In this document: positions 1-64,000 of the stretch, one piece after another | Numbering within the stretch: the stretch's first letter is position 1 | Layout of the letters: every line of letters starts with the position of its first letter | Origin: an uncultured Gammaproteobacteria bacterium | GTDB lineage: Bacteria; Patescibacteriota; Microgenomatia; Daviesbacterales; UBA10151 | NCBI GenBank assembly: GCA_964500725.1 | Contig: CAZCNP010000001.1 | Span: forward strand, 766 to 64,765 | Direction of reading: 5' to 3' | Length of the DNA stretch: 64,000 bases | Program-made: the position numbers and the translations under genes | The notes under the pieces: model-generated | Told to the model about the DNA's origin: nothing | The model's database searches: none | What the model saw: only the letters and a program-made list of their open reading frames with translations

Positions 1-377
1 TTTCATCTTACTTGTTGTCCTAAAACACTAACTTTCTATGCTCTAGCCTCATACAGTCACAATAAGCAAAATTCCTCTCAGTTGTCCATACCTCAAAATA
101 CGCTCTTCTCTGTATGATGCAATACCTTAGATAGAGGTTTGCAACCACAAAAAAAGACCCCTTGTAGGCTAAATTGCCTTAAGGAGTCTTGAGTTCGACT
201 CTGACCCGACACGGCAATCAGCCTCAGCCCTTTAATACGCTAAGCCGATAGCCATGTCTTTCTATCTTCTGGTATTAATTATACCATGTCATAATATAAA
301 GAGTATATATACATAATTAATCTGTAATACATAAAAGATATTATAGACAAAAAAACCTACAGCCTTACAATGTAACT

Positions 378-1011
378 ATGGCAGAAGTAACAATTCAACT
401 AGGCACAGGCGGATTCTCAGCTTCCATGCAGCAGGAAGACGCGGATGCAGCAAGCGGTGCGATATCCCTAGCAATGGGGGAAGACAATACCTTTACCCAA
501 CTATTCAGGGGTGGATTAAAGTTCGGATTGACTGATATTCCCCAAGGATCAACAATCAACTCTGCAACCCTAACCTTAACCTATGAACAAGCAGGCAACT
601 GGCGGTCGAGCAACAACAGGACGTGCAGGGTATACAGGTGTTTAAGGGCTTTTGTTAACAATGAAATGACCTGGAATTCCTACTCAACAGGTAATGCGTG
701 GGGTACAGCAGGTGCAGGCAACACCACTACTGACAGGGGAAGCAGCAGACATAGGCACAGCCACCTTTGCGACTACAGCCAATGTTGACGATACAATCAG
801 CTTTACCTTAACAGCAGCTAAGATACAGGAAATGATTACAGGGGGTGTATTCACCAATAATGGCTTTATCCTAAAGGTAGATACAGAAAGCTCAGACAGA
901 TACCAGTTCATAGGTTCAGGGGGGACAGCAGCAAAAAGGCCCAAGCTTGTAATTGACTATACTGCACCAATTGTTGAACAAAAGAACCGTAGCTATGCCT
1001 ACTTCATGTGA
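378..1011 (+). CDS. Hypothetical protein of the mobile element, split over two overlapping frames (378-788 and 694-1011); possible frameshift or pseudogene
   Basis: Both ORF-track frames read as plausible protein on either side of about 700-740. The tail of frame 1 looks like out-of-frame sequence. Confidence 0.35.
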
Positions 1012-1389
1012 CTTAAAGATTGCGAACCGGGTTCCGAATCTCCTAAAGGGTAAATTTCTAAAAATTCCAGAAAAAAAATTTAAGATTAATTTTTAACTTT
1101 GGGTAAATTTTATAAAAAATATAAAAAATAATTTTCAGATCTTTGTATAGCTATTCTTCTACCTAACCCTTTACCCTATATTCTACAGAGGGGGTATGAC
1201 ATTTCATAAGGTACACCACCCACCACCAGGAGGGGGGGATTGAAAACACATGCCCCTATACCTTGAGTAGGGAAACTAGGATAGCAGGGGATTTAGAAAT
1301 AAGGATTTAAGATATGGTGTTTGTTACTCACTAAGTGGACTTTTAGGATAAAGGGAAGAAAACAGTCCGGATAATATACTTAGTATTAC

Positions 1390-1767
1390 TTATCCCTTAT
1401 CGTTATCTATTGAATTATTGCTTTCTAATTGTCTTAGTCTTTTTTCCATATCCGTCTTTTCAACGGTCTCTAAATATATCTTTGAAAGGTGGGCTAGGTC
1501 CCGGGCTGGTATTGTCTTATCGCCTTTGCCTACACTTGTTAATGTAGCCTCAAGTAGTGTCTTTATATCTGCTATTCCTTTTACCTTAAAGTCTTTCAAA
1601 TCTAATGGTCTTTGGAATCTTCCGAATCCACCTTTTTGACTCATTTGTTGTCTAAGTTTTAAGTCCTCAGGGCAATGAAATATACACAAAACCTTTGAAC
1701 TCTTAAATCTACTTGCTCTACAAGGTAAACCCGTCTCTTTATTTTTTGCCTCACATTTTAATGTCAT
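1390..1767 (-). CDS. Small zinc-ribbon protein (mobile element)
   Basis: ORF has CxxxxC and CxxHC motifs near the N-terminus. It is the last gene of a tightly packed minus-strand operon with overlapping stops and starts. Confidence 0.5.
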   Translation of the reverse strand: MTLKCEAKNKETGLPCRASRFKSSKVLCIFHCPEDLKLRQQMSQKGGFGRFQRPLDLKDFKVKGIADIKTLLEATLTSVGKGDKTIPARDLAHLSKIYLETVEKTDMEKRLRQLESNNSIDNDKG

Positions 1768-2063
1768 AATTGTTGCTTACTTTCTGCCAGTCTATACCAA
1801 CTACCGAAAGTCAGCTTTCTGTCCTTAGCCGACCGTTCAATTTCTTTCTGCTTTTCTCTCACTTGGTTTATCTTTTTAGCACCGAAGATTTTTACATATT
1901 CCGCTATTCTCTTGGTGGCATTTGTTGTGTCCGCAAACCCATATTCCAATTGTGTGAAATAATAGTCAACCATTAGGCGGTCCAGACGTGTCATATTATC
2001 CTTATCTTTAAGGTTCTTTTCCAAGATTTTAAGCCGGCTATCAATTGATACACCTGATGGCAT
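1764..2063 (-). CDS. Hypothetical protein (mobile element)
   Basis: ORF overlaps its neighbours by 4 nt, suggesting translational coupling. Confidence 0.5.
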   Translation of the reverse strand: MPSGVSIDSRLKILEKNLKDKDNMTRLDRLMVDYYFTQLEYGFADTTNATKRIAEYVKIFGAKKINQVREKQKEIERSAKDRKLTFGSWYRLAESKQQL

Positions 2064-2064
2064 T

Positions 2065-2466
2065 TTAGTTACTCTCCTTATTGTATCTTTTCTTTAAATC
2101 TTCAGTTAAGACAACAGTAACCGTTTTAGCTAACGCTTCAATATCTTTGCTGTATTTTTCAATTAGGAGTTCCTTTATCCTGGCTGAATGTTCAGCTGTT
2201 GTAACACTAAATGCAGGCAAGGTTACGTCTTCGCTCTTAACAAGCTTTGCTACATCCGCTGCCTGTTGGTTCGTCAATGCTTCTGCTTCCTTGGGATACT
2301 CTTTCCTGAATACTGCATAGAAATATTCTAGTGCTAACCTTTCCGCGAGCTGTTCAATCTCTCGCTCTCTGATAACAACTAAAACTGGTTTTCCATCTTC
2401 TAGTTCTTCTTTTTTAATTGTGTAATCCATATTATTCACCTCGCTTCCTTTATTGATTTTTCCCAT
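2065..2466 (-). CDS. Hypothetical protein (mobile element)
   Basis: ORF in the operon, with charged and helical composition. Confidence 0.5.
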   Translation of the reverse strand: MGKINKGSEVNNMDYTIKKEELEDGKPVLVVIREREIEQLAERLALEYFYAVFRKEYPKEAEALTNQQAADVAKLVKSEDVTLPAFSVTTAEHSARIKELLIEKYSKDIEALAKTVTVVLTEDLKKRYNKESN

Positions 2467-2645
2467 TCAATCGGCACCATTGGATTCATTTCTATAAAGA
2501 ATGTGTGAACAAAATCATTAGCTTTTGGCATTATCTTTAGTTTTCCTGCATCTAAGCCTTTGATTATCCCTTCTAAAAATATCGTTCTGAATTTATGCTT
2601 ACCCCTATCAGTTAGATTGTTATATTCCATTATTTCATTATCCAT
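2436..2645 (-). CDS. Hypothetical small protein (mobile element)
   Basis: ORF overlaps both neighbours. Confidence 0.4.
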   Translation of the reverse strand: MDNEIMEYNNLTDRGKHKFRTIFLEGIIKGLDAGKLKIMPKANDFVHTFFIEMNPMVPIEWEKSIKEAR

Positions 2646-2967
2646 TGTTCTTCCCTTCTAATAGTTTGGCTCGCTCTGCCAGCATAGCTTCCATTTTCTC
2701 CATCTTAAATGCCGGAACGATTGAACCTGTCTTGCCTGTCCCCATGTTTAACAGGGTTTGCTGGTACTCGATCATTAACTTATCCAAAAAGTCTTTTATC
2801 TTTTGCTGTAAAGCTGATAAATAGCCAGGCTTTACCATTTCTTCTTTTAGGATACTGAGCAAGTATTCATTATCACCGTTATTAACCATGAGAGAGCCTA
2901 GGATATAACTTTGAATCATCATCAGCACTTTAGTTTTGTTTTCTTGGTTTTCCATAATTCCTTCCAA
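2638..2967 (-). CDS. Hypothetical protein (mobile element)
   Basis: ORF in the operon. Confidence 0.45.
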   Translation of the reverse strand: MEGIMENQENKTKVLMMIQSYILGSLMVNNGDNEYLLSILKEEMVKPGYLSALQQKIKDFLDKLMIEYQQTLLNMGTGKTGSIVPAFKMEKMEAMLAERAKLLEGKNNG

Positions 2968-3652
2968 ATCGTGTTGTGTGAGATTCTAAAATGCTCTTTT
3001 TTTCGGCTTTGGTTAATCCGCCTTTTTGAAAAGATTGATACCTTTTAATCAGTGGTTCAAGGTGTGTACATTTTGCGCACAACGGTCTTTTTCTGACATC
3101 CTTAGTAAGAACGTCCGTATCACAAATCTCACAGGTTGCTAAACTTAACTGTCTGTTTTTCATTTCCCGTTGTTTTTCTAAGGGTAAATCTGATTTTGTA
3201 GTCTTGGGTTTTTCGTAAGCTGATAACAACTTTCCGAATTTCTCATTTAATCCATTTTGTTTCATAAGGATTCTGACATAATTAGCCAACCGATCGAGCC
3301 TGCTCTCACCTGGAAGGGGTGCTACCATTTTATCTTCCAATGCCCTGATAGTTCCTAATATATCCTCGATCTGGTTGCTCTTAGATTTAACTACTGCATA
3401 ATCAACCAAGTCGCCTACTTTTTCCTTAACCAGATAATCATTATTTTTAGGAATACCCAAAAAGTTAAGAGTTTCATAAAAGGTGGGTGAGCTTCTGTAA
3501 TCATCCTGTGGGATCAATTCTTTTGCTGCTTCAAAATCTTCGGACGTTATCTGGTCTTCCTGGGAAACCTGGTTATCCTGCGTCTCCGGCTGTTCCTGAG
3601 GATTATCAGTAGGTACATCTGTGTATATTGGCTGGGCAGTATTTTCATCCAT
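2930..3652 (-). CDS. Hypothetical protein with an acidic N-terminus and a C-terminal Cys4 zinc ribbon
   Basis: C-terminal CEIC...CAKC motif. Confidence 0.5.
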   Translation of the reverse strand: MDENTAQPIYTDVPTDNPQEQPETQDNQVSQEDQITSEDFEAAKELIPQDDYRSSPTFYETLNFLGIPKNNDYLVKEKVGDLVDYAVVKSKSNQIEDILGTIRALEDKMVAPLPGESRLDRLANYVRILMKQNGLNEKFGKLLSAYEKPKTTKSDLPLEKQREMKNRQLSLATCEICDTDVLTKDVRKRPLCAKCTHLEPLIKRYQSFQKGGLTKAEKKSILESHTTRFGRNYGKPRKQN

Positions 3653-3795
3653 AGTTTTGGTGCATGGGCAGTAGATAGTTACCCTTTAAAAGGCGCTTAA
3701 GGCCACCCATGCGTATTTTTTCTTAAGCCTATATAGAATAACGGCCTAGGAAATTCTGTCAACTAGCAAAGCAGCTAGGTTGTGTTGGCTACCAG

Positions 3796-4137
3796 CTAGT
3801 CCTCGTACAGTGCCTGCCGGTAGCAGCTCTTGCAATAATAAATTAATTTTCCCTCTTCCGCTTCGGTCTCTACCCTTTCACCGCTTAAAGGCTCGTTGCA
3901 GCCGTAGCAGTGACTTCTTTGAAAGATCAACAGTTCATTTTTTAACACCTGCCTAGTCCTACCAACTTTGCCCCTACAGTTTTTGCAATATTTTGCATTA
4001 CTTTTTGTGGCAAATGCTGTTTGGCAATTAAAGCAAACGCTGACATGCGATCTTGGTCGGTATTCCGTCTTTGGTTTCTCGCCAAAGTTTTTAGGTAGGA
4101 TTGTTTTGCCTTGTTTATCCCAGTTTGCAAAGCGCAT
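3796..4137 (-). CDS. Cys-rich zinc-finger protein
   Basis: Multiple CxxC pairs (CFNC, CKNC, CYGC, CKSC). Confidence 0.5.
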   Translation of the reverse strand: MRFANWDKQGKTILPKNFGEKPKTEYRPRSHVSVCFNCQTAFATKSNAKYCKNCRGKVGRTRQVLKNELLIFQRSHCYGCNEPLSGERVETEAEEGKLIYYCKSCYRQALYED

Positions 4138-4142
4138 TTAAC

Positions 4143-4511
4143 CTACACCCCCCATTTACTATCTTTTAAAACTTCTTGCGCCTGTTGGTCCCACTTTCTT
4201 TTTTCCAGTTCAAACCTTCTAGCTTCCTGGCTGGCGTCATAAACCCTATCTTGGATTCTGCTTACTTGGCTATCCTGAACATTAGAGAGCTTTCTAGCCC
4301 ATGAAGTTTCCTGTTTGCTGTGCATCCGTACAGGTTCCAGTTGCTTCTTTAACTTTTCCTGTCTCTCTGCTGCATCTCTTTTGGTAAAAGCTGCAATTCT
4401 GTGAGCAAAAATATCCCTTCCGGTAAATCGCTCACCTTTTTCCAGTTCTATTTTTCTTATCTCAGCTGCCGTGGTTGAATCAATATTATCTGTTGTAAAT
4501 GCTTGTGACAT
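4143..4511 (-). CDS. Hypothetical protein (mobile element)
   Basis: ORF with charged, coiled composition. Confidence 0.5.
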   Translation of the reverse strand: MSQAFTTDNIDSTTAAEIRKIELEKGERFTGRDIFAHRIAAFTKRDAAERQEKLKKQLEPVRMHSKQETSWARKLSNVQDSQVSRIQDRVYDASQEARRFELEKRKWDQQAQEVLKDSKWGV

Positions 4512-4529
4512 TATTTGTACACCTCCTTC

Positions 4530-4829
4530 CTATGGTGAATAGTTAATATAAAATAGCTTCCAGTTCTCGTTAATATATTGAGTCGGTGTAACACTTAAGG
4601 CTATAAGTGTCTCAATCAATAAAGTTCCTATATATGGCGTATTACTTGGCGTACCTAACGCGTCTGTGATTACTTTACGCAACCATTGCTTTGTCTGGTC
4701 TGGTAAAGTTCCTGTGAAGGATTGACCGTTAAAATAAGTTCTTTTTAATTGGTCAATCGTAACCTGGGCTGTACCAGGATTTACCCTAGCCAGCAACCAA
4801 TCCCTCTCCAGTTGTTGTAAGCTTGCCAT
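4530..4829 (-). CDS. Hypothetical protein (mobile element)
   Basis: ORF in the operon. Confidence 0.5.
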   Translation of the reverse strand: MASLQQLERDWLLARVNPGTAQVTIDQLKRTYFNGQSFTGTLPDQTKQWLRKVITDALGTPSNTPYIGTLLIETLIALSVTPTQYINENWKLFYINYSP

Positions 4830-4989
4830 TATATGCCCCTCCTGTAATATGACTGACTAAACGCTAGATCCTTCTGCTCCTTACACGGCTTGCAACGTAC
4901 CGGTTCATTAAAGTTTCTTTTTTTAAAATACTCCTGATCCTTAGTTCCAAAAGTAAAAAATTCTCCACAATCTACACATTTTATTTTTT

Positions 4990-7900
4990 TCATAGTGATT
5001 GCCTTAACATTAATTTTTTAGTAGACAATGGTGTGAAAAGTCGCTTCGGCAGCTTTGGAACCATTATCTTTGCTGGTGTTATTTTATTAATACTTGGACT
5101 AATTTTCCTAATAGGTAAAAACTTTAATTTTTTAGGTCGTGTGTAGTTGCCTGTGGGTGTATCAAGAGTGCCTTTGCTGTAAGCAATTAGCTGATCCAAC
5201 ATTTTTTTCTGTTCTTTGGAAATGTCCCCATCGTCCAACCACTTAGCCGTTACTCCGGTTGATAAAACTTCAACCTCTGCTAAATAAAGAGCTGTCTTTT
5301 TGAATTCCTCATTTGCTAGTCCTTTCAGTGTTCCCTTGATAAACTTACCCCTGCTGCCGTTCTCAACTGATAGTCCCTTCATCATAATTACACTGGCTGT
5401 TTCCCAGCTCAAGCCTTGCTTTTGTAGTATTTCTTCTGTTTGTGCTCTCGGTAGGCCCAAATCAAAAACATCTTTTATTGTTTTCTCGTTTTGGGACATT
5501 TCCCTTTCATTCATCAAAGCATCAAGTAGGGGATCGCCTGTAGGATTCTGTTTAGTTGGTTCTGTAGCTTTTTGTTTAAATAATCCAAACAAATCAAATC
5601 CTGACTTGGGCTGTAAGTCCGGTTTCACTTCCCTGGACCGAATAATCATATTGTGGGCTTCTGTGGGCTTATATCCTGAATTCAGTAATAGTTTGTATGT
5701 TGCTGTTTCTGCCTCTGATAATGGTCTGCCGTCGTCATAATATTGCTGTGCGCCAGAGGTAGTCGTAGGTCCGAAAATAGCAGCTTGTGGACCTTGCACC
5801 GGATACCTTAAACGTCCTGTTTCGGTATAACTTCCACCTTCTCCGATTGCCTTTGTTCCCTCAAAGGTTTTCTTAATCTGTGCACCTGCCGGAAGATAAT
5901 TTATAGCACCTTTCACTACATTTTTATTTAATATACGGTCCTGTAGGCTTAGCGGATTACCATAGGCGTCCTGATCCTGAGTAACAGCTTGAGTTGCACC
6001 GTAGGGTAACTGCAAAGTAGGTGGTACTCCTATCCTTATTGTTGGTATCAAATCTTCAACTTTCATTCCCCATAACCTGCCTAAGGTTGATACCATAAAT
6101 AGGGAAGCGCCTGTCCATCTAACAAGCCCTGCAAAGTCTTTATTTTTTATCATGCCACCCAAAAACTCACCTTGTTTTAAGGTATAGGATTGAAATTGAC
6201 CTAATGTTTTAGCAAGGTCTGAAGAAAGAATCTGAGGAGTATCAATACTGCCAAATGTGAATTGAGTTTCTCTTACCAGTTGCTTTGCATACTTAACCGC
6301 CTCTGCCTCGCTCATGCCCTGACTGATAGCTTTTGCCTTTGCGCCCCAAAAAGCTGCACCCCTGTTGATTTTTTCAGCTAGGTTGAATAGATAAAAAAGG
6401 CCTTCGTCAATCTTTTGCATCGTCTGTTTTGTTGCACTGAGTGTCCGGTCTTCAATTATGTTATTTGCTAAAACTCCCACATCGTGCAGCTCTGTGTCTT
6501 TGCCTGCTAAAAACTTCGGCATATTTTGTAAGACCTTTGTATATCCGATTAAGGTATATTTTTCGCCTAATTTTGCGTAAGTGTTGGCGCCCTGGGTAAG
6601 ATTTAGTAAGGCAGTTTTAACATTGAGCCCCAAAAGTCCCCGGTAAACCATTTGTCGGGCTTTTTGAGTGATAACCGTTAGGGGTCTTGCTCCCATTCTG
6701 TAGCCAAAAGGTGAGGACTTAATGGCATTGTCGATCAAATTATCAATATCCGAGGGCCTCATATTTATACGATCAATCCGGGATTTAACGTACCTGAACT
6801 GCGAATCCTCCAAGCCTTCAGCTGCGTCACTTATCTTTTTTAGCACAGGGTCCAAGTTTACTTTCCTGACGGCCCTTTTTGTGTAAGCATCAAGCGATCG
6901 CCAAACATCCTCAATATAGCCTTGTTTTCCTAGCCGTTGCTCAACAAAAGGATCATAAACTGAACCAGCTACTTTGTCTCGGATTAATTTTGCAAAATCC
7001 GGATCAAATTCTTTTTTTATTAAGTCCTGGTCGAAAATGTGTGTAATGTAATTTGTGATCCTTTTCTCTTTCGGCAAACCCAACCTTTCGGCCCAATTAG
7101 ATAGATAACCTTTGATCTCTTCTGCAACCTTTAACTCTTCCCCCTGCAAAATAGTATTTTTTCCATCTAGCCATTGAAAGATTTTTTGATTTGATTCAGG
7201 CAAAACACGCTTACTCCAATCCGTAATCCTTTGAATCTCTTGCGGTAGTTCTGTTTGATAGCTGTCAAAAGCAGTCCGGAGCTGCTCCGCCTGTTTTCCT
7301 AAACCTATTTTATTAAGTACATATTCGGGTGTTCTGAAATAGTCCAGAATGTTTACCTTTGATTTAACATCAATGCTGCTTTTTAAAGAATTTTCAAAGG
7401 CACTGGCTGAATCGTAATTACCTTGCGATTTAATCCAGTCCAAAGGCGTCATATTATTTTCAATAATTTTCTGGCTTTCCTTATATCCGATCTTGTCTAT
7501 CTGGGCTTTTTTAAAACCTCTTGCGATTAAGTCATTCCCGTAATTTAAAAGGTTTGAGAGCCTTGCTTCTTTAGTGGCTGCTGTAGCAATCTTTGCTCCT
7601 ACCTTTGCCCCAACTTGAGTAACGCCCATTGGTGAAAAACTCAAAGCTTGTTCTGCTATTTGCTCCTGAGTTGGCAGTGGATTCTTTTGTGCAAAGTTTG
7701 ATCTACGTCTTAGGCCTTCCGGTGTTTCACCAAATCCTGCAAAACTGGCAACGTCTTTCCCGTAATTGACTGCGGGCTGAATATATCTAGTGTTTACGTT
7801 CTGAAGCCTTTTCTGTAAATTATTTGCCAGTGTATCAATTGTTGGTTTTAAAACCGTATGCGCTTGACCTAAGAAATTTTGAAAACCTTGGTTTAACTCA

Positions 7901-8175
7901 TTCATTTGCGGCTGAGCTATTTTTTTTAATTCGTTTATAAATCGGTCTTGAGCGACTTCAGTCGGTGGGGTAAATCTAGGTAATTGGCTGGGGGGTTGTG
8001 GGGGTAAAGGGTTAAAATTTTGTGGCCGGGGTGTTTGTAAAAAATTCTGAAAACCCGTTTCTAAGTTTTCCAAACCTTGACTCGCTTTCTGGGCAACAGT
8101 ATTAAAGTTGCTAGCAGAAATTATTTTTTTTACGGCTTCTGATCCGAATTTTTCTAATGCCGTCGAAATGCTCAT
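4990..8175 (-). CDS. Large hypothetical protein (1061 aa), possibly virion-associated or structural
   Basis: Long ORF with a Pro/Gln-rich N-terminal region and a Lys-rich C-terminus. It is the largest gene of the element. I recognise no catalytic motif. Confidence 0.55.
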   Translation of the reverse strand: MSISTALEKFGSEAVKKIISASNFNTVAQKASQGLENLETGFQNFLQTPRPQNFNPLPPQPPSQLPRFTPPTEVAQDRFINELKKIAQPQMNELNQGFQNFLGQAHTVLKPTIDTLANNLQKRLQNVNTRYIQPAVNYGKDVASFAGFGETPEGLRRRSNFAQKNPLPTQEQIAEQALSFSPMGVTQVGAKVGAKIATAATKEARLSNLLNYGNDLIARGFKKAQIDKIGYKESQKIIENNMTPLDWIKSQGNYDSASAFENSLKSSIDVKSKVNILDYFRTPEYVLNKIGLGKQAEQLRTAFDSYQTELPQEIQRITDWSKRVLPESNQKIFQWLDGKNTILQGEELKVAEEIKGYLSNWAERLGLPKEKRITNYITHIFDQDLIKKEFDPDFAKLIRDKVAGSVYDPFVEQRLGKQGYIEDVWRSLDAYTKRAVRKVNLDPVLKKISDAAEGLEDSQFRYVKSRIDRINMRPSDIDNLIDNAIKSSPFGYRMGARPLTVITQKARQMVYRGLLGLNVKTALLNLTQGANTYAKLGEKYTLIGYTKVLQNMPKFLAGKDTELHDVGVLANNIIEDRTLSATKQTMQKIDEGLFYLFNLAEKINRGAAFWGAKAKAISQGMSEAEAVKYAKQLVRETQFTFGSIDTPQILSSDLAKTLGQFQSYTLKQGEFLGGMIKNKDFAGLVRWTGASLFMVSTLGRLWGMKVEDLIPTIRIGVPPTLQLPYGATQAVTQDQDAYGNPLSLQDRILNKNVVKGAINYLPAGAQIKKTFEGTKAIGEGGSYTETGRLRYPVQGPQAAIFGPTTTSGAQQYYDDGRPLSEAETATYKLLLNSGYKPTEAHNMIIRSREVKPDLQPKSGFDLFGLFKQKATEPTKQNPTGDPLLDALMNEREMSQNEKTIKDVFDLGLPRAQTEEILQKQGLSWETASVIMMKGLSVENGSRGKFIKGTLKGLANEEFKKTALYLAEVEVLSTGVTAKWLDDGDISKEQKKMLDQLIAYSKGTLDTPTGNYTRPKKLKFLPIRKISPSINKITPAKIMVPKLPKRLFTPLSTKKLMLRQSL

Positions 8176-8183
8176 ATTGTAAT

Positions 8184-9455
8184 TTAAACGAAAGGATTTG
8201 TTAGATTTTCATAAGGGTCATCTTTATTACCCTTTGTTGGAGCGTATAAAGAATATGAATTCAAACCTTGGCTTTGTGGGGACAAACTTTGCGAACCAGA
8301 AAAACCGGAATAATCTAAAGTCGGCTGCTGAAGCTGGGAGAAGTTGTTTGCAATTTGCGCGTTTTGCTCGTATTTCCATATTTCTAAATCCCAGAGGGCT
8401 GCTTGGCGAGTAGCCGCTAAATTATCTATTTGTGATTTGTATTGACTCAAGAGCTGAAAAGCATTCCCCGCCTTGGCTGACTTTATTGAACTCTCGTCTG
8501 AAAAAATCTGCATAAGCTGGGCTTGAGCGTTGGCTCTGATTTTTTGCTCTTCCGTAAGGACATTCTCATCAATTTTTCGTCTCTGATTGAAGGCGTATCG
8601 GTCCAGTTGCGCGGCATAATCCTGCAATTTAGCTGTTTGATTTGTATATGAGCGCTCATTTGCCCCTTGCTGTCTGGCAAATTCCTTAGAGGCTATTTCT
8701 GTAGCGGCCATCCCTGCACTGCCCCTACCTCCGAATCTGGCTTGGGATTGCTGTTGAAGGGCTTTATACGAGCGGAGAGCCTCGTCAAAAGCTGACGTTT
8801 TTTCTGCATCTAACGCGCCTTGCGAGGTCTTAATTGTATCAAAACCAAGTTGCTTTTGCTCTTCCACATCTCTCTTCATTTGCTCTTGTTGCAATTTCAA
8901 ATCATTAAGCGCTCCTGGTAAAGAAACGTCATTAATATATGATTTTTGTTGTTGAAGAGTGTCAAAAAGTGGATTATAAATACTATCCAATTGTGCACTC
9001 AAATCCGGCTGACTGTTTGATGAACCATAGCCACGGGCTTGTCTTAATCTGTTTATATCGCCACCCATAGCAGAATTGAAGTCATTAATTGCGGAACCTT
9101 CGGGCCAACCTTGATAAAATGGCGAAATTTGATCCCAAAGAGAACCACCGCCGGAATTATTTTGCTGAGGTGCAGGAGTTGGTGCAGGTGCAGGTTTGGC
9201 AGGCTGTGGGACGTTATAACCTACAACACCGGAACTGCTCAAAGGACTAATCAAGCCTGGCGTTTGGTACGGTGTCAGTTGAGCACTGGTTGAGGTCCGG
9301 TAATTTAAATCTAACGGACTGGTGCTTCTATAAAATAAATCATTTGGTACGTTTAATGCCATAATTTTTCCCAATAAAAAAGAGCCCTTTGCCGTTTTGG
9401 CTTTTGGACTCTCTGAATGACCTTTTAAGGTCAAAACAAATATTTGTATTCTCAA
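8184..9455 (-). CDS. Gln/Asn-rich coiled-coil protein (423 aa), possibly scaffold- or fibre-like
   Basis: ORF with Q/N-rich and Pro-Ala stretches. It is the first gene of the leftward operon. Confidence 0.5.
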   Translation of the reverse strand: MRIQIFVLTLKGHSESPKAKTAKGSFLLGKIMALNVPNDLFYRSTSPLDLNYRTSTSAQLTPYQTPGLISPLSSSGVVGYNVPQPAKPAPAPTPAPQQNNSGGGSLWDQISPFYQGWPEGSAINDFNSAMGGDINRLRQARGYGSSNSQPDLSAQLDSIYNPLFDTLQQQKSYINDVSLPGALNDLKLQQEQMKRDVEEQKQLGFDTIKTSQGALDAEKTSAFDEALRSYKALQQQSQARFGGRGSAGMAATEIASKEFARQQGANERSYTNQTAKLQDYAAQLDRYAFNQRRKIDENVLTEEQKIRANAQAQLMQIFSDESSIKSAKAGNAFQLLSQYKSQIDNLAATRQAALWDLEIWKYEQNAQIANNFSQLQQPTLDYSGFSGSQSLSPQSQGLNSYSLYAPTKGNKDDPYENLTNPFV

Positions 9456-9703
9456 GTATATAGGCTGTGGAAAAGTTGTCTAGATACCAAAATAGGCACA
9501 AATCAAAAAAAACTACCCAAAAATCAAAGGCCCTGTAGTTCGATTTAAGGGCTTACAGATAGTGTCCCCTACTCTTAGGGTCAACTAAACTAAAAATTAC
9601 AGGCACAAAATGAAGCTAAAATAGTGGGGGAGTGGTAGGGTATCAAACTATGTCAAAAATGCCTTAGTTTGGATGAGTATATCAAAGTGTATCAAGAAAA
9701 GAT

Positions 9704-9970
9704 TTAACTGCTGTTTTTCTGTGACGTGGCTATATTACAAAGCTGTTCACAGACGAAGTCCGCAGCTTTTCTATCAGACAAACCGCTGGGCACTTCAACG
9801 TGAATGTTTCTGATTTCTATTGCAAATCGCTCTGCGTCCTCACCAGAGTTAAAATAACCTGGTAAAAAACCTCTTGAGGTTTCTTTATTCACAAGAACTG
9901 CAATTGCTGCCTGGAACTTGCCTGTTTGATGATCTTGCCTCACTCCTTTGATTTCAACTTTGTAATTCAT
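9704..9970 (-). CDS. Hypothetical small protein
   Basis: ORF upstream of the leftward operon. Confidence 0.4.
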   Translation of the reverse strand: MNYKVEIKGVRQDHQTGKFQAAIAVLVNKETSRGFLPGYFNSGEDAERFAIEIRNIHVEVPSGLSDRKAADFVCEQLCNIATSQKNSS

Positions 9971-10059
9971 TATTTTAATATTACCAGAACCTTAAAACAT
10001 ATCTAAGCCTATAGATATTTTGGTCTTATTTTGCGCACAAAATGCTTTTAAGTTGCCCC

Positions 10060-10088
10060 TTGACGACAAATATTTTTGGTAGTATTCT
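10060..10088 (+). promoter_or_regulatory. Candidate sigma70-type promoter (TTGACG, 17-nt spacer, TATTCT) driving the rightward replication operon, inside a divergent control region
   Basis: Hexamers read directly from the sequence. Nested inverted repeats (AGCAGC..TCGGAgcgaTCCGA..GCTGCT, then a T-run) lie at about 10140-10200. Confidence 0.3.
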
Positions 10089-10283
10089 TGTTTGCAGTTA
10101 GAAAATAAGAACAGCTAATTCAGCTTTTAAAAAAGCACTTTAGCAGCTATATTTTTCGGAGCGATCCGAAAGAAATGGCTGCTTTTTTTGTGGAATTTTT
10201 AGATTAAAGGAGAGATTCAGTAGGTGGTAATTAATGTTTTCTTGAAAAACTGGGCATATTCCGCCACCTACTGAAAACAAAAC

Positions 10284-10487
10284 ATGAACACTATAAAAGA
10301 TTATATCAGAAATAAAAAAGTAGGCCTTTGGAGCAAGGTATGTCTTACTTGCGGCGTCCCCCTTAAATACAAACACTCAACTCACCCTTATTGCAGTAAG
10401 TGTTACCTGAAATCTGAAATCTTCCACGAGTGGCGCAGAAAATATGACCGAGCACGCAGAAAAAGAGAGAGGGAGGCTAAAAAATGA
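10284..10487 (+). CDS. Small zinc-ribbon protein, translationally coupled to the primase (ATGA overlap)
   Basis: CLTCG...CSKC motifs, Lys/Arg-rich tail, and a 4-nt overlap with the next gene. Confidence 0.5.
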   Translation: MNTIKDYIRNKKVGLWSKVCLTCGVPLKYKHSTHPYCSKCYLKSEIFHEWRRKYDRARRKREREAKK

Positions 10488-12991
10488 GTTATCAATCCTT
10501 AACTCCTGAAAAACTTCTAAGTTATTTCGAGGGTACAATCTTTCAAACTTTTTATGATCCGGATTCTACTAGCAAGGAATTCCCACCTGAAGTGTTTCTA
10601 AGCTACAGCCCCCATGAGTTAAAGGAATTAAACAATCAGAAATATGGAATATATTTTTCGGTTAATGCCTTTAAGGATCAGAGGCTAAACGATAACCTCG
10701 TCAAATTAAATGCCGCCTATGGCGATTTGGACATAGCTAAAGAGGGGGACGGGCAAACACCAGCAGATATTTTAAATAAAAAAAGGGAAGTTTTTAAAAA
10801 GCTGCGCGATCTATCTATTAAGCCTAACATTATTATTCAGACTAAAAATGGCGTTCAACCACTATTCTTAATCGAGAACCCTGGAATTGATAAAGACACT
10901 ATCAAAACCTATACAGACACAATCTGTGGACTTACAGCCTGGTCAAAGAATTATGGCTGCGCCGGAGACGCGGTTAAAGACATAGCAAGGGTTTTAAGGC
11001 TTCCCGGCTATTACCACCAAAAGGGTGAGCCGTTTATGGTTGAAGCCTACCTAATTCATGAAGAAAAAACCACACTCTTAGAGCTTTCTAAACTGTTCCC
11101 ATATTTTGATGAGAGAAAGATCATAAATGATAATTCTGCAAAGGACGGGAAATCTACTGACCTTGATGGCCTTACCATGCAAGAGATTGCCCTGGCAGCC
11201 CTGAAAGAATATGGAGAGCCGGACGCATATTTTGATGATAAAGGCAGGATATGGATTAAGAGAGGGGTTACCGGTGCATTCTTAGGCAAAATGGATAATT
11301 GCGACTATATCGGCAGCAACTCGCATGAGCTGCCCTATGGGAACAAAATAACTTTTGTTAGGGAGCTGTTAAAGCTTGAAAGTAATGCAGCAGCTTTTAA
11401 GTGGATAGCTCAAAAATTCAATTTACAAAGACCGGTACCGGCAAAAGAAAGTTTTGAACAATTAACCGACACTACAAACGCCGAACTCATCAATGAATTG
11501 TTTGGTAATAAAATCCGCTTTGACCATAAACGCAAGAGGTGGCTGAAATGGCAGGACCATTCCTGGCAACCCGATTCTGACGGCAGTATCAGCAGATTAG
11601 CTATAGAGGCAGCCAGACACCGATTCAAATCCGCTGCTAATATTGAAAGCTTAACTAAAAAAACTGCAATCTCTAAGTGGGCCATTCAAAGTGAGAGCAG
11701 ACAAAGACTTGATTCAGCTTTGGCAATATCAAAAAATTTGCTACCAATTGCCGACAATGGTGAAAATTGGGACTTAGACTCTATGCTTTTAGGAGTTAAA
11801 AATGGAGTTTTGGATCTCAAAACAGGAACTTTAAGGGACGGCAAACCTGAAGATCGTATAACCATGCGGGCAGGAACACTATTCTACCCCGAAGCAAAGT
11901 GCCCGCTTTGGGAAAAATTCCTAAATGAGATTTTTGAAAATGATGAGAATTTAATCAGTTATATCCATAAGGCGTTGGGGTATACCTTAACAGGATCAGT
12001 TATAGAACAAGCCCTATTTTTCGGATTCGGCAGTGGCTCAAATGGGAAGAGTGTTTTCTTTGAAACTATCAACGCCGTCTTAGGTGACTATGCACACAAT
12101 GCGCCAGCCAGCTTACTTCAACGAAATGCACAGAATCAATCCTCTAATGACGTTGCAGCAACTGAATTCAAAAGATTTTTAGTGTCTTCGGAAACCCTTA
12201 GCACTTCTAAGCTGAACGAACAACGGTTAAAAAAGTGGAGCGGCGGAGACCGTGAAACGGCAAGGTATCTCTATTCTGAATTTTTTACATTTCAACCCAC
12301 CTGTAAGGTTTGGTTATTCATCAACCATAAACCGGCGGTTGAGGATGATTCCTTCGGGTTTTGGCGGAGAGTCAGACTGATTCCTTTTAACCGAAAGTTT
12401 AAAGAGGAGGACCAGGACAAGCACTTACTGGAAAAATTAAAAACAGAACTACCAGGAATCTTAAACTGGATGGTCAAGGGTTGCTTAAAATGGCAAGCAG
12501 AGGGATTAAGGCCTACACCTGAAAAAATATCTTTGGCGACTAAAAACTATCAAGCCGAAAATGACGAATTGGCTGAATTCTTATTTGAAAAATGCAGTGA
12601 GTTGGCGGGCCAAGAAGTCAAGGCACTGGAACTATACCGCAAATATACAGAATGGGCCGAAAAAGCAGGATTTAAAAATAAAGATGCGCTCACGAAGACA
12701 GCCTTCGGACGAAGAATGGCGGATAAATTTGTTAAAATTCACCGTGAAACTGGCTGGTTTTACCAAATAACTGACGAGTTTGCTAAAAATCTAGGCACGA
12801 CTGACGAGTTAGACCCCATTTTATATAAAGTCCCTATACGAGATAATCACCAAAATAGTTTACTAAAAACAGCTCTCAACTCGTCAGCAGGCACGAAAAC
12901 CCGTCAGGACTCGTCAGCTGACCAAAAGGACGAAAAACCCAAAATTACCCCCACAGACAAGGAGGATGATGGCAGCTGGCTTGAAGCGTGA
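10484..12991 (+). CDS. Phage/plasmid primase-helicase (D5_N / P4-family primase C-terminal, SF3 helicase)
   Basis: 835-aa ORF with a Walker A motif (FGSGSNGKS). The family identification rests on overall resemblance. Confidence 0.75.
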   Translation: MSYQSLTPEKLLSYFEGTIFQTFYDPDSTSKEFPPEVFLSYSPHELKELNNQKYGIYFSVNAFKDQRLNDNLVKLNAAYGDLDIAKEGDGQTPADILNKKREVFKKLRDLSIKPNIIIQTKNGVQPLFLIENPGIDKDTIKTYTDTICGLTAWSKNYGCAGDAVKDIARVLRLPGYYHQKGEPFMVEAYLIHEEKTTLLELSKLFPYFDERKIINDNSAKDGKSTDLDGLTMQEIALAALKEYGEPDAYFDDKGRIWIKRGVTGAFLGKMDNCDYIGSNSHELPYGNKITFVRELLKLESNAAAFKWIAQKFNLQRPVPAKESFEQLTDTTNAELINELFGNKIRFDHKRKRWLKWQDHSWQPDSDGSISRLAIEAARHRFKSAANIESLTKKTAISKWAIQSESRQRLDSALAISKNLLPIADNGENWDLDSMLLGVKNGVLDLKTGTLRDGKPEDRITMRAGTLFYPEAKCPLWEKFLNEIFENDENLISYIHKALGYTLTGSVIEQALFFGFGSGSNGKSVFFETINAVLGDYAHNAPASLLQRNAQNQSSNDVAATEFKRFLVSSETLSTSKLNEQRLKKWSGGDRETARYLYSEFFTFQPTCKVWLFINHKPAVEDDSFGFWRRVRLIPFNRKFKEEDQDKHLLEKLKTELPGILNWMVKGCLKWQAEGLRPTPEKISLATKNYQAENDELAEFLFEKCSELAGQEVKALELYRKYTEWAEKAGFKNKDALTKTAFGRRMADKFVKIHRETGWFYQITDEFAKNLGTTDELDPILYKVPIRDNHQNSLLKTALNSSAGTKTRQDSSADQKDEKPKITPTDKEDDGSWLEA

Positions 12992-13244
12992 TACTAAAGA
13001 GAATATCCGGTTATCAAAAATTGCTCAGTATTTCACAGAGCTGAAAATGCTGCGCAAAACTTGCAAAGAAAACATGGAGCATTACAAATTTCTAAAAGAG
13101 TTTAAAGAAATGCCGATTGTGATTCTTGAGGGACTAGGTGTAGATAGATTTTTCTCAGAGGCAGTCTTCATTTTTGACGGTGTATTAACCCCTGAATTTA
13201 TAGAAAGTTTCAGACAAACAGAAAGTAGGCCATTCTGGGGATAA
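12966..13244 (+). CDS. Hypothetical protein
   Basis: ORF overlapping the primase end. Confidence 0.4.
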   Translation: MMAAGLKRDTKENIRLSKIAQYFTELKMLRKTCKENMEHYKFLKEFKEMPIVILEGLGVDRFFSEAVFIFDGVLTPEFIESFRQTESRPFWG

Positions 13245-13245
13245 T

Positions 13246-13455
13246 ATGGCTGCAATTATTGTGAAAGCAAAACCTGGGGAAAGTACCGATAAGCTGATAA
13301 AACGCTTTCAGCGTGCAACGTCTCAGGACGTAAAAGGTTTTAAAGAACGAAAAGCTTTCATAAGTAAAACTGAAGAACGGTTGCTCGCAGAAAAAGAAAA
13401 GAGAAGAAAAATTGCAAAGTTAAAAAGACTACAAGAATTAGGAATTGAACAATAG
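13246..13455 (+). CDS. rpsU: Ribosomal protein bS21-like (element-encoded)
   Basis: 69-aa basic protein. It aligns along its length to E. coli bS21 (compare [22 protein letters not shown]....[13 protein letters not shown]). Confidence 0.6.
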   Translation: MAAIIVKAKPGESTDKLIKRFQRATSQDVKGFKERKAFISKTEERLLAEKEKRRKIAKLKRLQELGIEQ

Positions 13456-13768
13456 AAGGGGGGTGAATTATGGAAAAAATAAATATTGGTTTATTTGTGG
13501 TTTGCGTACTTTACCTTCTTTGGCTGTTCAAAATGAGCAAGGTTTTTTAAAGTTTGCCGACCGGGCGTTTGTTGGGAATGCCCGGTTGAGAGATTTTAAA
13601 ATATGAAAAAAGAAAAACCATATTGTGAGAAAGACAAAAGCACCTCTTCTGCAGGCCCTGTAGCAAAAAATATGCCAAATTGCGTGCGTAAGTGTAGAGC
13701 TAATACCCCAGAGAGCACTAGTACATCATCTCAAAATAAGCTAGGCACGATTTCGTAGTTAGAAAAAA

Positions 13769-14809
13769 TTAGGATATTTCAACTTCAAGAGTCAGAATAT
13801 TTCCTTTTAAATTTCCACCTTTAATAATACGTCCAACTTCCCAAGCATGAGAAATCAGTTCTTTGGCTTTCTCTTCTGCGCTTCTGAATTTTCTAGCCTC
13901 TGAACTGTAATTTTTTAAAGTTTTAGCTTGAGTGCTTGTATCAAACTGTAAATACCTTAATGTGGTTTCTACTGCCCTATGTCCCATTACGTCTTTAATG
14001 TCTGAAACATCGGCACCGTTAGCTTTTAAATCCCTGGCAAATATCCGGCGTAAGTCGTGCACATTCATGCTGTTACCCCAAAGCTTACCAACTTTTCGCA
14101 TATGTACCTCTAATTTTTGCATATTAACCACAAACAAACGGTCCTTGTCACTTTCTTTATAGTGGCTTTTATCTTTTAAAGTTTTAAGTTCATCCGGTGT
14201 GCGCTCACCATTTACACGCCTCTTTAAATCTTCCAACAACCAAGGTATGTTTGGCAATGCTGCATTCCTGGGTCCGTTCTTGCCTTCAACAATTGTGAGC
14301 TGATTACCACTGAGCGAAACGTCTTTTCTTAATATCTGGGAAGTCTCAAAGTTTCTACCACCACAAGCTACAACCATAAAGCTGAGACAGGCCCGGTGTT
14401 CCATTTTAGAGAATGTTGATAGCCTACTGTCATATTTGCCTGGCTCTGTAGCTTCTTTTATCAGTCCTAAGACTTCGGATTGAGACGGTAAAACACGGGC
14501 TTTCCTGTGTACATGGGTTCGGTCAATATTAACTGTCCATTTTTTAGGGATAATATCTTCATAAAATAGCCAGTCTGCAAAAGCCAGGACAGCGGTTTCA
14601 GCCTGTCTTCTGGTTGACTCTGCCAAACCTTTATCCGGTAGATAGTTAAAGAATTTGATAATGATTTCACGGTTTAAGGGTCCGTCTAAGTATTCAAGGA
14701 ATAGTTTGAAGTAATACAGGTTATTAGTCCTGGTGGATTTTGATTGCCACCTTCGCTGCCTGTGTTCTATAAATCTTTCTAAATGTGTACGCACCTGCTC
14801 TTTATCCAT
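13769..14809 (-). CDS. int: Tyrosine recombinase / integrase
   Basis: C-terminal HDLRRIFARDL....GHRAVETTLRYL motif (His, Arg, catalytic Tyr). The ORF-track start at 14890 is a GTG overlapping the tRNA, so I trimmed it to the ATG (MDKEQ...). Confidence 0.85.
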   Translation of the reverse strand: MDKEQVRTHLERFIEHRQRRWQSKSTRTNNLYYFKLFLEYLDGPLNREIIIKFFNYLPDKGLAESTRRQAETAVLAFADWLFYEDIIPKKWTVNIDRTHVHRKARVLPSQSEVLGLIKEATEPGKYDSRLSTFSKMEHRACLSFMVVACGGRNFETSQILRKDVSLSGNQLTIVEGKNGPRNAALPNIPWLLEDLKRRVNGERTPDELKTLKDKSHYKESDKDRLFVVNMQKLEVHMRKVGKLWGNSMNVHDLRRIFARDLKANGADVSDIKDVMGHRAVETTLRYLQFDTSTQAKTLKNYSSEARKFRSAEEKAKELISHAWEVGRIIKGGNLKGNILTLEVEIS

Positions 14810-14883
14810 ATAAAAGAATAAAGAGATGGTGTCATTCCGCAAGACCTTAACCCACCCGTATGAGTGAGAACTCACCTCAATTG

Positions 14884-14956
14884 TGGGCACTGAGGGATTC
14901 GGACCCCCGACAACCGCAGTGTAAATGCGGTGCTCTACCAGCTGAGCTAAGTGCCC
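14884..14956 (-). tRNA. tRNA-Val (anticodon TAC)
   Basis: Hand-folded cloverleaf: acceptor GGGCACT/AGTGCCC, anticodon stem CCGCA/TGCGG, loop TTTACAC, T-loop TCCGAAT. Confidence 0.85.
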
Positions 14957-14991
14957 AATTTCTGCTCAGCCCGCAGAGCATAGCACAAATA

Positions 14992-15035
14992 CTTCGCAGT
15001 GTAAACGAAGCGCTCTACCACTGAGCTAAGTGCCC
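14992..15035 (-). pseudogene. 5'-half pseudo-tRNA-Val (acceptor, D-arm and anticodon region only); an att-associated remnant
   Basis: GGGCACTTAGCTCAGTGGTAGAGCGCTTCGTTTACACTGCGAAG. The intact tRNA-Val has the same acceptor and the same 11-nt TTTACACTGCG anticodon-region core, but a different D-loop and anticodon stem. The T-arm is missing. Confidence 0.6.
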
Positions 15036-15036
15036 T

Positions 15037-15123
15037 TGGTGGGCGGGACAGGACTTGAACCTGCACAGTCTTGCGACCATATGCACCTCAAGCATACACG
15101 TATACCAATTCCGTCACCCGCCC
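15037..15123 (-). tRNA. tRNA-Leu (anticodon GAG), long variable arm, encoded CCA
   Basis: Acceptor GGGCGGG/CCCGCCC, anticodon stem TATGC/GCATA, loop TTGAGGT, T-loop TTCAAGT, 87 nt. Confidence 0.8.
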
Positions 15124-15178
15124 ACATCATCAGCAATTTTATCAGTTTACTAGGGGGTTAGCAATCTAAAGGAGAGAT

Positions 15179-16411
15179 CTAGGAATTAAGGGTATCTTGT
15201 GCAGCAACTGCATATAAACCGTGGGACTGTTTCGCTTCGCGAAATAAATTCTTCTTTGGTTGACTTCCAGGAATTAATATATTTCCTGATTTTGGTATAG
15301 ATATTATAGGTGCCCTTACTTTTGTATACCTCTTGGCAGGAATATACATCTCTTTTCTATAAATTTTTAGATATTGTAAAGCTGCTGTGTAAGGAGAAAA
15401 ATTCTCCTCCACATGCAGCCTGCAAACTTTTCTGTCAATTTCCCCAACCCTTTTGATAGCTTTGACCATTTCTTGTTTGTCTTTAACCAAAAAACCAGTT
15501 TTATTATTAACAATAAGCTCAGGAGCTGCCCCTCTTTTAAAACTAATAACAGGGGTGCCTGCAGCCATTGATTCCACCATGACCATCCCAAAAGGCTCAT
15601 CCCAATTTATAGGATTTAAAAATGCCTTAGCCCCGCCCAACAATCTATTTTTAAGCCTTAAATTAGCAGGTCCCAGAAACTGAATTTGCTTGCCATCTAT
15701 TAAAGGTTTTACTTTTTCCTTCCAGTATTTAACTGATTTTTCATAATAGGTATCCACAATTCCTGCAAAGACTAGCTGCTCTCCTGCAGCTTTGGCAATC
15801 TTAATTGCTTCAACTGTGCCTTTTTCTGGAATAATTTTGCCCAACCAGGTTAAATACTTCCCACCTTTTGGATTAAACTTGATAGTTGAAGTATCTAAAC
15901 TGTTATAAACAAAGCCCCCATCACGAAAACCTTTTGGCAGGGTTTTATGCATTGATTTGGAAATATTAACAGCCAAAATATCTTTGGCATACAGTTTTAT
16001 CAAAGTCTTATCCATATTAGAATATCTATCATATGGCCATCTGGAATGAATGGTCATCAAATTTGGGATACCTTGCTTAGTCAGATCTGCTAAAAAGGGC
16101 ATTACTATCAAATCTGTAGAAGAAGCAATGTGGGCATGAACTACATCATATTTAAAAGCCTCCTTAAATGCTTCATAATAATGAATAAAAGCAGGCAAAC
16201 CAGCAGTCCAGGAAATTCCCTGGGATAGCAGAGATCTTTTAAAGATATATTTAATGTTACTTATAGCTTTGGAAGTCTTAGTGGCAAAAAGAGTTACTTG
16301 ATGCCCTAAATCAGACAAACCTTTAACTAAATTAGCAATAACCCATTCAGTTCCTCCATAATTATCAGGTGGGGTATCTACCCATGGGGAGGCTATCTGT
16401 AATATCTTCAT
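15179..16411 (-). CDS. Glycosyltransferase family 4 (GT-B, Glycos_transf_1)
   Basis: EPFGMVMVESMAAGTPVI...NNKTGFLV, the E-x7-E retaining GT motif. Confidence 0.8.
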   Translation of the reverse strand: MKILQIASPWVDTPPDNYGGTEWVIANLVKGLSDLGHQVTLFATKTSKAISNIKYIFKRSLLSQGISWTAGLPAFIHYYEAFKEAFKYDVVHAHIASSTDLIVMPFLADLTKQGIPNLMTIHSRWPYDRYSNMDKTLIKLYAKDILAVNISKSMHKTLPKGFRDGGFVYNSLDTSTIKFNPKGGKYLTWLGKIIPEKGTVEAIKIAKAAGEQLVFAGIVDTYYEKSVKYWKEKVKPLIDGKQIQFLGPANLRLKNRLLGGAKAFLNPINWDEPFGMVMVESMAAGTPVISFKRGAAPELIVNNKTGFLVKDKQEMVKAIKRVGEIDRKVCRLHVEENFSPYTAALQYLKIYRKEMYIPAKRYTKVRAPIISIPKSGNILIPGSQPKKNLFREAKQSHGLYAVAAQDTLNS

Positions 16412-16422
16412 AATTTTGTAAA

Positions 16423-16456
16423 AATTACAGTCTTTTACTGAAAGTAAAAGTATATA
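16423..16456. promoter_or_regulatory. 34-nt conserved palindromic element (AATTACAGTCTTTTACTGAAAGTAAAAGTATATA), copy 1, 12 nt upstream of the GT4 start
   Basis: Identical to 48382-48415. It contains an 8-3-8 inverted repeat (CTTTTACT gaa AGTAAAAG) and a TATATA box. Confidence 0.55.
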
Positions 16457-16520
16457 GACCTGCCAAAGTATAAATGTTTTAAATTAGAGAAAATTGAAAA
16501 TTAAGTAAGGTTTTAGTAAG

Positions 16521-17804
16521 TTAAGTTAAAAAATCCAAAGCAGCAGCAGCAGACCAGGCCTGAACCCTGCACCCAACCTGCCCTGAAGAAGAGAGGTACT
16601 CCCTCAAATTACCACATTCATCTTTAATATAAAGTTCAATGGGGTAATTAAAATGATATAAAGGTTTTAAGGATGCTTCTTTCAGCTTGCTAGCCTCATC
16701 ATCAAAGCCAAAATTTTCTAAACCCTCAAAGATAAGCCCATTTAACATAGGCCAAAAGCTGCCATTATGGTAAGAATCCCTATTGTGGTTAAAGGTGGGG
16801 GATAGAGTACTCATTGTTCTTATCCCAGCATCAGCATCAAACAAATCAGGTTGAAAAACCCTCTTTACCATACCCTCTATAAACTCATCATCAATAATAG
16901 ATTCTACTTTACTACCCTTTATATCAGCTGCCCAAAGGGAAATTAAAGGATTGCCTGTGATAGTTTTTATAAGTCTTTTATCACCATCTATAGCCTGTCC
17001 AGCAAAATCGAATCCATGATCTTTAAAAATAAACAGCTTATTAAAGTTTTCCTTAATATGATCTGCCTGGGCAGATAATCTATGGGCAAAAGTAGGAAAT
17101 ATGTCTTGGTAAAATCTGGACCATAATTTTAAAACCAACCAGGCTTTACCTTGAACCTCTACTGGAGCTATTGGGTATTTGGGGAAAAATCCATCAGGGC
17201 CTTTTAAAGACTCATGAGAGTCTGTCCAGGATTGGACTACCAAACCCCCATATCTTCTTTCTTCCTCTAAAGTATAATCCAAAAGTCCATCTTTATCCCT
17301 GTCTCCATAAGTAATAATCCAGTTCAAACCCATCTCAACAAAAGGCTGTACAGCCTTTAAAAACTGCTGGTCTGCTGTGGCTTCCCAGTACCTATAAATA
17401 GCCAGTAAAGCCAGAGGGGTAGAATCTAGGGAATCATAATTTCTTAAATACCCATCAGGATAAAGGTACCAGGGTTTATAGGACTTGGTAGTTAAGTGCT
17501 CATGTTTACTTTTTCTAAACTCATGGATAAATTTGCCAGGCTGCTCTCCTGATTCTATATTTTTTTCTTTACCTTGCAGGGAACAAAGGGTTATTAAGGC
17601 TTTTTTAGAAATATTTAGAAGCTCACTGCAGGGGAATTTTTTATGGACTTTTAATATCTTTAAGATCGTTAAAGCACTGTCTCTGCCAAAGATACAACCA
17701 TAAATTTCATCTTTACCTGAGGCATTAATCCCATCTTCAGTAGCTAAACCAAGAAGGTTTTGGTATATTAGGTCACGGAAATTTGCAGGTTGGACAGTAT
17801 TCAT
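16521..17804 (-). CDS. Amylo-alpha-1,6-glucosidase / glycogen-debranching-enzyme C-terminal family (six-hairpin glycosidase)
   Basis: CIFGRDS motif and overall GDE_C-like sequence. Confidence 0.6.
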   Translation of the reverse strand: MNTVQPANFRDLIYQNLLGLATEDGINASGKDEIYGCIFGRDSALTILKILKVHKKFPCSELLNISKKALITLCSLQGKEKNIESGEQPGKFIHEFRKSKHEHLTTKSYKPWYLYPDGYLRNYDSLDSTPLALLAIYRYWEATADQQFLKAVQPFVEMGLNWIITYGDRDKDGLLDYTLEEERRYGGLVVQSWTDSHESLKGPDGFFPKYPIAPVEVQGKAWLVLKLWSRFYQDIFPTFAHRLSAQADHIKENFNKLFIFKDHGFDFAGQAIDGDKRLIKTITGNPLISLWAADIKGSKVESIIDDEFIEGMVKRVFQPDLFDADAGIRTMSTLSPTFNHNRDSYHNGSFWPMLNGLIFEGLENFGFDDEASKLKEASLKPLYHFNYPIELYIKDECGNLREYLSSSGQVGCRVQAWSAAAALDFLT

Positions 17805-17841
17805 TTTGAAATGGGTAATCTACAAAATTATTATATACAAG

Positions 17842-17988
17842 TCAAGTAAGAATTTGCTTTAGTAACTTTTCTTTTAAATCCTCTAAGTTTTTAAATATAA
17901 TCCCTTTAATTCCTAATTTTTCCTCCATCAAAGTACTTTTGTGTTTTAAAATAACACCCCCAAAATCGAAAATAATATTTTTAATCAT
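17842..17988 (-). CDS. 48-aa ORF resembling a HAD-like hydrolase N-terminal motif I (IIFDFGGVIL); possible gene remnant
   Basis: Hand translation. Absent from the ORF track because it is under 60 aa. Confidence 0.25.
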   Translation of the reverse strand: MIKNIIFDFGGVILKHKSTLMEEKLGIKGIIFKNLEDLKEKLLKQILT

Positions 17989-18043
17989 ACTTTAATTATA
18001 TTATTTTATTGACAAATAAGGAGTAAAGGAAGATAGTAAGCTT

Positions 18044-18766
18044 GTGGCTACCTCAGCGCAAATCGCTATAAAAGCTCGAGAATTTATAAAAACCCATAAA
18101 CCACAATTATGCCAAAAGTTTGCCAGCTTAGAAGAATATCCTCCTGTTGAAAAACCATCTGCTTACTTTATGGCTGGCTCGCCTGGAGCTGGTAAAACAG
18201 AATTCTCCAAGTCTTTTATAAAAGAATTATCAGAAAAAGAACCTACAAGAAGAATTGTCAGAATAGATGCTGATGAGATCAGAGATTTTATCCCTTTCTA
18301 TGATAAAACCAATGCTTATAGAATTCAGGGAGCTGCAGCATTAGGAGTTGAAAAATTATTAGACTGCACATTACAAAACAATCAGGATTTCATACTGGAT
18401 GCTACTTTTGCTGATTTAGAAAAATCTCGTACAAATATCTTACGCTGTCTTCATAAAAAACGTAAGATTGCGGTCGTATATTTATATCAAGATCCAGTAG
18501 TAGCCTGGCAATTTACTAAAAAGAGAGAAAAACTAGAGGGAAGAAAAATTCCCTTAGATATGTTTATAAATGCTTTTTTTGCAGCCAAAGAAAATGTTAA
18601 CAAAATTAAAAAAGAATTTAAAAATTACAAGGAAGTAGAATTGTGGCTTATTATAAAAAATTTAGAGCAGGGTATTGAAAAAACTTATTTTAATATAGAT
18701 AATGTTGATAGTTACCTGAAAATAGATTATACTGCAGAGTCCTTAAAGGAGAAATTAAGAAAATAA
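18044..18766 (+). CDS. Zeta-toxin family P-loop kinase (AAA_33-like)
   Basis: Aligns to PezT/zeta at the Walker A (AYFMAGSPGAGKTEF), at IVRIDADEIR and at the ILDATF block. Confidence 0.6.
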   Translation: MATSAQIAIKAREFIKTHKPQLCQKFASLEEYPPVEKPSAYFMAGSPGAGKTEFSKSFIKELSEKEPTRRIVRIDADEIRDFIPFYDKTNAYRIQGAAALGVEKLLDCTLQNNQDFILDATFADLEKSRTNILRCLHKKRKIAVVYLYQDPVVAWQFTKKREKLEGRKIPLDMFINAFFAAKENVNKIKKEFKNYKEVELWLIIKNLEQGIEKTYFNIDNVDSYLKIDYTAESLKEKLRK

Positions 18767-18767
18767 T

Positions 18768-18941
18768 ATGTTTAAGTTTATCAAGACTAAATTACTAAAT
18801 GAGAAAGAAAAAGTTTCTGCTCCAAGTTTCTTTGATTATACAGCTGCAGAGAAGAAAAAAATTGTAAAAAAAGCAGCTCAAGAAGCTAATAAAATGCAGC
18901 TTAATCTGGTAAAAAAATATAATCGTTTATATCCTGCTTAA
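18768..18941 (+). CDS. 57-aa Lys-rich small ORF coupled to the zeta-like gene (stop/start TAATATG)
   Basis: Hand translation: MFKFIKTKLLNEKEKVSAPSFFDYTAAEKKKIVKKAAQEANKMQLNLVKKYNRLYPA. Confidence 0.3.
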   Translation: MFKFIKTKLLNEKEKVSAPSFFDYTAAEKKKIVKKAAQEANKMQLNLVKKYNRLYPA

Positions 18942-18960
18942 AAACCTACCATTTTTTCTT

Positions 18961-20106
18961 TCAAGATCTATAGCTTTTGAAATAAAGCAGGGTTACTGGG
19001 GCTCCCAGTATTACAGCAAAAATTAAGGCATTAATTGGGCCTACTTTATCTGCAACAATTCCTAAGATTATAGAGAAAATCCCAAAACAAATACTTTGGC
19101 CAAAGTTATTTAAAGATCCCATGGTAGCCCTTTGCTGATTGGTAAAGGCTTTTTGCATTAAATTATCCTCAGCTACCATATTAGTCCCAAATAATAGGGA
19201 AGTAGAACTCATCAAAGCTGGTGAGGCCACAGTTGGGAATATTAAAGAAACTAAATTAATAACAAAAGAATATATCCCACTAAAAATAATTAATTTATAT
19301 TCATTGAATTTATTAATTAGCTTTCCACTAAAGTAGAAGCTCAAAGCTCCTCCTATATTAGAAGCAGTTTGGGCAAGTCCAATAGCCCAGATAGGCCAGA
19401 GGAGTTGTATAAAAGCAGATCTAAACATCCAGGCAGATTCTCCTATTCCATAACTTAAAATACCAGATAAACTTAAATATCTTAATTTTTTATTTGTTAT
19501 AAAAAGCTTTAAGGATTCAGCTAGATGATTATAAATATTAGTGCTTTCTTTTTTATGAATTTTTGGCTCTTTAAAAAGAAAGCTTAGCAAAATACAAACA
19601 ACTGGAGAAAGGATTGATAACCAAAATACTAAAGGAAAAGATTTAGCAGCAATAAAAGAACCTAACACTGCTGAGATAGCTAAGGCTACCTGATCCATAG
19701 AAGAAGTTTTTCCCAACACTTCATGGTAAATATTTACCCTGCCTTGTTCACTTAAAGTATCATAAAGTAAAGCTGTATTATTCCCACTAAAAAAAGATCT
19801 GCTTATCCCTTCTGCAACAGCTCCTAAAAGCAGTACCCAATAAGAAAACCCTAAGGCATAACAGAAAATACCAAAAGTTAAAAATAGGCTTCCCAAAAGG
19901 ATAGTTTTCTTTCTGCCAATATAATCAGAAAATACCCCTGTGGGAATCTCAAAAAGGGCAGAGGATAAGTAGGTAGCAGAGAAAATACTCATCCCCAAAG
20001 CATAAGAACCACTAACTTGGGAAAAATAGATAATAGCAATAGGAGCATAAAACCTAAAATCAGCAAAGAAATTAAACAAATAAAATAAATTAATATTCCT
20101 ATTCAT
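18961..20106 (-). CDS. MFS transporter
   Basis: 381 aa with about 12 hydrophobic segments. Confidence 0.7.
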   Translation of the reverse strand: MNRNINLFYLFNFFADFRFYAPIAIIYFSQVSGSYALGMSIFSATYLSSALFEIPTGVFSDYIGRKKTILLGSLFLTFGIFCYALGFSYWVLLLGAVAEGISRSFFSGNNTALLYDTLSEQGRVNIYHEVLGKTSSMDQVALAISAVLGSFIAAKSFPLVFWLSILSPVVCILLSFLFKEPKIHKKESTNIYNHLAESLKLFITNKKLRYLSLSGILSYGIGESAWMFRSAFIQLLWPIWAIGLAQTASNIGGALSFYFSGKLINKFNEYKLIIFSGIYSFVINLVSLIFPTVASPALMSSTSLLFGTNMVAEDNLMQKAFTNQQRATMGSLNNFGQSICFGIFSIILGIVADKVGPINALIFAVILGAPVTLLYFKSYRS

Positions 20107-20149
20107 TCTTACATTGTACAGTACTCAAACCCTGCAATTGCTCACAGAA

Positions 20150-20713
20150 TTAAATAAGTTCTAACAACCCCTTTTCTGCGGCATTAAAATCCTCAAATGT
20201 TTTATATCCATACTTTTCTGCTTCCTGTTTATATTTTTCTCTTTCACAGTTAAAAAAGAGTTCTGCTTCTTTTCTTTGTAATCTTTCTGTTTTTCCCCAT
20301 CTTGGGTTTTTCTTATTCCTTTCAAAGATTTGTTCCAAAGATTCTCCTAATAAAAATATCCCTGGAAAACTAAAATCTTTATTTGCTAGATGAGGAAGGA
20401 TATTTACTCCTTCTACTACTACTGATTTATGAAATTTTATAGTTTCTTTAACTTTGTTTAACATTGTTGGCCAAAAGGCCTCTGATTGAGCAACTAAATT
20501 TTTCCAATGATCTTCGCAAGAAGTTTGTGTTAAATACTTTTCTTCATCTTGATTAAAGAAAAAATCAGTCCAATACCTTAAGTTTGGGTCATTTCTCATT
20601 TCTGCTCTTAATGTATCTAAATTTAAATGGAAAGCTCCAGTTTTTTCAGCAACTTTTCTTGCTAAATAACTTTTCCCTGATGCTGGTATCCCACCAATAA
20701 AAACATGGCTCAT
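20150..20713 (-). CDS. P-loop NTPase / kinase-like protein
   Basis: Walker A motif GGIPASGKSYLA. Confidence 0.55.
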   Translation of the reverse strand: MSHVFIGGIPASGKSYLARKVAEKTGAFHLNLDTLRAEMRNDPNLRYWTDFFFNQDEEKYLTQTSCEDHWKNLVAQSEAFWPTMLNKVKETIKFHKSVVVEGVNILPHLANKDFSFPGIFLLGESLEQIFERNKKNPRWGKTERLQRKEAELFFNCEREKYKQEAEKYGYKTFEDFNAAEKGLLELI

Positions 20714-20806
20714 AAGCTTAGTATAGATGTTTACATCTGTAATTCAAAGAATTACAGAAAGCATAAGCAACTATCTTACAATCTAACTTTTTGTTAGAAT
20801 TTTGCT

Positions 20807-21337
20807 ATGATCACAAGAAAGCAACAGAAATGGATTGATCATCTCTCTGATGTAGATAAAATAAAGATAGTTCCTTTTGATCCAACTGCTGAAGAAAAAT
20901 TTCAAAAAATAAAACAAAAAATTCAGGATGCCTTGGGAAAAGATATTTCTGTTTTACATCGTGGAGCATCTAGCTTAGGTATTTCTGGACAAGATGAAAT
21001 TGATATTTATGTTCCAGTTCCTTCTAATCAATTTAATCCACTAATAGAACCATTAAAGAATCTTTTTGGAAATCACGGAAGTCTTTATCCATTAGAAAGA
21101 GTGCATTTCGTAACAGAAGTTGATGGAAAACATATAGATATATTTTTAATAAATAATGAGTGTGAGGGTTGGACTAATGGAGTTAAGTTCGAAAATTACC
21201 TTCGTTCCTATCCAGATACCTTGGAAGCATATAGATTATTAAAAGAGAACGGAGATGGATTATCAGGTAGAGAATACTACCGCAGGAAGATTGAATTCTT
21301 TAATGAAGTACTATCTAAACTGGACAAAGGGTGCTAA
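20807..21337 (+). CDS. GrpB family protein (nucleotidyltransferase fold)
   Basis: HRGASSLGISGQDEIDIYVPV matches the GrpB pattern. Confidence 0.6.
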   Translation: MITRKQQKWIDHLSDVDKIKIVPFDPTAEEKFQKIKQKIQDALGKDISVLHRGASSLGISGQDEIDIYVPVPSNQFNPLIEPLKNLFGNHGSLYPLERVHFVTEVDGKHIDIFLINNECEGWTNGVKFENYLRSYPDTLEAYRLLKENGDGLSGREYYRRKIEFFNEVLSKLDKGC

Positions 21338-21465
21338 ATGCCCTGTATCTGGAAAAATCAAAAACCCAATTTTCCCTTTACCACCAACAATATATTCTCC
21401 GGTAATTTTATCAATTTCTAATCTTTGTATCGTGTGATCTTTTATAATAGTTTCAACAAAATTCA

Positions 21466-22092
21466 TTATTTATTTTCTCTTTGGCTAATCTTCCAAAATC
21501 TTAAAATCCCATACCCAATTAGCAAACCTCCCACAATTCCATTTAATAGTTGGATTAATAAAGCAGGAACAGTTCCCTTTATAAGAGAGAATATCATTAC
21601 AGACAAACCCATAAATAAGAATGTAGCAAAACCAGTTCCTAAGCCAAAAATTAATAATTCTTTTCTGGTGTAGTTATACTCAACAGCTTTTGCAGTAAAT
21701 AGACTGGTGAATGTAACAATTGTCTGAGGACTAGATATAGTGATTAAAAAAACTGAGGTAAAACTTGTTAGGATACCTGTGGATGCTATTGTCAAAATAT
21801 TTAATGTATTACCATTAACTGCCCCTTTTAAAATTAAAGATCCCAGGATTATCAATACTCCTGAGCTAATAATCCCAAAAGGTTTTTTAACCTTTTTATG
21901 TTCAATCAGTTTACCGATACCAACAATTGCTAAAGAAATATAAAGGTAGTCAACAAGGGTTACAGCCAATACTCCTGCAAAACCATCTATAAATGATCTC
22001 TGCAAAGCCAAGTTAATAATAAAGAAAAATACAGGACCAATGGCAAGCTGTAAAGTTAACCCTGTTAATAAACCATTTATAAAAATATTCAT
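21466..22092 (-). CDS. LysE/RhtB family amino-acid exporter
   Basis: N-terminal GLLTGLTLQLAIGPV motif and multiple TM segments. Start trimmed to MNIFING. Confidence 0.7.
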   Translation of the reverse strand: MNIFINGLLTGLTLQLAIGPVFFFIINLALQRSFIDGFAGVLAVTLVDYLYISLAIVGIGKLIEHKKVKKPFGIISSGVLIILGSLILKGAVNGNTLNILTIASTGILTSFTSVFLITISSPQTIVTFTSLFTAKAVEYNYTRKELLIFGLGTGFATFLFMGLSVMIFSLIKGTVPALLIQLLNGIVGGLLIGYGILRFWKISQRENK

Positions 22093-22448
22093 CTGTGTAT
22101 CATGAACTACTCTGCAGTTTACGTTTGCGAAGCAAAGGAAAGCTTTGCTTACTGCGGAGTATCCCTTCGGGTGAATTCTTTTTAAACCTTCCATCCCCAA
22201 AGCCTACTGACGGGGTATTCTGGTTCAAAAATAAAAGTAAAAAGGGTCCTTACTCAAATTGTACAACTTTTCTAGTTATTTTTGACAAATATAGAAAACT
22301 TTAGTTTAATAAAGCTATAGCTGAATGCAAAGTTAAAAAGCCTATTTTTGCTTAAAATAAAAAATTAAGGCTACATTGTAAGAATTCTCGTACTAAAATA
22401 CAACTTGACTTTCATAATTCTCGGGCTATAATTGAACATAGTGAAATT

Positions 22449-23699
22449 ATGATAAGAAGAGTCATACTAAACCAGATACAAAATCACCTTTCAAATCCTG
22501 AAATTACCCTTATTGTGGGACCGCGCCAGGCTGGTAAAACCACGTTGATGGAGATATTAAGAGATGATTTAGAGAAAAAGGGCGAAAAAACTCTTTTTCT
22601 AAATCTTGATTTCAATGCAGACCGGCCTTTTTTCGACTCCCAGGAGAAACTCCTGCAAAGAATTTCCTACGAGATGGGTCAAGATAAAGGGTATGTTTTT
22701 ATTGATGAAATACAAAGGAAAGAAGACGCCGGAGTATTCCTAAAAGGACTTTATGATATGAAGCTACCATATAAATTTATTGTCTCAGGATCTGGAAGCA
22801 TAGAACTGAAAGAGAAAATTCATGAATCATTGCCAGGCAGAAAAAGGCTGTTTGAACTTACAACTTTAAGTTTTGAAGAGTTTGTGGCATATAAGCAAGG
22901 TCGTTCCTTTGTAAAGCTTGCTACCTTTTTTGATCTTTTTGGGGAGTTGTCCATTCAATATCTTGAAGAGTATCTAAATTTTGGGGGATATCCTAAGGTG
23001 GTGCTGGCACCAACTATCGATGAAAAACGGGCAACTATTGCTGATATTTACCAAAGTTTTCTGGAAAAAGATATGTCAGTTCTTTTAAACATCCAAAAAA
23101 CTGAAAGCTTAACTGCCTTACTTAGAGTCCTTGCTTCCCAAATAGGTAATTTAGTTAATTTGGCAGAGCTTTCCAATACTTTAGGAATCTCAGTTCAAAC
23201 TGTCAAAGATTATCTCTGGTATTTGGAAAAAACCTATATCATCAGCAAAGTTACACCTTATTTTAAGAATACCAGAAAGGAAATAACAAAAAGTCCTGTC
23301 TACTATTTTGTTGATTTGGGACTTCGCAACTTCGCAGCCAATCAGTTTGGCAATGCCACTTTTGACTCTGCTGGGTTTTTATTTGAAAATTTTGTCCACA
23401 ACAATCTTAAAAATCATCTTCAGCTTACCCCTACTACTGTTCATTTTTGGAGAACCAAGGATAGGGCTGAGGTTGATTTTGTCCTAAATACTGGCAAAGA
23501 GGTTGTACCTATAGAGGTCAAGTATACAAACTTAAAAAAGCCTGAGACGAGCCGTTCTTTTAGATCATTTCTAACCAAATATAAAGTACCAAAAGCATTT
23601 ATTGTGAATATTAGTTTAACCCAGGAAATAACTACTGAAGGAACTAAAGTTTATTTTGTTCCCTTCTTTAACACCCAAATTATAACTAAAAATATATAG
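22449..23699 (+). CDS. AAA+ ATPase (AAA_14 + DUF4143 family)
   Basis: Walker A motif GPRQAGKTTL and family-typical length. Confidence 0.7.
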   Translation: MIRRVILNQIQNHLSNPEITLIVGPRQAGKTTLMEILRDDLEKKGEKTLFLNLDFNADRPFFDSQEKLLQRISYEMGQDKGYVFIDEIQRKEDAGVFLKGLYDMKLPYKFIVSGSGSIELKEKIHESLPGRKRLFELTTLSFEEFVAYKQGRSFVKLATFFDLFGELSIQYLEEYLNFGGYPKVVLAPTIDEKRATIADIYQSFLEKDMSVLLNIQKTESLTALLRVLASQIGNLVNLAELSNTLGISVQTVKDYLWYLEKTYIISKVTPYFKNTRKEITKSPVYYFVDLGLRNFAANQFGNATFDSAGFLFENFVHNNLKNHLQLTPTTVHFWRTKDRAEVDFVLNTGKEVVPIEVKYTNLKKPETSRSFRSFLTKYKVPKAFIVNISLTQEITTEGTKVYFVPFFNTQIITKNI

Positions 23700-23739
23700 T
23701 AAAAGTATTATTCAGCAAATAGTTCACTGTCCTATCAAG

Positions 23740-23766
23740 TGCCGAGGAGAGGAATTGAACCTCCAC
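23740..23766 (-). other. Orphan tRNA 3' fragment (T-arm plus acceptor 3' strand: GTGGAGGTTCAATTCCTCTCCTCGGCA)
   Basis: Close to the 3' end of tRNA-Leu(TAG) at 29235-29261 (GTGGAGGTTCAACTCCTCTCCTGGGCA). No 5' half is present. Confidence 0.35.
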
Positions 23767-23788
23767 GAAGCAAATATATTTCACAAAA

Positions 23789-24523
23789 TTACCACAGTAA
23801 AGGAATTTTTCTATCAGGAGGTAAAGCTGTCCTTCCTTTTGATATCGAAGGAGAATAATACCAATCATAGGAAGAAAATTGGTTTGGACTAGATGCTTTA
23901 AAAATCTCATCGGGACCCAATAAATATACAGCCTTCCTATATGCATTTTTTAAATCATGATAGTTTCTTAAATATGTCGAGTAAGAACAGTATGGCGTCA
24001 GTTTATAAACATATTCTGCAGCATTAATTTCTGTATTAAACATATTCATTGCTGTAATCACACCATCGGAAAGTAAACGCCTAAAGTCCTGATTGACCCA
24101 CATGTCAGTGGTCCAAAAATCGTTTCCATCAATGATTTTTCTCTCGCGAATTTCATCTATCGCTCTGTTGAATCTGTTGCCTACATCAAAAGTTACTTCG
24201 TAATTAAAACAAACATGTCTATAAATTTTATCTTTAGGAGGATCTGGCAAATGTGCAAGTGTGAATAATTCTGAAAGCGAAACATCGATGTCAGGTGAAA
24301 TTTTTCGGTACAAATCATAAGCCTGAGTAATAGCACCTACTTCGTTTACTCTCAATAAACCTCTATCTAAAATTACAGCAAGCCAAAGACCAGCATTTGA
24401 AAGTGGGTGTTTTTTAAGTAGCGTTTCTCTTTTATGATCCTGTTCCGCAAGAGTGAGTCCGTGTGGTTGAAAAATTCTTCCAACCAAGGCTCTTGGTACT
24501 TCCGTAATCCCCATTTGAATCAT
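23789..24523 (-). CDS. Hypothetical protein (245 aa)
   Basis: The ORF-track N-terminus (to 24745) would overlap tRNA-Leu(CAG), so I trimmed it to the ATG at 24523 (MIQMGITEV). Confidence 0.45.
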   Translation of the reverse strand: MIQMGITEVPRALVGRIFQPHGLTLAEQDHKRETLLKKHPLSNAGLWLAVILDRGLLRVNEVGAITQAYDLYRKISPDIDVSLSELFTLAHLPDPPKDKIYRHVCFNYEVTFDVGNRFNRAIDEIRERKIIDGNDFWTTDMWVNQDFRRLLSDGVITAMNMFNTEINAAEYVYKLTPYCSYSTYLRNYHDLKNAYRKAVYLLGPDEIFKASSPNQFSSYDWYYSPSISKGRTALPPDRKIPLLW

Positions 24524-24550
24524 TTTAACATAGCTTACAACCTTCTTTTG

Positions 24551-24633
24551 TGCGGACGAAAGGAGTTGAACCTTCACCCCATTGCTGGGACAGCGCTCTG
24601 AACGCTGCGCGTCTGCCATTCCGCCACGTCCGC
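24551..24633 (-). tRNA. tRNA-Leu (anticodon CAG), long variable arm
   Basis: Acceptor GCGGACG/CGTCCGC, anticodon stem CAGCG/CGCTG, loop TTCAGAG, T-loop TTCAACT. Confidence 0.8.
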
Positions 24634-24673
24634 ATGTCACATATTCTAACATCAATGATATAATATTTCCGCT

Positions 24674-25699
24674 GTGGCAAATACAACAAACAATAAGTAC
24701 CCTTTCCAGCAAAAGATAGTGACTTTTGGTGGGGGGACTGGACATTTTTCTTTACTTAGAGGATTAGTTGAGCAAAACCAGCCAGACCTTTTAACTGCTG
24801 TTGTAGGAACATGGGATTCTGGTGGATCTTCTGGGAGACTAAGAACAGAAGTAGGTATTTTACCCCCTGGGGATATTAGACAGTGTTTGCTAGCTTTAAT
24901 GGAGGATCCCAAACAAAGACAAGTAGCCCAGAAACTATTTGATGACAGGCTGGAAGATATCAGTGGTCCTTTGAAAGGGCACAGTTTTGGGAACCTGGTA
25001 GCAGCCAGGCTTGAACATATTTATAAAGGCCCGGACAGGGGAGTTGAGGCTGAAAGATTATTATTTAGAATCAAAGGCAGGGTTTTACCAATTTCCTTAA
25101 CAGAACTTAATTTAATGGCCAAGTTAGTAGGTGGGGAAGAAATTGAAGGGGAAACTAATATTGACCTTAGAGGTGAAAGCAAAAACTATAATCCCAAACA
25201 TAGAATTTTAAGAATTTATTTTGATACTAATGCTGATCCTAATCCAGAAGTAATTGAACAAATTTCCTGTGCTGATAAAATCATTTTTTCAGCAGGAGAT
25301 TTATATACCTCTCTGCTTCCACACCTTTTAGTTGGGGGAATTAAAGAAGCAATTATAGCCTCAAAAACCAAAGTTATTTTAGTTTTGAACCTGATGACCA
25401 AAAGAGGAGAAACAGATTTTTTCCAAGCCTCAGATTATTTAAAAGCATTTTTATCCTATTTAGAAGATAAAAACAGAATAAATTATATGATTGCCAATTC
25501 AAATGGTTTGGATCCAGAAGTATTGAAGATTTATAAAAAACAAGGACAAGGGGTGGTTAAGGTAGATGAGGAGGGATGCAAGAAAGTTTCCCCAGCTACC
25601 AAGATTATAAAATCAAATTTGGCAATTTATCACTTAAGAGACCATCTTTTCCGTCATGATCCAGCCTCTTTGGCAAAGCTGATTTTAGAGCTAAATTAG
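24674..25699 (+). CDS. YvcK/CofD-like (UPF0052) gluconeogenesis-factor family protein
   Basis: VTFGGGTGHFSLLRGL N-terminal motif. Confidence 0.7.
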   Translation: MANTTNNKYPFQQKIVTFGGGTGHFSLLRGLVEQNQPDLLTAVVGTWDSGGSSGRLRTEVGILPPGDIRQCLLALMEDPKQRQVAQKLFDDRLEDISGPLKGHSFGNLVAARLEHIYKGPDRGVEAERLLFRIKGRVLPISLTELNLMAKLVGGEEIEGETNIDLRGESKNYNPKHRILRIYFDTNADPNPEVIEQISCADKIIFSAGDLYTSLLPHLLVGGIKEAIIASKTKVILVLNLMTKRGETDFFQASDYLKAFLSYLEDKNRINYMIANSNGLDPEVLKIYKKQGQGVVKVDEEGCKKVSPATKIIKSNLAIYHLRDHLFRHDPASLAKLILELN

Positions 25700-25765
25700 C
25701 CTCAAAAATGGCATTGACAAATCCCAAATTTTAGAGTTACTATAATTCACTGCTAGAGAATTAAC

Positions 25766-25796
25766 AGGTTCTGCGAGCACGAGGTATAATAATTCA
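25766..25796 (+). promoter_or_regulatory. Candidate promoter TTAACA, 18-nt spacer, TATAAT
   Basis: Hexamers read upstream of 25842. Confidence 0.3.
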
Positions 25797-25841
25797 TACC
25801 GAAGTGCGAAGCAGGTCCTTATCAAAGGCAACAAAAAGCAG

Positions 25842-26438
25842 ATGGACACTGTAAAACCTCAAGCCAGAATATGGTTTGTGGCTGCCTGGTTTGGAGCATC
25901 CACAACTACCTTAATATTTACTATTTTATTTAGCTTGTACCTATCAAGCCCAAAACTCATTACCCCTCATAATAGCGGACAAAGCTTTAAACTTTATGCA
26001 GCTTTACCTAAAACAGAAGCAGAGGTTACTGATGGGATAGTTGCTGCTGATGGCAGGGCTAAAATAGTTGAAAACTTTTTTGTAAGTTATCAAGCTCCTT
26101 TGGCTGAGCATAGCCAGACTTTTATTGAGGTGGCTGATAAGTACCAATTAGACTGGAGGCTGCTTCCCTCGATTGCTATGCAGGAATCAAATGGAGGCAA
26201 AAAAATTATAGAGGAATCCTATAATCCCTTTGGGTATGGGATTTATGGAAAGCTGGTTACTAAGTTTGACTCCTGGGATATGGCAATAGAAAGAGTAGGC
26301 AGGGCTTTAAGAGAAGACTATCTAAATCAGGGTTTGAAAAATCCAACTCAAATTATGGCCAAATACACCCCTCCATCTTTGGAAAAGGGTGGAGCCTGGG
26401 CCAAAGGTGTTTTAACCTTCATGAAAGAACTGCAATAG
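25842..26438 (+). CDS. Membrane-anchored glucosaminidase-like (GH73-like) peptidoglycan hydrolase, paralog 1
   Basis: N-terminal TM segment. IAMQESNGGK..NPFGYG resembles the FlgJ/GH73 AQAxLESGWG..NNLFGIK motif. Confidence 0.5.
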   Translation: MDTVKPQARIWFVAAWFGASTTTLIFTILFSLYLSSPKLITPHNSGQSFKLYAALPKTEAEVTDGIVAADGRAKIVENFFVSYQAPLAEHSQTFIEVADKYQLDWRLLPSIAMQESNGGKKIIEESYNPFGYGIYGKLVTKFDSWDMAIERVGRALREDYLNQGLKNPTQIMAKYTPPSLEKGGAWAKGVLTFMKELQ

Positions 26439-26516
26439 ACCTCTAGACTTGACATTTTAATTTCACTTTGCTATACTATCGGCTTCATCCTGTCTTTTTG
26501 TGACAGGATTTTTTTT

Positions 26517-27107
26517 ATGAAAGCAAAAATATTGTTTTCTTTTCTTTTAACTTTTCTTCTTATTCTAACCAGCAAACAAGTGTTGGCCCAAACTAGTGAA
26601 AACAACCTCACTAGTTACCAAGTTGAAAGCAAAAAGCTGGATAACAGGGCTAAAATACTCTCTGAGTATTTGGCTCAATTTAACTCACCTCTACAAAATC
26701 ATGCTCAAGATTTTATTGAGGCTGCTGATACTTATAACCTGGACTGGAAAATGGTAGCCTCTATTGCTGGGGTAGAATCTACTTTTGGTAAACATATTCC
26801 TGGTGGATACAATGCCTGGGGATGGGGAGTATATGGCACACAAGCCATTTATTTTAACTCATGGAGAGATGGTATTTTTACTGTTTCCAAGGGTCTAAGG
26901 GAAAACTACTTAAACAAAGGCTTAACTGATCCTTATTCTATAAATAGAATTTATGCTGCCTCTCCTTCCTGGGGCAAAAATGTTAGTTACTTCATGCAGG
27001 ATTTAGAAAAGTTTGCTAGTGACTTTAAGATAGACAAACAAGAAATAACCCAACTTGACAAAGCTCCAATGATAGCTGCTATCTCTGGCCAATTAGTTTC
27101 AAAGTGA
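26517..27107 (+). CDS. Secreted glucosaminidase-like protein, paralog 2
   Basis: Signal peptide. IAGVESTFGK..NAWGWG, same motif as the upstream paralog. Confidence 0.5.
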   Translation: MKAKILFSFLLTFLLILTSKQVLAQTSENNLTSYQVESKKLDNRAKILSEYLAQFNSPLQNHAQDFIEAADTYNLDWKMVASIAGVESTFGKHIPGGYNAWGWGVYGTQAIYFNSWRDGIFTVSKGLRENYLNKGLTDPYSINRIYAASPSWGKNVSYFMQDLEKFASDFKIDKQEITQLDKAPMIAAISGQLVSK

Positions 27108-27119
27108 TACAATCTCTTC

Positions 27120-28433
27120 ATGCTCTTTTTTCCTGCAATTTTGTTAGGTAAAACAATTGCCTACTTCACAAAGTTTTTCAATCTTGGTGGTGGCTCAGCT
27201 GCTCCTGGGCTTTATGCTTTAAAATTAGAACCTAATTTGGTAGAAAAATTAAGCTCTAATATCCCAAAAAATATAGTAATTACAGGCACCAATGGTAAAA
27301 CCACTACCTCTAAAATGCTTGCCCATTTTGCTAAAAACTCTGGATTAAAAGTTATCAGAAATCACACTGGCTCAAATTTAGAAAGAGGCATTGCATCAAC
27401 CCTAATTTCTAACTATACCCTACACCCTAGACCCTACCTCCGTTCTTCGGAGGCAAGCTCTGCTTATACCCTAGACTTAGGGATTTGGGAGCTTGATGAG
27501 GCTGCCTTTAACAGCGTGGCTCCAAAACTAAAACCAGAGATAGTAGTTTTTTTAAATGTATTTAGGGATCAACTGGACAGGTATGGGGAAGTTGACAGTA
27601 TGGTAAAAAAGTGGTGCCAGACTTTAAAAACACTTGATCCAAAAACCCTGGTATTAGTAAATGGTGATGATGCCAATACAGCTGAGCTGAAGAAATGCTT
27701 TACAGGAAAGGTCCAGAAATTTGGAGTTAAAGGCTTAAAGATAACAGGTGAGGCCACAGAACACCAACAAGGAAAAGGTAAGTTAGACTATGAGGCCAGA
27801 AATATTAAATTTACTGGACTTAAGAATTCTAATTTTTCACTCTTAACTCATAACTCTACACTCTTAACTCGGTTACCCGTGCCAGGGCTTTATCATATTT
27901 ATGATTTCCTGGCCAGTTTTGCTGCTGGAGTTAACTTAGGTTTAGCACCCAAACAAATAATTTCTTCTCTCAAAAGCTATTCCCCAGCTTTCGGAAGAGT
28001 AGAAAAACTTCCCTTTGGGCATATATTCCTAATTAAAAATCCAGCTGGGGCTACCCAGGTTTTTGAAACTATTACTCCTAATATAAAACCTAATGACACC
28101 TTACTGCTGGCTTTAAATGATAACTTAGCAGATGGCACAGATGTTTCCTGGATCTGGGACGCCAAATTTGAAAAACTACGAACTACAAACTACAAACTTC
28201 AAACTATCTGCTCTGGCGCCAGAGCCTATGATCTGGCTAACAGATTAAAATATGCTGGGTTTGATCCTGAAAAGATTATCATTGAGCCAGAACTAAATAA
28301 GGCCTTTAAGCAGGCTAGAAGGAACCAAAAAGGCCACCTGTTTATCCTGCCTACCTATACAGCAATGCTTGAACTACAATCAATCCTGGTCAAAGCTGGA
28401 ATCAAGAAACATTACTGGGAGACAGAATCATGA
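27120..28433 (+). CDS. murT: Lipid II isoglutaminyl synthase subunit MurT (Mur-ligase family)
   Basis: GGGSAAPG N-terminus and Mur ligase P-loop ITGTNGKTTT. Paired with the downstream gatD. Confidence 0.8.
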   Translation: MLFFPAILLGKTIAYFTKFFNLGGGSAAPGLYALKLEPNLVEKLSSNIPKNIVITGTNGKTTTSKMLAHFAKNSGLKVIRNHTGSNLERGIASTLISNYTLHPRPYLRSSEASSAYTLDLGIWELDEAAFNSVAPKLKPEIVVFLNVFRDQLDRYGEVDSMVKKWCQTLKTLDPKTLVLVNGDDANTAELKKCFTGKVQKFGVKGLKITGEATEHQQGKGKLDYEARNIKFTGLKNSNFSLLTHNSTLLTRLPVPGLYHIYDFLASFAAGVNLGLAPKQIISSLKSYSPAFGRVEKLPFGHIFLIKNPAGATQVFETITPNIKPNDTLLLALNDNLADGTDVSWIWDAKFEKLRTTNYKLQTICSGARAYDLANRLKYAGFDPEKIIIEPELNKAFKQARRNQKGHLFILPTYTAMLELQSILVKAGIKKHYWETES

Positions 28434-29152
28434 AATTAATAATTGGTTATCTTTATGGTGATTTAATGAATATTTACGGAGACACAGGCAATATTACTGC
28501 CTTGCAAAAAAGAGCCCGGTGGAGAGGGATTGGAGTTGAGGTTAAACTAATTTCTATTGGAAGAAAATTAAAACCAAAAGAGGTGGACTTGTTTTTCTTT
28601 GGTGGAGGACAAGACCAAGCCCAGGAATTAGTTTCCAAAGACTTAGTAAAATCTGGAAAAGGTAAACTTATTAAAAGAGAGGTAGAAAGAGGAGTACCAC
28701 TGCTTTCTATTTGTGGTGGTTACCAGTTACTAGGGGAGTATTATCAACCCCATAAAGGGCCAAAATTGCCTGGTATAGGATTATTCCCAGCCTATACTTT
28801 AGCAAGCTATGACAGAATGATAGGGAATATTGTAATTGAGTCTATGTTTGGAAAATTAGTAGGCTTTGAAAATCATTCAGGTAAAACTCACCTTAAAAAA
28901 GGAGCTTTACCTTTAGGAATGGTTATTAAAGGGTTTGGAAATAATGGCAAAGACAAAGGAGAAGGATGTTTATATAAAAATGCTGTAGGTTGTTATATGC
29001 ATGGATCACTGCTTCCTAAAAACCCAAGACTTGCTGATTGGTTACTACAAAAAGCTTTAGAAACTAAATTTGGTAAACAATTTAAGCTGGAATCTTTGGA
29101 TGATGCTTTAGAACTCCAAGCCCACCAAAAAGCCATTTCCAGATTCAGCTAA
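28430..29152 (+). CDS. gatD: Glutamine amidotransferase GatD (CobQ-type), partner of MurT
   Basis: SICGGYQLLG catalytic Cys motif. Overlaps murT by 4 nt. Confidence 0.8.
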   Translation: MKLIIGYLYGDLMNIYGDTGNITALQKRARWRGIGVEVKLISIGRKLKPKEVDLFFFGGGQDQAQELVSKDLVKSGKGKLIKREVERGVPLLSICGGYQLLGEYYQPHKGPKLPGIGLFPAYTLASYDRMIGNIVIESMFGKLVGFENHSGKTHLKKGALPLGMVIKGFGNNGKDKGEGCLYKNAVGCYMHGSLLPKNPRLADWLLQKALETKFGKQFKLESLDDALELQAHQKAISRFS

Positions 29153-29178
29153 AAACTGTTAAAATACGAGGGTTAGTT

Positions 29179-29261
29179 AGCCCAGGTGATGGAATGGCAG
29201 ACATGTAACGTTTAGGGCGTTATGCTAGCAATAGCGTGGAGGTTCAACTCCTCTCCTGGGC
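29179..29261 (+). tRNA. tRNA-Leu (anticodon TAG), long variable arm
   Basis: Acceptor GCCCAGG/CCTGGGC, anticodon stem TAACG/CGTTA, loop TTTAGGG, T-loop TTCAACT. Confidence 0.8.
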
Positions 29262-29267
29262 ACAATT

Positions 29268-30224
29268 ATGAATAGAGTAGAAAATACCAAACAATATACT
29301 CGAGCAGATTTTCTAAGATTAGCAATAGGCGCTGCTTTAATTACAACAAGTTGCGCAAGGCAACCTGTCCCTACAGGATCCCCTCAAGTTGATGTAGGTA
29401 TCCGCCGAGAATTAGGTATATGGACACAAGAACAAGTAGAAACTTTTGCAGGGGCAATGATGGGTAACTCAGAATTTAACAATATTGCTTATGCAGGTTC
29501 TATACTCTTAGACAATCAACAAGGAAAACCTTCATTTTCCAAAAATGGCTCTATATTTTCTGATGAGAAGGCTAAAGTAGTTACTGTAGACAAAATAGAT
29601 CCTGCAGACTCTGGAATGAATGTACTTCAAGTAGCCCCAGTGGGAGCAATAATCAAAGTAAGTGATCAAAAGATTAATGCTAACCTCCGTTCGTTAACAG
29701 GTGGGCCTGATTTAAGAATGTCTGCTCCTGCATCTTTACAATTTAAAGAGATTAGAATTGATGGTGTAGTAACCAGAAATTATCCTGATTTTCTAATGCA
29801 TTTTTTAGTTGCCAAAGAGGTATTGAGCGCACAGGCTTTTGATATGGTGGCAAAATATGTTATGGCAAATACTCTATACCCTGATTACGAAAGGCCCAAG
29901 GATGAAAGAATAAGGAAAGCTGTGGAAACCTCAGCAATTAACAGTGGATTTGGTAGGGTACCCACATCCTTTATGGCAGATCTGTGGGGACATTATTTGT
30001 TACTACCTGACTATCTTAAGGCAATTGAGCAAGGCAAATTTTCTCAAGATGAACTTGACGGGGATATTTTAAGAGTCTTTAAAATAGCAAATGATAATTT
30101 TCAGAAAGCTGGAATTTTGGTAAAAGATCAGGATGGAAAATATAAGTGGACAGAGGATTCCAAAAAATTTTATGATACCTGGATTGATTTTTCTGTTGCT
30201 GGCTATAATGCCCTTCATAGATAA
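29268..30224 (+). CDS. Putative lipoprotein / secreted hypothetical protein
   Basis: Signal peptide with a lipobox-like LITTSC. Confidence 0.45.
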   Translation: MNRVENTKQYTRADFLRLAIGAALITTSCARQPVPTGSPQVDVGIRRELGIWTQEQVETFAGAMMGNSEFNNIAYAGSILLDNQQGKPSFSKNGSIFSDEKAKVVTVDKIDPADSGMNVLQVAPVGAIIKVSDQKINANLRSLTGGPDLRMSAPASLQFKEIRIDGVVTRNYPDFLMHFLVAKEVLSAQAFDMVAKYVMANTLYPDYERPKDERIRKAVETSAINSGFGRVPTSFMADLWGHYLLLPDYLKAIEQGKFSQDELDGDILRVFKIANDNFQKAGILVKDQDGKYKWTEDSKKFYDTWIDFSVAGYNALHR

Positions 30225-30280
30225 TTACATGCTGCAAACGTAATTCTTACACAAACCTTACCTTTATGTAATTTGACTTC

Positions 30281-30628
30281 TTGTATAAAAGAGGTAAAAT
30301 AGGCCCCAATCATATGAATAACACCCAAGACCCAAATTCATCTAACATATCTACCCTGCCAAAGGAGACTTTGCCTAATTCCACCCAGATTGAACCAGGA
30401 TACCAGATAGACCCAGTAACTAGTTCTGAATCTACAGAAGGATCAATAAACAATTTCCAAAAACCTGCTCCCAAATCACTTGAGGAAGTTAGAGCATATA
30501 TTAAAAATTTAACCACAAATCCTATTGCCCCTATTACTGTTGGAGGATCAAACTCTATACCTTACGAAAAGCCACAAGGATTAACAAAGCAACAACTGGC
30601 AGAACAAGTCAGAAACCGCAAACCTTAG
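30281..30628 (+). CDS. Hypothetical Ser/Thr/Pro-rich protein
   Basis: ORF with low-complexity composition. Confidence 0.35.
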   Translation: MYKRGKIGPNHMNNTQDPNSSNISTLPKETLPNSTQIEPGYQIDPVTSSESTEGSINNFQKPAPKSLEEVRAYIKNLTTNPIAPITVGGSNSIPYEKPQGLTKQQLAEQVRNRKP

Positions 30629-30662
30629 CAAATTTTGGTAAAAAGTTGTAAAATATACCTCC

Positions 30663-31295
30663 ATGAATACCTTTGGCAGTACCAGCAGTAAAGTAAACCC
30701 TAAGAATATTTTAGGAGGCATCTTAGGAGGATTTGAGGAAGATTTTGAGACAGAAGCCTCAATGGTTTCCAGTGCTGCTAAAAAGGGTGTTGGTGGACTG
30801 ATAGATGCAGTAATGGATTTAGGCCAGGATGTAGCAGGAATTGAACCGAAAAAAGAAACAAATGGGGAGGTAAAATTTCCCTCCAAAGGTACACTGGAGT
30901 TCAGTAATGCTCAAACAGCTCAAGCTGAACAGGCTAAAAAGCAAAAAGAAATTGATAGAAAAAAGGTATTCTTCCAAAACTTAAAAGAGGAACAAGCAAA
31001 AGCCCAAAGAGAAAAGGAACAATTAGAGGAAGAGATTGATGATATTGCTGCTAATTTACCAATAAGTCAAAAAAATGAGCTGCTTCACTACCAATCAAGC
31101 TATAAAGACAAAAGTGTTTATCAAAGGGCTGAATTGAGAAGAAAATTAATTGAGCAAAGAAAACAAGCAGATCAACAACAAAAAGATGAAAGTAAAGCTG
31201 CTACTAACCCTAAGGGTAAATTTTCCATGGGAGAAAATGAGCTGCTGATGGGTGGGGAAAATAAAGGTGGACATTGGTCCCAAAACCCAGGGTAA
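30663..31295 (+). CDS. Hypothetical coiled-coil protein (KQE-rich)
   Basis: ORF. Confidence 0.4.
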   Translation: MNTFGSTSSKVNPKNILGGILGGFEEDFETEASMVSSAAKKGVGGLIDAVMDLGQDVAGIEPKKETNGEVKFPSKGTLEFSNAQTAQAEQAKKQKEIDRKKVFFQNLKEEQAKAQREKEQLEEEIDDIAANLPISQKNELLHYQSSYKDKSVYQRAELRRKLIEQRKQADQQQKDESKAATNPKGKFSMGENELLMGGENKGGHWSQNPG

Positions 31296-31446
31296 TTTAG
31301 TCTTCTTGAATAAAAACCTTCTTTCACTTAAAATACACTCGGGTAGCCCTTGTCAAAAATTGTCATTTAGACAATTTATTGCAAGCGATCTCCCTTGATC
31401 AAAACAACTTTGAAGAAATTATAATTGTTTTGATCTTCGGTCCGAT

Positions 31447-31521
31447 GGACGGTTAGCTCAGTTGGTAGAGCGCTTTCTTGACGTGAAAGAGGTTTCACAG
31501 GTTCGAGCCCTGTACCGTCCA
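31447..31521 (+). tRNA. tRNA-Val (anticodon GAC)
   Basis: Acceptor GGACGGT/ACCGTCC, anticodon stem CTTTC/GAAAG, loop TTGACGT, T-loop TTCGAGC. Confidence 0.85.
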
Positions 31522-31654
31522 CAGCTTGACAAATATAAGCTTATAAAATATTATAAATAATAATGATTAGATTACCTCAAACATGTTGCACTACACCAAT
31601 CCCGCAAAGGGAGGTTTTGTAGTGTAGTTTGGTAAAAACCAAAAGCATACATAA

Positions 31655-31679
31655 GCCTCCTCACAAGGGAGGTTTTTTA
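31655..31679 (+). terminator. Rho-independent terminator (CCTCC tcacaag GGAGG + T6)
   Basis: GC stem followed by a T-run. A second weaker hairpin (tccc gcaaa ggga ggTTTTG) lies at about 31590-31616. Confidence 0.55.
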
Positions 31680-31701
31680 TTGGAAAAGAAAGGAGGACAA
31701 A

Positions 31702-31932
31702 ATGGCAAACAAAAGTATAGAAACCAGGGGATGCGGTTTAGCACCTGATGACCCAAGAATACCAAGAAGAGGTATTGCATACTCAGAACTCTCCCGAGTT
31801 ATACAAAACAATCGGGCTAGTAACGGTTTACCACCCCAAACACCTCAAGAGCATATTGCAGAGGTTTTAAAAACCGGTCATTATAAAGTCTGGGCAAGAG
31901 TAGTAGATGCTATTGTTGGTACTGGTTGCTAA
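31702..31932 (+). CDS. Hypothetical small protein (76 aa) with a strong SD (AAAGGAGG)
   Basis: ORF preceded by a Shine-Dalgarno site. GC is higher than in the neighbours. Confidence 0.4.
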   Translation: MANKSIETRGCGLAPDDPRIPRRGIAYSELSRVIQNNRASNGLPPQTPQEHIAEVLKTGHYKVWARVVDAIVGTGC

Positions 31933-31983
31933 TTATTTAGCACCCTTCTACTTAGATCTTGTTTTTGATATAGTAAAAATACT

Positions 31984-33744
31984 ATGAGTAATGAGAATGA
32001 AAATCTAAATAACCTAAGACACTCTTGTGCCCATCTTTTGGCTGCTGCTGTAAAGGAGCTTTGGCCTGGAACTCATAATGCAATTGGTCCCTCAATAGAA
32101 AATGGCTTTTACCAGGATTTTGACTTTGGCGAAAGAAAAATTTCAGAAGAAGATTTACCTAAGATTGAGAGAAAGATGCAGGATGTGGTGCAAAGCTGGG
32201 GGACATTTCAGGTAAAAGAAGTCTCTCCCGACCAAGCCAGGAAAGATTTTGCCAGCAACCCTTATAAACTTGAACTTATTGAAGAATTTGCCAAAGAAGG
32301 AAAAACACTTACAGAAAATGATCCAGGGAATTTCTTGGATTTATGCAAAGGTGGACATGTAGAAGGTGACCCTAAAAAGGAGTTAAAATATTTTAAACTT
32401 CTTTCTATTGCTGGAGCTTACTGGAGAGGATCTGAGAAAAATAAAATGCTCACCAGAATTTATGGAACTTGTTTTCCATCTAAACAAGAACTTGATGAAT
32501 ATTTAAACATGCTGGAAGAGGCTAAAAAAAGAGATCATCGAAAAATAGGTAAAGAGTTGGGACTTTTTGTATTCTCAGATTTAGTGGGAGCTGGACTACC
32601 TTTGCTTACTCCAAAAGGGGCAACTATTAGAAGAGAACTCGAAAGATTTATTGTTGATGAAGAATTAAAACGCGGATACCAGCATGTCTGGACACCCCCA
32701 CTTGCAAAAGTACAGTTATATGAAAAATCTGGACATTATCCTTACTACAAAGACACTATGTATCCTCCAATGAAGATTGATGAGGAAGAGTTAATCTTAA
32801 GACCAATGACTTGCCCTCATCACTTTATGCTTTACAAATCACAACCAAGAAGCTATAGGGAGCTCCCAGTAAGATACGCAGAAATTTCGCCTCAATTCCG
32901 CTATGAAAAAAGTGGAGAGCTAACAGGTCTGATGAGAGTAAGAATGTTTACACTTTCAGATGCACATATTATCTGTATCCCAGACCAGGCAAAAGAAGAA
33001 ATTAAAAAAGCTTTAGATTTAATAGATCATGCCAATAAAGTTTTTGGGTTGCGTAAAGGTATTGACTACAGATACAGGCTTTCTCTTGGGGATAGAAACA
33101 ACGAAACTAAATATTACAAAGATGATACAGCGTGGGAAAAAGTTGAGGAAACGTTAAGAGAAGTGTTGCAAGAAACAGAAGCTCCGTTTTATGAAGCAGA
33201 AAATGAAGCAGCTTTTTATGGACCAAAAATTGATGTGCAAATGAAAAATGTTTTAGGTAAAGAAGAAACAGCCTTTACAGTTCAATATGATTTCGTGATG
33301 CCAAAGAGGTTTGAATTAAGATACACTGATGCAGAAGGTAAAGAACAAGAACCTGTTGTTATTCATCGCTCATCCATAGGAGCTATTGAAAGAGTTATGG
33401 CTTTTTTAATTGAAAAATATGGAGGGGCTTTCCCAACATGGCTTGCACCCATTCAGGTACAAATTATACCCATTGCAGATCGCCATCAAGAATATGCACA
33501 AAAAGTACTCGAGCAACTTATATCCGCAAACATAAGAGCAGAGGTTGATACAAGGGCTGAAAAAATGCAAGCCAAAATTAGAGATGCTCAACTGCAAAAA
33601 ATCCCTTATATGATAATCATTGGAGACAGGGAAGAAAAAGAAGAAAAAGTTGCAGTTAGAGCAAGAGACGGAAAAGACCTGGGACCAATAGATTTTGCAG
33701 AGTTTTTAGACAAGATAAAACAAGAGGTTGAATCTCAAGCCTAA
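31984..33744 (+). CDS. thrS: Threonyl-tRNA synthetase (lacks the N-terminal TGS domain; starts in the editing domain)
   Basis: HSCAHLL editing motif, class II catalytic core and a C-terminal anticodon-binding domain. Confidence 0.9.
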   Translation: MSNENENLNNLRHSCAHLLAAAVKELWPGTHNAIGPSIENGFYQDFDFGERKISEEDLPKIERKMQDVVQSWGTFQVKEVSPDQARKDFASNPYKLELIEEFAKEGKTLTENDPGNFLDLCKGGHVEGDPKKELKYFKLLSIAGAYWRGSEKNKMLTRIYGTCFPSKQELDEYLNMLEEAKKRDHRKIGKELGLFVFSDLVGAGLPLLTPKGATIRRELERFIVDEELKRGYQHVWTPPLAKVQLYEKSGHYPYYKDTMYPPMKIDEEELILRPMTCPHHFMLYKSQPRSYRELPVRYAEISPQFRYEKSGELTGLMRVRMFTLSDAHIICIPDQAKEEIKKALDLIDHANKVFGLRKGIDYRYRLSLGDRNNETKYYKDDTAWEKVEETLREVLQETEAPFYEAENEAAFYGPKIDVQMKNVLGKEETAFTVQYDFVMPKRFELRYTDAEGKEQEPVVIHRSSIGAIERVMAFLIEKYGGAFPTWLAPIQVQIIPIADRHQEYAQKVLEQLISANIRAEVDTRAEKMQAKIRDAQLQKIPYMIIIGDREEKEEKVAVRARDGKDLGPIDFAEFLDKIKQEVESQA

Positions 33745-33789
33745 TTTATGTTAATATCTAGAGCAATTATGTCAAGGAGGGCTGGTTAA

Positions 33790-34320
33790 CTGGCCAAGTT
33801 TTATCGCTTAAACGAGCATATCCAGGCTCAAGAACTGAGGGTATTAGATTCCAAAGGTGAACAACTGGGAGTCTTATCCAAGCTTGAGGCTTTGGAAAAA
33901 GCTAAGCAGCTGGGGCAAGATTTAATAGAGATTGCTCCAAATGCTAATCCTCCTGTTGCCAAAATAGCTGATTTTCAAAAATTCAGGTATGAGGAAAGCA
34001 AAAAGGAAAGAGCGTCAAGAAGAGGTGCAGCTGGAGGAGAATTAAAAGAGTTATGGCTTTCTCCTAGAATAGCTGAGCACGACCTTAAGGTAAGGCTAAA
34101 TAGGACTGAAGAGTTTTTGAAAGATGGACATAAAGTAAAATTAACTGTCAAATTTAAAGGCAGGGAAATGGCTCATCAGGAAATTGGCCATCAGGTTTTA
34201 CAGGATGCCTTAAATCTTTTGGGGGATAAGGTGAGCATTGAAAGAGACCCAAAGATGGAGGGCAGAAAGCTGTCCATGATAGTAGGAAAAGGTAAGGGGA
34301 AAGGAGAGTCAAGAGTCTAG
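33790..34320 (+). CDS. infC: Translation initiation factor IF-3, probable non-AUG (CUG) start
   Basis: The N-domain (RLNEHIQAQELRVLDSKGEQLG) lies upstream of the ORF-track start, which is an internal TTG at 33892. Between the stop at 33787 and 33892 there is no ATG, GTG or TTG. AAGGAGG sits about 9 nt before the CTG at 33790. Confidence 0.75.
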   Translation: MAKFYRLNEHIQAQELRVLDSKGEQLGVLSKLEALEKAKQLGQDLIEIAPNANPPVAKIADFQKFRYEESKKERASRRGAAGGELKELWLSPRIAEHDLKVRLNRTEEFLKDGHKVKLTVKFKGREMAHQEIGHQVLQDALNLLGDKVSIERDPKMEGRKLSMIVGKGKGKGESRV

Positions 34321-34375
34321 ACAAAATCAGAAAGGAAATACTAGTCCCTAGACTCTAGCGACTAGTCACTAAAAT

Positions 34376-34573
34376 ATGCCAAAACAGAAAACAAATAAGT
34401 CAGTTTTAAAAAGAATCAAAATTACCTCCACAGGTAAGATTCTAAGAAGACATCAACTTGGTGCTGGACATTTAAAAAGGAAAAAAAGTAAAGGTGCTTT
34501 AAACAGGCAAAAAAAGACCAGCACATTTTTTAAAGGTGAAGCCAAAAGGCTTAGAAAGGTAATAGGGATATAA
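34376..34573 (+). CDS. rpmI: 50S ribosomal protein L35
   Basis: MPKQKTNKSVLKRIKITSTGK... is typical bL35. Confidence 0.9.
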   Translation: MPKQKTNKSVLKRIKITSTGKILRRHQLGAGHLKRKKSKGALNRQKKTSTFFKGEAKRLRKVIGI

Positions 34574-34709
34574 ATGGGTAGAGAAACTAGAAATTTTAAA
34601 CAAACAGGCAGATCAAGGTCAGGTAATCAATCTGCAAGAAATTATGCAGGGGTTAACAGACAAGGGTATTGGGGAAAAATAGTTAATTATTTTAATAAAG
34701 GAGGAAAAA

Positions 34710-35075
34710 ATGGCTCGAGTTAAACGAGGTGTTGTCTCACATAGAAAACATAAAAAAGTTTTAGAATTAACAAAGGGCCACAGAGGTGGCAGAAGCAAAA
34801 ACATTAAGGAAGCCAAGTCTTCCTTGCTTCATGCTGGAGCTTATGCTTTTGCTGGAAGAAAGTTAAGAAAAAGAGACATGAGAGCCCTTTGGATTGTCCA
34901 GCTTGGTAATGCTGTAAGAATGGAGGGCTTAAGTTACTCTAAATTTATAGCAGGATTAAAAGCTAAAAATATAAACCTTGATAGGAAAATCTTGGCTGAT
35001 TTAGCAGTTCACCACCTAGATGACTTTAAAAAAATTGTTGCCCAAGTGCGTACTGGCAGTGGGCGCTCATCCTGA
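34710..35075 (+). CDS. rplT: 50S ribosomal protein L20
   Basis: MARVKRGVVSHRKHKKVLELTKGHRGG... is typical bL20. SD AAAGGAGG upstream. Confidence 0.9.
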   Translation: MARVKRGVVSHRKHKKVLELTKGHRGGRSKNIKEAKSSLLHAGAYAFAGRKLRKRDMRALWIVQLGNAVRMEGLSYSKFIAGLKAKNINLDRKILADLAVHHLDDFKKIVAQVRTGSGRSS

Positions 35076-35751
35076 TGATATTGATATAGGTTGTTCTGGC
35101 ACTGTAGCCAAATATATATCTGAGGGCCACACAGTTTATTATCTGGTATTAACAGATGGCAGCAAAGGCTCTGAAGATCCCAAGATTTCCAGCAAAGAGC
35201 TAACCAGAATTAGAAGGGCTGAACAGCAGGCAGCTGCAGATACTTTAGGAGTTAAAAAGGTTTTTTTTCTAGACTTTGTTGATGGGGAACTGGAAAATAG
35301 CCCAGAACTTAAAAAAGAAATTATTAAAGTTATTAGATCCATTAAACCTAATACAGTAATTTGCTGGGATCCAACACTTTACTATGATGAAACCAGATCT
35401 TTTGTTAACCACCCAGACCATAGAGTTGGAGGGGAAGCTACTATGGATTGTGTGTATCCTTTTGCCAGAAATGCCAGAACTTTTCCTGAACTTTTAGAGC
35501 AAGGATTGGAATCCCATTGTGTGGAAGAGTTACTTTTAATAAATTTCAGTAAGGCAAATTATTTTGTGGATATTAGTAAAGTAATAGATAAAAAAATAGA
35601 AGCCCTTTTTAAACATGAAAGCCAATTTACAGATTTAAAGGCCTTTGGAGAAAGAATCAAAGAAATGAACAAAATAGCAGGGAAAAAAGCCAAACCAAAA
35701 GTAAAATATGCTGAAGGATATATAAGACTTATTCTTCGCCCCCCAGTTTGA
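35020..35751 (+). CDS. PIG-L / LmbE family N-acetylglucosaminyl deacetylase
   Basis: AHPDDIDIGCSGT motif. The start may be a downstream alternative codon near 35032, because the ATG frame overlaps the rplT end by 56 nt. Confidence 0.7.
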   Translation: MTLKKLLPKCVLAVGAHPDDIDIGCSGTVAKYISEGHTVYYLVLTDGSKGSEDPKISSKELTRIRRAEQQAAADTLGVKKVFFLDFVDGELENSPELKKEIIKVIRSIKPNTVICWDPTLYYDETRSFVNHPDHRVGGEATMDCVYPFARNARTFPELLEQGLESHCVEELLLINFSKANYFVDISKVIDKKIEALFKHESQFTDLKAFGERIKEMNKIAGKKAKPKVKYAEGYIRLILRPPV

Positions 35752-35786
35752 TTTGAAAATTATAGGTCTATATTATATAATTTTCA
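35752..35786. repeat. Perfect AT-rich palindrome (TTGAAAATTATA, 9-nt spacer, TATAATTTTCAA) just before the methyltransferase start
   Basis: Read directly from the sequence. Confidence 0.5.
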
Positions 35787-35787
35787 A

Positions 35788-36741
35788 ATGCCCGTACATT
35801 CAGTAGAAAAATATCTTCAAGACGAAAAAATTGCTCGTGATGACTTAGGCACATATATAGGTAATTTATTGGTCCGCCAAAGGCTTGTTAATGAAGCAGT
35901 ACTAGAATTTGCTCAACCTATATTGCCTGCTAAATCTTTGGTCATTGATGCATGCGCTGGTCCTGAAGGGAGCTGGCTAGCTGCTGCCAGAAGAGGCTAC
36001 CAATGGGTAGGAAATGATATCTCTGTAAAATTTGCTCATACTTTACGAAGAACTGGTGCTAATGTAGTAATGTCAGATTTTCCAAACGCTCCTTTTAAAG
36101 ACGAAATTGCAGATGCTGTATTTTTTATCTTTGCCCTAAATAATATATGCAACCCAAAAGAGGCTTTTGATGAAGCAGCTAGGATTACAAAACCAGGTGG
36201 AGTTATAGTAGGAGCAGAACCTGGATTATCGACCTGGGTAACCAAAATTCTATTCCATTCAGTTTTATCTCCATCATCTAAGCGAATACCGTTTAGTCAA
36301 GAAATAGAAAAGCAATTCGCAGATAAACCCTACTCAGAGATGGACTATACAGACCTCCTGGCAGAAAAAACGTTAGGATTAACTACTGCTGATCTTGCAA
36401 CTATTGCACAAACTGCAGCTAGTTCGGAGACAAAAATCCATAGAGCCCATTATAGATTTCATGAAACAATTTTGAAAATATATTTTGCCCAAGTTTTAGC
36501 TAAAAGCCAGAATGCTGGATTTAAATTAGAAAAAGCTGGAATCCTTGCTATCGCTCAATCACTTACAGAATGGGAGGTTAGCGCTCCAATTGAGCTTACA
36601 AGAAACCAATGGTTAGATCAATTCATGCAGGTAAGAGTGTGGAAAAGAGGGCAAAATTCACCAGTAGATCAACTTCCACCATCTATGGATAGAGCAGCTA
36701 GAAGAATAATCGTTCCTATTTTATGTATGAAAAAATCGTAA
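35788..36741 (+). CDS. Class I SAM-dependent methyltransferase
   Basis: VIDACAGPEGSW motif I. Confidence 0.6.
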   Translation: MPVHSVEKYLQDEKIARDDLGTYIGNLLVRQRLVNEAVLEFAQPILPAKSLVIDACAGPEGSWLAAARRGYQWVGNDISVKFAHTLRRTGANVVMSDFPNAPFKDEIADAVFFIFALNNICNPKEAFDEAARITKPGGVIVGAEPGLSTWVTKILFHSVLSPSSKRIPFSQEIEKQFADKPYSEMDYTDLLAEKTLGLTTADLATIAQTAASSETKIHRAHYRFHETILKIYFAQVLAKSQNAGFKLEKAGILAIAQSLTEWEVSAPIELTRNQWLDQFMQVRVWKRGQNSPVDQLPPSMDRAARRIIVPILCMKKS

Positions 36742-36794
36742 TTTAAATCAACTCTAAATAGCCTCACATTTATTATTATGTTAGAATCAAATTC

Positions 36795-37838
36795 ATGGAA
36801 GAAAAGATTTTACAGATTCAAAAAGATTATTTGGGAAAAATTAACCAAGCCCAAAACTTAAAGGAGCTTGATGAGATTTTCTTAGCCCTTTTTGGAAAAA
36901 CTGGAGAGCTGGATTTACTCCCTAAAGAATTTGGAAAACTGCCTCAGGAAGAAAGAAAAAAGGTAGGTCCACTTTTTAATTCAACAAAGCAAGCTTTAGA
37001 AAAAGCTATAGAAGAAAAAAGAACTGAAGTTAGGGAACAAAGCTACCAAGAACTTAAATCAGAAGAGCTTAACCTTCAGGCTAAAATAGAACCTAGAACA
37101 AGAAGAGGACATCTTCACCCCGTTACCCAGCTGGAACAAGAAATAGTTGATTTATTTGGTAAGCTAGGTTTTAAACAATTTGAAGCCCCCCATATAGATT
37201 CTGAAGAATATAATTTTGAGCTACTGAATATCCCTCAAGGACATCCTGCCAGAGACCTTTGGGATACTTTATATATTGATCCCCATAATTTAAAAGCTTC
37301 TCCAGGAGAGCTACTTTTAAGAACCCATACCTCAAATGCCCAAGTTAGAATTATGAAGGAACTCAAACCCCCAATCAGAATGATGATTATTGATAGATGT
37401 TTTAGGTATGAAAATGTGGATGCAAGACATGAGCATACTTTAGACCAATTTGAGATTGTTTATATAGACAAAGGTGTTAGTATGGCCAACCTTCAATACC
37501 TATCTGAATACTTTTTTAAAGGAATTTTAGGAGAAGATATTAAAGCCAGGTTAAGACCAAAATATTACCCTTTTGTTGAACCAGGAGCAGGAGTAGATGG
37601 GCTGTGTATTTTCTGTAAAGGAAAAGGCTGTAAAGTTTGTGGAGAAATGGGCTGGTTAGAACTGGCTGGAGCAGGAATGATTCACCCTCAAGTATTAAAA
37701 AATGGGGGGATAGATCCAAATGAGTATTCAGGAATTGCCTGGGGTGTAGGACCTGAAAGAATGGCTATGCTCAAGTATGGAGTAGAAAATATAAGATCTT
37801 TTAAAAGTGGTGATGTTAAATTTTTGGAGAAATATTAA
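36795..37838 (+). CDS. pheS: Phenylalanyl-tRNA synthetase alpha subunit
   Basis: Class II core motifs. Adjacent to pheT. Confidence 0.9.
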   Translation: MEEKILQIQKDYLGKINQAQNLKELDEIFLALFGKTGELDLLPKEFGKLPQEERKKVGPLFNSTKQALEKAIEEKRTEVREQSYQELKSEELNLQAKIEPRTRRGHLHPVTQLEQEIVDLFGKLGFKQFEAPHIDSEEYNFELLNIPQGHPARDLWDTLYIDPHNLKASPGELLLRTHTSNAQVRIMKELKPPIRMMIIDRCFRYENVDARHEHTLDQFEIVYIDKGVSMANLQYLSEYFFKGILGEDIKARLRPKYYPFVEPGAGVDGLCIFCKGKGCKVCGEMGWLELAGAGMIHPQVLKNGGIDPNEYSGIAWGVGPERMAMLKYGVENIRSFKSGDVKFLEKY

Positions 37839-39536
37839 ATGAAAGTTTCTATAAACTGGTTAAAAGAATTAGTAGATTTAAAAGCTTCTGTTGAGGAGCT
37901 AGTGAAGCTTTTAGCTCTTAGGACTATTGGAACCAAAGAAGTAACAGGCCAATATATTGAGCTGGATATGAAAGGCTACAATAGGGCAGACCTGTTATCT
38001 TTAAGAGGGGTAGCCAGAGAAATAGCTGCTATTACTGATTCTCAAATTACTTTTGAAAATGAGAACCCTAATAAATTCCCTTGGGTTACCCAAAAACTAC
38101 CTGAAACACCAGTTAAAGTAGAAAATCCAGAGCTGGCTCCAGTTTATTGTATTGTCAAAATTGAGGGACTAAAAATTGGTCCTTCTTCTAAAGAGTGGGT
38201 AAATAAACTTGAAAGCAGTGGTATAAGATCAGTGAATAATCTGGTAGATATAACCAACCTCCTGATGGTTGAATATGGTCAAGACATGCATGCATTTGAT
38301 GCTGACTGTATTGCTGAACAAAAACTAATAGTTAGACTTGCAAAAAAAGGAGAACAGTTAACAACCCTTGATGGAAAAAGGCTTCAGCTATCAGAAGAGG
38401 ATTTGATAATTGCTGACCCTCAAAAACCAGTTGGCTTGGCAGGTATCATGGGAGGTAAGGATTCAGAAGTTTCTCAAAATACCCAGACTATTTTTTTGGA
38501 GATCACTATTTTTGATCCCATTGCTATTCGTAAAAGCAGCCACAGGCATAGACTTCATTCAGAAGCTGCAAAAAGAGTCCAACATGGGCTTACCAGAACT
38601 AATCTTCTACAATCAATGTCTGCTGCTATAAAAATGTATGAGAGCTTAGGAGGCAAAGTCACAGCAATTACATTAATAGGAGACCTAAAAGATGAAACTA
38701 AAACTGTTACTTTATCTCAAGAAAAAATTAACTCTTTAGTTGGAGTAGATATTTCTCCTGAACAAGTAGAAGATTCTTTAACTAAGCTAGGTTTTACTTT
38801 AGCTTCCCACATCGGAAGTGGGAATGTAATTTGGGAAGTTACAGTTCCATACTGGAGACTGGATATAAATATTGAGGAGGATATAGTAGAGGAAGTAGCC
38901 AGGATGTATGGTTATGAAAAGATTCCTGCCAAGCCTTTGACTGACAATATACCAAATATAGAGGAAAATCCCCTTTTTGAGGCTTTAGAGAGGCTTAAGC
39001 AGGCACTTTCAAAGACAGGTCTAACTGAAGTCCAAACCTATTCCTATTACTCCAGCAAGGTAATTCTCAATTCTCAATTCTCAATTGTCAATTTGATCAA
39101 AGTTGCCAATCCTATCTCATCTGAAACAGAATACTTAAGAGATAATCTTTGGCCAAATTTACTGGAAGCAGTTGCTAAAAATATTAGAAATGGAGTTAAA
39201 GATGTTGCTATTTTTGAGGTAGGAAAAGCCTACCTTATAAAGAATGGCTTACCAGAAGAACCTCACAGGTTAGCTATAGCTTTATCAAATAGTACTGATA
39301 ATCCTATTGCTGAGCTTTACCAGATTTTCCAACGTTTAGGATCACACCTGGAAGGTATCAAGCTAAATGCTGATAAGAAACCAGGACGAGAAACTTTTCA
39401 TCCCACCAGATCATCTGTTTTAGAAGAAGATGGAAAACAAGTTGGCTTTATAGCTGAAATCCACCCCAGGATTGTTAATAAATTTGGAATAGACCAAAGA
39501 GTAGCTGTGTTGGAAATAGAAATAAATAATTACTAA
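37839..39536 (+). CDS. pheT: Phenylalanyl-tRNA synthetase beta subunit (short form)
   Basis: B3/4 and B5 regions (VTVPYWRLDINIEEDIVEEVARMYGYEKI). Contains an in-frame REP-like insert at 38801-38827 and a 7-mer tandem repeat at about 39056-39084. Confidence 0.9.
   Translation: MKVSINWLKELVDLKASVEELVKLLALRTIGTKEVTGQYIELDMKGYNRADLLSLRGVAREIAAITDSQITFENENPNKFPWVTQKLPETPVKVENPELAPVYCIVKIEGLKIGPSSKEWVNKLESSGIRSVNNLVDITNLLMVEYGQDMHAFDADCIAEQKLIVRLAKKGEQLTTLDGKRLQLSEEDLIIADPQKPVGLAGIMGGKDSEVSQNTQTIFLEITIFDPIAIRKSSHRHRLHSEAAKRVQHGLTRTNLLQSMSAAIKMYESLGGKVTAITLIGDLKDETKTVTLSQEKINSLVGVDISPEQVEDSLTKLGFTLASHIGSGNVIWEVTVPYWRLDINIEEDIVEEVARMYGYEKIPAKPLTDNIPNIEENPLFEALERLKQALSKTGLTEVQTYSYYSSKVILNSQFSIVNLIKVANPISSETEYLRDNLWPNLLEAVAKNIRNGVKDVAIFEVGKAYLIKNGLPEEPHRLAIALSNSTDNPIAELYQIFQRLGSHLEGIKLNADKKPGRETFHPTRSSVLEEDGKQVGFIAEIHPRIVNKFGIDQRVAVLEIEINNY
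38801..38827. repeat. REP-like 27-nt palindrome (AGCTTCCCAC ATCGGAA GTGGGAATGT) in frame inside pheT (encodes SHIGSGN)
   Basis: 7-bp inverted repeat TTCCCAC/GTGGGAA around a 7-nt spacer. It is near-identical to the copies at 47437-47463 and 58018-58044. Confidence 0.8.
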
Positions 39537-39563
39537 TTAACTAATTAACCTAATTTCTAAAGA

Positions 39564-39926
39564 ATGACTAATGATAAAATTACTAATAAGTTTGATTTAG
39601 AAGATAGAACTGCTAAATTTGGAGAAGATACCATACAGTTTTGTCAAAAAATACCCAAGGGACCTATCACTAATCCTCTAATAACTCAACTAGTAAGATG
39701 TAGTACTAGTGTAGGAGCAAATTATTGTGAGGCAGATGATGCAGAAAGTAGAATGGATTTTAAGCATAAAATAGGCATTTGTAAAAAAGAATCAAGAGAA
39801 TCTAAACATTTTATTAGAATGATTGTGGTTGCAGTACCAAATTTAAAAGAAGAAGCAAGATTATTATGGCAAGAAGCTAAAGAACTAAATTTGATTTTCA
39901 ATTCAATATTTAAAAAAGTTACATAA
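39564..39926 (+). CDS. Four-helix-bundle protein (23S rRNA intervening-sequence protein family, TIGR02436-like)
   Basis: QLVRCSTSVGANYCEADDAESRMDFKHKIGICKKESRESKHFIRM fits the family pattern. Flanked by AT-rich TTAGTAATT/ATTAGAAATT repeats. Confidence 0.65.
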   Translation: MTNDKITNKFDLEDRTAKFGEDTIQFCQKIPKGPITNPLITQLVRCSTSVGANYCEADDAESRMDFKHKIGICKKESRESKHFIRMIVVAVPNLKEEARLLWQEAKELNLIFNSIFKKVT

Positions 39927-39975
39927 TTTAGTAATTGGGATTTATTTAGTAATTAGAAATTAGTAATTAGAAATT

Positions 39976-42567
39976 TTATAAGGCTACAGTAACCCCAATT
40001 GAATGGGTGAAGGTCCCACCATTGTTATCTTCTAAAGTAACTGAAATAGTATGTGATCCTTTATCTCCATTAGGAAACTCAACATGTAAAGCATAAGGCT
40101 CAGAGGTCTGAGTAGATTTAATACCCCCATCTATTAACCAGGTCATCTTTTTAACTCCTGCAGGAGAATTTGCCCTGGCTAAAACATCAAAAACCCTGGG
40201 AACATTAGCCCCATTTGTAACATTAACTATCTCAACAACAGCCCCAGTCCCAGCAGTAAATCCTGGCACCCCTGAACAACCCTGGGAAGCTCCCACAAAC
40301 CTAGGATCAGCAGCAGTTAATACCCACTCATCTATCCCTTTCTGCCATTTATTAGCTCCAGTTGGATCATCTTCTTTTAAAACAACCACATCCTTTTCCT
40401 CATTATCTTCACCATCATTGGCTAACCTGTGAGTGTTACTTTTACAGACCTTTTTTCTTTGATAAGATCCTGATTCTCCTTTAGGCTCAGTTCCTGCTAT
40501 AAAATATTCTTTTCTGGTAGGAGAACCACCATGAGGCTTGCCAGTCATCAACCCATCCACCTCTACTTGTAAAACATTTTCAGGTTTGGCAAAAGGCTCA
40601 TTTTGCTTACCTTCTAAAGCAGCTCTCATTATCTTATTCCAAATAGGGGAGGCTCCAGTAACTCCAGAGGCTACCACAGGGCTCATCTCAGCATTGTTGT
40701 TATTTCCTACCCAGGCTCCTACTACCACAGATGGGGTATACCCCACAGCCCAGTTATCTCTTTTTTGATCTGTTGTTCCAGTTTTAACAGCTACAGTTTT
40801 TCCTGGAATATTTAATACTGAGTTTGAACCAAAAGCAGCAGTTCTGGCTCCATTATCAGATAAAATATCAGAAATAATAAAAGCAATCCCTGGTTCTAAG
40901 ACTTTTCTTCCCTCAGGCTGTCTATATTCAAAAAGGGTTTTTCCTTTACTATCTGTAACCTTTAAAATAGAGATTGGATCAAGCTGCATGCCTTGATTGG
41001 CAAAAACAGCATAGGCTGAAGCTAAATCCAAAAGTCTTACTTCTCTTCCTCCTAATACTAAAGATAATCCAACAGAGTTAATATTCTCCTCAGAAGGCTC
41101 CCAGGTTGAAATACCCATCCTATATCCAAGCTCCATAGCATCTTTTACCCCGACCAGAGCCAAGTTTTTAACAGCAGGGATATTGTAAGAATTAGCCAGG
41201 GCATACCTTAACTGAACTGGACCATGAAACTGACCATCATAATTTACTGGGTTGTAAGCTGGTTGATCTCCTCCAGGAAATTCAGTCTTAACATCCATAT
41301 AAACCTGGCTGGCTGTATAACCTTTTTCCAAAGCTTTTGTATAAACAATGGGTTTGGTGGCAGAACCTGGCTGTCTTGGGGCAATAGCCACATTAACATT
41401 AGGTTCAAAAGTACAAGTTTCTCCCTCTTTACAACCTTCAGGCAAAGAATCTCCAAAATAATCCTTGCTTCCAACCATAGCTAAAATCTGCCCAGTTTTA
41501 GGATCCAATACTACAGCAGCAGCATTTCCCACCTTTGCAGAAGATAAGCTTTCTACTTCTTCTTTAACTATCTCTTCAGCCTTTTTCTGCAACTTATAAT
41601 CCAAAGAGGTAGTTACTCTCAAACCCCCACTTTCCACCATCCTGTCCCCAAATTGTTCTATTAATTTTTCTTTAACATACAAAACAAAATGGGGGGCTTT
41701 AAAGCCTTGTTCACTTCTGCTGGTTCTATAAGTTAACTCTGCTGCTGCAGCCTCTTCAGCTTGATTTTTAGTAATATATTTATCCTCAACCATCCTATTT
41801 AAGACTTCTTTTTGCCTTGTTTTGGCAAGCTGAGGACGGGTGCCGTATGGAGAATAAACAGAAGGCCTTTGAGGAAGTCCTGCAAGGAGCGCTGCCTCAG
41901 CCAAATTTAAATCCTTAGAAGATTTACCAAAGTATAAATTAGCTGCAGCTTCTATCCCATAAGCAGTACCACCATAAGGAATCTCATTTAAATACATCTC
42001 TAAAATTTGGTCTTTGCTGTAAGACCTTTCAACTTGAACAGCTAGGATAAACTCTTTAAGTTTTCTAGTAACAGTTCTTTCCCCAGAAAGCAGGGCATTT
42101 TTAACAAGCTGCTGGGTTAAAGTTGAACCTCCCCCTTCAACCTGCCTATGAATAACCAATTTAAACAGTGACCTGACAATTCCAGATACAGAAAAACCAC
42201 CGTGTTTATAAAAATCCTTATCCTCTATAGAAAGAGTAGCCTGTTTTACATAATCTGGAATATCAGCAAGTTTTACAGGAGTCCTATTTTGATCTTCATA
42301 AATATCATACAAAAGCTCATCTTCTTTATCATAAATTTTAGTAGCTGCTGCTATTTCCCTGTTGGTTAAATCAGAAGGGTTGGGGATTTGGGTTGCAAAA
42401 AAGATCACTGCAGCAAAAAGCAAAAAAAGAAAACCTACCACAATAACTAAAATACTGGCAGATAGGCCTGATAATAGTTTGAATTTCCAGAGTTTTTTAC
42501 TTTGTCTTCTGGCACTCCAGGAACCATGAGTCATCTTAGAGAGATTATACCAACTCTGGAAAGTCAA
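39976..42567 (-). CDS. Class A penicillin-binding protein PBP1A (transglycosylase + transpeptidase) with a C-terminal Ig-like extension
   Basis: N-terminal TM segment, GT51 motifs (ATKIYDKEDELLYDIYE...GGSTLTQQLVKN), transpeptidase SATKP and KTGTT. Confidence 0.85.
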   Translation of the reverse strand: MTFQSWYNLSKMTHGSWSARRQSKKLWKFKLLSGLSASILVIVVGFLFLLFAAVIFFATQIPNPSDLTNREIAAATKIYDKEDELLYDIYEDQNRTPVKLADIPDYVKQATLSIEDKDFYKHGGFSVSGIVRSLFKLVIHRQVEGGGSTLTQQLVKNALLSGERTVTRKLKEFILAVQVERSYSKDQILEMYLNEIPYGGTAYGIEAAANLYFGKSSKDLNLAEAALLAGLPQRPSVYSPYGTRPQLAKTRQKEVLNRMVEDKYITKNQAEEAAAAELTYRTSRSEQGFKAPHFVLYVKEKLIEQFGDRMVESGGLRVTTSLDYKLQKKAEEIVKEEVESLSSAKVGNAAAVVLDPKTGQILAMVGSKDYFGDSLPEGCKEGETCTFEPNVNVAIAPRQPGSATKPIVYTKALEKGYTASQVYMDVKTEFPGGDQPAYNPVNYDGQFHGPVQLRYALANSYNIPAVKNLALVGVKDAMELGYRMGISTWEPSEENINSVGLSLVLGGREVRLLDLASAYAVFANQGMQLDPISILKVTDSKGKTLFEYRQPEGRKVLEPGIAFIISDILSDNGARTAAFGSNSVLNIPGKTVAVKTGTTDQKRDNWAVGYTPSVVVGAWVGNNNNAEMSPVVASGVTGASPIWNKIMRAALEGKQNEPFAKPENVLQVEVDGLMTGKPHGGSPTRKEYFIAGTEPKGESGSYQRKKVCKSNTHRLANDGEDNEEKDVVVLKEDDPTGANKWQKGIDEWVLTAADPRFVGASQGCSGVPGFTAGTGAVVEIVNVTNGANVPRVFDVLARANSPAGVKKMTWLIDGGIKSTQTSEPYALHVEFPNGDKGSHTISVTLEDNNGGTFTHSIGVTVAL

Positions 42568-42633
42568 TGCGAATGCATGTGTATTTGGTATTTAACAATA
42601 CATGTATTGGATATTGTATAATTTGCTTGAAAT

Positions 42634-42873
42634 ATGAATATACCTTTTAAATTACTCTCCACAGTATTACTTGGTCTAGGAACAAACTTCTTGGTTAGCC
42701 CATTCGTGGCTTGGTTACTCTTTTACAGTAGCTCTGAACGATATCTTTGGACAATCCAGGGACCTTTCCCATTTAACTATGCAGGAAGCAGTGCAGGATT
42801 ACTGTTTGTACTAATCGGAATATTGCTTCTTGGATTTTTCTTAATCTTTCTTTCTCAACTTATTAAAAAATAA
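42634..42873 (+). CDS. Small membrane protein (2 TM)
   Basis: Hydrophobic ORF. Confidence 0.35.
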   Translation: MNIPFKLLSTVLLGLGTNFLVSPFVAWLLFYSSSERYLWTIQGPFPFNYAGSSAGLLFVLIGILLLGFFLIFLSQLIKK

Positions 42874-42945
42874 TCCAGATTTTCTTCTAATTTGAGCGTA
42901 GTAAAAATTATAGTCTTTCTAAAAAAGTATACAAATTCTAAAGGG

Positions 42946-43028
42946 TCCGGAGGGAAGGGATCGAACCTTCGTAGGGTTACCCCGCCAGATTTACAGTCTG
43001 GAGCAATTGACCACTCTGCCACCTCCGG
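42946..43028 (-). tRNA. tRNA-Tyr (anticodon GTA), long variable arm
   Basis: Acceptor CCGGAGG/CCTCCGG, D-stem GCAG/TTGC, anticodon stem CCAGA/TCTGG, loop CTGTAAA, T-loop TTCGATC. Confidence 0.8.
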
Positions 43029-43077
43029 ATCCTGTTATTATACCTAAATTTGCTGATTGAGGAAAGGGGACTACCTT

Positions 43078-43921
43078 TTAAACTATGCTTACTAAAATTA
43101 CTCCCAAAATAGTAATAAATACCCCTGTTAGCTGAAACTTGGTAATTTTTTCTTTAAACCAAACAAAAGCTAAAAATAACATTACTAAAGAAGAGCTAGC
43201 TGAAATTGGAGTAACTATTGATGCTGGACCTTTTTGTAAAGCAAGATGAAAAAATAAAACTCCAATAAACAGAAAAAAAACTTGAGGCTATAGCATAACT
43301 AGTTTCTGGTGATATTTTCCTGGGTAAAATAAATTTCCTACTACTTAATAAATTTAAAATTACTGCTACAATAGTCCACCCTAAAACAAAAGATATAGAA
43401 TAACTGTAAGCCCCATACTCAGAACTCATTACCTTAGCTATAAAATCCCCTAAACCAGCAAAAACAGCGCCTCCTAAACCCCACAATAACCAAGTACCAA
43501 TTTTTATATTTTTAATTTCCTTTGGGTGTTCTAAAGAGATAAAAATTAAACCTAATAAAATAGCAAAAATACCAAATTTTGCTGTAGCAGTAATAGATTC
43601 ATTTAAAAACAGTGAGGCTAAAATAACAGTATAAAGTGGATAAGTTTCCAAGACTGTACCAGTTAAAGATAATTTGCCCTTTTCTAAAGCATAATAATAT
43701 AAAGCATATCCTCCTGAGGCTATAGCAGCAGCTGGGACTAAAGGCCAAAAAATAAATTTTCCTCCCTGTAAAAGTGAAAAAGGGATCAAAGTTATAACAG
43801 AAGCAACACCCCTAAGGCTAACATAATCAATAGGGGATAATTGCTTATAAGCTCTTTTGGCAAAAGCAATATTTAACCCCCAGACTAAAGCTGTAAGAAA
43901 AGATAATAGCAACCAATCCAT
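43078..43921 (-). CDS. DMT/EamA family transporter, interrupted by a -1 frameshift in an A8 (sense T8) homopolymer at about 43271-43280
   Basis: The ORF-track frame ends in junk (FSVYWSFIFSSCFTKRSS). The other frame continues with canonical EamA sequence (FFLFIGVLFFHLALQKGPASIVTPISASSSLVMLFLAFVWFKEKITKFQLTGVFITILGVILVSIV) to the stop at 43078. Confidence 0.6.
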
Positions 43922-43966
43922 TATTAAGTTATATCATTTATTTAAGAAAATCTGTAAAATATCCTG

Positions 43967-44341
43967 ATGCCAACTGCAGAAGCAAGAGAGCAAGGAAAAA
44001 ATACACAGGATTCAAAAAAACTTGTATTATCCTTGGATTTTGCTCGCAAAGTACATGAGTGCATTCAGGAATTACCTATTAATACTCCTATCGCAGATCT
44101 TAAATTCTGGCGCCAGCATCCTGGGCGCATACCTACATGGACTCAGCTAATGAGAAACTCCTCACATTGGGAGCAAAAGCAATTAAGCGCTCTCTTCTAT
44201 AGAATACTTCGTTCCCCTGGAGGCAAAGATATCAATCTTGGCGCACTTACAACCGAGTTTGATGTAGACACACTAACACTATGGAGTAACAGTGGGGGAA
44301 CCGGAAAAACATTTGTTCGCGAAGCCTTCCAGAAATTTTAA
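43967..44341 (+). CDS. Hypothetical protein (GC-richer islet)
   Basis: ORF with local GC of about 42-44% against a background of about 33%. Confidence 0.45.
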   Translation: MPTAEAREQGKNTQDSKKLVLSLDFARKVHECIQELPINTPIADLKFWRQHPGRIPTWTQLMRNSSHWEQKQLSALFYRILRSPGGKDINLGALTTEFDVDTLTLWSNSGGTGKTFVREAFQKF

Positions 44342-44400
44342 GATTATATCTTTACCACATTATTGACTTTAAAAAAAATCTTGGTAATAATCATAAAGGC

Positions 44401-44970
44401 ATGGGATTGTTAACCGAAGTCCTCCATTTTGGAAGATCTATATTACCAGGAGAACCCCCTAAAACATTAGATGATATCAAAGCTGTAGAAGAATGCGCCA
44501 CTGCTACCGAAATGCTCCTTAGTGATACCGGCCTAGCATGGACAAGAATGGCCAACAATAACACTGTTATAATCGGAGAAGTTATCACAAACAAAGGTCG
44601 GGTTGTGAGCCACCAATCTTGGTTTATCGTACGCAACAGAAAGGGTCGTTTAGAGATTGAGGTGGCTCCAACTGATGGAGCAGAAATAACACTGGATGTT
44701 TTTGCAAACAGCCAACCAGAGACGCCTTTAACACAGTCAATCGCCAATCATAACCAACAATTTGAACCTATTAATATCGGTGATGGTCAATTTGGCAAAT
44801 TACGCTATGAAACTAGGGAACCCAATCTAGGTCCAGAAGCAACTTTTATTATAGATCAGCAAGGAATACGTCCATTTGCAAGTGAAAAACCCGTTAGAGA
44901 AGTTGAAGAAATTGGAGGGCGAGATACTCATATCATCAAGTCTATTCTTGCCGAACCCTCATCTACATAA
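44401..44970 (+). CDS. Hypothetical protein (GC-richer islet)
   Basis: ORF in the same compositional island. Confidence 0.45.
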   Translation: MGLLTEVLHFGRSILPGEPPKTLDDIKAVEECATATEMLLSDTGLAWTRMANNNTVIIGEVITNKGRVVSHQSWFIVRNRKGRLEIEVAPTDGAEITLDVFANSQPETPLTQSIANHNQQFEPINIGDGQFGKLRYETREPNLGPEATFIIDQQGIRPFASEKPVREVEEIGGRDTHIIKSILAEPSST

Positions 44971-44974
44971 ATCT

Positions 44975-45442
44975 TTAACGGAACTTGGGGTTAAGGGATT
45001 TTTTAACTAGTTTGGCCACAAATACTATCTCTCTTATTTGCCCATCCTCACCTTCAATCTCATTTAAACCAGACAATCTCTGGTATTCTCTCAAGTAGTC
45101 AGATAAACCTTCTCTTAATTCTTTTTGTTCTAACTTTAAATCTTTTAATTTATTTATTAAATCAGCCACCTCAGGCCTTTTTTGAATCTCTTTTTTGGTA
45201 TTGGAACGTATTCTGGCTGCTTCTTTGGCTACTTTATCATGTTCTTGATAGGTTTCATCATTTACAAAGACATCATTTACCATATCCCTAAGCTTTGTAA
45301 TTTCTCCCTGCAAAGTATCAATTTGAGAGGTATGGGTTTTAATCATCTCCTCGATTCTAACAAGTAGTACTGCATCAGAGCTTGAAGTTTGCTCTTCTGG
45401 TGCGGGGGTTTCTTCTATAGTTTGTACATCCTGGTTATCCAT
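44975..45442 (-). CDS. Hypothetical coiled-coil protein
   Basis: ORF. Confidence 0.45.
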   Translation of the reverse strand: MDNQDVQTIEETPAPEEQTSSSDAVLLVRIEEMIKTHTSQIDTLQGEITKLRDMVNDVFVNDETYQEHDKVAKEAARIRSNTKKEIQKRPEVADLINKLKDLKLEQKELREGLSDYLREYQRLSGLNEIEGEDGQIREIVFVAKLVKKSLNPKFR

Positions 45443-45544
45443 GGGAATAGATATAATAGCTGAAATTTTCCTAAAAATGCAAGGCTTAATTTATGAGTAC
45501 TATACTTGCAAGTTTATTTATCAAGATGTAAATTTAACTGCAAT

Positions 45545-46141
45545 ATGATTGAGGACAATCCAGAGATGAACACGTTCTTTGCTTTGCAAATAAAAGACTT
45601 AGACCTTGTTCGAAGAACCCAAAGCGGTGATCTAGAAGCATTTGGAGATTTATATATAAGATACCAAAGACGAGTTACTCGTATACTTACAAGATTTGGC
45701 TGCAGTGATGTTGAAAATGTGGTTGGAGATGTATTTTTAAAAGCTTTTACAGGAATACAAAAATTTAGGCCCGAAACTGAAACTTCTTTTAAATCCTGGA
45801 TTGACAGAATTACAATCAATACAGGTATTAATGCTGTTGCAAGAAAACCTTCTGAAATTACCACTGTAACGGAATTTGCAGAAACCCATAAATGGGCAGA
45901 TCCAGAAGCAACTTACCAAATAAGAGAAACCATTCTAGAATTACTCAACTCTATAGGCAAACTACCTTCCCGTCAAAGAATGGCAATTAAGGCAAGATTT
46001 GGAGAAGGCCTAGATAGTCCAAGTATAGCTAAATTAACTAATACTACAATAGGTGGAGCCAAAGCCCTAGTGCACAGAGCCCTAGAACAGTTAAGAAGGA
46101 ATTTACAACCAATATCAACAACTCCATCAGAAGATGTTTAA
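45545..46141 (+). CDS. Sigma-70 family (ECF-like) RNA polymerase sigma factor
   Basis: Region 2 (DLYIRYQRRVTRIL...FKSWIDRITIN) and region 4 (LPSRQRMAIKARFGEGLDSPSIAKL). Start trimmed to MIEDNPEM. Confidence 0.7.
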   Translation: MIEDNPEMNTFFALQIKDLDLVRRTQSGDLEAFGDLYIRYQRRVTRILTRFGCSDVENVVGDVFLKAFTGIQKFRPETETSFKSWIDRITINTGINAVARKPSEITTVTEFAETHKWADPEATYQIRETILELLNSIGKLPSRQRMAIKARFGEGLDSPSIAKLTNTTIGGAKALVHRALEQLRRNLQPISTTPSEDV

Positions 46142-46149
46142 GATTTGTC

Positions 46150-46602
46150 TTAAGCCTTTTTTACTAGGAAATATAATCCAATTACCTCTATTGATATCAT
46201 TAAAAGATTCAAGTTATCAGATGCAGAACTTAAACTACCCAGTCCCAGCCAAAAATTAATATTTAAAAATATACCTCCTAAAAGCCCCGACATTAGTAAA
46301 ACTCTTGCCCATTTGAGTTGATATTGTTTTAGAAGCAATACTGATCCAATAGTAATAGCCATCCCGCTCAACAACTCTCCCCACATAACCAGGGTCCCAA
46401 ACAGATAAGAGTTGGGTATCACAATACTAGTTAAAAATTGTTTAAAAGCAGGATAGGGGTTATTATCAACACTTTTAGATAATATCTGTCCCAAAGAAGA
46501 TGCAAAACTGCCTTCAGAAAATTTTGTCAGACTGCTTCTTAGCCAAACAAAACCTATTGATAAAAGTATCAGCAGCAATGGTTTATTATTCATATAAATC
46601 AA
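46150..46602 (-). CDS. Membrane protein (4 TM), hypothetical
   Basis: Hydrophobic ORF overlapping the GT2 stop. Confidence 0.45.
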   Translation of the reverse strand: MIYMNNKPLLLILLSIGFVWLRSSLTKFSEGSFASSLGQILSKSVDNNPYPAFKQFLTSIVIPNSYLFGTLVMWGELLSGMAITIGSVLLLKQYQLKWARVLLMSGLLGGIFLNINFWLGLGSLSSASDNLNLLMISIEVIGLYFLVKKA

Positions 46603-48365
46603 TTATCAGTCCATTTAGTTTCTGGAGTCTCCACCCTTCCTAATTTTTGACCTAATAACAAAACGAAAGATAGCAGATAACTATAAAACTTACCATGATA
46701 ATGTACCGAAGCTTTTTTTAGTAACTCATAAGCTTTTTCGCGGCCAATTCTTTTAGTAGAACCTCCATGATGGTGAATAAACTTTGCCTCTGGCACAAAG
46801 AATAAAGGCACCCCGAACTGTTTTAATCTTCTGGCATATTCAATATCCTCAAAGAAAATGAATGATCCTTCATCTAATAACCCAACTTTATTAAGTATCT
46901 TCTTGGGAATGAACAAACAAGCCATTACCATCCCTTCTACCAGAGAGTGCTTATCGCCTGTAGGTAAATACATAAAATAAGACCCTTTCTGAGCCAGAAA
47001 ATACTCCTTAAATGCTCCAGTTAGGGTAGGCAAATGAAAAGCAGAATCTTGGGAAGAATAATCTGGAAAAACTAATTTTCCTCCTAAAACAGCCTTTCCT
47101 TTGAATTGCTCCTCAGCTTCTATTAATTTAGAAATGCCACCCTCTAAAACTTCTATATCAGAATTTAACATTAAATAATACTCACCTAGAGAGTACTTTA
47201 TTGTTTTGTTATAGCCTTTGGAGAAACCTTCATTTTCTTTATTTTGTAAATATTTAACATTAAACTGATTGATCCAACTTGAGCAAGGATCCAAAAGCCC
47301 ATTATCTAAAACTATTACCTCCATATTTTTTTCATCAAAACCAGATTTTTTATCAAAAATGCTTTGCAGGAGTTTTTTGGTTAAATCTGCAGTGTTGTAA
47401 TTTACTATTCCTATTGATAATTTCAAAGGATATTCTACGTTCCCACTTCCGATGTGGGAAGCTAAATTCCCATTTCCTGTTATGCCTAAATAAAAATCCA
47501 ATATTCCTTTTCTTTGAGCTGGCCTGCCAAAAATAAACAGCCATAAAGCCTCTCTAAGTAAAGCAAACCTAGTCCTTAATTTTCCATACTGCATCCCAAA
47601 AATTAATCTGTTTCTGGTGTGGTAATAATCTGTAAGTTCTGATCCTATTCCTGTAGACTGGGAAACTTTATGATAAATGCTTGTCTTGCCATTATAGTAA
47701 ATCTTAAATCCTGCATCTTTAACTCTTTTTGCAAAATCACTATCTTCAAAGTACAAGAAATATTTTTCATCTAAACTCACTTGTTCAAAAACTTCTTTTT
47801 TTACTAGCACACAAGCCCCAGAAAAAATCTCAGCTTCTTCAACTTGATCATATTGTCTCTTATCTACTTCATCTATTCCTCTGTGAATCGAGCCAATATT
47901 ATCCCAGTCAAATTTTCCCCCAGCAAACCAAATTACTCTTCCTAAATCCTGCCTTTCATACCTGTCTTTGTGAAATTCAAATCCAGGAGCAAAATAAATT
48001 TTAGGAGAAACCAAACCAATTTTTGAATCAGATTCTAATGTTTTTATAAGTTGAGAAATCAAATCAGCATCACTTACTTCACAATCATTATTTATCAGTA
48101 AAAAATAATCAGACCCACAAATTTGGGCATACTCTATACCTTTGTTAAACCCTCCAGAAAACCCCAAATTTTCTCCAGTTTGCACTATATCAACTTCAGG
48201 AAACTGTTTATGGAAAGCTTGTATTCTTCCATCTATAGATCCGTTATCCACAACAACAATTTTCAATTCTCCATTGTCAATTTTCAATTTCTCTAGCGAT
48301 TCTAAAAACTCTAGCGTGTCTTTTTTTCCGTTGTAATTTAGCGTAATTATTGCGGCTTTTTTCAT
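46599..48365 (-). CDS. Tandem two-domain family-2 glycosyltransferase (GT-A x2)
   Basis: Two ITLNYNG...VVDNGS and IVNYNT...VLDNG GT2 modules. The linker carries an in-frame REP-like insert at 47437-47463. Confidence 0.75.
   Translation of the reverse strand: MKKAAIITLNYNGKKDTLEFLESLEKLKIDNGELKIVVVDNGSIDGRIQAFHKQFPEVDIVQTGENLGFSGGFNKGIEYAQICGSDYFLLINNDCEVSDADLISQLIKTLESDSKIGLVSPKIYFAPGFEFHKDRYERQDLGRVIWFAGGKFDWDNIGSIHRGIDEVDKRQYDQVEEAEIFSGACVLVKKEVFEQVSLDEKYFLYFEDSDFAKRVKDAGFKIYYNGKTSIYHKVSQSTGIGSELTDYYHTRNRLIFGMQYGKLRTRFALLREALWLFIFGRPAQRKGILDFYLGITGNGNLASHIGSGNVEYPLKLSIGIVNYNTADLTKKLLQSIFDKKSGFDEKNMEVIVLDNGLLDPCSSWINQFNVKYLQNKENEGFSKGYNKTIKYSLGEYYLMLNSDIEVLEGGISKLIEAEEQFKGKAVLGGKLVFPDYSSQDSAFHLPTLTGAFKEYFLAQKGSYFMYLPTGDKHSLVEGMVMACLFIPKKILNKVGLLDEGSFIFFEDIEYARRLKQFGVPLFFVPEAKFIHHHGGSTKRIGREKAYELLKKASVHYHGKFYSYLLSFVLLLGQKLGRVETPETKWTDN
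47437..47463. repeat. REP-like 27-nt palindrome (ACGTTCCCAC TTCCGAT GTGGGAAGCT) in frame in the GT2 inter-domain linker (encodes ASHIGSGNV)
   Basis: Reverse complement of the pheT copy with one mismatch. Confidence 0.8.
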
Positions 48366-48381
48366 AATTTGAGTCCTCGAG

Positions 48382-48415
48382 AATTACAGTCTTTTACTGA
48401 AAGTAAAAGTATATA
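48382..48415. promoter_or_regulatory. 34-nt conserved palindromic element, copy 2, 17 nt upstream of the tandem-GT2 start
   Basis: Identical to 16423-16456 and in the same orientation relative to the downstream gene. Confidence 0.55.
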
Positions 48416-48433
48416 ACTCTTAAATCATAAATC

Positions 48434-49342
48434 TTAAATCACTTTTAACCCCTCTAAATATACTCTGGCTCTTTTGGTTTTGCCCAAAATAGAAAAAGCT
48501 ATAACCCTCAAAAGTAATCCAATTATTAAAAATATTTTAACCAAAATATAACTTGATCTGTAATGCTTATTAAAATAATACCTAATTCCTTTTAACTCAT
48601 TTAAAAATGAAGCGCTTAAATCAAAGTTGGTAGAAGCTCCATGCAGGTGAACCACCTCAACTTGGGGGTTATACCAAATCTTATATCCTTTATCCCAAAT
48701 TCTTTTGCACCACTCAACCTCTTCCATATGCATAAAGATATTTTCATCAAACCCCAAAGTTTTATCATAAACTTTTTTCTTCAGTATAAAAAATGCTCCC
48801 ATAATCCAACCAACTTTGTGGGCTTTAGAAAAATATTTTGTATCCTTAGGATGAAAAGCAGGAACTATTTTTTTTATAATAGGCAATAAACTCAGCCCTA
48901 AAATCCAAAATATAATATTTACAGGGTTTGGTAAACTGCCAGCGCTTGGCTGCAAATTACCAGTATGGTAATTAAGTCTGGCACCCAAAACATCACAGTT
49001 TAAATTAACTCTAAAATAGGCCACAGCTTTATATAAACTATTTTCTTCCAAATAAACATCAGAATTTAAAAGAAGAATATATGGAGTTTGGGTTTCTTTC
49101 ATCACAAAATTATTTCCTTTGGAAAATCCTAAATTAGTAGGGGAGACAATAGTTTTTACAAAACGGTAATTGGCTTTTATAAATTGAGCTGAACCATCAG
49201 TGGATGCATTATCTAAAACAATTACTTTAATATTATTTTTTAATTTTTTCTGGCAATACTCTTTAGCAATTTTTAATTTATCTAAACACTTGGCAGTAAT
49301 TTCTTTTGTGTTATAGCTTAATATAATAACTGTTAAATCCAT
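48434..49342 (-). CDS. Family-2 glycosyltransferase
   Basis: IILSYNT...VLDNAS.DGS GT-A motif. Confidence 0.75.
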   Translation of the reverse strand: MDLTVIILSYNTKEITAKCLDKLKIAKEYCQKKLKNNIKVIVLDNASTDGSAQFIKANYRFVKTIVSPTNLGFSKGNNFVMKETQTPYILLLNSDVYLEENSLYKAVAYFRVNLNCDVLGARLNYHTGNLQPSAGSLPNPVNIIFWILGLSLLPIIKKIVPAFHPKDTKYFSKAHKVGWIMGAFFILKKKVYDKTLGFDENIFMHMEEVEWCKRIWDKGYKIWYNPQVEVVHLHGASTNFDLSASFLNELKGIRYYFNKHYRSSYILVKIFLIIGLLLRVIAFSILGKTKRARVYLEGLKVI

Positions 49343-50262
49343 TACTTATACCTCATCCCCATCTTTACCCTAAATTTCCTAGAATGTTCTAATAATTTGA
49401 TTCCCCACAACACTAGATCTCTAAAAATTGGGGGGTACTTTTGATAGTAATGCTTCTTATAAAAAATCCTCATAGCAGAAGATGCATGAGATGCCACCAA
49501 TAACTTAGTTGCTTTTTCCACCTGGACTTTTGAAGTTGACCAAAGCCCCGAGGAAGACCCTTTATAATGAATGATCTTTTCGCCAGGATAATAATAGATT
49601 TTCCAGCCTTTTTGTTTCAGGCTATAGCAAAACTCTATATCTTCACCATTCCAAAAATAATCCTTATCCCACCAGCCAATCTGGTCTCCTGCAATTTTTC
49701 TTACCATCAAAAATGCTCCTGTTAAACAGTCAATTTCATGTACAGTATTTATATCCAAATATGATGCAGTATATCCTGCAAAAAAAGGAGAGCGAGGGAA
49801 AACTTTGGCAAGCCCGCTAAAATAAGCTAAGGAATTCCAAGGGGTAGGAAAACCTCTATGGCAAGAATAATCAAGCTTTCCATCAGGCAGCTCTACTCTA
49901 ACAGTTAAAGCTCCAATATCAGGATCAGATTTTAGCCTGTCCAAGGATTTTTGGATAGCTTTACCTACCACTACTGTATCAGGATTTAAAAAAAGTATTA
50001 CTGGAGCTTTGGCAAACTTTACTCCTATATTATTTCCAGCAGCAAATCCAAGATTCTCTTTATTTTCTACCACTTCTACTTGAGGAAATTCCTTTTTTAC
50101 CGCCTCAGCTGAGGAATCAAAAGATGCATTATCCACAACAATAACCTGCCATAAATCTAAATTCCCTTTATTGGCAAAAATAGACTTTAAACAATTTAGC
50201 AAAAGCTCTCTAACGTTATAATTGAGGATAACTATAGAAAGCTCAGGAGATATATCTGCCAT
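49342..50262 (-). CDS. Family-2 glycosyltransferase
   Basis: IVILNYN...VVDNASFDSS GT-A motif. Overlaps the downstream GT2 by 1 nt. Confidence 0.75.
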   Translation of the reverse strand: MADISPELSIVILNYNVRELLLNCLKSIFANKGNLDLWQVIVVDNASFDSSAEAVKKEFPQVEVVENKENLGFAAGNNIGVKFAKAPVILFLNPDTVVVGKAIQKSLDRLKSDPDIGALTVRVELPDGKLDYSCHRGFPTPWNSLAYFSGLAKVFPRSPFFAGYTASYLDINTVHEIDCLTGAFLMVRKIAGDQIGWWDKDYFWNGEDIEFCYSLKQKGWKIYYYPGEKIIHYKGSSSGLWSTSKVQVEKATKLLVASHASSAMRIFYKKHYYQKYPPIFRDLVLWGIKLLEHSRKFRVKMGMRYK

Positions 50263-50368
50263 GTGTTGATATTGTATAACAATCTGTGCTTAACCTCAAA
50301 AACTAAGTAAATAGTTAGAATCTAAAGTGCGAACGCTTTTTTGCGGCCAAACGAGCCACATTAAAGCA

Positions 50369-50779
50369 CTATCTAACCCTATGTCTTCTCTTTACCTTAA
50401 GCTGTGCTAAAGATTTTTCCAAGTTTGCTAAGGTTTCTGCATATTCTTCATCAGACAAAGTTTGCTCCAAAGCAGCCTGCGCTCTTTTTCTTGCTTCTTC
50501 TACCTCTTTCTCATCAATATCTGTTTCATATGTTGCCAAGTCAGTCATAACAGTTAAAATATTATCAGTAACTTGCAAAAACCCATCTCCAATTGCTAAA
50601 CAATCTTCTTTTGATCCCTTTTTAATTATTAACTGTCCTGGAGCCAGCTTTGCCATCAAATTAGCATGATTGGGGAGTATTCCTATCTCTCCATCAACTG
50701 TAGAAACATTAACCTGGGAAACCTCCTCATCAATTAATAATTTTTCAGGAGTAACAACTTTTAAATGCAACTGAGTCAT
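50369..50779 (-). CDS. atpC: F0F1 ATP synthase epsilon subunit
   Basis: MTQLHLKVVTPEKLLIDEEVSQVNVSTVDGEIGILPNHANL. It is separated from atpD by two opposite-strand genes. Confidence 0.8.
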   Translation of the reverse strand: MTQLHLKVVTPEKLLIDEEVSQVNVSTVDGEIGILPNHANLMAKLAPGQLIIKKGSKEDCLAIGDGFLQVTDNILTVMTDLATYETDIDEKEVEEARKRAQAALEQTLSDEEYAETLANLEKSLAQLKVKRRHRVR

Positions 50780-51012
50780 AAATAAATTATATCATCTACT
50801 CTAAATCTTAATCCATCTTGGGCAAGCTCAGTGTAGCGTCTAAAAGGATTTATTCTAACTGCTTGCTCGTTGTGATTACCGTTTAATCTATAATGCTTCC
50901 CACCCAAGGCTTTCATTCTCTCAGCTAACCAATTACCAATTCCTAACCCCCCTCTTTCTGCTTCCTCTTTTAGCTCATAAGGGTAAAGTGCAGACTTTAA
51001 TTCTCCTGCCAT
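50776..51012 (-). CDS. Hypothetical small protein / possible gene remnant upstream of atpC
   Basis: 78-aa ORF. The in-frame upstream extension has no start codon and reads RCRAAPGTHSADHGGCGYADLW. I could not assign a family. Confidence 0.3.
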   Translation of the reverse strand: MAGELKSALYPYELKEEAERGGLGIGNWLAERMKALGGKHYRLNGNHNEQAVRINPFRRYTELAQDGLRFRVDDIIYL

Positions 51013-51220
51013 CCATAAATCAGCATATCCACAACCTCCGTGGTCTGCGCTATGTGTACCAGGTGCTGCTCTACATCTTTGGATTAAAGCCTGTATATAC
51101 TTCGTATTTCACATATCTTTAAAAAAATCCGGCCATGTAGGCCGAATTGATTAAATTGATTAAGCTAATAGTGTACCAAATCTGGCCAAAAAAGCAAAAA
51201 TAGTGTAATATTTTAAAATT

Positions 51221-51586
51221 ATGTCAGATCATAATTGTGAAGCAGTCATAGTAACTTGTATTGACTTCAGATTTCAAGAATATATAAATAATTGGATTTC
51301 AGAAAACGTCACCCCAAAATCTTTTGATAGGGTAGCTTTAGCTGGGGGAGTATTTGATTTTGGTTATGTCTTAAAACAAGTTGAAATCTCCAAAAGGCTG
51401 CATCATATTAAAAAAGTAATCCTAGTAAACCATGAGGACTGTGGAGCATATGGAGAGTCAGGGACAGCCCAAAAACATGCAGAGGATTTAAAAGATGCTG
51501 CTTCCAAAATCAAACAGCAATACCCAGACTTGGAAGTAGATTTATACTACCTCCACCTAGATGGCACTTTTGAACCAATTACCTAA
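51221..51586 (+). CDS. Minimal beta-class carbonic-anhydrase-like protein (121 aa)
   Basis: TCIDFR (CxDxR) and NHEDCGAY (HxxCG) zinc-ligand motifs with Cab-like spacing. It aligns to the M. thermoautotrophicum Cab core and lacks the C-terminal third. Confidence 0.5.
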   Translation: MSDHNCEAVIVTCIDFRFQEYINNWISENVTPKSFDRVALAGGVFDFGYVLKQVEISKRLHHIKKVILVNHEDCGAYGESGTAQKHAEDLKDAASKIKQQYPDLEVDLYYLHLDGTFEPIT

Positions 51587-51641
51587 ACCTTAGTAACTAA
51601 TCTTACAGAAAAATCTTCAGGCTATAGCTATTATATTAATA

Positions 51642-52034
51642 ATGATAAAAGGAATCGAAAGCATTATTTTATTTTCTGAAGATGCTAAAGCTTTGGCAGA
51701 GTTTTATCAGGAAAAAGTGGGGCTTAAACTGACAACAGAAGCAGAAGTAGGGGAGGAAGGAGAAAGTTTGTATGGCTTTGAATTTGGTAGTGATAAACCT
51801 GCTTTATATATAATGAATCACTCAGAAGTAGAAGATGAAAATGAGGAGCCCGAAAGAATAATTTTTAATTTAGAAGTTGATGATATAGAGGAAGAAGCTA
51901 AAAAATTAGATGAGGCTGGAGTTAAAAAGATTGCTGATACTTATCATGTGCAGAATTACGGTCTGATTGCTACATTTGAAGATTTAGATGGCAACTACTT
52001 CCAACTCGTCCAAATCCGCTCCAGCGAAGCCTAA
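51642..52034 (+). CDS. VOC / glyoxalase-bleomycin-resistance family protein
   Basis: Glyoxalase-like N-terminus (IESIILFSEDAKALAEFYQEKVGLK) and an acidic core. Confidence 0.6.
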   Translation: MIKGIESIILFSEDAKALAEFYQEKVGLKLTTEAEVGEEGESLYGFEFGSDKPALYIMNHSEVEDENEEPERIIFNLEVDDIEEEAKKLDEAGVKKIADTYHVQNYGLIATFEDLDGNYFQLVQIRSSEA

Positions 52035-54282
<2,248 letters not shown>

Positions 54283-54289
54283 ATCTTGA

Positions 54290-54405
54290 AAATTTCTAAT
54301 TTCTAAGTACTAATTTCTAATCAATTTCTAATGACTTAATATCTAATTTAGAAATTTAGTCATTATGTCATTCTTTAGGTTAATTAGGTCAATTAGAAAT
54401 TAGGT
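54290..54405. repeat. AT-rich intergenic repeat block: five or more copies of TTAGAAATT / AATTTCTAA between atpA and atpG
   Basis: Direct reading. The same ATTAGAAATT motif is repeated at 39940-39985 downstream of the four-helix-bundle gene. Confidence 0.45.
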
Positions 54406-54408
54406 TAA

Positions 54409-55929
54409 TTATTTTTTTCCTCCTTTTACTTCTTTGTTTCCTTTCATAAACATACTTACAAACTCTTTAGTAGTCTTCTCCAAATTCTTAATCATCCCTT
54501 CATCTAATATCTTTTTATCTGCTATTTCAGCAAGCAGCTTCTTTTCCCTTAACTTAAGAAGAGCTAAATATTTTTCCTCAAACTCTTTGACCTTGGAAAC
54601 TTCTATCTCATCCATATATCCATTAGTTACTGCCCACAAAGCAACTACTTGCTCTTCAACTGGGACAGGAGAGTAGGGAGGTTGTTTTAACACCTCAGTA
54701 ATCCTTCTGCCTCTTTCTATTTGAGCTCTGGTTTGTGGGTCTAAATCAGAGGCAAATTGGGCAAAAGCCTGCAACGCTCTAAATTGAGCCAAATCCAGCT
54801 TTAATCTTCCAGCCACGCTTTTCATAGCTTTGGTTTGAGCATCTCCACCAACCCTGGAAACAGAAATACCCACATTTAAGGCTGGCCTAACCCCTGCAAA
54901 AAACAAATCTGGCTCCAAATAAATTTGTCCATCAGTAATAGAAATAACATTAGTAGGAATATAAGCAGACACATCAGAAGCTTGAGTTTCAATTACTGGC
55001 AAAGCAGTGAGTGACCCGCCACCATATTCTTTATTCAACTTAGCAGCTCTTTCTAGTAACCTGGAATGAAGGTAAAAAACATCTCCAGGGTAAGCTTCTC
55101 TTCCAGAAGGTCTTCTTAAAAGCAGAGACATTTGCCTATATGCCCAGGCATGTTTAGATAAATCATCATAAATAATCAAAGCATCTTTTCCAGCATCCAT
55201 AAAATATTCACCCATTGCTACCCCGGAGTAAGGAGCAAGATACTGCATTGTTGCAGAATCAGAAGCAGAGGCAGAAACTACAATAGTATGTTCCATTGCT
55301 CCAGCTTCTTCAAGCTTTGCAACCAGCTGGACAACTTTGGAAGTTTTCTGGCCAATAGCCACATAAATACAAATCACATCTTTTTGATTAATAATGGTGT
55401 CTATGGCAATAGTAGTTTTTCCTGTACCTCTATCACCAATAATTAACTCTCTCTGACCCCTACCAATAGGGATTAAAGCATCAATTGCTTTGATTCCTGT
55501 TTGCAGGGGAGTATTAACTTTTTGTCTGGTAATAACCCCTGAGGCAATTTTCTCAACAGGGTAACTTGTTTTTGTTTTAATTGGACCTTTTCCATCAATT
55601 GGGTTACCCAAAGCGTCAACCACTCTGCCAATTAAAGCCTCACCAACAGGCACTTGTAGAACTTGTCCTGTAGTTTCAACCGTATCTCCTTCTTTTATCT
55701 TGGTAAAATCTCCAAAAATAACAGCGCCAACTCCATATTCTTCTAAGTTCAAAGCCAGCCCAGTAACTCCTTTTCCAAAATCAATCAGCTCTGAGTACTG
55801 AACATCAGACAAACCCTCAATTCTGGCAACACCATCACCAATTTCTGTAACAGTTCCAGTATTTTGCCTTTGGGCTTTTAATTTCAGGCCCTGTATATCT
55901 TTTTCAATTTGTGCAATTAGATCAGCCAC
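54409..55929 (-). CDS. atpA: F0F1 ATP synthase alpha subunit
   Basis: GDRGTGKT P-loop, full-length alpha. Confidence 0.95.
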
Positions 55930-56317
55930 GGATAGCCTCCTTTACCTGGTCAATCTTCCCTCTTACTGACTCATCCCAAGTCTCATCACCAATTTTTAAT
56001 TTAAATCCACCTAAAATTTCTGGATTGATGCTAACTAAAACTTTTGTTATTTTAACCTTTTTTTCAATAATTTTCTTGGCCCTTTTTACCTGAGAGGTAG
56101 ACAAGGGGATAGATGTTTCTATATACATAGTATGTTCTCTTTCTGTCCTTTTTAATCCTTTTAAATATTCAGACAAAGCAAAAATAGATTGGGATGTTGG
56201 TAAGGATTTGAGGATTTTAATAGTTTTGACTACCTCTTTCTCAATAAGTCTGCCATCTATAAAACTAGACTCAGTCAGCTTATGTATTATTTTTAACAAC
56301 TGTTTATCCTTTTTCAT
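55922..56317 (-). CDS. atpH: F0F1 ATP synthase delta subunit (short, OSCP C-terminal-like)
   Basis: Position between atpF and atpA, C-terminal [21 protein letters not shown]. Confidence 0.7.
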
Positions 56318-56320
56318 ACT

Positions 56321-56811
56321 TTATGATAGGTTTTTCATACCCTTTTCTATTATATCTTTCTGATTTTTGTTTAGTATTTTGCCTGTTACTTTTTCCATTC
56401 CTGCAGCCACTACCTCTGCCACTCTGGCCATAACTTGTTGCTCCAATTGTTCAGCCCGAGCTATAGCTGCTTCTTCGCCTTTTTTAATAATCTGTTCTGC
56501 CTGCTGCTGGGCTGTTTGCTGCATTTCCTGTTTGAAAGCTTCCATTTCCTTCTTAGTTTCTTCTGCTATTTTTTGAGCATCTTTGGCAGCTTTTGCTAAA
56601 ACTCTATCTTTTTCTTCCTCTGTTTCTAAAAGTCTTTTTTCAATCTTTTCAGCATTGGTTAAACTCTCTTCAATCTTTTGCTTTCTTTCCTGCAAAACCT
56701 TAAGCAAAGGTTTATACATAAACTTTTTTAAGATAAAAAGCAGGACTAGAAAATTAACCACTTGCGCAGCCAAAAGTATTGGGTTAACCCCAAATTGGTT
56801 TAAGATTTCCA

Positions 56812-56812
<1 letters not shown>
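56321..56812 (-). CDS. atpF: F0F1 ATP synthase subunit b
   Basis: Single N-terminal TM segment then a long charged helix. Operon position. Confidence 0.7.
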
Positions 56813-57030
<218 letters not shown>

Positions 57031-57753
57031 TTAATGTTGCTCGCCATGCTTTTCTGATAATAACACCATAAAAGCTAGTGTTAACATCATAAAAACAGCA
57101 GCCTGTACAAATCCTACAATAATTTCCAAAAAATAAAAAGGGAGGGGTACTATAAAGGCAACAAGCGAAGACACTGTTGATAGTACTACCTCACCTGCAA
57201 ATATATTACCAAAAAGCCTGAAAGAAAGCGAGACTATTTTTGTTACCTCTCCAACAAGCTCCAAGATTCCCACAAATAAAAATATTGGATTTAGGGTAAA
57301 CCATTTTTTTAAATAATCAACAATCCCTAAATAGTAAATAGCAAAGGCATGTGTTAAAAATGCAGAGGTTAAAGCCAGTGCCAAAGTCATGTTTAAATCA
57401 GAGTTCATAGAGCGGAGTAGTGGTTCTTTATGGTAAGTAATGGTGGCAAACCCTGGTAAAAGTCCTATCCAGTTAGAAAAAAGAATAAAGAAAAAAAAGG
57501 TCATCACAATTGGAAAAAAGACTTTAGCTTTTTTGTCTCCAGCTAACCCCTCAACTGTGGTGTATCCAAAATCAATTATCATTTCAAATAAATTTTGCAG
57601 TCCTTGTGGAACTAAAGTTACTTTTTTAGTTGCAAGAAAAGTAATAAATATAATCACAGCCATAGTAATCCAACTAACCAAAAGAGTGTTGGTAATAGGG
57701 AAGCTATTAAAAAAACCCAGTACCTCGGGTTTCAAAACTATAGTATTTTCCAT
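57031..57753 (-). CDS. atpB: F0F1 ATP synthase subunit a
   Basis: Multi-TM protein with a conserved Arg region (LSFRLFGNIFAGE). Confidence 0.85.
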   Translation of the reverse strand: MENTIVLKPEVLGFFNSFPITNTLLVSWITMAVIIFITFLATKKVTLVPQGLQNLFEMIIDFGYTTVEGLAGDKKAKVFFPIVMTFFFFILFSNWIGLLPGFATITYHKEPLLRSMNSDLNMTLALALTSAFLTHAFAIYYLGIVDYLKKWFTLNPIFLFVGILELVGEVTKIVSLSFRLFGNIFAGEVVLSTVSSLVAFIVPLPFYFLEIIVGFVQAAVFMMLTLAFMVLLSEKHGEQH

Positions 57754-57797
57754 GTTATATATTGTGCCTGAATTCCAATTATTTTACAAGAAGCTTT

Positions 57798-57826
57798 TTC
57801 CTACATTCCCACATCGGATGTAGGAA
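57798..57826. repeat. REP-like variant hairpin (TTCCTACAT tcccacatcgg ATGTAGGAA), 3' of the transposase
   Basis: 9-bp inverted repeat that contains the family core TTCCCACATCGGA. Confidence 0.7.
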
Positions 57827-57832
57827 TACGAA

Positions 57833-58555
57833 TTAATCTTCACCATCAATTAGTAATCCAAACAGTGCAGGATCATAAACTTCAGTTTCCTCAACAAAAG
57901 ACTGATAATCTAAATTGGGATTAGTTTTGGAAAAAAATGAATTAATAAAACCAGTATCACAAAAAGGATGCTGTTTTCCAGATAAATAATATGAATAAGA
58001 GGAATAGGGGTAATGTCTACGTTCCCACATCGGAAGTGGGAAGCTGTTTCTATGTATATATTTTGATAGGTGAAGAAGGTATTCTTCTGTCTCAACTAAC
58101 TTGGCTTTAAAACTGCCTTGAAATAAAGAACCAACTCTATCATGTTTAGTATTAAAGTATCTTGTGTAACTATCTGCTAATCTCCTTAAGAATTCTGATA
58201 TACCACCATCAGATATTTGCTGGACTAACAGGTGAAAATGGTTTGGCATCAAACAATAACAATATATTCTAACCAATTCTGTTTGATTCTCTATTTTTTT
58301 GAGTTTTATTACACCTCTTCTAAAATCTGAAAGTTTCATAGGTACAGGATATTTGCGGTAAAAATCCAAAGTTTCTAAAAACCTCAAATGATCTCTTCTA
58401 TCCATAAAGGTTTTTCTTTTTTCAACACCGCGGTTATAAATATGATAAAAACTGCCACTTACAAATGGGGGATTAACCACAAACTTATTCTCTACATTCG
58501 TGTTCCCACATGTCAAGTGGGAATTCAACTGGAAGAAACTAGTGCTTTTTCCCAT
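57833..58555 (-). CDS. tnpA: Y1 HuH transposase (IS200/IS605 TnpA-like / REP-associated tyrosine transposase)
   Basis: FYHIYNRGVEKRKTF, HuH motif CLMPNHFHLLV and a C-terminal catalytic YIHRN. Both ORF ends read through REP-like palindromes, so the true N- and C-termini are probably shorter. Confidence 0.75.
   Translation of the reverse strand: MGKSTSFFQLNSHLTCGNTNVENKFVVNPPFVSGSFYHIYNRGVEKRKTFMDRRDHLRFLETLDFYRKYPVPMKLSDFRRGVIKLKKIENQTELVRIYCYCLMPNHFHLLVQQISDGGISEFLRRLADSYTRYFNTKHDRVGSLFQGSFKAKLVETEEYLLHLSKYIHRNSFPLPMWERRHYPYSSYSYYLSGKQHPFCDTGFINSFFSKTNPNLDYQSFVEETEVYDPALFGLLIDGED
58018..58044. repeat. REP-like 27-nt palindrome (ACGTTCCCAC ATCGGAA GTGGGAAGCT) overlapping the transposase 3' end
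   Basis: Canonical family member. It shares both arms with the GT2 copy and differs only in spacer orientation. Confidence 0.8.
58501..58529. repeat. REP-like variant (GTTCCCAC ATGTCAA GTGGGAATTC), 27 nt inside the transposase 5' end
   Basis: Same 7-bp arms with a different spacer. It shares the GTGGGAATTCA flank with the recG copy. Confidence 0.7.
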
Positions 58556-59010
58556 ATCTCTTGGTTACGAGATAAGAAAAACTTATGATCAGAATAACCA
58601 TCCCTCCTTAATTGTTCTCTGGTATAAGGCTGGTGACCTGATCTTTGCATCTCTTGTAAAATAGCTCCTCTCTGATCTGGGGTAGCTCCATCAAATCTAA
58701 TCTTTCTCCAAAATCTAACACTCCAATGCATAGCATCTACTGGAGTAACTAAACCTCTGGAGCGTGGAATGTTGACCATTGCATGGTTTATCAACAATTT
58801 GGCATCTACTTCGCTTCTTGCCAACGGATCAATTCCACCAATACGCACCCCCCAATCGCGACCCAAATACCTTTCAATATTTTCAATAGCACCAAAATAT
58901 CTCCGTCTCTCCCATACAGATTCTGCGTTAGGATCAAATCTACCTTCGCCCCTTCCGTCTTGAGGACATAAACCAAAATATAAATATAACTCAGCGTAAG
59001 CTTCTGGCAT
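58525..59010 (-). CDS. Hypothetical protein (161 aa), GC-richer
   Basis: ORF. I recognise no motif. Confidence 0.45.
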   Translation of the reverse strand: MPEAYAELYLYFGLCPQDGRGEGRFDPNAESVWERRRYFGAIENIERYLGRDWGVRIGGIDPLARSEVDAKLLINHAMVNIPRSRGLVTPVDAMHWSVRFWRKIRFDGATPDQRGAILQEMQRSGHQPYTREQLRRDGYSDHKFFLSRNQEIWEKALVSSS

Positions 59011-59045
59011 ATACTATAGGGAAGTATATCACAGTGGAACAATAG

Positions 59046-59120
59046 CTTACTTAGTCTAATTTTTCCCTTTGATTCCTTAGGAAAAGAAACCACTGTTCAA
59101 AGAAGGCAAATATGCCTTTT
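59046..59120. repeat. Direct repeat copy A (about 72 nt), a duplicate of the 3' end of gene 59745-61316
   Basis: 62 nt (59049-59110) are identical to 59744-59805, then one mismatch, then ATGCCTTT. Confidence 0.8.
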
Positions 59121-59131
59121 ATCTTGCTATA

Positions 59132-59476
59132 ATGAATCTTACTATGAAACTTCCCAATGGCAATAATGCTTTAGTTTCCAAAGAGAAGTTGACTGGTTAT
59201 CTTCTTTCAGAAACCCATGCAGTAGGTAAGGCGAAGGCTAAGTTCTTTCGTAAATTAGGGTTTAATGAATCCAATGTCAATAAGTTTGAGAAATCATTGC
59301 TAAATATTGCAAAGAGAAACGAAATAAAAAATGTTAAGGAATTCACATATGGTATTAATTATGTCTTAGAAGGGAAAATTAAAACTCCAAGTAGAAAAAT
59401 AATAACTCTAGTGACAGTCTGGTTTACTAAAACAAAAGGAGGAAGACCTAGTTTTGTAACAGCATATCCTGTATAA
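59132..59476 (+). CDS. DUF6883-like protein (predicted toxin-like partner of DUF4926)
   Basis: KLTGYLLSETHAVGKAKAKFFRKLGF resembles the DUF6883 signature. Family recalled from memory. Confidence 0.45.
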   Translation: MNLTMKLPNGNNALVSKEKLTGYLLSETHAVGKAKAKFFRKLGFNESNVNKFEKSLLNIAKRNEIKNVKEFTYGINYVLEGKIKTPSRKIITLVTVWFTKTKGGRPSFVTAYPV

Positions 59477-59494
59477 TACATAAGGGATAAATTT

Positions 59495-59731
59495 ATGCAC
59501 AAATTTAAGAATTTAGAAACAGTTATATTAACTCATGATATTAAAAAATACGGTCTCTGCAAAGGAGACATGGGAGCTGTTGTAAATGTGTACGAAGATG
59601 GCAAAGCAGCAGAAGTAGAATTTGTGACTGCTGCCGGTAAAACCGCAGCGCTAGTTACTCTAACTTCTGATGATGTTCGCGACATCAAACAAAACGATAT
59701 ACTTCATGTCAGAGGCTTTGCTGCAGTATAA
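59495..59731 (+). CDS. DUF4926 domain protein
   Basis: VILTHDIKKYGLCKGDMGAVVNVYEDGKAAEVEFVTAAGKTAALVTL matches the DUF4926 pattern. Confidence 0.55.
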   Translation: MHKFKNLETVILTHDIKKYGLCKGDMGAVVNVYEDGKAAEVEFVTAAGKTAALVTLTSDDVRDIKQNDILHVRGFAAV

Positions 59732-59740
59732 TTCTTATAT

Positions 59741-59817
59741 CTACTTAGTCTAATTTTTCCCTTTGATTCCTTAGGAAAAGAAACCACTGTTCAAAGAAGG
59801 CAAAGATGCCTTTAAAT
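59741..59817. repeat. Direct repeat copy B (native 3' end of gene 59745-61316)
   Basis: See copy A. It encodes ...FFEQWFLFLRNQREKLD and the stop. Confidence 0.8.
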
Positions 59818-61316
59818 GGAGTCTCAATAATAAAATCAAAGATAAATAGAAGAATATTTATCTGGGAAATTGCTAAGGTTAACCTGCTTCCTATTTGAAT
59901 AAAAGGCATAAAGAAAAAGTCCATTACTACTGAGCTTATTCTTTCCCTTTTTTCTTTCATCACATACATATTGGCTGTTCTATTAATCCTAAAACTGACA
60001 AAAGAAACTATTGCCAGGAAGAACAAAAATATCCCCTGGGATAGAGGATTAATCCCTACTTTAGTTAAAACAAAAACAATTGACCCAAGACTAATACCAA
60101 AAGCAGTTAGCCACATCAGTATAAACAAACTCCACATCAAGGGATCAGTTTTGCTTGGTTTTTTCTTTACTGTCAAAGGCTGGTCCAAAGCTGGAGGATC
60201 ATCATACAAAATAGTATTTATTTTCTTTAAAATCTTAAATGAATTTTCCCTTGTTGGAGTTTTAATTAAAAACCCTACTAAAATCATCAAGGCTGGAGGA
60301 GTTAAGGTATTTAAAACTATAGAAGGCCAAAGTATCCTGCCATACAAAATCCTTTCAAATGTTCCTTCCACAAAAAGGGCAAACACAGCCTTTGTACAAA
60401 ATATAAAAATAACACTTCTAACAATTGCTCTGTTAACTTTGCTTCTGATAGCTTTATAGCGCGCATTACAAGCTGCTAAAATTTCTGAATTTAGACGATC
60501 TTCGTCTAAAACTAAAGCTGCAGTTTTACCCCGATACTTTCTGAAAACATCATCCAAAATTAAAAAGGGGACTGACTGATTCTTAATATAAGTATATATT
60601 TTGTCTTTAGCTGGATATTTAAAATGATCCTCAAATTGCTTATAAGCATCCGCAAAACCTTCTGCCACTTTTTCTAAATTCTCACTATTTAAATGCCCAA
60701 AGTATTGTTTAAAAAGGTGATAGCGTAAAAATGCCAAATCATCGTTGGCATATGCCCGCCTCACAGCAATAAAAGTCTGGATATTCTTTACCTCATCAGT
60801 ATCATCAGCAATTGTTATTCTATCTTTGAAGATATTAAAGATAAAATTACTCATAACATCTTTGGGATCATTGGGTTTTAAAATATGCTCAATCTCAGAA
60901 GATACAAGGTGCATAATCCATTCATTTACTGCTCCTTTACCAATGCGGTGCTTCTGGTTAACTTTTCGTTCTAACTCCAAGTATAAATCTAGGGCATGTG
61001 AAACTTGAGCTACCTGAGATTCAGCTATAGTAAAATCAGGAAAATATCTTGCCCAAACAAGTTCGCGAATTAAAGGGGTAGCAACAGTTTTACCTTCTCC
61101 TCCTAGTATTAATCTTCTTTTTAATATTCGCTCAATGGCAGCCCGGAGAATTACCTCTTCAGCTCTATAATCCATTGCAGTTCTAAATTTTTCATACCAG
61201 GTAGCAAGCTCAGCCACCACAGGGTTAACAGAAATAGTCCTATCATGGTTTTGGGCAGAATTTTTATCATATGCTGCAGTTAATGCCTGAGAAAGCCTGT
61301 TTAAGTTTTTAGACAT
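59745..61316 (-). CDS. Hypothetical protein (523 aa) with a large cytoplasmic N-domain and a C-terminal multi-TM region
   Basis: ORF with C-terminal hydrophobic helices. Confidence 0.5.
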   Translation of the reverse strand: MSKNLNRLSQALTAAYDKNSAQNHDRTISVNPVVAELATWYEKFRTAMDYRAEEVILRAAIERILKRRLILGGEGKTVATPLIRELVWARYFPDFTIAESQVAQVSHALDLYLELERKVNQKHRIGKGAVNEWIMHLVSSEIEHILKPNDPKDVMSNFIFNIFKDRITIADDTDEVKNIQTFIAVRRAYANDDLAFLRYHLFKQYFGHLNSENLEKVAEGFADAYKQFEDHFKYPAKDKIYTYIKNQSVPFLILDDVFRKYRGKTAALVLDEDRLNSEILAACNARYKAIRSKVNRAIVRSVIFIFCTKAVFALFVEGTFERILYGRILWPSIVLNTLTPPALMILVGFLIKTPTRENSFKILKKINTILYDDPPALDQPLTVKKKPSKTDPLMWSLFILMWLTAFGISLGSIVFVLTKVGINPLSQGIFLFFLAIVSFVSFRINRTANMYVMKEKRERISSVVMDFFFMPFIQIGSRLTLAISQINILLFIFDFIIETPFKGIFAFFEQWFLFLRNQREKLD

Positions 61317-61322
61317 AAATTC

Positions 61323-61745
61323 TTAAAGAGCTTTTAAAAACCCTTTTGTCTCCTTAATAGTTTTATCAGGAATATTTTTAAAATATGCATATTTGCTTGC
61401 TTGTCTATCAAGCTTGATTTGGGTACTTTTAAGCTTAACTAAAAGTTCTACTGCAAGCGCATGTCCAAAAATAGTGGATTTGCCAAAATATTCCACAATA
61501 CCTAAATATTTTTCCACCTTTGCTTTTACCCCAAGCTCTACCTGAGATATCCTTTCTGCAGCTTCTTCCAAAGTTTCGCCATGAAGAACTGATCCTCCAG
61601 GAAGATGCCAAAAATCTTTAGAAGGAGGAATATTTCTTAAGGTAAGCAAAATACCATCATTGCTTTTCACTATTAGCTCTACACAAAGCCTGGGAGCTTT
61701 TTTATAAATATTTCTAAATTCTTCTGATGTCAGTTGTCTAGGCAT
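61323..61745 (-). CDS. NUDIX hydrolase
   Basis: Nudix box GGSVLHGETLEEAAERISQVELGV. Confidence 0.75.
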   Translation of the reverse strand: MPRQLTSEEFRNIYKKAPRLCVELIVKSNDGILLTLRNIPPSKDFWHLPGGSVLHGETLEEAAERISQVELGVKAKVEKYLGIVEYFGKSTIFGHALAVELLVKLKSTQIKLDRQASKYAYFKNIPDKTIKETKGFLKAL

Positions 61746-61777
61746 ATGGTAATATTAGCATATCGGACTGAAAAACT

Positions 61778-62899
61778 ATGACTCTAGATGAAAAATTTAA
61801 ATTAATAACCAGAAACTTAGAAGAAGTTTTAACTGAAGAAGAACTAAAGACTTTAATAAATTCTGGAACCCCTCTTAAACATTATATTGGCTTTGAAATT
61901 TCTGGAAAATTACATCTAGGATATCTATTTACATTATTAAAAGTTAAAGACTTGCAGGATGCAGGTGCTGAAACAATTATCTGGCTAGCAGATCTGCATT
62001 CAGCTATTAATGATAAATTAGATGGAAATTTAGAAACTATTAAAAGGGTAGCAAGAGGGTATTTTACAGATGCTTTTAAAGCCCTTTTTAAAAGTATCGG
62101 GGGAGATCCAAACAAACTACAGTTTAAGCTTTGTTCTGAAACTTATTCAGAAAACCCAGATTTTTGGCTGACTTTACTAGAGATTGGTAAAACTACCACA
62201 CTAGCCCGTACTAAAAGATCAATCACTATTATGGGTAGGGAACAGTCAGATGATAGCATGCCAACTGATAAACTCTTTTATCCTATTATGCAAGCAGCTG
62301 ATATTTTTCTTTTAGGTGCAAACATTGCCCATGCTGGAATTGACCAAAGGAAAGTACATGTAATTGCCAAAGATGCAGCCATGCAGGTTAAAACCTATCC
62401 TTTGAAAGATATAAGAGGCAATCAAATAAAACCAGTTGCTATTCATCATCCTATTTTACTTAGCCTCAGTGGGCCTACCAAAAGCGAAGGATCCGTAGAT
62501 GAAATGGCCATGAAAAATAAAATGAGCAAGTCTAAACCAGGCAGTGGGATAACTCTCCATGACAGCCCAGAACAAATCAATGCAGCTATAAACCAGGCAT
62601 ATGCCCCAGAAGGAATAGTGGAAGGAAATCCAGTTTTAAATTGGACAAAATACATTATTTTCTATAACCCTGGTTCCAATCTAGAAATTAAAAGACCAGA
62701 AAAGTTTGGAGGAAATATTACCTATACTTCTTATGAAGATCTGGAAAAAGACTATGCTGCAAAAAACTTACATCCACAAGATTTAAAAATGGCTGTAGCA
62801 GAGTGGTTAATTAATAAACTTGAACCAGTAAGAAAATATTTTGAAGATCCAAAAAGAAAAGCAGCTTTAGAAGAGATTGAAAGGTTAACAACAAAATGA
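61778..62899 (+). CDS. tyrS: Tyrosyl-tRNA synthetase, archaeal/eukaryal type
   Basis: HIGH-like GKLHLG and KMSKS motifs. It aligns along its length to M. jannaschii TyrRS (IKRPEKFGG..SYE.LE......LHP.DLK.AVAE.LI..LEP.RK). Confidence 0.85.
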   Translation: MTLDEKFKLITRNLEEVLTEEELKTLINSGTPLKHYIGFEISGKLHLGYLFTLLKVKDLQDAGAETIIWLADLHSAINDKLDGNLETIKRVARGYFTDAFKALFKSIGGDPNKLQFKLCSETYSENPDFWLTLLEIGKTTTLARTKRSITIMGREQSDDSMPTDKLFYPIMQAADIFLLGANIAHAGIDQRKVHVIAKDAAMQVKTYPLKDIRGNQIKPVAIHHPILLSLSGPTKSEGSVDEMAMKNKMSKSKPGSGITLHDSPEQINAAINQAYAPEGIVEGNPVLNWTKYIIFYNPGSNLEIKRPEKFGGNITYTSYEDLEKDYAAKNLHPQDLKMAVAEWLINKLEPVRKYFEDPKRKAALEEIERLTTK

Positions 62900-63000
62900 T
62901 GAACTCAAAAAAGATGAGAATTTTCTGGATAATTTTATCTGTAATTGCAGGTATTTCAATTATTCTGTTTTCTCTTTTCCCGCTCTTTTCTGCCTTTTAA
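62896..63000 (+). CDS. 34-aa hydrophobic small ORF overlapping the tyrS stop (ATGATGA)
   Basis: Hand translation: MMNSKKMRIFWIILSVIAGISIILFSLFPLFSAF. Confidence 0.2.
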   Translation: MMNSKKMRIFWIILSVIAGISIILFSLFPLFSAF

Positions 63001-63024
63001 AAGAAACCATAGTATAATTTCCTC

Positions 63025-64000
63025 ATGAAGCTTGGAACTCCACTTGACCAGCTAATAGGAATTGGGCCAGGATTATCTTATAAGCTTAAAAAGTTAAACC
63101 TAAATACCGTAGAAGATCTAATTTATCATTTTCCTTTCAGGTATGATGATTTTTCTGCTATCAAATCTAGTACTGAGGCTCAAATAGGGGAGATTGTAAC
63201 TTTACAAGGGGAAATCTGGTCTATTAAAAATATTTTTACAAGATATGGAAAAGTATTAACCCAGGCAATTTTTAATGATGGACAGTCTCCTGTAGCTTTA
63301 ACATGGTTTAACCAGTCTTGGCTGACAAAACAAATTAAAACAGGGGACAGGCTGCAAATTTCAGGCAAACTCAGTAAGTATAAAGGCAAACTTTCTATCA
63401 TGGCCCCCAAATGGGAAAAACAGCTTCCCACATCGAATGTGGGAATTCATACAGGCAGACTTGTCCCTATCTACCCTGAAACAGAAGGGTTAACTTCTAA
63501 ATGGGTTAGAACAAAAATTGATCAGCTCTTACCTCAAATTGAAAACCAAATCCAAGACCCTTTGCCAAATTTTATTCAAGATAAAATGCTGGATTTACCA
63601 GAAGCAGTTAAAAAGATCCACTTTCCTCAAAATTATGAAGATGTTCAAAAAGCCCAAGAAAGATTAGGTTTTGATGAGCTTTTCTATATTTCTTTAGCTA
63701 CTCAAAAAACCAGACTTGCTTGGAGAGAAAAACCTACTGTTCCTCCTTTGCAAATGTACCCTAATGCCTTAGAGGAATTTATCAAAAAACTGCCTTTTGA
63801 TTTAACTAATGCTCAAAAGAAAGTAATAGATGAAGTTTTGGAGGATTTAAAAAAAGACCAGCCTATGAATAGGATGATCCAAGGTGAAGTAGGCTCAGGA
63901 AAAACAGTAGTTGCTGCTGTAATTATTTACCTGCTACATCTTAATAATTTAAAAACTCTTTTTATGGCCCCCACAGAAATTTTAGCCTTTCAGCACTTTT
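63025..64000 (+). CDS. recG: ATP-dependent DNA helicase RecG (5' partial; runs off the window end)
   Basis: Wedge-domain YHFPFRYDD, LTNAQKKVIDEV and GEVGSGKT. Absent from the ORF track because no stop falls inside the window. Contains an in-frame REP-like insert. Confidence 0.85.
   Translation, partial: MKLGTPLDQLIGIGPGLSYKLKKLNLNTVEDLIYHFPFRYDDFSAIKSSTEAQIGEIVTLQGEIWSIKNIFTRYGKVLTQAIFNDGQSPVALTWFNQSWLTKQIKTGDRLQISGKLSKYKGKLSIMAPKWEKQLPTSNVGIHTGRLVPIYPETEGLTSKWVRTKIDQLLPQIENQIQDPLPNFIQDKMLDLPEAVKKIHFPQNYEDVQKAQERLGFDELFYISLATQKTRLAWREKPTVPPLQMYPNALEEFIKKLPFDLTNAQKKVIDEVLEDLKKDQPMNRMIQGEVGSGKTVVAAVIIYLLHLNNLKTLFMAPTEILAFQHF
63422..63448. repeat. REP-like variant (AGCTTCCCACAT cga ATGTGGGAATTC) in frame inside recG (encodes LPTSNVGIH)
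   Basis: 9-bp inverted repeat with a 3-nt loop and the same family arms. Confidence 0.75.

Follow-up and report, generated by a model that had tools for sequence, protein, structure and literature searches.

A RAYT-like Y1 transposase gene and its probable cognate hairpins in a Patescibacteria genome

The transposase gene and its product

The 64-kb window (the whole stretch of DNA that was analysed) carries, directly upstream of atpB on the same strand, an open reading frame of 240 codons with the motifs YHIYNRG, LMPNHFHLLV and YIHRN, which the original prediction had described as the single Y1 transposase gene of an IS200/RAYT-like unit. The profile check that went with that prediction returned a match to Pfam PF01797 (Y1_Tnp) at 39.2 bits against a cutoff of 23 (E = 9e-10), in line with the proposed identity; the NCBIfam equivalog REP_Tyr_transpos (NF047646) scored 39.4 bits, below its cutoff of 80. 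H106, H108 and Y166 (numbering of the 240-aa ORF) were invariant in 18 homologues, and the HUH motif and the tyrosine were also invariant in a set of 49. As had been stated, tnpA stands alone beside atpB, with no annotated partner gene adjoining it in the window. The 64 kb contain no second tnpA, and a weak tblastn match at 63223-63561, considered as the remnant of one, proved to be the recG ORF, matched via its hairpin alone. PADLOC and PHROGs searches with tnpA and three neighbouring ORFs yielded no match.

The product has more than 7,800 homologues, mainly in Candidatus Daviesbacteria, Levybacteria and other Microgenomates. Since nearly all of them are about 215 aa long and begin with 'M.NPPF', and since the NCBI call for the exact 215-aa protein (MBI4036066.1, 'transposase') starts at GTG 58480, we placed the gene start at this codon. 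Both the 240-aa and the 215-aa forms are on record in databases, and the exact protein is found on one contig per assembly. The N-terminal extension is present only in those database homologues whose called starts lie within the 5' hairpin (MTSGN.., MWER..), while the called C-terminus of some others (..VPTFHVGS) is a read-through of the 3' hairpin; on the sequence evidence, hairpin-internal starts and 3'-hairpin read-through are one annotation artefact. The 5' hairpin thus falls inside the 240-aa ORF because the latter is over-extended, and it lies 23 nt upstream of the GTG instead of 27 nt inside the 5' end of the gene, as first described. The features of the locus are compiled in Table 1.

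Table 1. Features of the tnpA locus and copies of its hairpin elsewhere in the window
Feature	Position	Strand	Details
tnpA(Y1) CDS	57833..58480	-	215 aa, GTG start; PF01797; H-F-H codons 58232-58240; catalytic Tyr codon 58058-58060
ORF over-extension 5' of the true start	58481..58555	-	completes the 240-aa ORF (57833..58555); reads the 5' hairpin as NSHLTCGNT; probably untranslated; missing in most homologues
Shadow ORF	57910..58095	-	61 aa, not a gene; out of frame, wholly within the conserved tnpA frame
Promoter-like site	58487..58516	-	TTGACA in the 5' hairpin loop, 18-nt spacer, GAGAAT; GTG 6 nt further
5' hairpin	58503..58523	-	TTCCCAC-TTGACAT-GTGGGAA (gene strand); 23 nt upstream of GTG
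Internal hairpin	58022..58042	-	TTCCCAC-TTCCGAT-GTGGGAA; encodes FPLPMWE directly after the catalytic YIHRN
3' hairpin	57798..57826	-	7 nt past the stop; degenerate TTCCCAC copy (57806-57826) nested in a 9-bp palindrome
atpB	57031..57753	-	directly downstream of tnpA
Dispersed copy in pheT	38804..38824	+	in frame as ASHIGSGNV
Dispersed copy in a glycosyltransferase ORF	47440..47460	-	in frame as ASHIGSGNV; orthologous site in L001 also occupied
Dispersed copy in a recG-like ORF	63425..63445	+	in frame as LPTSNVGI; orthologous site in L001 also occupied

A sequence search of the PDB was uninformative, as the single protein retrieved nothing relevant and a profile gave only a weak HUH-motif match to ISDra2 (E = 0.15), and the comparison was therefore made at the level of the fold. 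In the AlphaFold2 model (pLDDT 81, pTM 0.80), the catalytic tyrosine was located on helix 132-144, and the peptide encoded by the internal hairpin fell within the part of the core that was modelled with the lowest confidence. The top PDB match in Foldseek was 4er8_A (E = 7e-5, target TM 0.66), a structure of the REP-associated tyrosine transposase of E. coli in complex with a REP hairpin. All the matches 4er8, 2a6o, 2vjv, 2xo6 and 2f4f had a probability of 1.00, with the IS608, ISDra2 and IS200 transposases ranking after 4er8. The gene product is a Y1 HUH transposase. All relatives examined have kept its frame open, and dN/dS values of 0.04-0.10 against four of them indicate strong purifying selection.

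With regard to the class of the enzyme, IS200 itself represents TnpA(Y1) subclass 1.1, a core-only protein of ~150 aa with the motifs DH[VI]H, W[TS] and Y[IV]ENQ (PMC6006769 Table 1). The tnpA product departs from this pattern, with NHFH, FQ and YIHRN, a length of 215 aa and a 70-aa tail. Subclass 2.1, or TIRYT, is defined by NH[YF]H, FQ, Y[IV]HLNP, an SS tail and ~238 aa (Quentin et al. 2018, PMC6006769 Table 1). By inspection of the alignment against that table, the motifs NHFH, FQ, YIHxN(P) and YPYSSY together with the length fit class 2, subclass 2.1, a membership judged from motifs. In the window, the Y motif reads YIHRNS, the internal hairpin beginning there, and the residue after the asparagine varies (S, T, A or P) within the clade that carries TTCCCAC hairpins; the broader family has YIHLNP or YIHRNP and thus the Y---NP signature of RAYT/TnpA(REP) class 2. 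No HTH domain was detected by Pfam in the product.

Hairpins at the gene

When the 64-kb window was scanned for the 21-nt pattern TTCCCAC-N7-GTGGGAA with up to two mismatches, six hairpins were found, compared to a mean of 0.20 in dinucleotide shuffles, none of which (0/100) reached six. Half of the six lie at tnpA and the other half within other ORFs. This is the sole repeated hairpin family in the window, as the other 21 perfect hairpins were singletons at about chance level. All three palindromes announced at the gene were present (58503-58523, 58022-58042 and 57806-57826, the last within 57798-57826); tnpA is indeed bracketed, by the 58503 and 57806 copies, by hairpins of a family that also occurs dispersed and in frame, with three further copies in the window. 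A search of Rfam over 57000-60000 (E <= 1) gave no match.

The TTGACA/GAGAAT pair associated with the 5' hairpin was the best sigma-70-like consensus match in the region, agreeing at 10 of 12 positions. In all 10 related TTCCCAC-type loci examined (9 of them distinct), the 5' hairpin is found 41-52 nt before the start and its loop reads TTGAC[AG]N, while other copies of the hairpin have other loops; the same promoter geometry was read in L001, L002 and L095. We infer that the tnpA mRNA is probably leaderless, judging from the distance between this putative promoter and the GTG. Since the hairpin overlaps the putative promoter, its extrusion or the binding of TnpA could autoregulate expression, which we consider possible.

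The 3' hairpin has one mismatch in the TTCCCAC stem and an alternative 9-bp stem (TTCCTACAT/ATGTAGGAA) that spans 57798-57826; its DNA fold was computed at -7.5 kcal/mol (z = -4.3). In homologous loci, a hairpin is located 7-27 nt past the stop codon, and the ORF called in L015 reads through it. An intrinsic terminator was considered here and discarded, as no T tail follows on the gene strand and the sole terminator-like call was antisense and at chance level.

The hairpin at 58022, which had been described as overlapping the 3' end of the gene, is internal. It corresponds to codons 172-178 of the 240-aa ORF, about 185 nt ahead of the stop codon and within conserved coding sequence, and the shadow ORF with ASHFRCGNV, correctly predicted to be spurious, is an out-of-frame reading of it. 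The F, P, W and E of the encoded FPLPMWE (FPLxxWE) are nearly invariant across the family. At the DNA level, the stem codons TTC CCA CTT .. .. ..G TGG GAA are shared without change by 7 of 8 genomes, the remaining one (L010) having TGT for TGG and thereby one stem mismatch. Synonymous sites between the window and its seven relatives are largely saturated (pS 0.38-0.78, about 0.7 outside the stem), and TTC and CCA are minority codons in this genome (19% of Phe and 35% of Pro, respectively). That the stem codons are nevertheless fixed argues that the internal stem is constrained as DNA or RNA, beyond the requirements of the protein. A recent insert was rejected as the origin of this copy, given that the peptide is conserved and that the segment is no longer than in relatives that lack the hairpin, which have a canonical NPxxAGLV..YPxSS of similar length. 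By its sequence, the internal hairpin is native, family-conserved coding sequence. The description of a unit whose two ends read through hairpins was consequently not upheld: the 5' read-through is an artefact of ORF calling, and the 58022 hairpin is neither an end nor an insert.

Occurrence and co-variation in related genomes

At least 586 loci with the tnpA arrangement were found in species-representative genomes. In L001, the gene order is 523-aa gene - tnpA - atpB, with 93% protein identity to the window; L002-L007 show the same order plus one inserted gene (79%), and L008, on a 1.1-Mb contig, has tRNA-synt_1b - tnpA - ABC - atpB (69%). In Levybacteria and in one more distant Patescibacteria genome, tnpA is located in other gene contexts. 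Three representative genomes harbour two tnpA copies each, which are diverged paralogues.

Co-variation between enzyme and hairpin was analysed in 164 loci, grouped into 146 clusters at ~90% protein identity, 133 of which had complete flanks. A perfect hairpin of at least 7 bp was present upstream of the gene in 71 of the 133 clusters and just past the stop codon in 70; the two flanks shared the same stem in 39, and an extra copy matching the flanks occurred within the ORF in 28. The stems differ by lineage (TTCCCAC, TGTACACC, ATCACAC, TGACAAGG, GTTCGAAG, CTAAGGG, ACAAAGG, TGCAAGG and others). Inside the ORF, copies are concentrated 3-11 residues past the Y motif and 25-37 residues ahead of the HuH motif, with a third cluster, between HuH and Y, in the most distant relatives. 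The peptide that they encode is wholly different between lineages (FPLPMWE, LTRAPLV, NKGPSFV, CKDGPCR), and the DNA tracks the flanking hairpin.

Elsewhere in the genome, hairpins of a locus' own type occurred at 1.95 per 100 kb vs. 0.038 for foreign types, a 51-fold enrichment, and 11 of 22 dispersed own-type copies lay within long ORFs. These enrichment values and the tracking of the transposase lineage by the hairpin type agree with the suggestion that the tnpA product is the plausible cognate enzyme of the dispersed hairpins. Dispersed copies are few, with 3 in 63 kb of the window and about 2 per 100 kb in relatives, a density far below that of classical REP families. No GT[AG]G guide tetranucleotide was found at the 5' foot of the hairpins; a partly conserved (N)GTAG(A) was observed 1-2 nt 3' of the stem.

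At orthologous sites, the copies in recG and in the glycosyltransferase gene have stems identical in the window and L001, with flanks 72-73% identical and the central loop flipped (TCCGA/TCGGA). The corresponding loop of PheT is hypervariable among Daviesbacteria, where many proteins have ASH..SGNV, some have ASQGETL and some lack the extra segment. At the PheT site of L173, the DNA reads AGCTTC-ACAAGGT-GAA-ACCTTGT, i.e. another hairpin type after the same left flank, so that this one site holds a TTCCCAC-type or an ACAAGGT-type hairpin depending on the genome. Among the recG, glycosyltransferase, recG-tyrS and PheT sites, no clean filled/empty pair that would define the inserted unit was found. 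The hairpin in the recG-tyrS spacer of L001 lies within a 58-nt indel of diverged sequence, and at the PheT loop the variability is too great for the limits of an insert to be drawn cleanly.

Interpretation and comparison with known systems

The explanation that we favour, at a probability of roughly three in four, is that of a REPtron-like unit of a Candidatus Daviesbacteria (Patescibacteria/CPR) genome, in which one vertically inherited and selectively kept class-2 Y1 HUH transposase of RAYT type goes together with its cognate 21-nt hairpins. If it works like the TnpA(REP) of E. coli and the TnpA of IS608, the enzyme would bind the hairpin in single-stranded DNA, cut beside the hairpin foot through a 5'-phosphotyrosine link and then rejoin the ends. 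Cycles of this kind could seed, move or overwrite hairpin copies, while the tnpA gene itself would no longer transpose. What preserves the internal hairpin as DNA might be a role as an additional site for binding, or else its constant homogenisation with the copies on either side of the gene. It is from the co-variation that we infer mobilisation of the hairpins by the tnpA product. More tentatively, and with rather less confidence than doubt, the Y1 branch in Patescibacteria could be site-stable and sequence-replaced: the positions of the hairpins would persist, their sequence would be overwritten with the specificity of the resident transposase, and the 5' copy would double as a promoter. 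Under this site-stable reading, the combination of persistent positions and overwritten sequence would point to a copy-and-replace (gene-conversion-like) activity and not to simple insertion. Both the hot spots within tnpA and sites in the loops of housekeeping proteins, PheT among them, would count as persistent positions of this kind.

The locus could instead be an autonomous, tnpA-only IS of the IS200 type, with the 58503 and 57806 hairpins as its subterminal ends and the solo hairpins as footprints or miniature derivatives. The match of the fold to the IS608, ISDra2 and IS200 transposases, the span of about 730 bp and the hairpins near both gene ends, which have the same orientation in many loci (e.g. 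L014, L016, L021, L057) as in IS200/IS605, would all suit such an element. We nevertheless consider it improbable, as the gene keeps the same chromosomal position at 69-93% protein identity, occurs once in the window and on one contig per assembly with diverged paralogues where a genome has two, and encodes NHFH/FQ/YIHxN(P), a 70-aa tail and 215 aa instead of the IS200 motifs and ~150 aa (PMC6006769 Table 1). The locus on the side of the atp operon, which is fixed across Daviesbacteria, the single contig per assembly and the class-2 motifs favour a vertically inherited RAYT-like gene over IS200. Hence, from the original designation as an IS200/RAYT unit, the RAYT-like part stood, on the grounds of the fixed locus and of the motifs in that table, and the IS200 part did not; likewise, the ~730-bp element of IS200 size is probably not a mobile unit here.

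It is also unlikely that the hairpins are regulatory or structural elements of the host which the tnpA product does not move, their association with the gene being one of regulation only. Such a role would account for the conserved -35 box in the 5' hairpin loop and is compatible with the low number of dispersed copies; the stems kept at orthologous intragenic sites despite about 20-27% flank divergence could equally reflect a function in place. However, transposase and hairpin type co-vary in dozens of lineages, the cognate type being the one enriched 51-fold in the same genome, the hairpin type at a single PheT site switches between genomes, and neither an Rfam match nor a terminator tail was found. 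A decaying relic, with an inactive transposase gene and fossil hairpins, is very unlikely: the 3' hairpin of the window is degenerate (one stem mismatch) and the proline of the class-2 Y---NP motif is a serine in the window, but the dN/dS range, the invariant catalytic residues and the frame that is intact in all relatives examined are at odds with decay.

Of domesticated transposases that go with a population of DNA repeats inherited vertically, RAYT/REP systems offer the best example; most descriptions of them come from Proteobacteria, Cyanobacteria and Bacteroidetes. Searching the literature by text brought up no paper connecting RAYTs with Patescibacteria. On our reading, the arrangement is widespread in the reduced, gene-dense genomes of this group, and an enzyme branch resembling subclass 2.1, REP-free by an earlier report, is here accompanied by hairpins. 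Since intergenic space is nearly absent from these genomes, the hairpins are found in frame within essential genes and within the transposase gene itself, where they offer a natural test of DNA-level vs. protein-level constraint. They also explain recurrent gene-calling artefacts, namely over-extended starts, read-through stops and shadow ORFs. Further, with its small enzyme and its short perfect hairpins, the system would be a compact one in which to study sequence-specific cutting and joining of single-stranded DNA.

Among known systems, the Rickettsia palindromic elements (RPEs), reportedly described by Ogata and colleagues in 2000, are palindromic repeats that housekeeping genes tolerate in frame. 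They measure 100-150 bp and are not known to have a transposase of their own. RPEs and intragenic REPs resemble our hairpins as in-frame palindromic repeats of housekeeping genes; compared to RPEs, the unit here is about 21-30 nt long and a cognate Y1 gene is present. The type switch at the PheT site has a parallel in recB of Xanthomonas, whose orthologues carry different REPs at roughly the same position (PMC3733652).

In subclass 2.4, REPs are located in frame within tnpA(REP), between HuH and Y (PMC6006769), so that a cognate hairpin inside the transposase gene with an unbroken frame is common to both systems. The hot spots here differ in that one immediately follows the Y motif and the other precedes HuH by 25-37 aa, in a segment no longer than that of hairpin-free relatives. 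Subclass 2.1/TIRYT (PMC6006769; Di Nocera et al. 2013, PMC3733652) has the motifs, the YPYSSY 'SS' tail and the size (about 215-240 aa) in common with the enzyme described here. For that subclass, no REP-like sequences were reported, and a C-terminal HTH and long flanking TIRs with GGGGWSAS were described (PMC6006769, PMC3733652), whereas our tnpA is flanked by short REPtron-type hairpins and its product has no Pfam HTH. With the TnpA of IS200/IS605 (IS608, ISDra2, IS200), the window protein has in common the fold, the catalytic motifs, subterminal hairpins and, by analogy, probably the single-strand 'peel and paste' chemistry. In contrast to these elements, the window unit is not multi-copy in the DNA available, is probably not mobile as a unit and lacks tnpB, and the protein has class-2 motifs and an extra C-terminal tail.

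The closest counterpart is the E. coli TnpA(REP)/RAYT REPtron (PDB 4ER8; PMC3333891, PMC3479197), which gave the best structural match. There, too, the gene of a Y1 HUH enzyme has on both sides the hairpins that occur dispersed in the genome, and enzyme and hairpin co-evolve; the E. coli gene is single-copy, and one copy of tnpA is present in the 64 kb here. The proteins are 13% identical, that of the window being a 215-aa form with a different tail. Unlike E. coli REPs, the window-type hairpins are short, with perfect 7-bp stems and without the 5' GTAG guide or bulges; they probably number tens and not hundreds, occur as singlets instead of BIME/REPIN pairs, and about half of them lie within genes. 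What is known, therefore, is the RAYT/REPtron arrangement, and what is unusual here is its occurrence in an ultra-small bacterium, with an internal hairpin fixed at synonymous sites, a -35 box in the hairpin loop and a switch of hairpin type in PheT.

Reading frames and intragenic copies

Five of the six reading frames of the element consensus, AGCTTCCCAC-N7-GTGGGAACGTAGA, contain no stop codon, and the only stop in the sixth is the TAG within the 3' GTAG tag. The copy within the recG-like ORF uses this sixth frame and lacks this TAG.

We also compared the intragenic hairpins at 47440-47460 (glycosyltransferase) and 63425-63445 (recG-like ORF) with their orthologous copies in the close relative L001 (L001:14533 and L001:1500). 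The stems were identical, whereas the five central loop bases were inverted (TCCGA/TCGGA) at both hairpins, a flip-flop of the loop that left the flanks unaltered.

In PheT, the loop between KLGFTLAS and WEVTVPYW holds a TTCCCAC-type hairpin in the window genome (38804-38824) and an ACAAGGT-GAA-ACCTTGT hairpin in L173, a locus of another Daviesbacteria genome (L173:10969-10985), preceded in both by AGCTTC. Among other PheT orthologues, there were additional loop variants and some without an extra segment.

DNA beside the transposase gene and its paralogues

Upstream of the 5' hairpin, the window carries approximately 1.2 kb of DNA that is missing from L001, where the gap between the 523-aa gene and the hairpin measures only about 12 nt. 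Collinearity with L001 is restored exactly at the 5' hairpin of tnpA, suggesting that the border of this hairpin is an insertion hot spot.

Partial copies of one hairpin arm adjoin full hairpins at the window locus and at related transposase loci, as in CATTCCCAC..CATTCCCAC and GCTTCCCCAC..GCTTCCCCAC. These arm duplications may have been left behind when the hairpin was cleaved and rejoined, or may stem from slippage there.

Some Patescibacteria genomes encode two diverged paralogues of the transposase, 19 kb apart in one of them; wherever flanking hairpins were detected, they were unlike between the two.

Features of the extra DNA, arm duplications and transposase paralogue pairs
Feature	Location	Remarks
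161-aa ORF	inside extra DNA, window 58525-59744	no family match
DUF6883/DUF4926 pair	inside extra DNA, window 58525-59744	
69-nt duplicate of 523-aa gene 3' end	window 59051-59119	
Partial arm duplication	window 57798-57826	
Partial arm duplication	L002:9975-10013	
Partial arm duplication	L008:10655-10691	
Partial arm duplication	L011, downstream of tnpA	
Paralogue pair L016 + L025	JBAZXP010000001.1	flanking hairpins: L016, GTACACC; L025, single, other type
Paralogue pair L020 + L042		flanking hairpins: L020, ACAAGG/TTCGACC; L042, GCGACCT
Paralogue pair L026 + L080		no flanking hairpin detected at L080

A dispersed copy with a promoter-type loop

An intergenic hairpin copy in L002, one of the related transposase loci (L002:18966-18984, equivalent to L097:18930), has the promoter-type loop TTGACGA and is followed, 53 nt downstream, by a 321-aa gene. 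Since its geometry is the same as that of the tnpA 5' hairpin, dispersed hairpins may sometimes serve as portable -35 boxes.

Follow-up and report, generated by a model that had tools for sequence, protein, structure and literature searches.

A toxin-antitoxin-like gene pair between direct copies of a neighbouring gene's 3' end in a Daviesbacterales genome

Layout of the repeats and the cassette

The locus contains a gene for a 523-aa membrane protein whose 3' end is present twice: once in place (copy B) and once displaced (copy A) beyond two small genes that converge on it (Table 1). The copies form direct repeats of 72 nt, identical at 71 positions and spaced 694 nt apart, with an exact core in their first 63 nt. 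This core occurs twice in the window (the whole 64-kb stretch of DNA analysed here), compared with none expected in shuffled sequences, and the window contains no other direct repeat of at least 40 nt; in related loci, copies of the repeat are confined to the locus of the 523-aa gene. The duplicated part comprises the last 69 coding bases of the gene (22 codons and the stop) plus 3 nt. Copy A retains an intact frame and still reads KGIFAFFEQWFLFLRNQREKLD followed by a stop codon, and the only mismatch (T at 59111, G at 59805) sets ATA against ATC, both of which encode Ile, and is thus synonymous.

Table 1. Features at the insertion locus (window coordinates)
Feature	Position	Strand	Description
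Y1_Tnp / REP-associated tyrosine-transposase-like gene	57833-58555	-	hairpin GTTCCCACATGTCAAGTGGGAA at 58502-58523
161-aa orphan gene	58525-59010	-	GC-richer; outside the repeat-flanked unit
Repeat copy A	59048-59119	-	displaced gene-end copy, 71/72 identical, stop 59051-59053; between the DUF6883 start and the 161-aa gene
Unique cassette part	59120-59741	+	622 nt, two genes
DUF6883 gene, putative toxin	59132-59476	+	114 aa (110 aa with the GenBank start at 59144); PF21814, E = 7e-27
DUF4926 gene, putative antitoxin/immunity partner	59495-59731	+	78 aa; PF16277, E = 1e-19
Repeat copy B	59742-59813	-	working 3' end of the 523-aa gene: last 22 codons, stop 59745-59747, 3 nt beyond
523-aa membrane-protein gene, target	59745-61316	-	no family assignment; more than 1200 homologues

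Between copies A and B there are only the DUF6883 and DUF4926 genes, which are co-oriented and separated by an 18-nt spacer; DUF4926 and the 523-aa gene converge, their stop codons 13 nt apart. No transposase, integrase or other mobility gene was found in the 622-nt cassette, and no terminal inverted repeats or hairpins at its ends. The 72-nt repeat contains no inverted-repeat core other than palindromes imposed by its codons; these are not kept in relatives, and a functional hairpin inside the repeat was rejected on these grounds. Because a scan for promoters and terminators around both repeats gave nothing above chance level, no claim is made that copy A supplies a promoter. An earlier reading of the locus, made from the sequence only, had recognised the duplicated gene end and the two genes it encloses, and had pointed out that the duplication is far longer than a transposase footprint; all of this agrees with the present analysis. 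It had also considered both the cassette and the adjacent 161-aa gene to be rich in GC, which holds for the 161-aa gene (0.40-0.42) but not for the cassette (0.31-0.37 vs ~0.33 in the surroundings).

The neighbourhood on the far side of copy A is variable. Between copy A and the Y1 gene, the slot held here by the 161-aa gene is taken in L103 by an ORF of 175 aa that is unrelated to it and in L098 by a different one of 204 aa (related loci and contigs carry L numbers), and in L016 a homologue of the 161-aa gene stands on the opposite side of the DUF pair. The Y1_Tnp-like gene is a conserved neighbour in several relatives; REP-like hairpins flank this gene only, and nothing ties it to the cassette. 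The only recombinase encoded in the window is a tyrosine recombinase at 13769-14890, beside tRNA-Val and 45 kb from the cassette.

The gene pair and its distribution

The assignment of both genes to DUF families by the sequence-only reading was upheld (Table 1). The AlphaFold model of DUF6883, based on 53 homologues, has a pLDDT of 95, and in a Foldseek search of the PDB it matched significantly only four chains of 6CP9, those of toxin size (TM 0.73-0.75, E ~6e-5); this entry is the CdiA-CT/CdiI complex of K. pneumoniae 342. The model shares with this CdiA-CT toxin a topology of helices followed by four strands. The Kp342 toxin is a BECR-family tRNase with Lys, Tyr, His, Arg and Thr in the active site (PMC9086364), and the invariant residues of DUF6883 are K15, Y19, H25, K31, T91, W93 and T106. 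DUF6883 thus models as a putative toxin with an RNase-like BECR fold. The single-sequence model of DUF4926 is poor (pLDDT 51), a sequence search against the PDB returned no match for either protein, and NCBIfam returned no names. The database start codon of DUF6883 differs from that of the 114-aa ORF, for which an exact-protein look-up was empty.

The pair displays several traits of type II toxin-antitoxin systems: the genes are small, adjacent and co-oriented, they are conserved in distant taxa and on plasmids, and one of them has a predicted toxin fold. The order DUF6883 then DUF4926 is found in L016, L098, L102 and L103 as well as on plasmids of Nitrosococcus and Thermus, members of two other phyla, where the genes overlap or abut. 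The predicted fold and the conserved arrangement support a toxin-first toxin-antitoxin module with DUF4926 as the presumed antitoxin, in line with the toxin-antitoxin-like character that had been suspected from the sequence.

Behind the orthologous 523-aa gene, the pair is present in at least three other Daviesbacteria lineages, in which it also converges on that gene and a displaced copy of the gene end adjoins the start of DUF6883. The displaced copy measures 79 nt and is 80% identical to the resident copy in L102, a Logan contig with 87% nucleotide identity to the window. It measures 67 nt with 87% identity and one nonsense codon in L103 (GCA_964415615.1; DUF6883 72% identical to the window at the amino acid level), and 51 nt with one frameshift in L098 (GCA_027424735.1; DUF6883 73% identical). 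The cassette-side junction, CATTATAGCAAGATA followed by the repeat, is the same in the window and L102, has recognisable variants in L103 and L098, and occurs in decayed form in L098 and L016. Among the window, L102, L103 and L098, the cassette genes have diverged in step with the 523-aa gene and other host genes; one old insertion inherited vertically is therefore the simplest history suggested by these sequences, and the insertion of the DUF pair is neither fresh nor private to this genome. In L016 the allele of the pair is far more diverged (DUF6883 49% aa identity while atpB has 89%), and 33 nt of the gene end survive immediately upstream of atpB. Relatives with an empty site are nested among carriers, which implies later losses or additional gains.

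The target itself is well conserved. The closest named homologues of the 523-aa protein belong to Daviesbacteria and other Patescibacteria; conservation is nearly complete at its C-terminus (PFKGIFAFFEQWFLFLRTQREKLD) and over the last 24 residues. A scan of genome contigs with the protein found two distant loci only. Relatives share the gene order RecG - TyrRS - 523-aa gene - atpB operon, and the distance from the 523-aa gene to atpB is 2-117 nt in 28 of the 50 related loci that contain both genes. A single gene end followed by Y1_Tnp or atpB is found in L004-L011 and in many JGI loci: atpB comes directly after the 523-aa gene in L010 and L011, and in L004-L006 the Y1_Tnp gene takes this place, preceded by the same hairpin as at 58502-58523 of the window. 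Because relatives place atpB or Y1_Tnp directly after the 523-aa gene, the DUF pair and the 161-aa gene were both added to a gene order that existed before them. Empty sites occur in the closest relatives with a full-length 523-aa protein (80-82% aa identity in it), and no strain-level empty site closer to this genome than these was found.

The insertion proposed in the sequence-only reading consequently stands relative to the ancestral adjacency of the 523-aa gene and atpB, but not as a recent or private event, as the same junction occurs in L102 and L103 and, decayed, in L098. The empty site it had predicted, a single repeat followed directly by the 161-aa gene, was found in no relative, since empty relatives are also without the 161-aa gene. 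It had named as evidence against an insertion the same duplicated arrangement in related genomes, with no presence/absence polymorphism and a repeat common throughout the genome. Relatives do show the same arrangement, but the polymorphism exists and the window holds only two copies of the repeat.

Recurrence and divergence of displaced gene ends

Displaced 3' ends of the local 523-aa gene, 29-79 nt long, are present in 10 lineages, five of which emerged from a sensitive scan of all loci surveyed and add to the five described above; as the loci were chosen through the 523-aa gene, these counts describe that set and not a genome-wide frequency. L038 has two extra copies (63 and 70 nt), and single values of 50, 48, 38 and 29 nt were obtained for L042, L083, L096 and L072, respectively. 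The L038 locus forms an array in which three gene ends are separated by a 2.75-kb cassette with a Bro-N protein and by an MNT+HepT pair. The TyrRS gene is affected in the same way, its last ~55-62 nt being duplicated in L021, L038, L058 and L065. Every displaced copy reaches the stop codon (+0-3 nt), while the 5' limit lies 29-79 nt upstream and is specific to the cassette; several Daviesbacteria cassettes have similar repeat lengths (63-72 nt). Other long repeats, in L023 and L088, proved to be intergenic palindromic elements and not gene ends.

The inserts between the repeats span 0.4-2.8 kb and carry mostly toxin-antitoxin pairs: RelB with YafQ/ParE in L083, MNT with HepT in L038, and a DUF2283 gene with a small partner gene in L065, the same pair by sequence being present in L021. 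DUF5678 with a retropepsin-like protein (L096), DUF3800 and a methyltransferase-like protein complete the cargo. No recombinase or transposase was found in about a dozen related cassettes. Insertions at the same spot that are without toxin-antitoxin cargo show no duplication; among them are Y1_Tnp genes, orphan ORFs and one ORF that, by eye, may be sigma-factor-like.

The displaced copies diverge from the resident ones as coding sequences do. Across 11 resident/displaced pairs, 59 codon differences are synonymous and 8 non-synonymous, whereas ~12 (11.8) synonymous differences would be expected by chance (binomial p ~5e-36), and the nucleotide differences number 20, 7 and 56 at codon positions 1, 2 and 3. 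Comparisons between displaced copies of different genomes give synonymous to non-synonymous counts of 7:1, 9:2 and 8:1. In L102, the displaced copy differs from the resident one at 11 of 51 positions but from the working gene end of L098 at only 5 of 51. A non-coding remnant decaying in place would lose such a coding pattern, and the sequences therefore suggest that displaced copies must have been repeatedly renewed from working alleles. Possible routes of renewal are gene conversion, exchange of alleles between lineages, and cycles of excision and re-integration. The copies in this genome are identical at 71 of 72 positions, compared with 80-87% in relatives and 80% in the sister lineage L102, which has the same junction; a recent gene conversion or re-integration would best explain this near-identity.

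Possible routes of insertion and their significance

Insertion with long target duplication was reportedly described by Nobusato et al. in 2000 in Gene (259:99), for restriction-modification gene complexes. It is recognised by unique direct repeats longer than 30 bp around an insert of less than 20 kb that has neither mobility genes nor terminal inverted repeats and for which relatives show an empty site; the repeats frequently extend over a stop or start codon, which spares the target gene, and the cargo consists of addiction modules (Furuta, Abe & Kobayashi 2010, PMC2853133). The locus described here has repeats of 72 nt, an insert of 622 nt with no mobility gene, and a single-copy empty site in relatives. 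Its cargo is a toxin-antitoxin-like pair and not a restriction-modification system, and the locus is therefore filed as a variant of insertion with long target duplication, not as a strict member of the published class. The two have in common the missing mobility gene, the long, variable repeats over a stop codon, the intact neighbour gene and the addiction-type cargo. In contrast to the restriction-modification cases, the cargo here is of the toxin-antitoxin type, the hosts belong to the CPR/Microgenomates, the insertion is old and spans several lineages, arrays reach three copies, and divergence is synonymous-only, a feature unreported for the restriction-modification cases consulted. In the literature searched, toxin-antitoxin reviews cite insertion with long target duplication by analogy only.

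On balance, the locus is probably best explained as a small addiction-type module that was inserted long ago at the 3' end of the 523-aa gene by insertion with long target duplication. The module would have entered exactly at the gene's end and duplicated its last ~70 nt, so that the gene-attached copy keeps the gene intact and the other copy is displaced beyond the insert. Recombination between the direct repeats would remove the cassette scarlessly and restore an intact gene, which would account for the nesting of empty relatives among carriers. A circle consisting of one repeat and the cassette could possibly re-enter any genome with the same gene end by homologous recombination. Post-segregational killing may penalise cells that delete the cassette through the repeats; toxin-antitoxin cargo would then dominate repeat-flanked inserts because killing selects against cassette loss. 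An old insertion does not by itself account for the coding-type pattern of the displaced copy; conversion, re-integration or allele exchange must also be assumed to have happened repeatedly.

A bolder explanation, which can be held only tentatively, makes homology the means of transfer: a circle of repeat and cassette, set free when the two repeats recombine, would enter the conserved gene end of another cell or lineage by a single Campbell-type crossover, as in an integron without an integrase. Repeated integrations would build arrays, and each cycle would copy part of the working gene end and thus keep displaced copies coding-like. The 3' boundary fixed at the stop codon (+0-3 nt) with a cassette-specific 5' boundary, the three-copy array of L038 with two unrelated cassettes, and the restriction of differences to synonymous sites, whether the copies compared come from one genome or are displaced copies from different ones, are all consistent with this. 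So are the affinity of the L102 displaced copy to the L098 gene end, the strong divergence of the L016 toxin-antitoxin allele relative to atpB, and the interleaving of carriers with empty genomes. However, cassette and host-gene divergence match in the window, L102, L103 and L098, as vertical descent predicts, and 50-70 nt at 80-90% identity is a poor substrate for RecA. Furthermore, no circular form was seen, and scans of viral contigs for the repeat and for DUF6883 were empty and gave no sign of a phage attP. If homology does act in this way, which is possible but doubtful, the conserved 3' ends of housekeeping genes (the 523-aa protein, TyrRS) would be portable recombination sites for integrase-less toxin-antitoxin and defence cassettes. 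Excised as circles with one copy of the gene end, the cassettes would return to that gene end in other CPR lineages and build integron-like arrays, and portable gene ends would explain coding-like displaced copies over long evolutionary distances.

Site-specific integration is improbable. According to this explanation, the repeats are attL and attR, and the cassette is an integrase-less remnant or a cis-mobilisable element that uses a tyrosine recombinase encoded elsewhere. In its favour, integrases classically insert at a gene's 3' end and the element supplies a replacement end, a tyrosine recombinase is encoded in the window next to tRNA-Val, and repeat lengths are similar (63-72 nt) in several independent cassettes from Daviesbacteria. 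However, none of about a dozen cassettes has a recombinase in it or next to it, and the one encoded in the window has a tRNA site of its own, 45 kb from the cassette. The crossover position is not fixed, as 5' boundaries vary between 29 and 79 nt among events, two unrelated target genes are used, and the repeat has no inverted-repeat core beyond codon-imposed palindromes that are unconserved in relatives. An att-like fixed site is thus unlikely; the sequence-only reading had named an att-like repeat or, alternatively, recombination on a 70-bp homology.

Still harder to defend is a one-sided homologous capture, i.e., homology-facilitated illegitimate recombination after DNA uptake, in which incoming DNA is anchored in the gene end and its far end joins the recipient a short way upstream, the duplication being an accident of that join. 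Variable duplication lengths and the resemblance of copies to different working alleles of the gene end are in keeping with such a capture, and the published restriction-modification cases come mostly from naturally competent species (PMC2853133). The illegitimate join, though, would in each event have to hit the gene within its final 30-80 nt. The junction is common to several lineages, so that few independent events are needed, and the window junctions show no microhomology.

An assembly artefact, with a mis-threaded strain variant or a collapsed small circle in the contig, can hardly be the cause. The source is a metagenome-assembled genome, and a cycle in the assembly graph would yield a repeat-cassette-repeat layout. 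However, the Logan contigs L013-L015, independent assemblies from other runs, are 100% identical across DUF6883, copy A and the 161-aa gene. L013 covers copy A and both its flanks at 100% identity to the window, and L015 stops after 30 nt of the repeat and L014 after 63 nt, where a k=31 graph is expected to break. These independent same-strain contigs cover the junction of copy A but not that of copy B, and an exact-protein look-up of DUF4926 returned the source genome only. Copies A and B differ at one base, and the same architecture with diverged copies is found in three genomes of other projects (L102, L103, L098). An artefact is rejected because of the independent contigs and this recurrence.

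Three further mechanisms are excluded by the layout: a transposase footprint (2-14 bp duplication) by the 72-nt duplication and the lack of terminal inverted repeats; an integron cassette because the repeat is coding sequence with no attC, and there is no IntI at the locus; and IS200/IS605-type mobilisation by the neighbouring Y1/REP transposase because such elements make no duplication and the cassette is without hairpins.

Several known systems nevertheless share part of this architecture. Chromosomal integrons are arrays of small promoter-poor cassettes separated by a 60-130 nt site, with frequent toxin-antitoxin cargo that is thought to be stabilising. The arrays, the repeated site and the toxin-antitoxin cargo are common to both, but here the repeated site is a coding gene end, and there is no attC hairpin, IntI gene or attI. 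Integrase islands and cis-mobilisable elements at tRNA, tmRNA or protein-gene 3' ends likewise duplicate the target end, supply a replacement end and can form tandem arrays; in contrast to them, no integrase lies in or near any of the present cassettes, the boundaries vary and the inserts measure only 0.4-2.8 kb. Orphan toxin-immunity modules downstream of cdiA or rhs also displace 3' fragments of a neighbouring gene together with toxin-immunity pairs, and the CdiA-CT tRNase fold predicted for DUF6883 adds to the resemblance. However, the fragment here stems from an unrelated membrane-protein gene and is unfused, and the pair is transcribed towards the gene instead of forming its C-terminal tip.

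How toxin-antitoxin and small defence modules spread with no recombinase of their own is poorly understood, least of all in the CPR, with their tiny genomes and few classical mobile elements. The locus and its relatives offer a concrete, repeated and datable example of a target-sparing route of insertion. The target gene stays whole, the insert can be lost without a scar, and addiction modules seem to be preferred. With this locus, insertion with long target duplication, which in the literature searched is documented for restriction-modification systems only, would extend to toxin-antitoxin pairs and to an uncultivated phylum. That displaced copies diverge at synonymous sites only is a new mark of recombination between lineages at gene ends of this kind, and one that is easy to test.

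Repeat-flanked inserts in related loci

In a metagenomic Daviesbacteria-like contig (L038), duplications of the tyrosyl-tRNA synthetase (TyrRS) end and of the 523-aa membrane-protein gene end occur together. The TyrRS 3' end is present twice (62 nt, 95% identical), with a DUF3800 cassette between the copies, and the 523-aa gene end forms a three-copy array in which a Bro-N cassette and an MNT/HepT toxin-antitoxin pair are enclosed. In the related locus L088, two 84-nt repeats (99% identical) enclose a thioredoxin gene. This insert is a single gene, and its repeat is not the 3' end of any gene: it is a palindromic intergenic sequence directly downstream of the 523-aa homologue.

Only five of 5.8 billion proteins are homologous to the GC-richer 161-aa ORF. 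In sister genomes, the slot of this ORF is filled by unrelated orphan ORFs of 175 aa (L103) and 204 aa (L098), and in L016 a homologue lies on the opposite side of the toxin-antitoxin pair. A further toxin-type gene within the 64 kb encodes a member of the zeta-toxin family (PF06414, E 7e-37).

Positions of the features discussed
Feature	Sequence	Position (nt)	Remark
Region with tyrosine recombinase (373 aa)	Window	13769-15123	Phage_integrase, E 8e-11; weakly Xer-like
tRNA-Val(TAC)	Window	14883-14956	Abutted by recombinase
tRNA-Val-like fragment	Window	14995-15020	26 nt, 85% identical
Zeta-toxin gene	Window	18044-18766	
Y1_Tnp gene with palindromes	Window	57805-58523	
22-nt palindromes	Window	57805-57826, 58021-58042, 58502-58523	
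161-aa ORF	Window	58525-59010	
TyrRS and 523-aa gene-end duplications	L038	2508-3909 and 6502-10118	
Repeats and thioredoxin gene	L088	6608-7168	
Resident 523-aa gene end	L102	737-809	

Recombinase and transposase-like genes in the window

The region of the tyrosine recombinase and tRNA-Val(TAC) resembles a classical tRNA-associated integrase island; the tRNA-Val-like fragment follows 80 nt on, ahead of tRNA-Leu. Elsewhere, a Y1_Tnp (REP-associated tyrosine-transposase-like) gene has similar palindromes on both sides and one inside. At the protein level it shares 93% identity with its counterparts in relatives whose 523-aa proteins match at only 80%, which suggests a conserved, domesticated gene rather than an active insertion sequence.

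Variants at the resident gene end

The resident gene end of L102, a locus with the DUF6883/DUF4926 pair, has distinctive synonymous variants (TTTTTTGAGCAGTGGTTTTT) in common with L002, a contig labelled Curtissbacteria. It does not share them with its nearest relatives. This pattern hints that alleles may be exchanged at the 3' end of the 523-aa gene.
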